Shown: piece by piece, positions 1-11,071 of the stretch | Position numbering within the stretch: the first letter of the stretch is position 1 | How the letters are laid out: the number at the start of each line of letters is the position of its first letter | Source of the DNA: Candidatus Hermodarchaeota archaeon | GTDB taxonomy: Archaea > Asgardarchaeota > Heimdallarchaeia > Hodarchaeales > Hodarchaeaceae | DNA length: 11,071 nt | Reading direction: 5' to 3' | Assembly: GCA_048886185.1 (NCBI GenBank) | Contig: JBHLKY010000047.1 | Span: 1 to 11,071 of the forward strand | The notes under the pieces: generated by a model | The model's database searches: none | Seen by the model: only the letters and a program-made list of their open reading frames with translations | What the model was told of the DNA's origin: nothing | Program-made: the position numbers and the translations under genes

Positions 1-1
1 T

Positions 2-190
2 TGGCATGATGTGAACACTGACGGCATTATCTCGATGCGGGAAGCATTTAATTACGCGTTAATCATGGATAGCCGAGCTGAACATCCATATTATGATGAT
101 AATGGAGATGGAGTTGGTGTAAATGCCTTTTTACTCTCAACTGTAACTATTGGTCAAGATGGATATAATGGGAATAATATTTTTCTCTAA
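2..190 (+). CDS. 3' end (partial) of a probable C13/caspase-clan (clan CD) peptidase-like protein
   Basis: Manual translation, open to TAA at 188-190: WHDVNTDGIISMREAFNYALIMDSRAEHPYYDDNGDGVGVNAFLLSTVTIGQDGYNGNNIFL*. The DxNxDGxISxxEAFxYA...ExPxYDDNGDG pattern resembles the C-terminal part of archaeal C13/caspase-family domains. The catalytic region lies outside the window. Confidence 0.5.
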   Translation, partial: WHDVNTDGIISMREAFNYALIMDSRAEHPYYDDNGDGVGVNAFLLSTVTIGQDGYNGNNIFL

Positions 191-210
191 TAACATTTAA
201 AGACAATTAT

Positions 211-231
211 TCCTCTTCTCTCTCTTTTTTT
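211..231 (+). terminator. Pyrimidine/T-tract, putative archaeal-type intrinsic terminator
   Basis: tcctcttctctctcttttttt, about 20 nt after the stop of the first CDS, ending in T7. Confidence 0.4.
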
Positions 232-349
232 GATCCTTGGATTCGTTATTGAAGGAATGTTAGAAAAAAAATTCTTTAGAGTATGCATAATTTAAAAAGA
301 GCGAATCCTAGAGGAATTAATGACAAAAATATAATATCCTGATGTAAAT

Positions 350-400
350 GTCGTTAAAGGCTGGTTTAGATAGGAAAAATATATACTTCGGTATATATGA
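350..400 (+). repeat. Dispersed intergenic repeat, copy A (long 51-bp form: core + AAAA + TATATAC-N4-GTATATA)
   Basis: gtcgttaaaggctggtttagataggaaaaatatatacttcggtatatatga; 43/51 identical to 2918-2968 without gaps. Confidence 0.9.
375..398 (+). promoter_or_regulatory. Putative BRE/TATA element embedded in a perfect palindrome
   Basis: A-run followed by TATATA; ATATATAC-TTCG-GTATATAT inverted repeat at 379-398; lies upstream of the methyltransferase. Confidence 0.5.
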
Positions 401-484
401 TATCATATGGTAACATGGGGATTTGCCATAATAATCTAATTAATAAATCTATTATTGCTTTTATTATGGTAGGAGAAATAATGC

Positions 485-1174
485 ATGGATGATAAGATCC
501 ATAAAGAAATGATGTGCTACTATCATGAGAGAGCAGAGGAATACGATGAACTATACAGAGGAATAGTTGGAAGGAAACGTCACATCACCCTTAACCCACA
601 AGTCTATCAACAGGATATAGCTAAAACTTCTGAAATGGTTGCAAAGTTTGGTACTGGACACTTAATTGATATTGGGTGTGGACCTGGTTTTTGGTTTCTA
701 TATTATGCACAAAATTGTAGTAGGATAACATTGCTCGATCAATCGGAAAAAATGCTTCAAGAAAGTTCAAAAAGAGTTAAACAATTAGGATTAGAAGAGT
801 CGGTCACTTTTATTCAAGGAGATTTTTTCAAAATACCTCTAGGACTCTCAGTATTTGATTGTGCTTTAACTGGATTTCTTTTAAGCCATTTTACCGTAAA
901 ACAAGAAGAGGCATTCTTTCTGAAACTCCAGAGAATTCTAAAGCCAAATGGTAAACTGCTATTTATCGATAGTGCTTGGAATAAGGAACGACAAAAGCAT
1001 AGAAAGAAAGAAGGAGTCCAAGAGAGAGTTTTGAATGACGGTCGAGTATTTCAAATATACAAACGATATTTTAACAGATTGGATATTGAGAAAATGTTTC
1101 AGAGATATAACTTCGAAATAAAATTTTATTATATTGGAAAAGCGATGATTTCAATCATTGCAGAATATCTCTAA
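485..1174 (+). CDS. Class I SAM-dependent methyltransferase
   Basis: Motif I LIDIGCGPG, acidic LLDQSEKML, GDFF, FDCALTGFLLSHF, LKPNGKLLFIDS; SD-like AGGAG at 471-475. Confidence 0.9.
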   Translation: MDDKIHKEMMCYYHERAEEYDELYRGIVGRKRHITLNPQVYQQDIAKTSEMVAKFGTGHLIDIGCGPGFWFLYYAQNCSRITLLDQSEKMLQESSKRVKQLGLEESVTFIQGDFFKIPLGLSVFDCALTGFLLSHFTVKQEEAFFLKLQRILKPNGKLLFIDSAWNKERQKHRKKEGVQERVLNDGRVFQIYKRYFNRLDIEKMFQRYNFEIKFYYIGKAMISIIAEYL

Positions 1175-1287
1175 AAAAAAATTGTATAAAAGACGTATGT
1201 TGAGATTCCTTCATACCTGTTACATTATACTTATAGAGGATACCACGAGAAGCAATATTGTTCATAATTCTGGAACAAATCTGATAT

Positions 1288-1310
1288 GTCGTCGATCGCT
1301 GGATTAGCAC
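1288..1310 (+). repeat. Degenerate copy I of the intergenic repeat (between convergent genes)
   Basis: gtcgtcgatcgctggattagcac; 17/23 identical to copy E (ttcgtaaaaggctggattaacac). Confidence 0.55.
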
Positions 1311-1531
1311 CAATAGATTTCTTGTAAAAATCAATATATAATGATTAACCTACTTTACAGTGACGATAGTGAATTTTCGTGAATTTTAAAAACTCTTTTT
1401 TTTTATTGGAGCGTGAAAAGGTTATTTGGTATATCACGAAAGGTTCAATATTCTCAAAACATGGATAACATTACAAGAATAATATTCATTAGTGTTGAGG
1501 TTGATTTAAATGAATATTTTTAATATCATGA

Positions 1532-2794
1532 TCAGTCAATTATAGACTTCAAAGACAAAATAGCTTCTTTCTCATCATTATATATACTAAAAAGCTGTTG
1601 ACTTAATTCCTCAAGTAGGTCTATTGTTTCATTCCTACTGAAAGGCCAGGAATCAATAATTTTCCTCCGAATTGACTTGATGACATCATTTTTCTCCTTT
1701 AATTGATGAATTGCGGATTCCTTGTGGTCTAGAAAAAAAGCATTATACTTCTTTACTGCTTGAGAGGCTTCTTTAAATAATTGGATTGAATCAGGAAGAA
1801 CCGCTTTAGCAAATTCAGCCCATTTATAGCTTAATTTCCTGTACCTTAATGAAACAACCCTCAATTTAGGATTGTTAATGATGACACTTGCTTCATCAAG
1901 GAAATCTGCGTAAGTTGAACGAAGACCACCACCTGATGAGAGAAAGTATTTGACAAGCCCATGTATTCTCATGAAATTGTCATAAAGTTGTCCGTGAGAA
2001 AATTTCAACCATCCTTGTTTATCTTTTAGATTAGCTAATCGCTCTGCCCATAACTGAAAAGCATCTACACGAACACCCCGCATTTTACTATATAATAATT
2101 CACGACAACAATCAGATATTCCCCCGCGTATTGCTTTCTCTAAGTTGCTTACTTTTCCAAGAGATTCAATAATAAAAGCTATGTGTCTCTTAGTGGTACG
2201 AGCTTCAATTAGTTCCTCTAAAGAAATAGAAAAAGGGTAAAGACGTTTATCTCTCAAAAAAATTCGATTTGTTTCTTCATCTATCCCATAAACAACTCCA
2301 CAATAGGTGGGAACAAGGCCGCTACCTAATGATAATGCACTATAAGGTAAAGGATACTTAATTCTCATTTCACCGAGTGAAGGAAAAATAATAATTGGTT
2401 TATCATTCTTCAAAGAATCGGAGAGGATCGTATAAAACTTTTTTTGACTACTGGTCTCATAAACGATTATTTTTAAACCAACCCTTGAGGCAATTCTTGG
2501 AATAAACCAGTCATTTGCAGAACTAACCTTAGATGGTTTATAACTAAGACGGAAGTAAAAACCTGCTTTTCCTTTGGACTTCATGCCATAAGTTAAATAT
2601 TCTGCACCAATTCCTCCTCCTATCCCCATAAGAAGTGTATCCGAAAATGGTTCATCTGTGTCAGGAATGGTAACTCGCTCATACTCAAGGAGATTCCTGA
2701 AGGCTCCAGAATTCTTTTCTGTAAAATTAAAATCTTTATATTCATCAATAAACATGTTACAATTACCAAACTTTGCTTGGTTAATAAATTTCAT
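1532..2794 (-). CDS. BtrH N-terminal / DUF4872-like protein (papain-like C39-related fold); true start may be the ATG at 2755
   Basis: FRNLL...P.T.EPFSDTLLMGIGGGIGAEY and VVYGID match the BtrH_N pattern as I recall it; C-terminal AIRGGISDCCRELL...AFQLWAERL resembles DUF4872. Confidence 0.7.
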   Translation of the reverse strand: MKFINQAKFGNCNMFIDEYKDFNFTEKNSGAFRNLLEYERVTIPDTDEPFSDTLLMGIGGGIGAEYLTYGMKSKGKAGFYFRLSYKPSKVSSANDWFIPRIASRVGLKIIVYETSSQKKFYTILSDSLKNDKPIIIFPSLGEMRIKYPLPYSALSLGSGLVPTYCGVVYGIDEETNRIFLRDKRLYPFSISLEELIEARTTKRHIAFIIESLGKVSNLEKAIRGGISDCCRELLYSKMRGVRVDAFQLWAERLANLKDKQGWLKFSHGQLYDNFMRIHGLVKYFLSSGGGLRSTYADFLDEASVIINNPKLRVVSLRYRKLSYKWAEFAKAVLPDSIQLFKEASQAVKKYNAFFLDHKESAIHQLKEKNDVIKSIRRKIIDSWPFSRNETIDLLEELSQQLFSIYNDEKEAILSLKSIID

Positions 2795-2917
2795 GGTAAC
2801 GAAGGAATTACATAAGGCGTTCTATGATGGCAAAAAATACGCAAACAATCGTTGATAGAATACCAGATAAAAAATAGGGATAAATTTGATTTGAAACTCC
2901 ACTACATCATCAAGTGT

Positions 2918-2968
2918 GTCATAAAAGGCTGGTTTAGATTACAAAAGTATATACTAGGGTATATATGA
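2918..2968 (+). repeat. Dispersed intergenic repeat, copy B (long form)
   Basis: gtcataaaaggctggtttagattacaaaagtatatactagggtatatatga; 43/51 identical to copy A. Confidence 0.9.
2943..2965 (+). promoter_or_regulatory. Putative BRE/TATA box with overlapping palindrome
   Basis: AAAAG-TATATAC-TAGG-GTATATA; the TATATA at 2948 is 39 nt before the ATG at 2987, consistent with an archaeal promoter and a short leader. Confidence 0.55.
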
Positions 2969-2986
2969 ACTGTTTCTGTGAATTAT

Positions 2987-3520
2987 ATGGCTCAACAAAC
3001 AACGCTTCATATGCTGATATGGCAGTTAGAAAGTTGGTTTCAAGAATTAGTACGAACTTTATCCGAAATTTCGGAGGAAGAGGCGAAATGGAAACCTACA
3101 ACACATTCTAAAACAGTAGACGTACTTAACCAGTGGTATGGGAAAAGAAAAGACTGGATTTCGGAACAACTTCTTGACCCCATCTCTACAATCGAATATA
3201 AAGTAGTGCATTTAGCACAATGGAAACAAAGATTTTACGAATATGCGTTCAGGGAGGGCAGCCGGAAATGGATAGACCTCGAATGTCCGGAATGGCCACG
3301 GTGCGTCGATTATTTGAAAAAAACGCAAAAAAGTGTAGTTGAGGGCTTTCAAAATCTGACAGATGAACAATTGGATGACAGGGTTCATACACGTTGGGAG
3401 GAGGACTGGTCAATGAAAAAAATTATCTCCACCTTGATCTATCACGATGCATATCATTTGGGTCAAATTAATACCATAAGAAATCTCTATAATATTTCGA
3501 ATAAAAGAAAAGCTGATTAA
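2987..3520 (+). CDS. DinB family protein (ATG at 2987 preferred over GTG at 2978)
   Basis: TIEYKVVHLAQW and terminal IYHDAYHLGQI supply the His triad typical of the DinB/YfiT metal-binding superfamily. Confidence 0.85.
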   Translation: MAQQTTLHMLIWQLESWFQELVRTLSEISEEEAKWKPTTHSKTVDVLNQWYGKRKDWISEQLLDPISTIEYKVVHLAQWKQRFYEYAFREGSRKWIDLECPEWPRCVDYLKKTQKSVVEGFQNLTDEQLDDRVHTRWEEDWSMKKIISTLIYHDAYHLGQINTIRNLYNISNKRKAD

Positions 3521-3571
3521 AATTGAAAAAATATGTCCTTGTGTATTTCCGTACAGCTCAATAATCGTCTT

Positions 3572-3597
3572 AACTTCGTAAAAGGCTGGATTAATAC
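3572..3597 (+). repeat. Dispersed intergenic repeat, copy C
   Basis: aacttcgtaaaaggctggattaatac; 3575-3594 is identical over 20 nt to 6720-6739, and the first 16 nt are identical to copy H on the opposite strand. Confidence 0.9.
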
Positions 3598-3746
3598 CCA
3601 AAATTGACACTCTAATGAGATTTGGTAAACTGATAAATATTTTGAAAGCTTTTTTATAATCCTCAAAGACTAGTCTTATAATATTAATGGAATTTAAAAA
3701 AATCGAAAATGTTTGTTTTGATAGTATCGGAGGTTAATCATTAATC

Positions 3747-4940
3747 ATGGAGAAAAATGAAAATTCTTCATTTGAGATTTTTCCTTATAGGTGGATTGTG
3801 TTAGTACTTTTTATGTTTGTTGCGATTCTCACCCAAATTATCTGGATAACTTTCGCCCCGATAATGAATGAAGTAGCTAGTTATTATAATGTAAATACTG
3901 ATGCCATTTTGTTACTAGCTGCGAGCTTTATGATTATCTACATCCCAGTGAATTTCCCTGCTTGTTGGTTAATAGAAAAATACGGGTTGAAATGGGGAAC
4001 TGGGATAGGTGTTATACTGACGGGTATTTTTGGCTTTTTAAGAGCATTCACAGGGACTAATTTTCTCTTTCTTTTACTTTGCCAGACTATGGTAGCTATT
4101 GGCCAACCTTTCGTTTTAAATTCATTTACAAAACTTGCTGTCAACTGGTTTCCAGAGGAAGAGAAGGCTACTGCTACTGGCTTAGGAACTATGGCATTAT
4201 TTATCGGGATAATAATTACAATGATTGTTACTTACCCCCTTTATGCAATGAATGGTATAGAATTTGTATTACTCGTCTACGGATTATTAGCTTTGATTTC
4301 AATGATTCTATATCTATTATTTGTTAGAGATAAACCCTCACAACCACCGAATCCCTATTTTCGTGAAAAAACATTTCAAACGAAAGGAATGAAAAATTTG
4401 TTTAGAAGCAGGGATTTCAATTTACTCATCTTTTTATTTTTTGCTGGTTTAGGGATATTCAACGCCTTATTGAGTGCTATAGATGATATTTTTATCCGAT
4501 TCGCTCCTAATACTGGGATAATTGGGGGATTGATCATATTGGGTGGAATTTTTGGCGCAGTTATCCTTTCTTCATTATCAGATAAGTTAGGTAAACGAAA
4601 AATCTTTTTGAATGTTGCTTTAATTGTAAGTACACCTTTAGCACTATTCCTAGGGTTTACTGGTACTGGGGATTTTATATTAACATTAATGTTGTCATTT
4701 ATCTTTGGTTTCATATTGGTACCTGCATTACCTGTTGGACTAACATATGCAGCTGAAATAACCCATCCTATACCAGAAGAAAGCTCCAATGGGGTGTTAA
4801 TGATGTTTGGCCAGTTAGGAGGGATAATATTCCTAATAATGCCAGATATGAATCTTTTTGGAGGGGTCTTTGGAATTGCAGCAATTGTGAGTCTTTTAAT
4901 GAAAGATTCAGATTCTTATAAAGTAAAAAATGACCAATAA
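3747..4940 (+). CDS. MFS transporter, FLVCR/SLC49-like
   Basis: Multiple TM helices; PYRWIVL, QIIWITFAPI, WLIEKYGLK, WFPEEEKATATGLG, SDKLGKRK, AAEITHPIPEESSNG; SD GGAGG at 3729-3733. Confidence 0.88.
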   Translation: MEKNENSSFEIFPYRWIVLVLFMFVAILTQIIWITFAPIMNEVASYYNVNTDAILLLAASFMIIYIPVNFPACWLIEKYGLKWGTGIGVILTGIFGFLRAFTGTNFLFLLLCQTMVAIGQPFVLNSFTKLAVNWFPEEEKATATGLGTMALFIGIIITMIVTYPLYAMNGIEFVLLVYGLLALISMILYLLFVRDKPSQPPNPYFREKTFQTKGMKNLFRSRDFNLLIFLFFAGLGIFNALLSAIDDIFIRFAPNTGIIGGLIILGGIFGAVILSSLSDKLGKRKIFLNVALIVSTPLALFLGFTGTGDFILTLMLSFIFGFILVPALPVGLTYAAEITHPIPEESSNGVLMMFGQLGGIIFLIMPDMNLFGGVFGIAAIVSLLMKDSDSYKVKNDQ

Positions 4941-4984
4941 ATCTATTTCCCCCTTCTTATTTCCAAATATTTTAGATTCACAGT

Positions 4985-5035
4985 GTTGTTAAAAGCCGGT
5001 TAAGATTAGAAAATTATATACCTCTGGATATACAT
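4985..5035 (+). repeat. Dispersed intergenic repeat, copy D (diverged long form)
   Basis: gttgttaaaagccggttaagattagaaaattatatacctctggatatacat; 38/51 identical to copy A without gaps. Confidence 0.8.
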
Positions 5036-5334
5036 TGAAACTTTACATAAATACAAGACCTAGCTCTTATTGGAATTCCCGCTTGAAAACATAAGTTCAG
5101 AACCTGCACCAATTTCTCGCTACATGTACATATTTATCACTAAATCTATGTTTGGTGTTGTTCATTGCTCTCCACTACTCCTCTTGTTAAACATCTATTG
5201 CATTAAAAAATATCTTAATATTTCATGAGCAAAAAGAACGATTTATTGCCAATCGGTGTTCCAGTTAACTTTAATTCATCTAGCGATAAGAAGTATCATT
5301 TTAAGAATCTGAATACAGAAAATGAGGTATGAAC

Positions 5335-6520
5335 ATGAAAAATCAACTAAGTTTCTTCAAATGTCTATTATTTTTTTTTTCTTATCTTTTCATACATGAA
5401 TCAAATAGGTGAGATTTCCTCATCAACAACATTAATTGAATTACAGAATCAGTCACAACAAACATATCACCCTCATCTCATTGGTGAGATACAAATTGGG
5501 ACAACCCATGAAGTTTTTGTTGAAGGTGATTATGCATATGTAACAACAAATAACGCATTAGTAATTATTGACATCAGTGATACTTCCCTCCCTAAAAAAA
5601 TCAGTGAAATCACCATGGAAGGATTTGCTCCAGTAGCTGTTGTAAGAGATGAATTAGCTTATATAGTGAATATGGCATCTCATGAGTTTCTTATCGCAAA
5701 TGTTAGCAGTCCTGAAAACCCTGATATCATTGGTAGATACTTCCCAGATTTAGACTGGGAGAACTTTGTTGACTTAATGATTAAGCTAGCACTAGCAGAT
5801 AATTATCTTTATGTTCTTAGTAATGTCTTAGATCTGATGGTTTTCAATGTTCAAGATCCAACAAATCCCATTCTAATTGGAGAGTATAATACTGGGGATG
5901 GCAATGCTGGATTGGCTATAACAAATAATGTATTATTCTACACAAACAATGAGATTGGTATAAAAGTTCTAAATATTGGAAATCGATCGGCTCCATATCA
6001 AATAGCTTCTTTGAATATGGATCGTGGGGTCTTTGATCTAGACATTCACGGAGATATTTTGTATGTGTCAAACTATTTTTTTGGTGTCATACTCCTAAAT
6101 GTTTCAGATCCATTCAATCCTAGAGTTATTAGTTCTCTTGGTGAAACACCTAATGCGTTTGATCCACCTAGATCAAGAGCAGTATCAGGTGATAAAAACT
6201 TTCTGGCAATTGCAAAAATGGAACGTGGGATCAGCTTTGTAGATGTTTCTAATCCAACTAAACCGCACGAAGTAGCTCTTTATAATGAAACACGACCCAC
6301 AAATTGTTTGTATGATGGCAAATATGTTTATATTACTGATCATGATACTAGCAGAAGCTTTCAGATCGTTGAATTCGTTACAGAGGAATCTTCGAAATAC
6401 ACTCTTTCAACAGTGGAAACTGACACAACATCTGCTACCACTCCAAGCTTGGAAATCTTGGTAGTTGGTCTGGGACTACTTATACTCATCAGATTAGGAT
6501 CTAGAAGAAAATTTGAATAA
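5335..6520 (+). CDS. LVIVD-repeat surface protein with C-terminal TM sorting tail; signal peptide (from ATG 5335) is out of frame at a T10 tract, annotated ORF starts at 5396
   Basis: Repeats such as VFVEGDYAYVTTNNALVIIDISD and LYVSNYFFGVILLNVSDPFNP; S/T-rich linker then TPSLEILVVGLGLLILIRLGSRRKFE; SD TGAGGT at 5323-5328 before ATG 5335. Confidence 0.85.
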
Positions 6521-6533
6521 ATGAGTTCAAAAT

Positions 6534-6552
6534 CCCTTTTTTTATTCTTTTT
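6534..6552 (+). terminator. T-tract, putative terminator of the LVIVD gene
   Basis: ccctttttttattcttttt, about 14 nt after the stop codon. Confidence 0.45.
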
Positions 6553-6719
6553 ATGACATATACATTCCTAATGGTTGGTATTATATGATTCAATATTGTC
6601 GCTAACAGATTTTCTTTTCTATAGCTATAGTTCATCTTCATTTCAATCAGGAGAAAGAGAATGAAGAAATAAGGGGAATTCCTTATTTAAATTTTTTGGT
6701 TCTGTTTGGAAATCCTTAT

Positions 6720-6742
6720 TTCGTAAAAGGCTGGATTAACAC
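6720..6742 (+). repeat. Dispersed intergenic repeat, copy E (between convergent genes)
   Basis: ttcgtaaaaggctggattaacac; 22/23 identical to 3575-3597. Confidence 0.9.
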
Positions 6743-6992
6743 TTATAGTACACTTCTATCAGAAGGGATCTTTAATGTATCCTTGATTATAAAAGCGAAT
6801 TTATGTCCAAAAAAATTAGCTGAGATACCACTGAAGTTTATAATACAGAATGAAATGAAAATTGTTAAAAGAGTCAAAAGGTGATTGTTACCCTTTATAC
6901 AATCTATCTTCAATTTTTCGTCTAAAAGGGAACCAAACTACAATTTATAAACTGAAGCTCTTTCTTTACTCTAAATATAAAGGAGGATGAAG

Positions 6993-8948
6993 TTACCGAT
7001 GTGATATATTAATTATTTTTTTAGCTTTTTCAAGATATTCCTCTATTTGAGCATACGCGAGCCTTTCAATCAGTGGCGCATTTTTCTTAATTAGATTCTC
7101 CCATACACTTAACTGGGTCATTAAGGAATTCTCTTCTCCAGTTACTCTTTTGTGTAGTAATTGAAGTTCATTTTCTTCGGCTGCAATCTTTGCTTGAGCT
7201 AGTAGCTGCCTCGCCAGTGAAAAATTTCCCTCAATCAAAGCTAATTTTGCTTGGAGGATTGTTACATCAATAAGCAAGGGAAAAGTATGTTGCTCCAAGG
7301 CTAATGAAGCAAGATTGGTTATTAACTGCTTGACATCCAAGAAAATTTCATTTTCTTCTGTTATTTCATCTGGGGACGATTTTAGTTCAAAAAGGAGGAG
7401 TTCACAAAGATTTAACATGGCAGTTTTATTTGAATCAGCTAAATAATGAAGTAAGTCATGTTTCACATATGGATCGTCAATTACTTCTTGAAAGAGTTGC
7501 TGAGCTCGGGCTTTATCCTTAATCCTCAGACTAGTTTTCAGTATCAAGGCTTCTGATAGTTTATACCACTGGTTAAGGTATTGTTTGCTTTGTTCTTGCC
7601 TTTCATAATACTGTTTAAACATTTCAAAATATTTCTTCGCTTCCCTAATGTCCTTATTATCGAGCATTACCGCAATTATCTCGTGATACGCTAATCCTTC
7701 AGTTTCTTGACCAAATCGTAATTTTCTTTCTCCTAAGAATTTCAAGCCTCTCTTATAATAGTCTAAAGCAGCATTGATGTCCCCTTTCGATCGATAAACA
7801 CGACCAATATGAAGGAATGTTTGACAAAAATAAAAATCATCACTCAGTCCCTCTAATAAAGGAAGAGCTTTTTGAAAGTGGATAAGTGCTAAATCCAAGT
7901 CTCCTTTAAGGTGATAAAGGTGACCAACATCTAGTAAATTCCATCCATGCACTAGCTTACGACCAACTTCAAACATTGCCATACTTCTTTCATAATACTC
8001 TAAAGCTCTATTCAAGTCTCCTTTTGAATATTGATACACATCTCCCAATAAATGGAGGCATAATTGAAGTCCATCCTTGTGATCCAGTTTTTCATAAATA
8101 GATAAACTCTTATGATAAGCATCAAGGGCGGTAGTGGTTTCGTATCTCGCATTAACATAAAAAAAGCCAATGTTAAATAATAGTTTTGATACACGATCAG
8201 TCTCTGGGAGGTTGTTAGCCAATTGCAGACTTCGCTGGACGTATATTGAAGCATTTTTTGGGTCTCCTTTTCTTTGATAGACATTAGCAAGGTTCAGGAG
8301 AGTTTCAGCTATACTCTCCCTATCTTCAACCTCCTCACTGAGGTTTAAACAATCCTGAAATATTTCTACTTGATGATCATATTTAGCTTCCATTCCAAAA
8401 TTATAGGCCAAATAAACCAATACTTCAACCATCCCCTTTTTATTTTCCAACTTTTTATGAAGCGCTAGGCTTTCTCGAAAGCATTCCTCAGCACGGGCTG
8501 ACTCCCGCAATGATAGGTAAATAATTCCCTTAATTCTTTGAAAAATGATTATCCGTTCTGTTCTTTCCAGTGGTTCTATATTTGAAATGTTCTCGAGAAT
8601 TTGTTCTCCCTCCTTTAGTAGTTGAAGATGCCCAGACAGCCTCTTTATCGAATATGTAGAAAGTATTTCATTGGCCCATCTTAAGGCCTCTAATTTCGTG
8701 ATGATAGCATCAACTAGTAATAACTGGTTTCTTGGCGCCTGATTTCGAACCATAATTAATGCTTTATCTGCAAATTCAAGACCTTTCTCGAAATTTCCTG
8801 TTTTAACTAGCACTTGACTCTTGAGGAACCATAATACCAGACGATCTTCCAAATCAATTTCACTAGTATTCATCAAATTATTAATGATCACTAAGGCTTC
8901 ATTGAACTCATTTCGGTCGATCAGTTGTTGGATTTTTAATTTGTTCAT
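6993..8948 (-). CDS. Tetratricopeptide repeat (TPR) protein
   Basis: Many helical repeats (LGDVYQYSKGDLNRALEYYERSM, IGRVYRSKGDINAALDYYKRGL, LANVYQRKGDPKNASIYVQRSL); 651 aa; no catalytic domain recognised. Confidence 0.88.
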   Translation of the reverse strand: MNKLKIQQLIDRNEFNEALVIINNLMNTSEIDLEDRLVLWFLKSQVLVKTGNFEKGLEFADKALIMVRNQAPRNQLLLVDAIITKLEALRWANEILSTYSIKRLSGHLQLLKEGEQILENISNIEPLERTERIIIFQRIKGIIYLSLRESARAEECFRESLALHKKLENKKGMVEVLVYLAYNFGMEAKYDHQVEIFQDCLNLSEEVEDRESIAETLLNLANVYQRKGDPKNASIYVQRSLQLANNLPETDRVSKLLFNIGFFYVNARYETTTALDAYHKSLSIYEKLDHKDGLQLCLHLLGDVYQYSKGDLNRALEYYERSMAMFEVGRKLVHGWNLLDVGHLYHLKGDLDLALIHFQKALPLLEGLSDDFYFCQTFLHIGRVYRSKGDINAALDYYKRGLKFLGERKLRFGQETEGLAYHEIIAVMLDNKDIREAKKYFEMFKQYYERQEQSKQYLNQWYKLSEALILKTSLRIKDKARAQQLFQEVIDDPYVKHDLLHYLADSNKTAMLNLCELLLFELKSSPDEITEENEIFLDVKQLITNLASLALEQHTFPLLIDVTILQAKLALIEGNFSLARQLLAQAKIAAEENELQLLHKRVTGEENSLMTQLSVWENLIKKNAPLIERLAYAQIEEYLEKAKKIINISHR

Positions 8949-9116
8949 CGTTTGAATTAATCATCTGTAATAAAAGTATTTTAGCTTAACTCATGGCATG
9001 GCAAAAATCGCGAAGAAAATCTTACAGAAGAGTATATCAGAGTAGATCGAATCGTTCTTGAAGTTACTATAAGAATTATAATAAAGCTGCAATTCGTTAC
9101 TTGAAATTATTTCAAT

Positions 9117-9137
9117 GTCGTCAAATTAGCCTCATAC
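9117..9137 (-). repeat. Degenerate copy J of the intergenic repeat
   Basis: Minus strand reads gtatgaggctaatttgacgac; 9117-9140 matches copy G at 17/24. Confidence 0.5.
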
Positions 9138-9211
9138 TTGATTTTTACCGTAATGTTGACATCTAATTAAATCTTGATGTAAGTTGCACAAAGGTCTTCA
9201 TACTAATTAAA

Positions 9212-9439
9212 ATGACTCCAGAAGATTTTAGGTCTCACGGTTTGTATTATGATGGAACTTATGACTACTATGTAGGGCATCATACACAATTCTCAATTCT
9301 TAAATTCGATTCAGTTACATCTGACCAATGGTTTTATTCAATAATTACCACTAAATCAGCTAGGTGGGATATTTTCATAACAATCCCTATATTTATAGCT
9401 GTTTTTGCACTGATTAAGAAGAAAAAACTATCACAATAA
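9212..9439 (+). pseudogene. Small ORF (75 aa) ending in a CTERM-like TM + basic tail; probable C-terminal remnant of a surface protein
   Basis: ...IITTKSARWDIFITIPIFIAVFALIKKKKLSQ*; no signal peptide; in-frame stop at 9164-9166 limits upstream extension. Confidence 0.5.
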
Positions 9440-9451
9440 TTGTAAGATTTT

Positions 9452-9474
9452 GTGTCAATCCAGCCTTTTGTGAC
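9452..9474 (-). repeat. Dispersed intergenic repeat, copy F
   Basis: Minus strand reads gtcacaaaaggctggattgacac. Confidence 0.85.
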
Positions 9475-9503
9475 AAATTTGACAACACAACTTATCCTCG
9501 AAT

Positions 9504-9543
9504 CACTGACTTAGCTAGACATCCACTGACTTAGCTGGACATT
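9504..9543. repeat. Tandem 20-bp duplication
   Basis: cactgacttagctagacatc / cactgacttagctggacatt, 18/20 identical. Confidence 0.9.
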
Positions 9544-9667
9544 CTATGAACACAATGAGAAAATTGTTGAATCGAATTTCACAATTTCCCCTATTTCTGG
9601 ATTTATAATATTTTCTTTTGTTTCGCTGTTTTCAGTTTTACTTGTTCGTCGTAAAAGGTTTATTTGA
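9530..9667 (+). pseudogene. Start-less fragment encoding a second CTERM-like sorting tail (not in the ORF track)
   Basis: Manual translation: LSWTFYEHNEKIVESNFTISPISGFIIFSFVSLFSVLLVRRKRFI*, preceded by in-frame TGA at 9527-9529. Confidence 0.55.
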
Positions 9668-9671
9668 CGAC
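9648..9671 (+). repeat. Degenerate copy G of the intergenic repeat (overlaps the RRKR codons of the fragment)
   Basis: gtcgtaaaaggtttatttgacgac; shares TCGTAAAAGG with copies C, E and H. Confidence 0.55.
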
Positions 9672-9701
9672 ATTATTCAGTTTTGTATGGTATATGAAAG
9701 A

Positions 9702-10508
9702 TTAAGCCTTAGCACTAACAATAAGAAACCGATTGGGTAGAGCACCTTCTATTTGATGGTTGATTTTATATCTCCTCAAATAGGTTACAAACTCAACAAC
9801 CCCATCTATGCAATTTACTGAGAATCCTTTCTGGCTCAATATTATGGCCAGTTCCTCTCCAGTAAAAGGAGTATGTGATTCTTTCATTTCTTCGTCTTCC
9901 AGAGCAGTACCCAATGACCAAATCTTTGTCAAGAAATCGTAGAGATCGCAAAGAGTCATTCTTGTCCAACTGTTTGAAAGAACCTCAAACTCAATATCTC
10001 GAACTTGAAAGAGAGTTTGAAACCGTTTTAGTTTCTTAAACATACTGTTTGAGAGTCTGAGATCTATATGTCCCTCACCTGGACTCTGATGGTCTAAGAC
10101 TATTAATATTCCTCCTTCCTTCAGTACTCGTTTAACTTGCTTTATCGTATCAAAAAACCCTTCTTTACCTGAAAAACAGAGTACCTCGCTAAAAAATTGA
10201 ACTCCAACCACAACATCAAAAGTATTTTCTTTAAAAGGAATTTTAGGTGCCATTCCTTGAACCAAAGAGGAGCTACCTATATTTGGTGTTCTTACCTGAT
10301 GAGTTAACATGTACCATGACATATCCATTCCGATAACTGATGTTTGCGGAATTTGCTCAACAATCAGCCACCTAAGCAGACCTACTCCACAACCTATATC
10401 TAGAATTCTTGAAGCATCATTCGGAATAAGGTCGATAACCTTCTGTAAAAACTGCTTTCGATATCTGTTTCCCATCAGCTGGGCCATTTGTTTCTCGCTT
10501 GCAGACAT
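9702..10508 (-). CDS. Class I SAM-dependent methyltransferase
   Basis: ILDIGCGVG, GMDMSWYML, IPFKENTFDVVVG, RVLKEGGILIVLD. Confidence 0.9.
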   Translation of the reverse strand: MSASEKQMAQLMGNRYRKQFLQKVIDLIPNDASRILDIGCGVGLLRWLIVEQIPQTSVIGMDMSWYMLTHQVRTPNIGSSSLVQGMAPKIPFKENTFDVVVGVQFFSEVLCFSGKEGFFDTIKQVKRVLKEGGILIVLDHQSPGEGHIDLRLSNSMFKKLKRFQTLFQVRDIEFEVLSNSWTRMTLCDLYDFLTKIWSLGTALEDEEMKESHTPFTGEELAIILSQKGFSVNCIDGVVEFVTYLRRYKINHQIEGALPNRFLIVSAKA

Positions 10509-10640
10509 CCTGATTTTGAGGCTGACTTCATTTTATTTTAACTTTGTCAAGTGGGTAAATATTTGCTTCTCAGTGGTGACAATTTCGTTTAAGTAATCCA
10601 TGATAAGTCGTTCATCTGTCACAGAGTGACACCAAGAGGG

Positions 10641-10663
10641 TGAAACTAGCCTTTTACGAAGTT
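10641..10663 (-). repeat. Dispersed intergenic repeat, copy H
   Basis: Minus strand reads aacttcgtaaaaggctagtttca; first 16 nt identical to copy C. Confidence 0.88.
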
Positions 10664-10791
10664 GGGAATTAAGAATTATCTCTTAATGTAAGGTTTCTCT
10701 AGGAAGAGGAAAAAGATTTGGTAATGCCTTGAATCACAAAATATAATGTTATGCATTTTTGAGTGCAATCCTTTAGTCAATCTTATATTAT

Positions 10792-10807
10792 GGTTGCATA
10801 AGCAACC
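10792..10807. promoter_or_regulatory. Palindromic putative operator GGTTGC-ATAA-GCAACC
   Basis: Perfect 6-bp arms with a 4-nt spacer, just after TTATATTA, in the divergent region between the methyltransferase and the ORF at 10923. Confidence 0.45.
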
Positions 10808-10922
10808 GATTTTTTTTCAAATCTAGAAAAACAACTTTAGATCACGAATATAGAATTGGAAGCTTTGCCCCATTGGCATGATTTTTGAATTTAAAAATCA
10901 AATTCTAAATAGTGATTTATTT

Positions 10923-11071
10923 ATGGTAATAGAACTCAGGATAGAAATTCAACATGATTCTCCTCACCTTAATTTTTCAAAATCCTTTATAACGAAAGAG
11001 ATTTATGGTTATTGCAATTCAAAATTTGATATATTAATGATTCCAGGTGAAATTAATGGGAAAAATTTGGA
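10923..11071 (+). CDS. 5' partial ORF, possibly the N-terminus of an HTH_10/bacterio-opsin-activator-like regulator
   Basis: Manual translation, open to the window end: MVIELRIEIQHDSPHLNFSKSFITKEIYGYCNSKFDILMIPGEINGKNL; the IQHDxP...CN...D pattern recalls archaeal HTH_10 regulator N-termini. Confidence 0.4.
   Translation, partial: MVIELRIEIQHDSPHLNFSKSFITKEIYGYCNSKFDILMIPGEINGKNL

Follow-up and report, generated by a model that had tools for sequence, protein, structure and literature searches.

What is the short sequence that recurs between nearly all of the genes of this archaeal contig: a boundary of mobile gene units, or a signal that acts on the genes or on the chromosome around it? The window, meaning the whole 11,071-nt stretch of DNA analysed here, is an entire contig (C47) of the Hodarchaeum (Hodarchaeales) genome G000, a 4.84 Mb, 96%-complete assembly. 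An earlier note on this DNA had listed ten motif copies, and when each was read in the sequence all ten were found at the positions given and outside the long ORFs; for the copy at 9117 the position stands and the minus strand assigned to it does not, since the plus strand reads better. The gene calls also stand (two methyltransferases, BtrH_N/DUF4872, DinB_2, MFS_1, LVIVD repeats and TPR). The note had allowed that AT-matched shuffled DNA might hold as many matches; shuffled and reversed controls were near zero, and the pattern TAAAAGGCTGGWTTA with <=3 mismatches has 9 matches in the window against 1.36 expected, a number that 0 of 200 shuffles reached.

The site is a simple duplex-type sequence of about 25 nt, and individual copies span 25-55 nt. 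Each joint consists of a left arm (ACTYCGTM or nTGTCGTM), a near-invariant asymmetric core, AAAGGCTGG, and a right arm that occurs in a short form (ATTAACAC-like) and a long form (TTTAGAT, then AAAAGTATATAC-N4-GTATATAC). The left arm is part of the end of the upstream unit and the right arm part of the start of the downstream unit, and the two reassort freely (counts of left-arm against right-arm types 33, 27, 22 and 24; Fisher p = 0.56). The core is the sole sequence common to all sites. The arms are weakly inverted (TAAA...TTTA, TGTC...GACA) around a 7-8-bp asymmetric spacer, and the dyad symmetry of the site is weak. The absence of an attC fold-back was confirmed: single strands of the sites fold no better than shuffles and contain neither an R''/L''-L'/R' fold-back nor RYYYAAC/GTTRRRY. 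No tRNA or other gene end was found as a source of the core. Because the long right arm resembles an archaeal BRE/TATA promoter and has ideal promoter geometry for the DinB gene at site B (TATA ~35 nt 5' of the ATG), it may have some regulatory role.

Read from left to right, the window is a series of such joints and the units between them, whose families are assigned by Pfam. Site A (342..397, plus strand; motif 349-371, 23.9 bits) is of the long form, with left arm TGTCGTT, core, right arm TTTAGAT and then AAAAATATATAC-TTCG-GTATATAT. Unit 1 (398..1286, CDS 485-1174, plus) encodes a class-I SAM methyltransferase (MT1; Methyltransf_11/25); over its full extent (347-1303) the unit matches G003:C109:5137-6092 at 92% identity, and homology is absent outside it. 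That homology terminates at a degenerate plus-strand site (1287..1311; TGTCGTC, variant core GATCGCTGG, right arm ATTAGCAC) whose variant core is also found in relatives as CGTC[CT]ATGGCTGG; its class recurs in G008 and at loci L016, L027 and L029. Unit 2 (1312..2909, CDS 1532-2794, minus), a BtrH_N/DUF4872 protein, is antisense to the sites. Site B (2910..2965, plus; GTGTCATA AAAGGCTGG TTTAGATTACAAAAGTATATACTAGGGTATATAT; motif 2917-2939, 24.5 bits), again of the long form, has dozens of 35-50-nt matches among relatives. It precedes unit 3 (2966..3567, plus; CDS from 2978 or 2987 to 3520), a DinB_2/mycothiol-S-transferase-like gene; over window 2922-3603 the identity is 96% with G006:C115:11699-12380 and 84% with G020:C20:111-698, and motif copies lie at both ends. 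Site C (3568..3598, plus; ACTTCGTA AAAGGCTGG ATTAATAC; motif 3574-3596, 29.5 bits) is of the short form and shares with site E the 20-nt run that had been reported for this pair, TTCGTAAAAGGCTGGATTAA. Unit 4 (3599..4983, CDS 3747-4940, plus) is an MFS transporter (MFS_1) for which isolated 84-90% matches (3741-49xx) lie on different contigs of 7 relatives; in G021, G019 and G003 this homology stops at 4981-4999, at site D (4984..5032, plus; TGTTGTTA AAAGCCGG TTAAGATTAGAAAATTATATACCTCTGGATATAC), a degenerate long form with two core mismatches that is otherwise a clear copy.

Unit 5 (5033..6713, CDS 5396-6520, plus) encodes an LVIVD-repeat beta-propeller surface protein and is 88% identical to G010:C1:905042-906264, which adjoins two motif copies there; a signal-peptide start at 5335 is out of frame with the CDS. 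After site E (6714..6742, plus, short form; ATTTCGTA AAAGGCTGG ATTAACAC; motif 6719-6741, 27.6 bits) comes unit 6 (6743..9116, CDS 6993-8948, minus), a 651-aa TPR protein antisense to the plus-strand sites, with 89% identity to G010 (at 3.09 Mb) and, at 81%, a match in G013:C142 that likewise lies ~240 nt past a plus-strand motif copy. A plus-strand half-site at 9117..9138, with left arm TGTCGTCAAA and then a broken core, is probably the end of unit 6, judging from its sequence. The short-form site at 9451..9476 (minus; TTGTCACA AAAGGCTGG ATTGACAC; motif 9453-9475, 17.6 bits) has TGTCA...TGACA end symmetry, and at 9645..9669 (plus; CGTCGTAAAAGG TTTA TTTGACGAC; 7.7 bits) there is a half-site or palindromic relic with a left arm and partial core. 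The second SAM methyltransferase unit (9702..10508, minus) is followed by a minus-strand site at 10639..10666 (ACTTCGTA AAAGGCTAG TTTCACC; motif 10641-10661, 21.4 bits).

The motif is specific to the genus Hodarchaeum and almost absent elsewhere. It is present in 18 of 21 genomes of the genus, and 19 genomes of other genera contain <=1 copy each (the reversed-pattern control gave ~0); across a collection of 185,579 species, several copies were found only in Hodarchaeota, Heimdall B3_Heim and 'Promethearchaeota' DZ2M.341 records. The primary sequence of the site is conserved across >20 species, and we found no published description of such a site. A genome-wide scan of G000 gives only ~20 good copies in 4.84 Mb; they are restricted to C47, to small contigs and to the ends of C7 and C15. 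To describe the layout we used 630 kb from 12 genomes, with 130 copies, at loci picked for holding several copies, and the spacing and clustering figures are therefore biased upward. Copies are intergenic in 126 of the 130 cases, though 76% of the surveyed DNA is coding. Adjacent copies are co-oriented in 92 of 97 pairs, and one of the five polarity flips lies in this window; G008, with >60 sites, has all-plus runs over 55 kb, and 49 additional metagenome fragments follow the same-direction polarity. Median spacing at these multi-copy loci, an upwardly biased figure, is 2.0 kb; most units have 1-2 genes, and genomes carry arrays at several loci each. Some copies stand in tandem, 51-94 nt from each other, some units have no gene, and a ~280-nt unrelated repeat adjoins one copy on C15. 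The units carry varied cargo, with 57 Pfam families among 43 unit proteins and 278 clusters among 352 proteins.

Relative to the motif, 104 genes are sense and 127 antisense in the 630 kb, and some copies are flanked by convergent gene ends (L014:16714 is one; the genes of L019 are all antisense). Since genes lie on either strand, the motif is not a simple promoter or regulon site. The co-orientation of six copies with the genes downstream, to which attention had been drawn, is correct within the window and fails as a genus-wide rule, gene direction being ~50:50; it is a local accident. An even spread upstream of conserved genes, as in a regulon, was not seen: the motif is confined to variable arrays of accessory genes and has no fixed relation to gene direction.

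Gene order in relatives had been proposed as a test, and rearrangement breakpoints were found exactly at the motif. Between species, homology breaks inside the core AAAGGCTGG. In G006 (L025@12350), ~95% identity to site C extends over the upstream 70 nt and through GGCTGG, and from the next base onward the sequences are unrelated; in G020 (L028@103), the sequence upstream of site B is unrelated and the left arms differ, and from AAAGGCTGG on the two are identical. Alignments end at a copy in 18 of 122 cases, against 2.6 expected at random. Metagenome contigs behave similarly, diverging from the window at 2922/2925 and 2962/2965 (site B) and, in run X2, at 3596 (site C), while in run X6 the match begins at 9649, in the half-site 9645..9669. 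Each window unit has close relatives elsewhere, none of them beside its window neighbour; in the complete genome G010 these relatives lie at 0.9, 3.09, 3.68 and 4.46 Mb. Units are 84-96% identical between species against 75-83% for rpoB (DinB unit 96% against 76% in G006; MT1 unit 92% against 83% in G003; TPR 89% and LVIVD 88% against 81% in G010; MFS 84-90% against 76-83%), and a core flank is 69-77% identical. Such identities suggest that units were transferred recently between species, which we count in favour of a cassette array. We saw no excised circles and no pairs of empty and filled sites.

The earlier note's main inference, that in a non-canonical cassette array the motif is a recombination or insertion site delimiting single-gene modules, is supported and held on each point by which it had proposed to be judged. 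We think it probable that the motif is an att-like crossover joint between the units of a mobile gene-cassette array specific to Hodarchaeum. Recombination within AAAGGCTGG would add and remove units, each with one to three genes in either orientation, and exchange them among species; successive insertions in the same direction would produce directly repeated sites, and this would account for the strict polarity of the sites. The exchange would be catalysed site-specifically, not by recombination at short homologies, although homologous recombination at the short core would yield the same breakpoints and arm reassortment. This is the strength of a competing account, in which the motif is a regulatory or insulator module (a transcription-factor site, with a BRE/TATA promoter in the long form) employed across the accessory-gene islands, and shuffling is a by-product of ordinary homologous recombination between the short repeats, for example after DNA uptake from relatives, with no dedicated recombinase. 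Such recombination would break in the sole shared sequence, as observed; the arrays have no linked recombinase; the long-form AAAAGTATATAC resembles a BRE plus TATA box; and the six window copies before co-oriented genes and the geometry at DinB also fit. We nevertheless hold it to be unlikely, because gene direction is random, also for the next downstream gene (sense/antisense 16/19 for the long form, 12/18 for the short), many copies lie between convergent 3' ends, and the next start codon in the sense direction lies anywhere from 47 to >1000 nt from a long-form copy. One direction over 55 kb irrespective of gene strand is unexpected for a regulator site, and the presence of both arms on every unit, whatever its origin, is left unexplained.

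Two further accounts do worse. One is a small, MITE-like non-autonomous element that inserts into accessory intergenic DNA and would have left the copies as its ends or solo relics; this would suit a short, conserved, intergenic, multi-copy and genus-specific sequence, the closely spaced tandem copies and gene-less units, and the repeat beside the C15 copy. However, homology at the site is one-sided, one flank being identical up to the core and the other unrelated, and after an independent insertion either both flanks or neither should be orthologous. Terminal inverted repeats and target duplications that would delimit an element are absent, DDE, IS200/IS605, IS110 and TnpB transposases were not detected in G000, and strict co-orientation over tens of kb is unexpected from transposition; we regard this origin as very improbable. 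Hardly credible at all is a polar chromosome-organising signal of the Ter, KOPS or SMC-roadblock type, whose direction follows replication or segregation. An asymmetric ~23-bp site with one direction over long stretches and convergent switches (6.7/9.5 kb in the window, 43/50.6 kb in G008:C63) would fit, but divergent switches are also present, the motif occurs only in accessory arrays and is absent from core regions, the G010 clusters (0.3, 0.9, 1.5, 2.0 and 4.5 Mb) have no two-arm polarity, and the mosaic of units and their high identity between species are unexplained.

If the motif is a crossover joint, the catalyst would act in trans. Among ~630 kb of genome and ~250 kb of metagenome fragments there is no recombinase in or beside the arrays, with the sole exception of a broken integrase 1.3 kb from a motif copy in G012:C160. 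A tyrosine recombinase is the most likely candidate, because the three tyrosine recombinases of the 96%-complete G000 are the only recombinase class detectable there (Resolvase, Y1_Tnp, IS110 and TnpB were not found) and because the outline of the site is like a simple tyrosine-recombinase or dif-type core. In Xer-dependent elements, of which IMEX and the pdif modules on Acinetobacter plasmids are examples, gene modules lie between short sites of a chromosomal recombinase, and a tyrosine recombinase encoded by the host moves them in trans; under a similar arrangement in Hodarchaeum, no integrase would need to be linked to the arrays. The sites bounding pdif modules alternate in direction, whereas those of Hodarchaeum are direct repeats, and G001 and G016, members of the genus without motif copies, have an XerA-like gene as well. 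Archaeal dif, the XerA site, has a TAA-N6-8-TTA hallmark (PMC2958812, PMC11840125). The motif's TAAA-N7-TTTA around an asymmetric spacer appears similar, but its arms are only weakly inverted and its spacing exceeds that of known dif sites by one to two bases.

Sedentary chromosomal integrons and CALINs have been described in archaea (Ghaly et al. 2022, PMC9668308). Like them, the Hodarchaeum arrays are long and co-oriented, with short sites dividing small unrelated accessory-gene units, PIN toxins included, that are shuffled and common to several species; a part of the site lies at each unit end, crossover falls in a short conserved core and, as in CALINs, there is often no nearby integrase. 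Unlike integrons, they have no attC, IntI, attI or Pc, their genes lie on either strand, and many units have a 35-nt promoter-like right arm. The published integron pieces of this genus lie apart from the motif arrays: G002:C16 carries textbook attC sites and G002:C77 an IntI-like fragment, and the motif is absent from both contigs. Islands also arise from successive site-specific integrations at one att site, as in tRNA-anchored islands and tycheposons. The Hodarchaeum core differs in having no tRNA or gene-end source, and its modules have no integrase, are much smaller (~2 kb) and are far more numerous. Shared with such islands are att-core direct repeats around each module, hybrid left/right arms, variable cargo, modules common to several species, and an array whose conserved neighbours are the same in G000 (C15) and G010 (0.9 Mb).

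The seven long open reading frames of the window encode a SAM methyltransferase, a BtrH_N/DUF4872 protein, a DinB_2 protein, an MFS transporter, an LVIVD-repeat protein, a 651-aa TPR protein and a second methyltransferase. The earlier note had named ten copies of a short motif in this DNA, and all ten were found, each of them outside the seven frames. Shuffled DNA is not equally rich in the motif; the pattern TAAAAGGCTGGWTTA, with up to three mismatches allowed, matched nine times in the window vs 1.36 in shuffles. Among the copies first described as degenerate, the one at 1287 is of a variant-core type found in relatives too, whereas those at 9117 and 9647 are half-sites only. These two half-sites lie at 9117-9138 and 9645-9669, and the second is built of the left arm, four bases and then its own reverse complement (CGTCGTAAAAGG TTTA TTTGACGAC); they may be scars of an aberrant event where plus and minus runs of sites meet.

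Two of the window genes have local peculiarities. The LVIVD gene has a signal-peptide-like start at ATG 5335 (MKNQLSFFKCLLFFF...) and leaves frame in a T-run before the long frame begins at 5396. In contigs from metagenome runs X4 and X6, two extra nucleotides ('TA') follow position 5371 and would join both parts in one frame, so the break at 5335-5400 may reflect misassembly or a difference between strains. Within the second methyltransferase gene, segment 9900-10360 has a depth of 107 vs about 10 in run X4, with many variant letters, and an 88% copy of this segment lies at 4115-4212 of contig C53 of the same genome (G000); the segment is common to other, more abundant organisms or copies.

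Across 258 copies the site reads aA-C/T-T/G-Y-C-G-T-M / AAAGGCTGG / W-T-T-A-R, a left arm, a core in which each position is 97-100% conserved, and a right arm. The right arm is either short (ATTAACAC-like) or long (TTTAGATtacAAAAGTATATACtagGGTATATAc), in which case the site extends to about 52 nt, and the left arm is either ACTY or nTGT. The left and right forms combine 33, 27, 22 and 24 times (Fisher p = 0.56), so the arms reassort freely around the core. A TATA-like tail accompanies the long right arm (51/98 vs 4/105); orientation and distance statistics give no support to the long arm as a promoter. There is a faint dyad, TAAA-AGGCTGG-TTTA, around an asymmetric spacer, and the copy at 9451-9476 has TGTCA...TGACA ends. 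A conserved hairpin of the form GTATATAC-N4-GTATATAC was considered and set aside; the 8-mer is itself palindromic and its variants are in part 'direct' and in part 'compensatory', which speaks neither for nor against such a fold.

The window is one entire contig (C47, 11,071 bp) of a Hodarchaeum genome (Hodarchaeales, Heimdallarchaeia; 4.84 Mb in 75 contigs, 35% G+C, 96% complete). A profile scan of this genome gave about 20 good copies, which lie only on C47, on C37, C52, C53, C61 and C64, in the last 11 kb of C7 and in the first 500 bp of C15. 77-mers common to contig ends join C47 to C64 and C64 to C53, and the window therefore belongs to a larger, fragmented region. Its right end, which runs on into C64 by a 77-nt overlap, is 77-84% conserved (10756-11071) in four relatives (G008, G021, G014 and G010) and also in the motif-less G001, and the frame starting at 10878 has relatives within arrays of two further genomes (G006 and G019). 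When 40 related genomes were searched with an 18-mer of the motif at up to 2 mismatches, 18 of the 21 from the same genus, Hodarchaeum, contained it (up to 29 copies each), with G008, G005, G019 and G013 among those rich in copies and G001 and G016 among those that have none; it was essentially absent from the other genera, and the reversed pattern occurred about zero times in the same 40 genomes. In a collection of 185,579 species, several copies per record were found only in Hodarchaeota, Heimdall B3_Heim and DZ2M.341, single matches elsewhere being at the number expected by chance. The 25 matches in viral contigs were likewise all single and at chance level. A scan of JGI metagenomes gave no match with the long form of the site and 49 motif-bearing fragments with a short pattern, and an Rfam scan of the window gave one sub-threshold snoRNA match, away from the motif.

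Layout was counted in loci of 12 genomes that contain copies, about 630 kb in all, with copies scoring at least 12 bits. With 76% of this DNA coding, 126 of 130 copies are intergenic; 92 of 97 adjacent pairs are co-oriented, the median spacing is 2.0 kb, and the units between copies mostly hold one or two genes. In G008 the copies number more than 60. One run of them, which starts at 217.9 kb and reaches the end of its contig at 273.6 kb, is all plus, and on contig C63 a plus run is followed by a minus run. The 49 metagenome fragments follow this polarity as well. Some copies stand in tandem just 51-94 nt apart and so form gene-less mini-units (L020 1290-1380; L222 3865/3938; G008 C39 49491/49585 and 66680/66742, as offsets within the fetched 200,001-273,563; G000 C37 8432/8483), which often consist of a right arm in the long form, some 22 nt of spacer and the left arm of the copy that follows.

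A transcription-factor regulon motif would be expected to keep a fixed direction and distance to the genes that it regulates, and to have conserved targets. Inside units, 104 genes run sense and 127 antisense to the motif, so that the co-orientation of copies with genes reported at first holds in the window but not across the genus. In one locus (L019) all genes are antisense, and in another (L014, from G010) a copy lies inside a 77-nt gap between convergent genes; mixed strand and this convergent placement exclude a plain promoter, terminator or operator. Motif-to-gene distances range from 4 to 1100 nt, and the genes that flank copies differ between species, with no conservation of targets. 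A sigma-70 promoter and terminator scan of the window was set aside because the host is an archaeon.

When the window is aligned to the rest of the genus, matches start and stop at the copies. The first methyltransferase unit (347-1303) is 92% identical to G003 contig C109, the DinB unit (2922-3603) is 96% identical to G006 contig C115, and several MFS matches have their right ends at 4981-4999. Two comparisons resolve the breakpoint to the base: G006 follows the window at about 95% identity over 70 non-coding nt through ...ACTTCGTAAAAGGCTGG and is unrelated from the next base, and G020 is unrelated upstream, with a different left arm, and identical from AAAGGCTGG onward. These base-level breakpoints fall in AAAGGCTGG, and the check on gene order in relatives that had been proposed thus came out positive. 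Among alignments of array loci between genomes there are 122 distinct ends, and 18 of these coincide with a copy vs 2.6 for random positions, a control that takes no account of how alignments tend to end between genes anyway. Contigs from other sediment and mangrove samples part from the window at 3596, 2922/2925 and 2962/2965, and in one sample the DinB unit is covered twice as deeply as the units beside it. Among the joints listed for Logan contigs aligned to the window, none at a copy is a circular junction or a clean deletion; the sole 'opposite strands' joint (4081/4207, run X5) falls within the MFS gene and has nothing to do with the copies.

Close relatives of each of the window's units occur in several species, in none of which is the window neighbour kept; in the complete genome G010 they lie at 0.9, 3.09, 3.68 and 4.46 Mb. 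Shared units hold the same direction relative to the motif, as do a two-gene unit (L019 and L030), a five-gene unit (L017, L024 and L029) and the TPR unit. Their identities exceed those of the slowly evolving core gene rpoB: 96% vs 76% for the DinB unit (G006), 92% vs 83% for the first methyltransferase unit (G003), 89% and 88% vs 81% for the TPR and LVIVD units (G010), and 84-90% vs 76-83% for the MFS unit in several genomes. Together with the 69-77% identity between species of a syntenic core flank (C15, 4-9 kb), these comparisons of sequence point to recent exchange of units within the genus. This core flank borders an array in G000 as well as in G010, and the units there differ between the two genomes; at least one array therefore stands beside the same conserved genes in both. 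The cargo is diverse; 352 proteins form 278 clusters, and 43 unit proteins gave 57 Pfam families that include PIN, endonuclease V, APH, peptidases, Kelch and Hcp.

Co-oriented sites that bound small units of unrelated, shuffled and horizontally shared genes recall integrons. An integron has a head with the integrase IntI, attI and Pc, and its attC sites are imperfect inverted repeats of 55-141 nt (R''-L''...L'-R') that fold as single-stranded DNA, with the boxes RYYYAAC (R'') and GTTRRRY (R') and crossover at G/TT. Unlike these, the motif arrays were found to have neither the attC fold-back and boxes nor an IntI. Among the longest 25 of 72 inverted-repeat pairs within 200 nt there is no partner arm common to the copies; six sites, folded with flanking sequence as single-stranded DNA, do no better than shuffles (z = -1.1 to +1.5) and leave the core unpaired, as the original description of a motif lacking the attC fold-back had held; and the boxes are absent from the site consensus, the nearest strings, GATTAAC and GTTTAGA, both being off-pattern. 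Classical integron parts do occur in the genus. Ghaly et al. 2022 (PMC9668308) reported a lone IntI and a 3-attC CALIN from one member, Hodarchaeum sp003144275 (our G002). The CALIN's DJ-1/PfpI cassette gene is located on G002 contig C16 (L327, 6.7 kb), where textbook ATAAC...GTTAT attC-type fold-backs at 3977-4114, 4794-4868 and 6228-6711 sit between cassette-like genes, in agreement with the published CALIN. The sole IntI-like fragment in the genus is on G002 contig C77 (L324), in a 773-aa frame at 2992-5313 whose C-terminal third matches the integron integrase model TIGR02249 (186 bits, model 88-265); the remainder of the integrase continues in another frame, so this gene is fused, frameshifted or foreign to the bin. 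Neither contig has a motif copy, which indicates that classical integron parts and motif arrays are separate in the genus. The published survey (PMC9668308) did not cover the motif arrays, and no description of them was found in the literature searched.

A MITE or insertion sequence is expected to have terminal inverted repeats, a target-site duplication and a cognate transposase; we consider this reading improbable, as homology at the site is one-sided and none of the transposase families searched for in G000 (Y1_Tnp, IS110 and TnpB) was found, nor was a Resolvase domain. In a tRNA-anchored integrative island, a tRNA (or other) gene at the head supplies its 3' end as the att core, and the modules carry integrases. 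No such tRNA anchor was found; neither the window nor 12 array loci searched contain a tRNA or tmRNA gene, and the units hold no integrases.

G000 has three tyrosine recombinases, one XerA-like (C4, 43052-43534) and two of a second class (C27, 43050-43943, and C70), none of them near an array; a further second-class recombinase is encoded in G010 (C1, 737696-738529). The two that were compared with TIGR02249, those on C27 and C70, score at most 60 bits (cut-off 265), and no motif-like att site lies near the C27, C70 or C4 integrases. The XerA-like gene is present in 19 of 22 genus genomes searched, the motif-less G001 and G016 included. The clustering near a recombinase that the earlier note proposed to look for was absent: array loci and the 49 metagenome fragments contain no tyrosine-recombinase homologue, with one exception on G012 contig C160, where a broken integrase of the second class lies at a distance of 1.3 kb from a copy. 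Array starts, direction switches and the G010 flanks likewise have no recombinase and carry ordinary genes instead (subtilase, Ras-like GTPase, His kinase, MttB, GH5, a beta-lactamase-fold protein and others); a 165-aa protein at the C63 switch of G008 proved to be of a multi-copy family unrelated to arrays. Xer/dif-type sites are 28-30 bp long, with two imperfectly inverted arms of about 11 bp and strand exchange in a 6-8-bp spacer. The motif has weak symmetry, and its breakpoints fall within the putative spacer. Its dyad and asymmetric spacer might be likened to simple tyrosine-recombinase sites and, as a resemblance only, to the TAA-N6-8-TTA feature of archaeal dif, described with the dif of T. 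kodakarensis (PMC11840125).

We consider that the motif is probably the place of crossover at the borders of mobile gene units, in arrays that resemble integrons but differ in their type of site and lack a linked integrase. That last feature would also fit the main rival explanation, in which the motif is a conserved regulatory module and ordinary homologous recombination at it shuffles the units; we think this unlikely, as it is at odds with a polarity that is blind to gene strand and with copies between convergent genes. If the motif is a crossover site, we suggest tentatively that Hodarchaeum may have a gene-capture system of its own, independent of integrons. A simple, asymmetric duplex site of about 25 bp would be recombined in trans by a chromosomal Xer-like (or still unrecognised) recombinase, and the system would file units of one to three genes into polar arrays that take up more than 150 kb in some genomes, and pass units from species to species.

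Hodarchaeum belongs to the archaeal order placed closest to eukaryotes. The transfer of genes into Asgard archaea and between them is at the centre of debates about the origin of the eukaryotic gene set; to our knowledge, few mechanisms are known for it. Were the proposed system real, the genus would store accessory genes in the form of units that can be exchanged, behind a single short site that is easy to recognise, and these units would cross species boundaries (up to 96% identity where rpoB has 76%). One could then test which recombinase uses the site, what size the shared pool of cassettes has, and whether integron-like capture evolved repeatedly with different site chemistry. The site has practical value as a marker, too; arrays can be located in metagenomes with a 17-nt pattern, and cassettes could be recovered by PCR with the site as target, in the way attC is used.

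Two further kinds of sequence were seen beside copies. A non-coding stretch of about 280 nt adjoining the C15 copy of G000 (L046, 563-845) recurs at 76-94% identity in at least eight places in G010 (276-317 kb, 2.09 Mb and 3.93 Mb) and also in G012, G005, G021 and G008, and is a second dispersed repeat family. Giant homologous frames lie near copies on G000 contigs C37 (1-7452, at least 2483 aa) and C53 (1-3518, at least 1172 aa), both truncated by contig ends so that the lengths are lower bounds. A relative stands at the start of L014 in G010, 8.7 kb ahead of an array, and the two G000 copies have a common 30-nt flank directly ahead of the motif.
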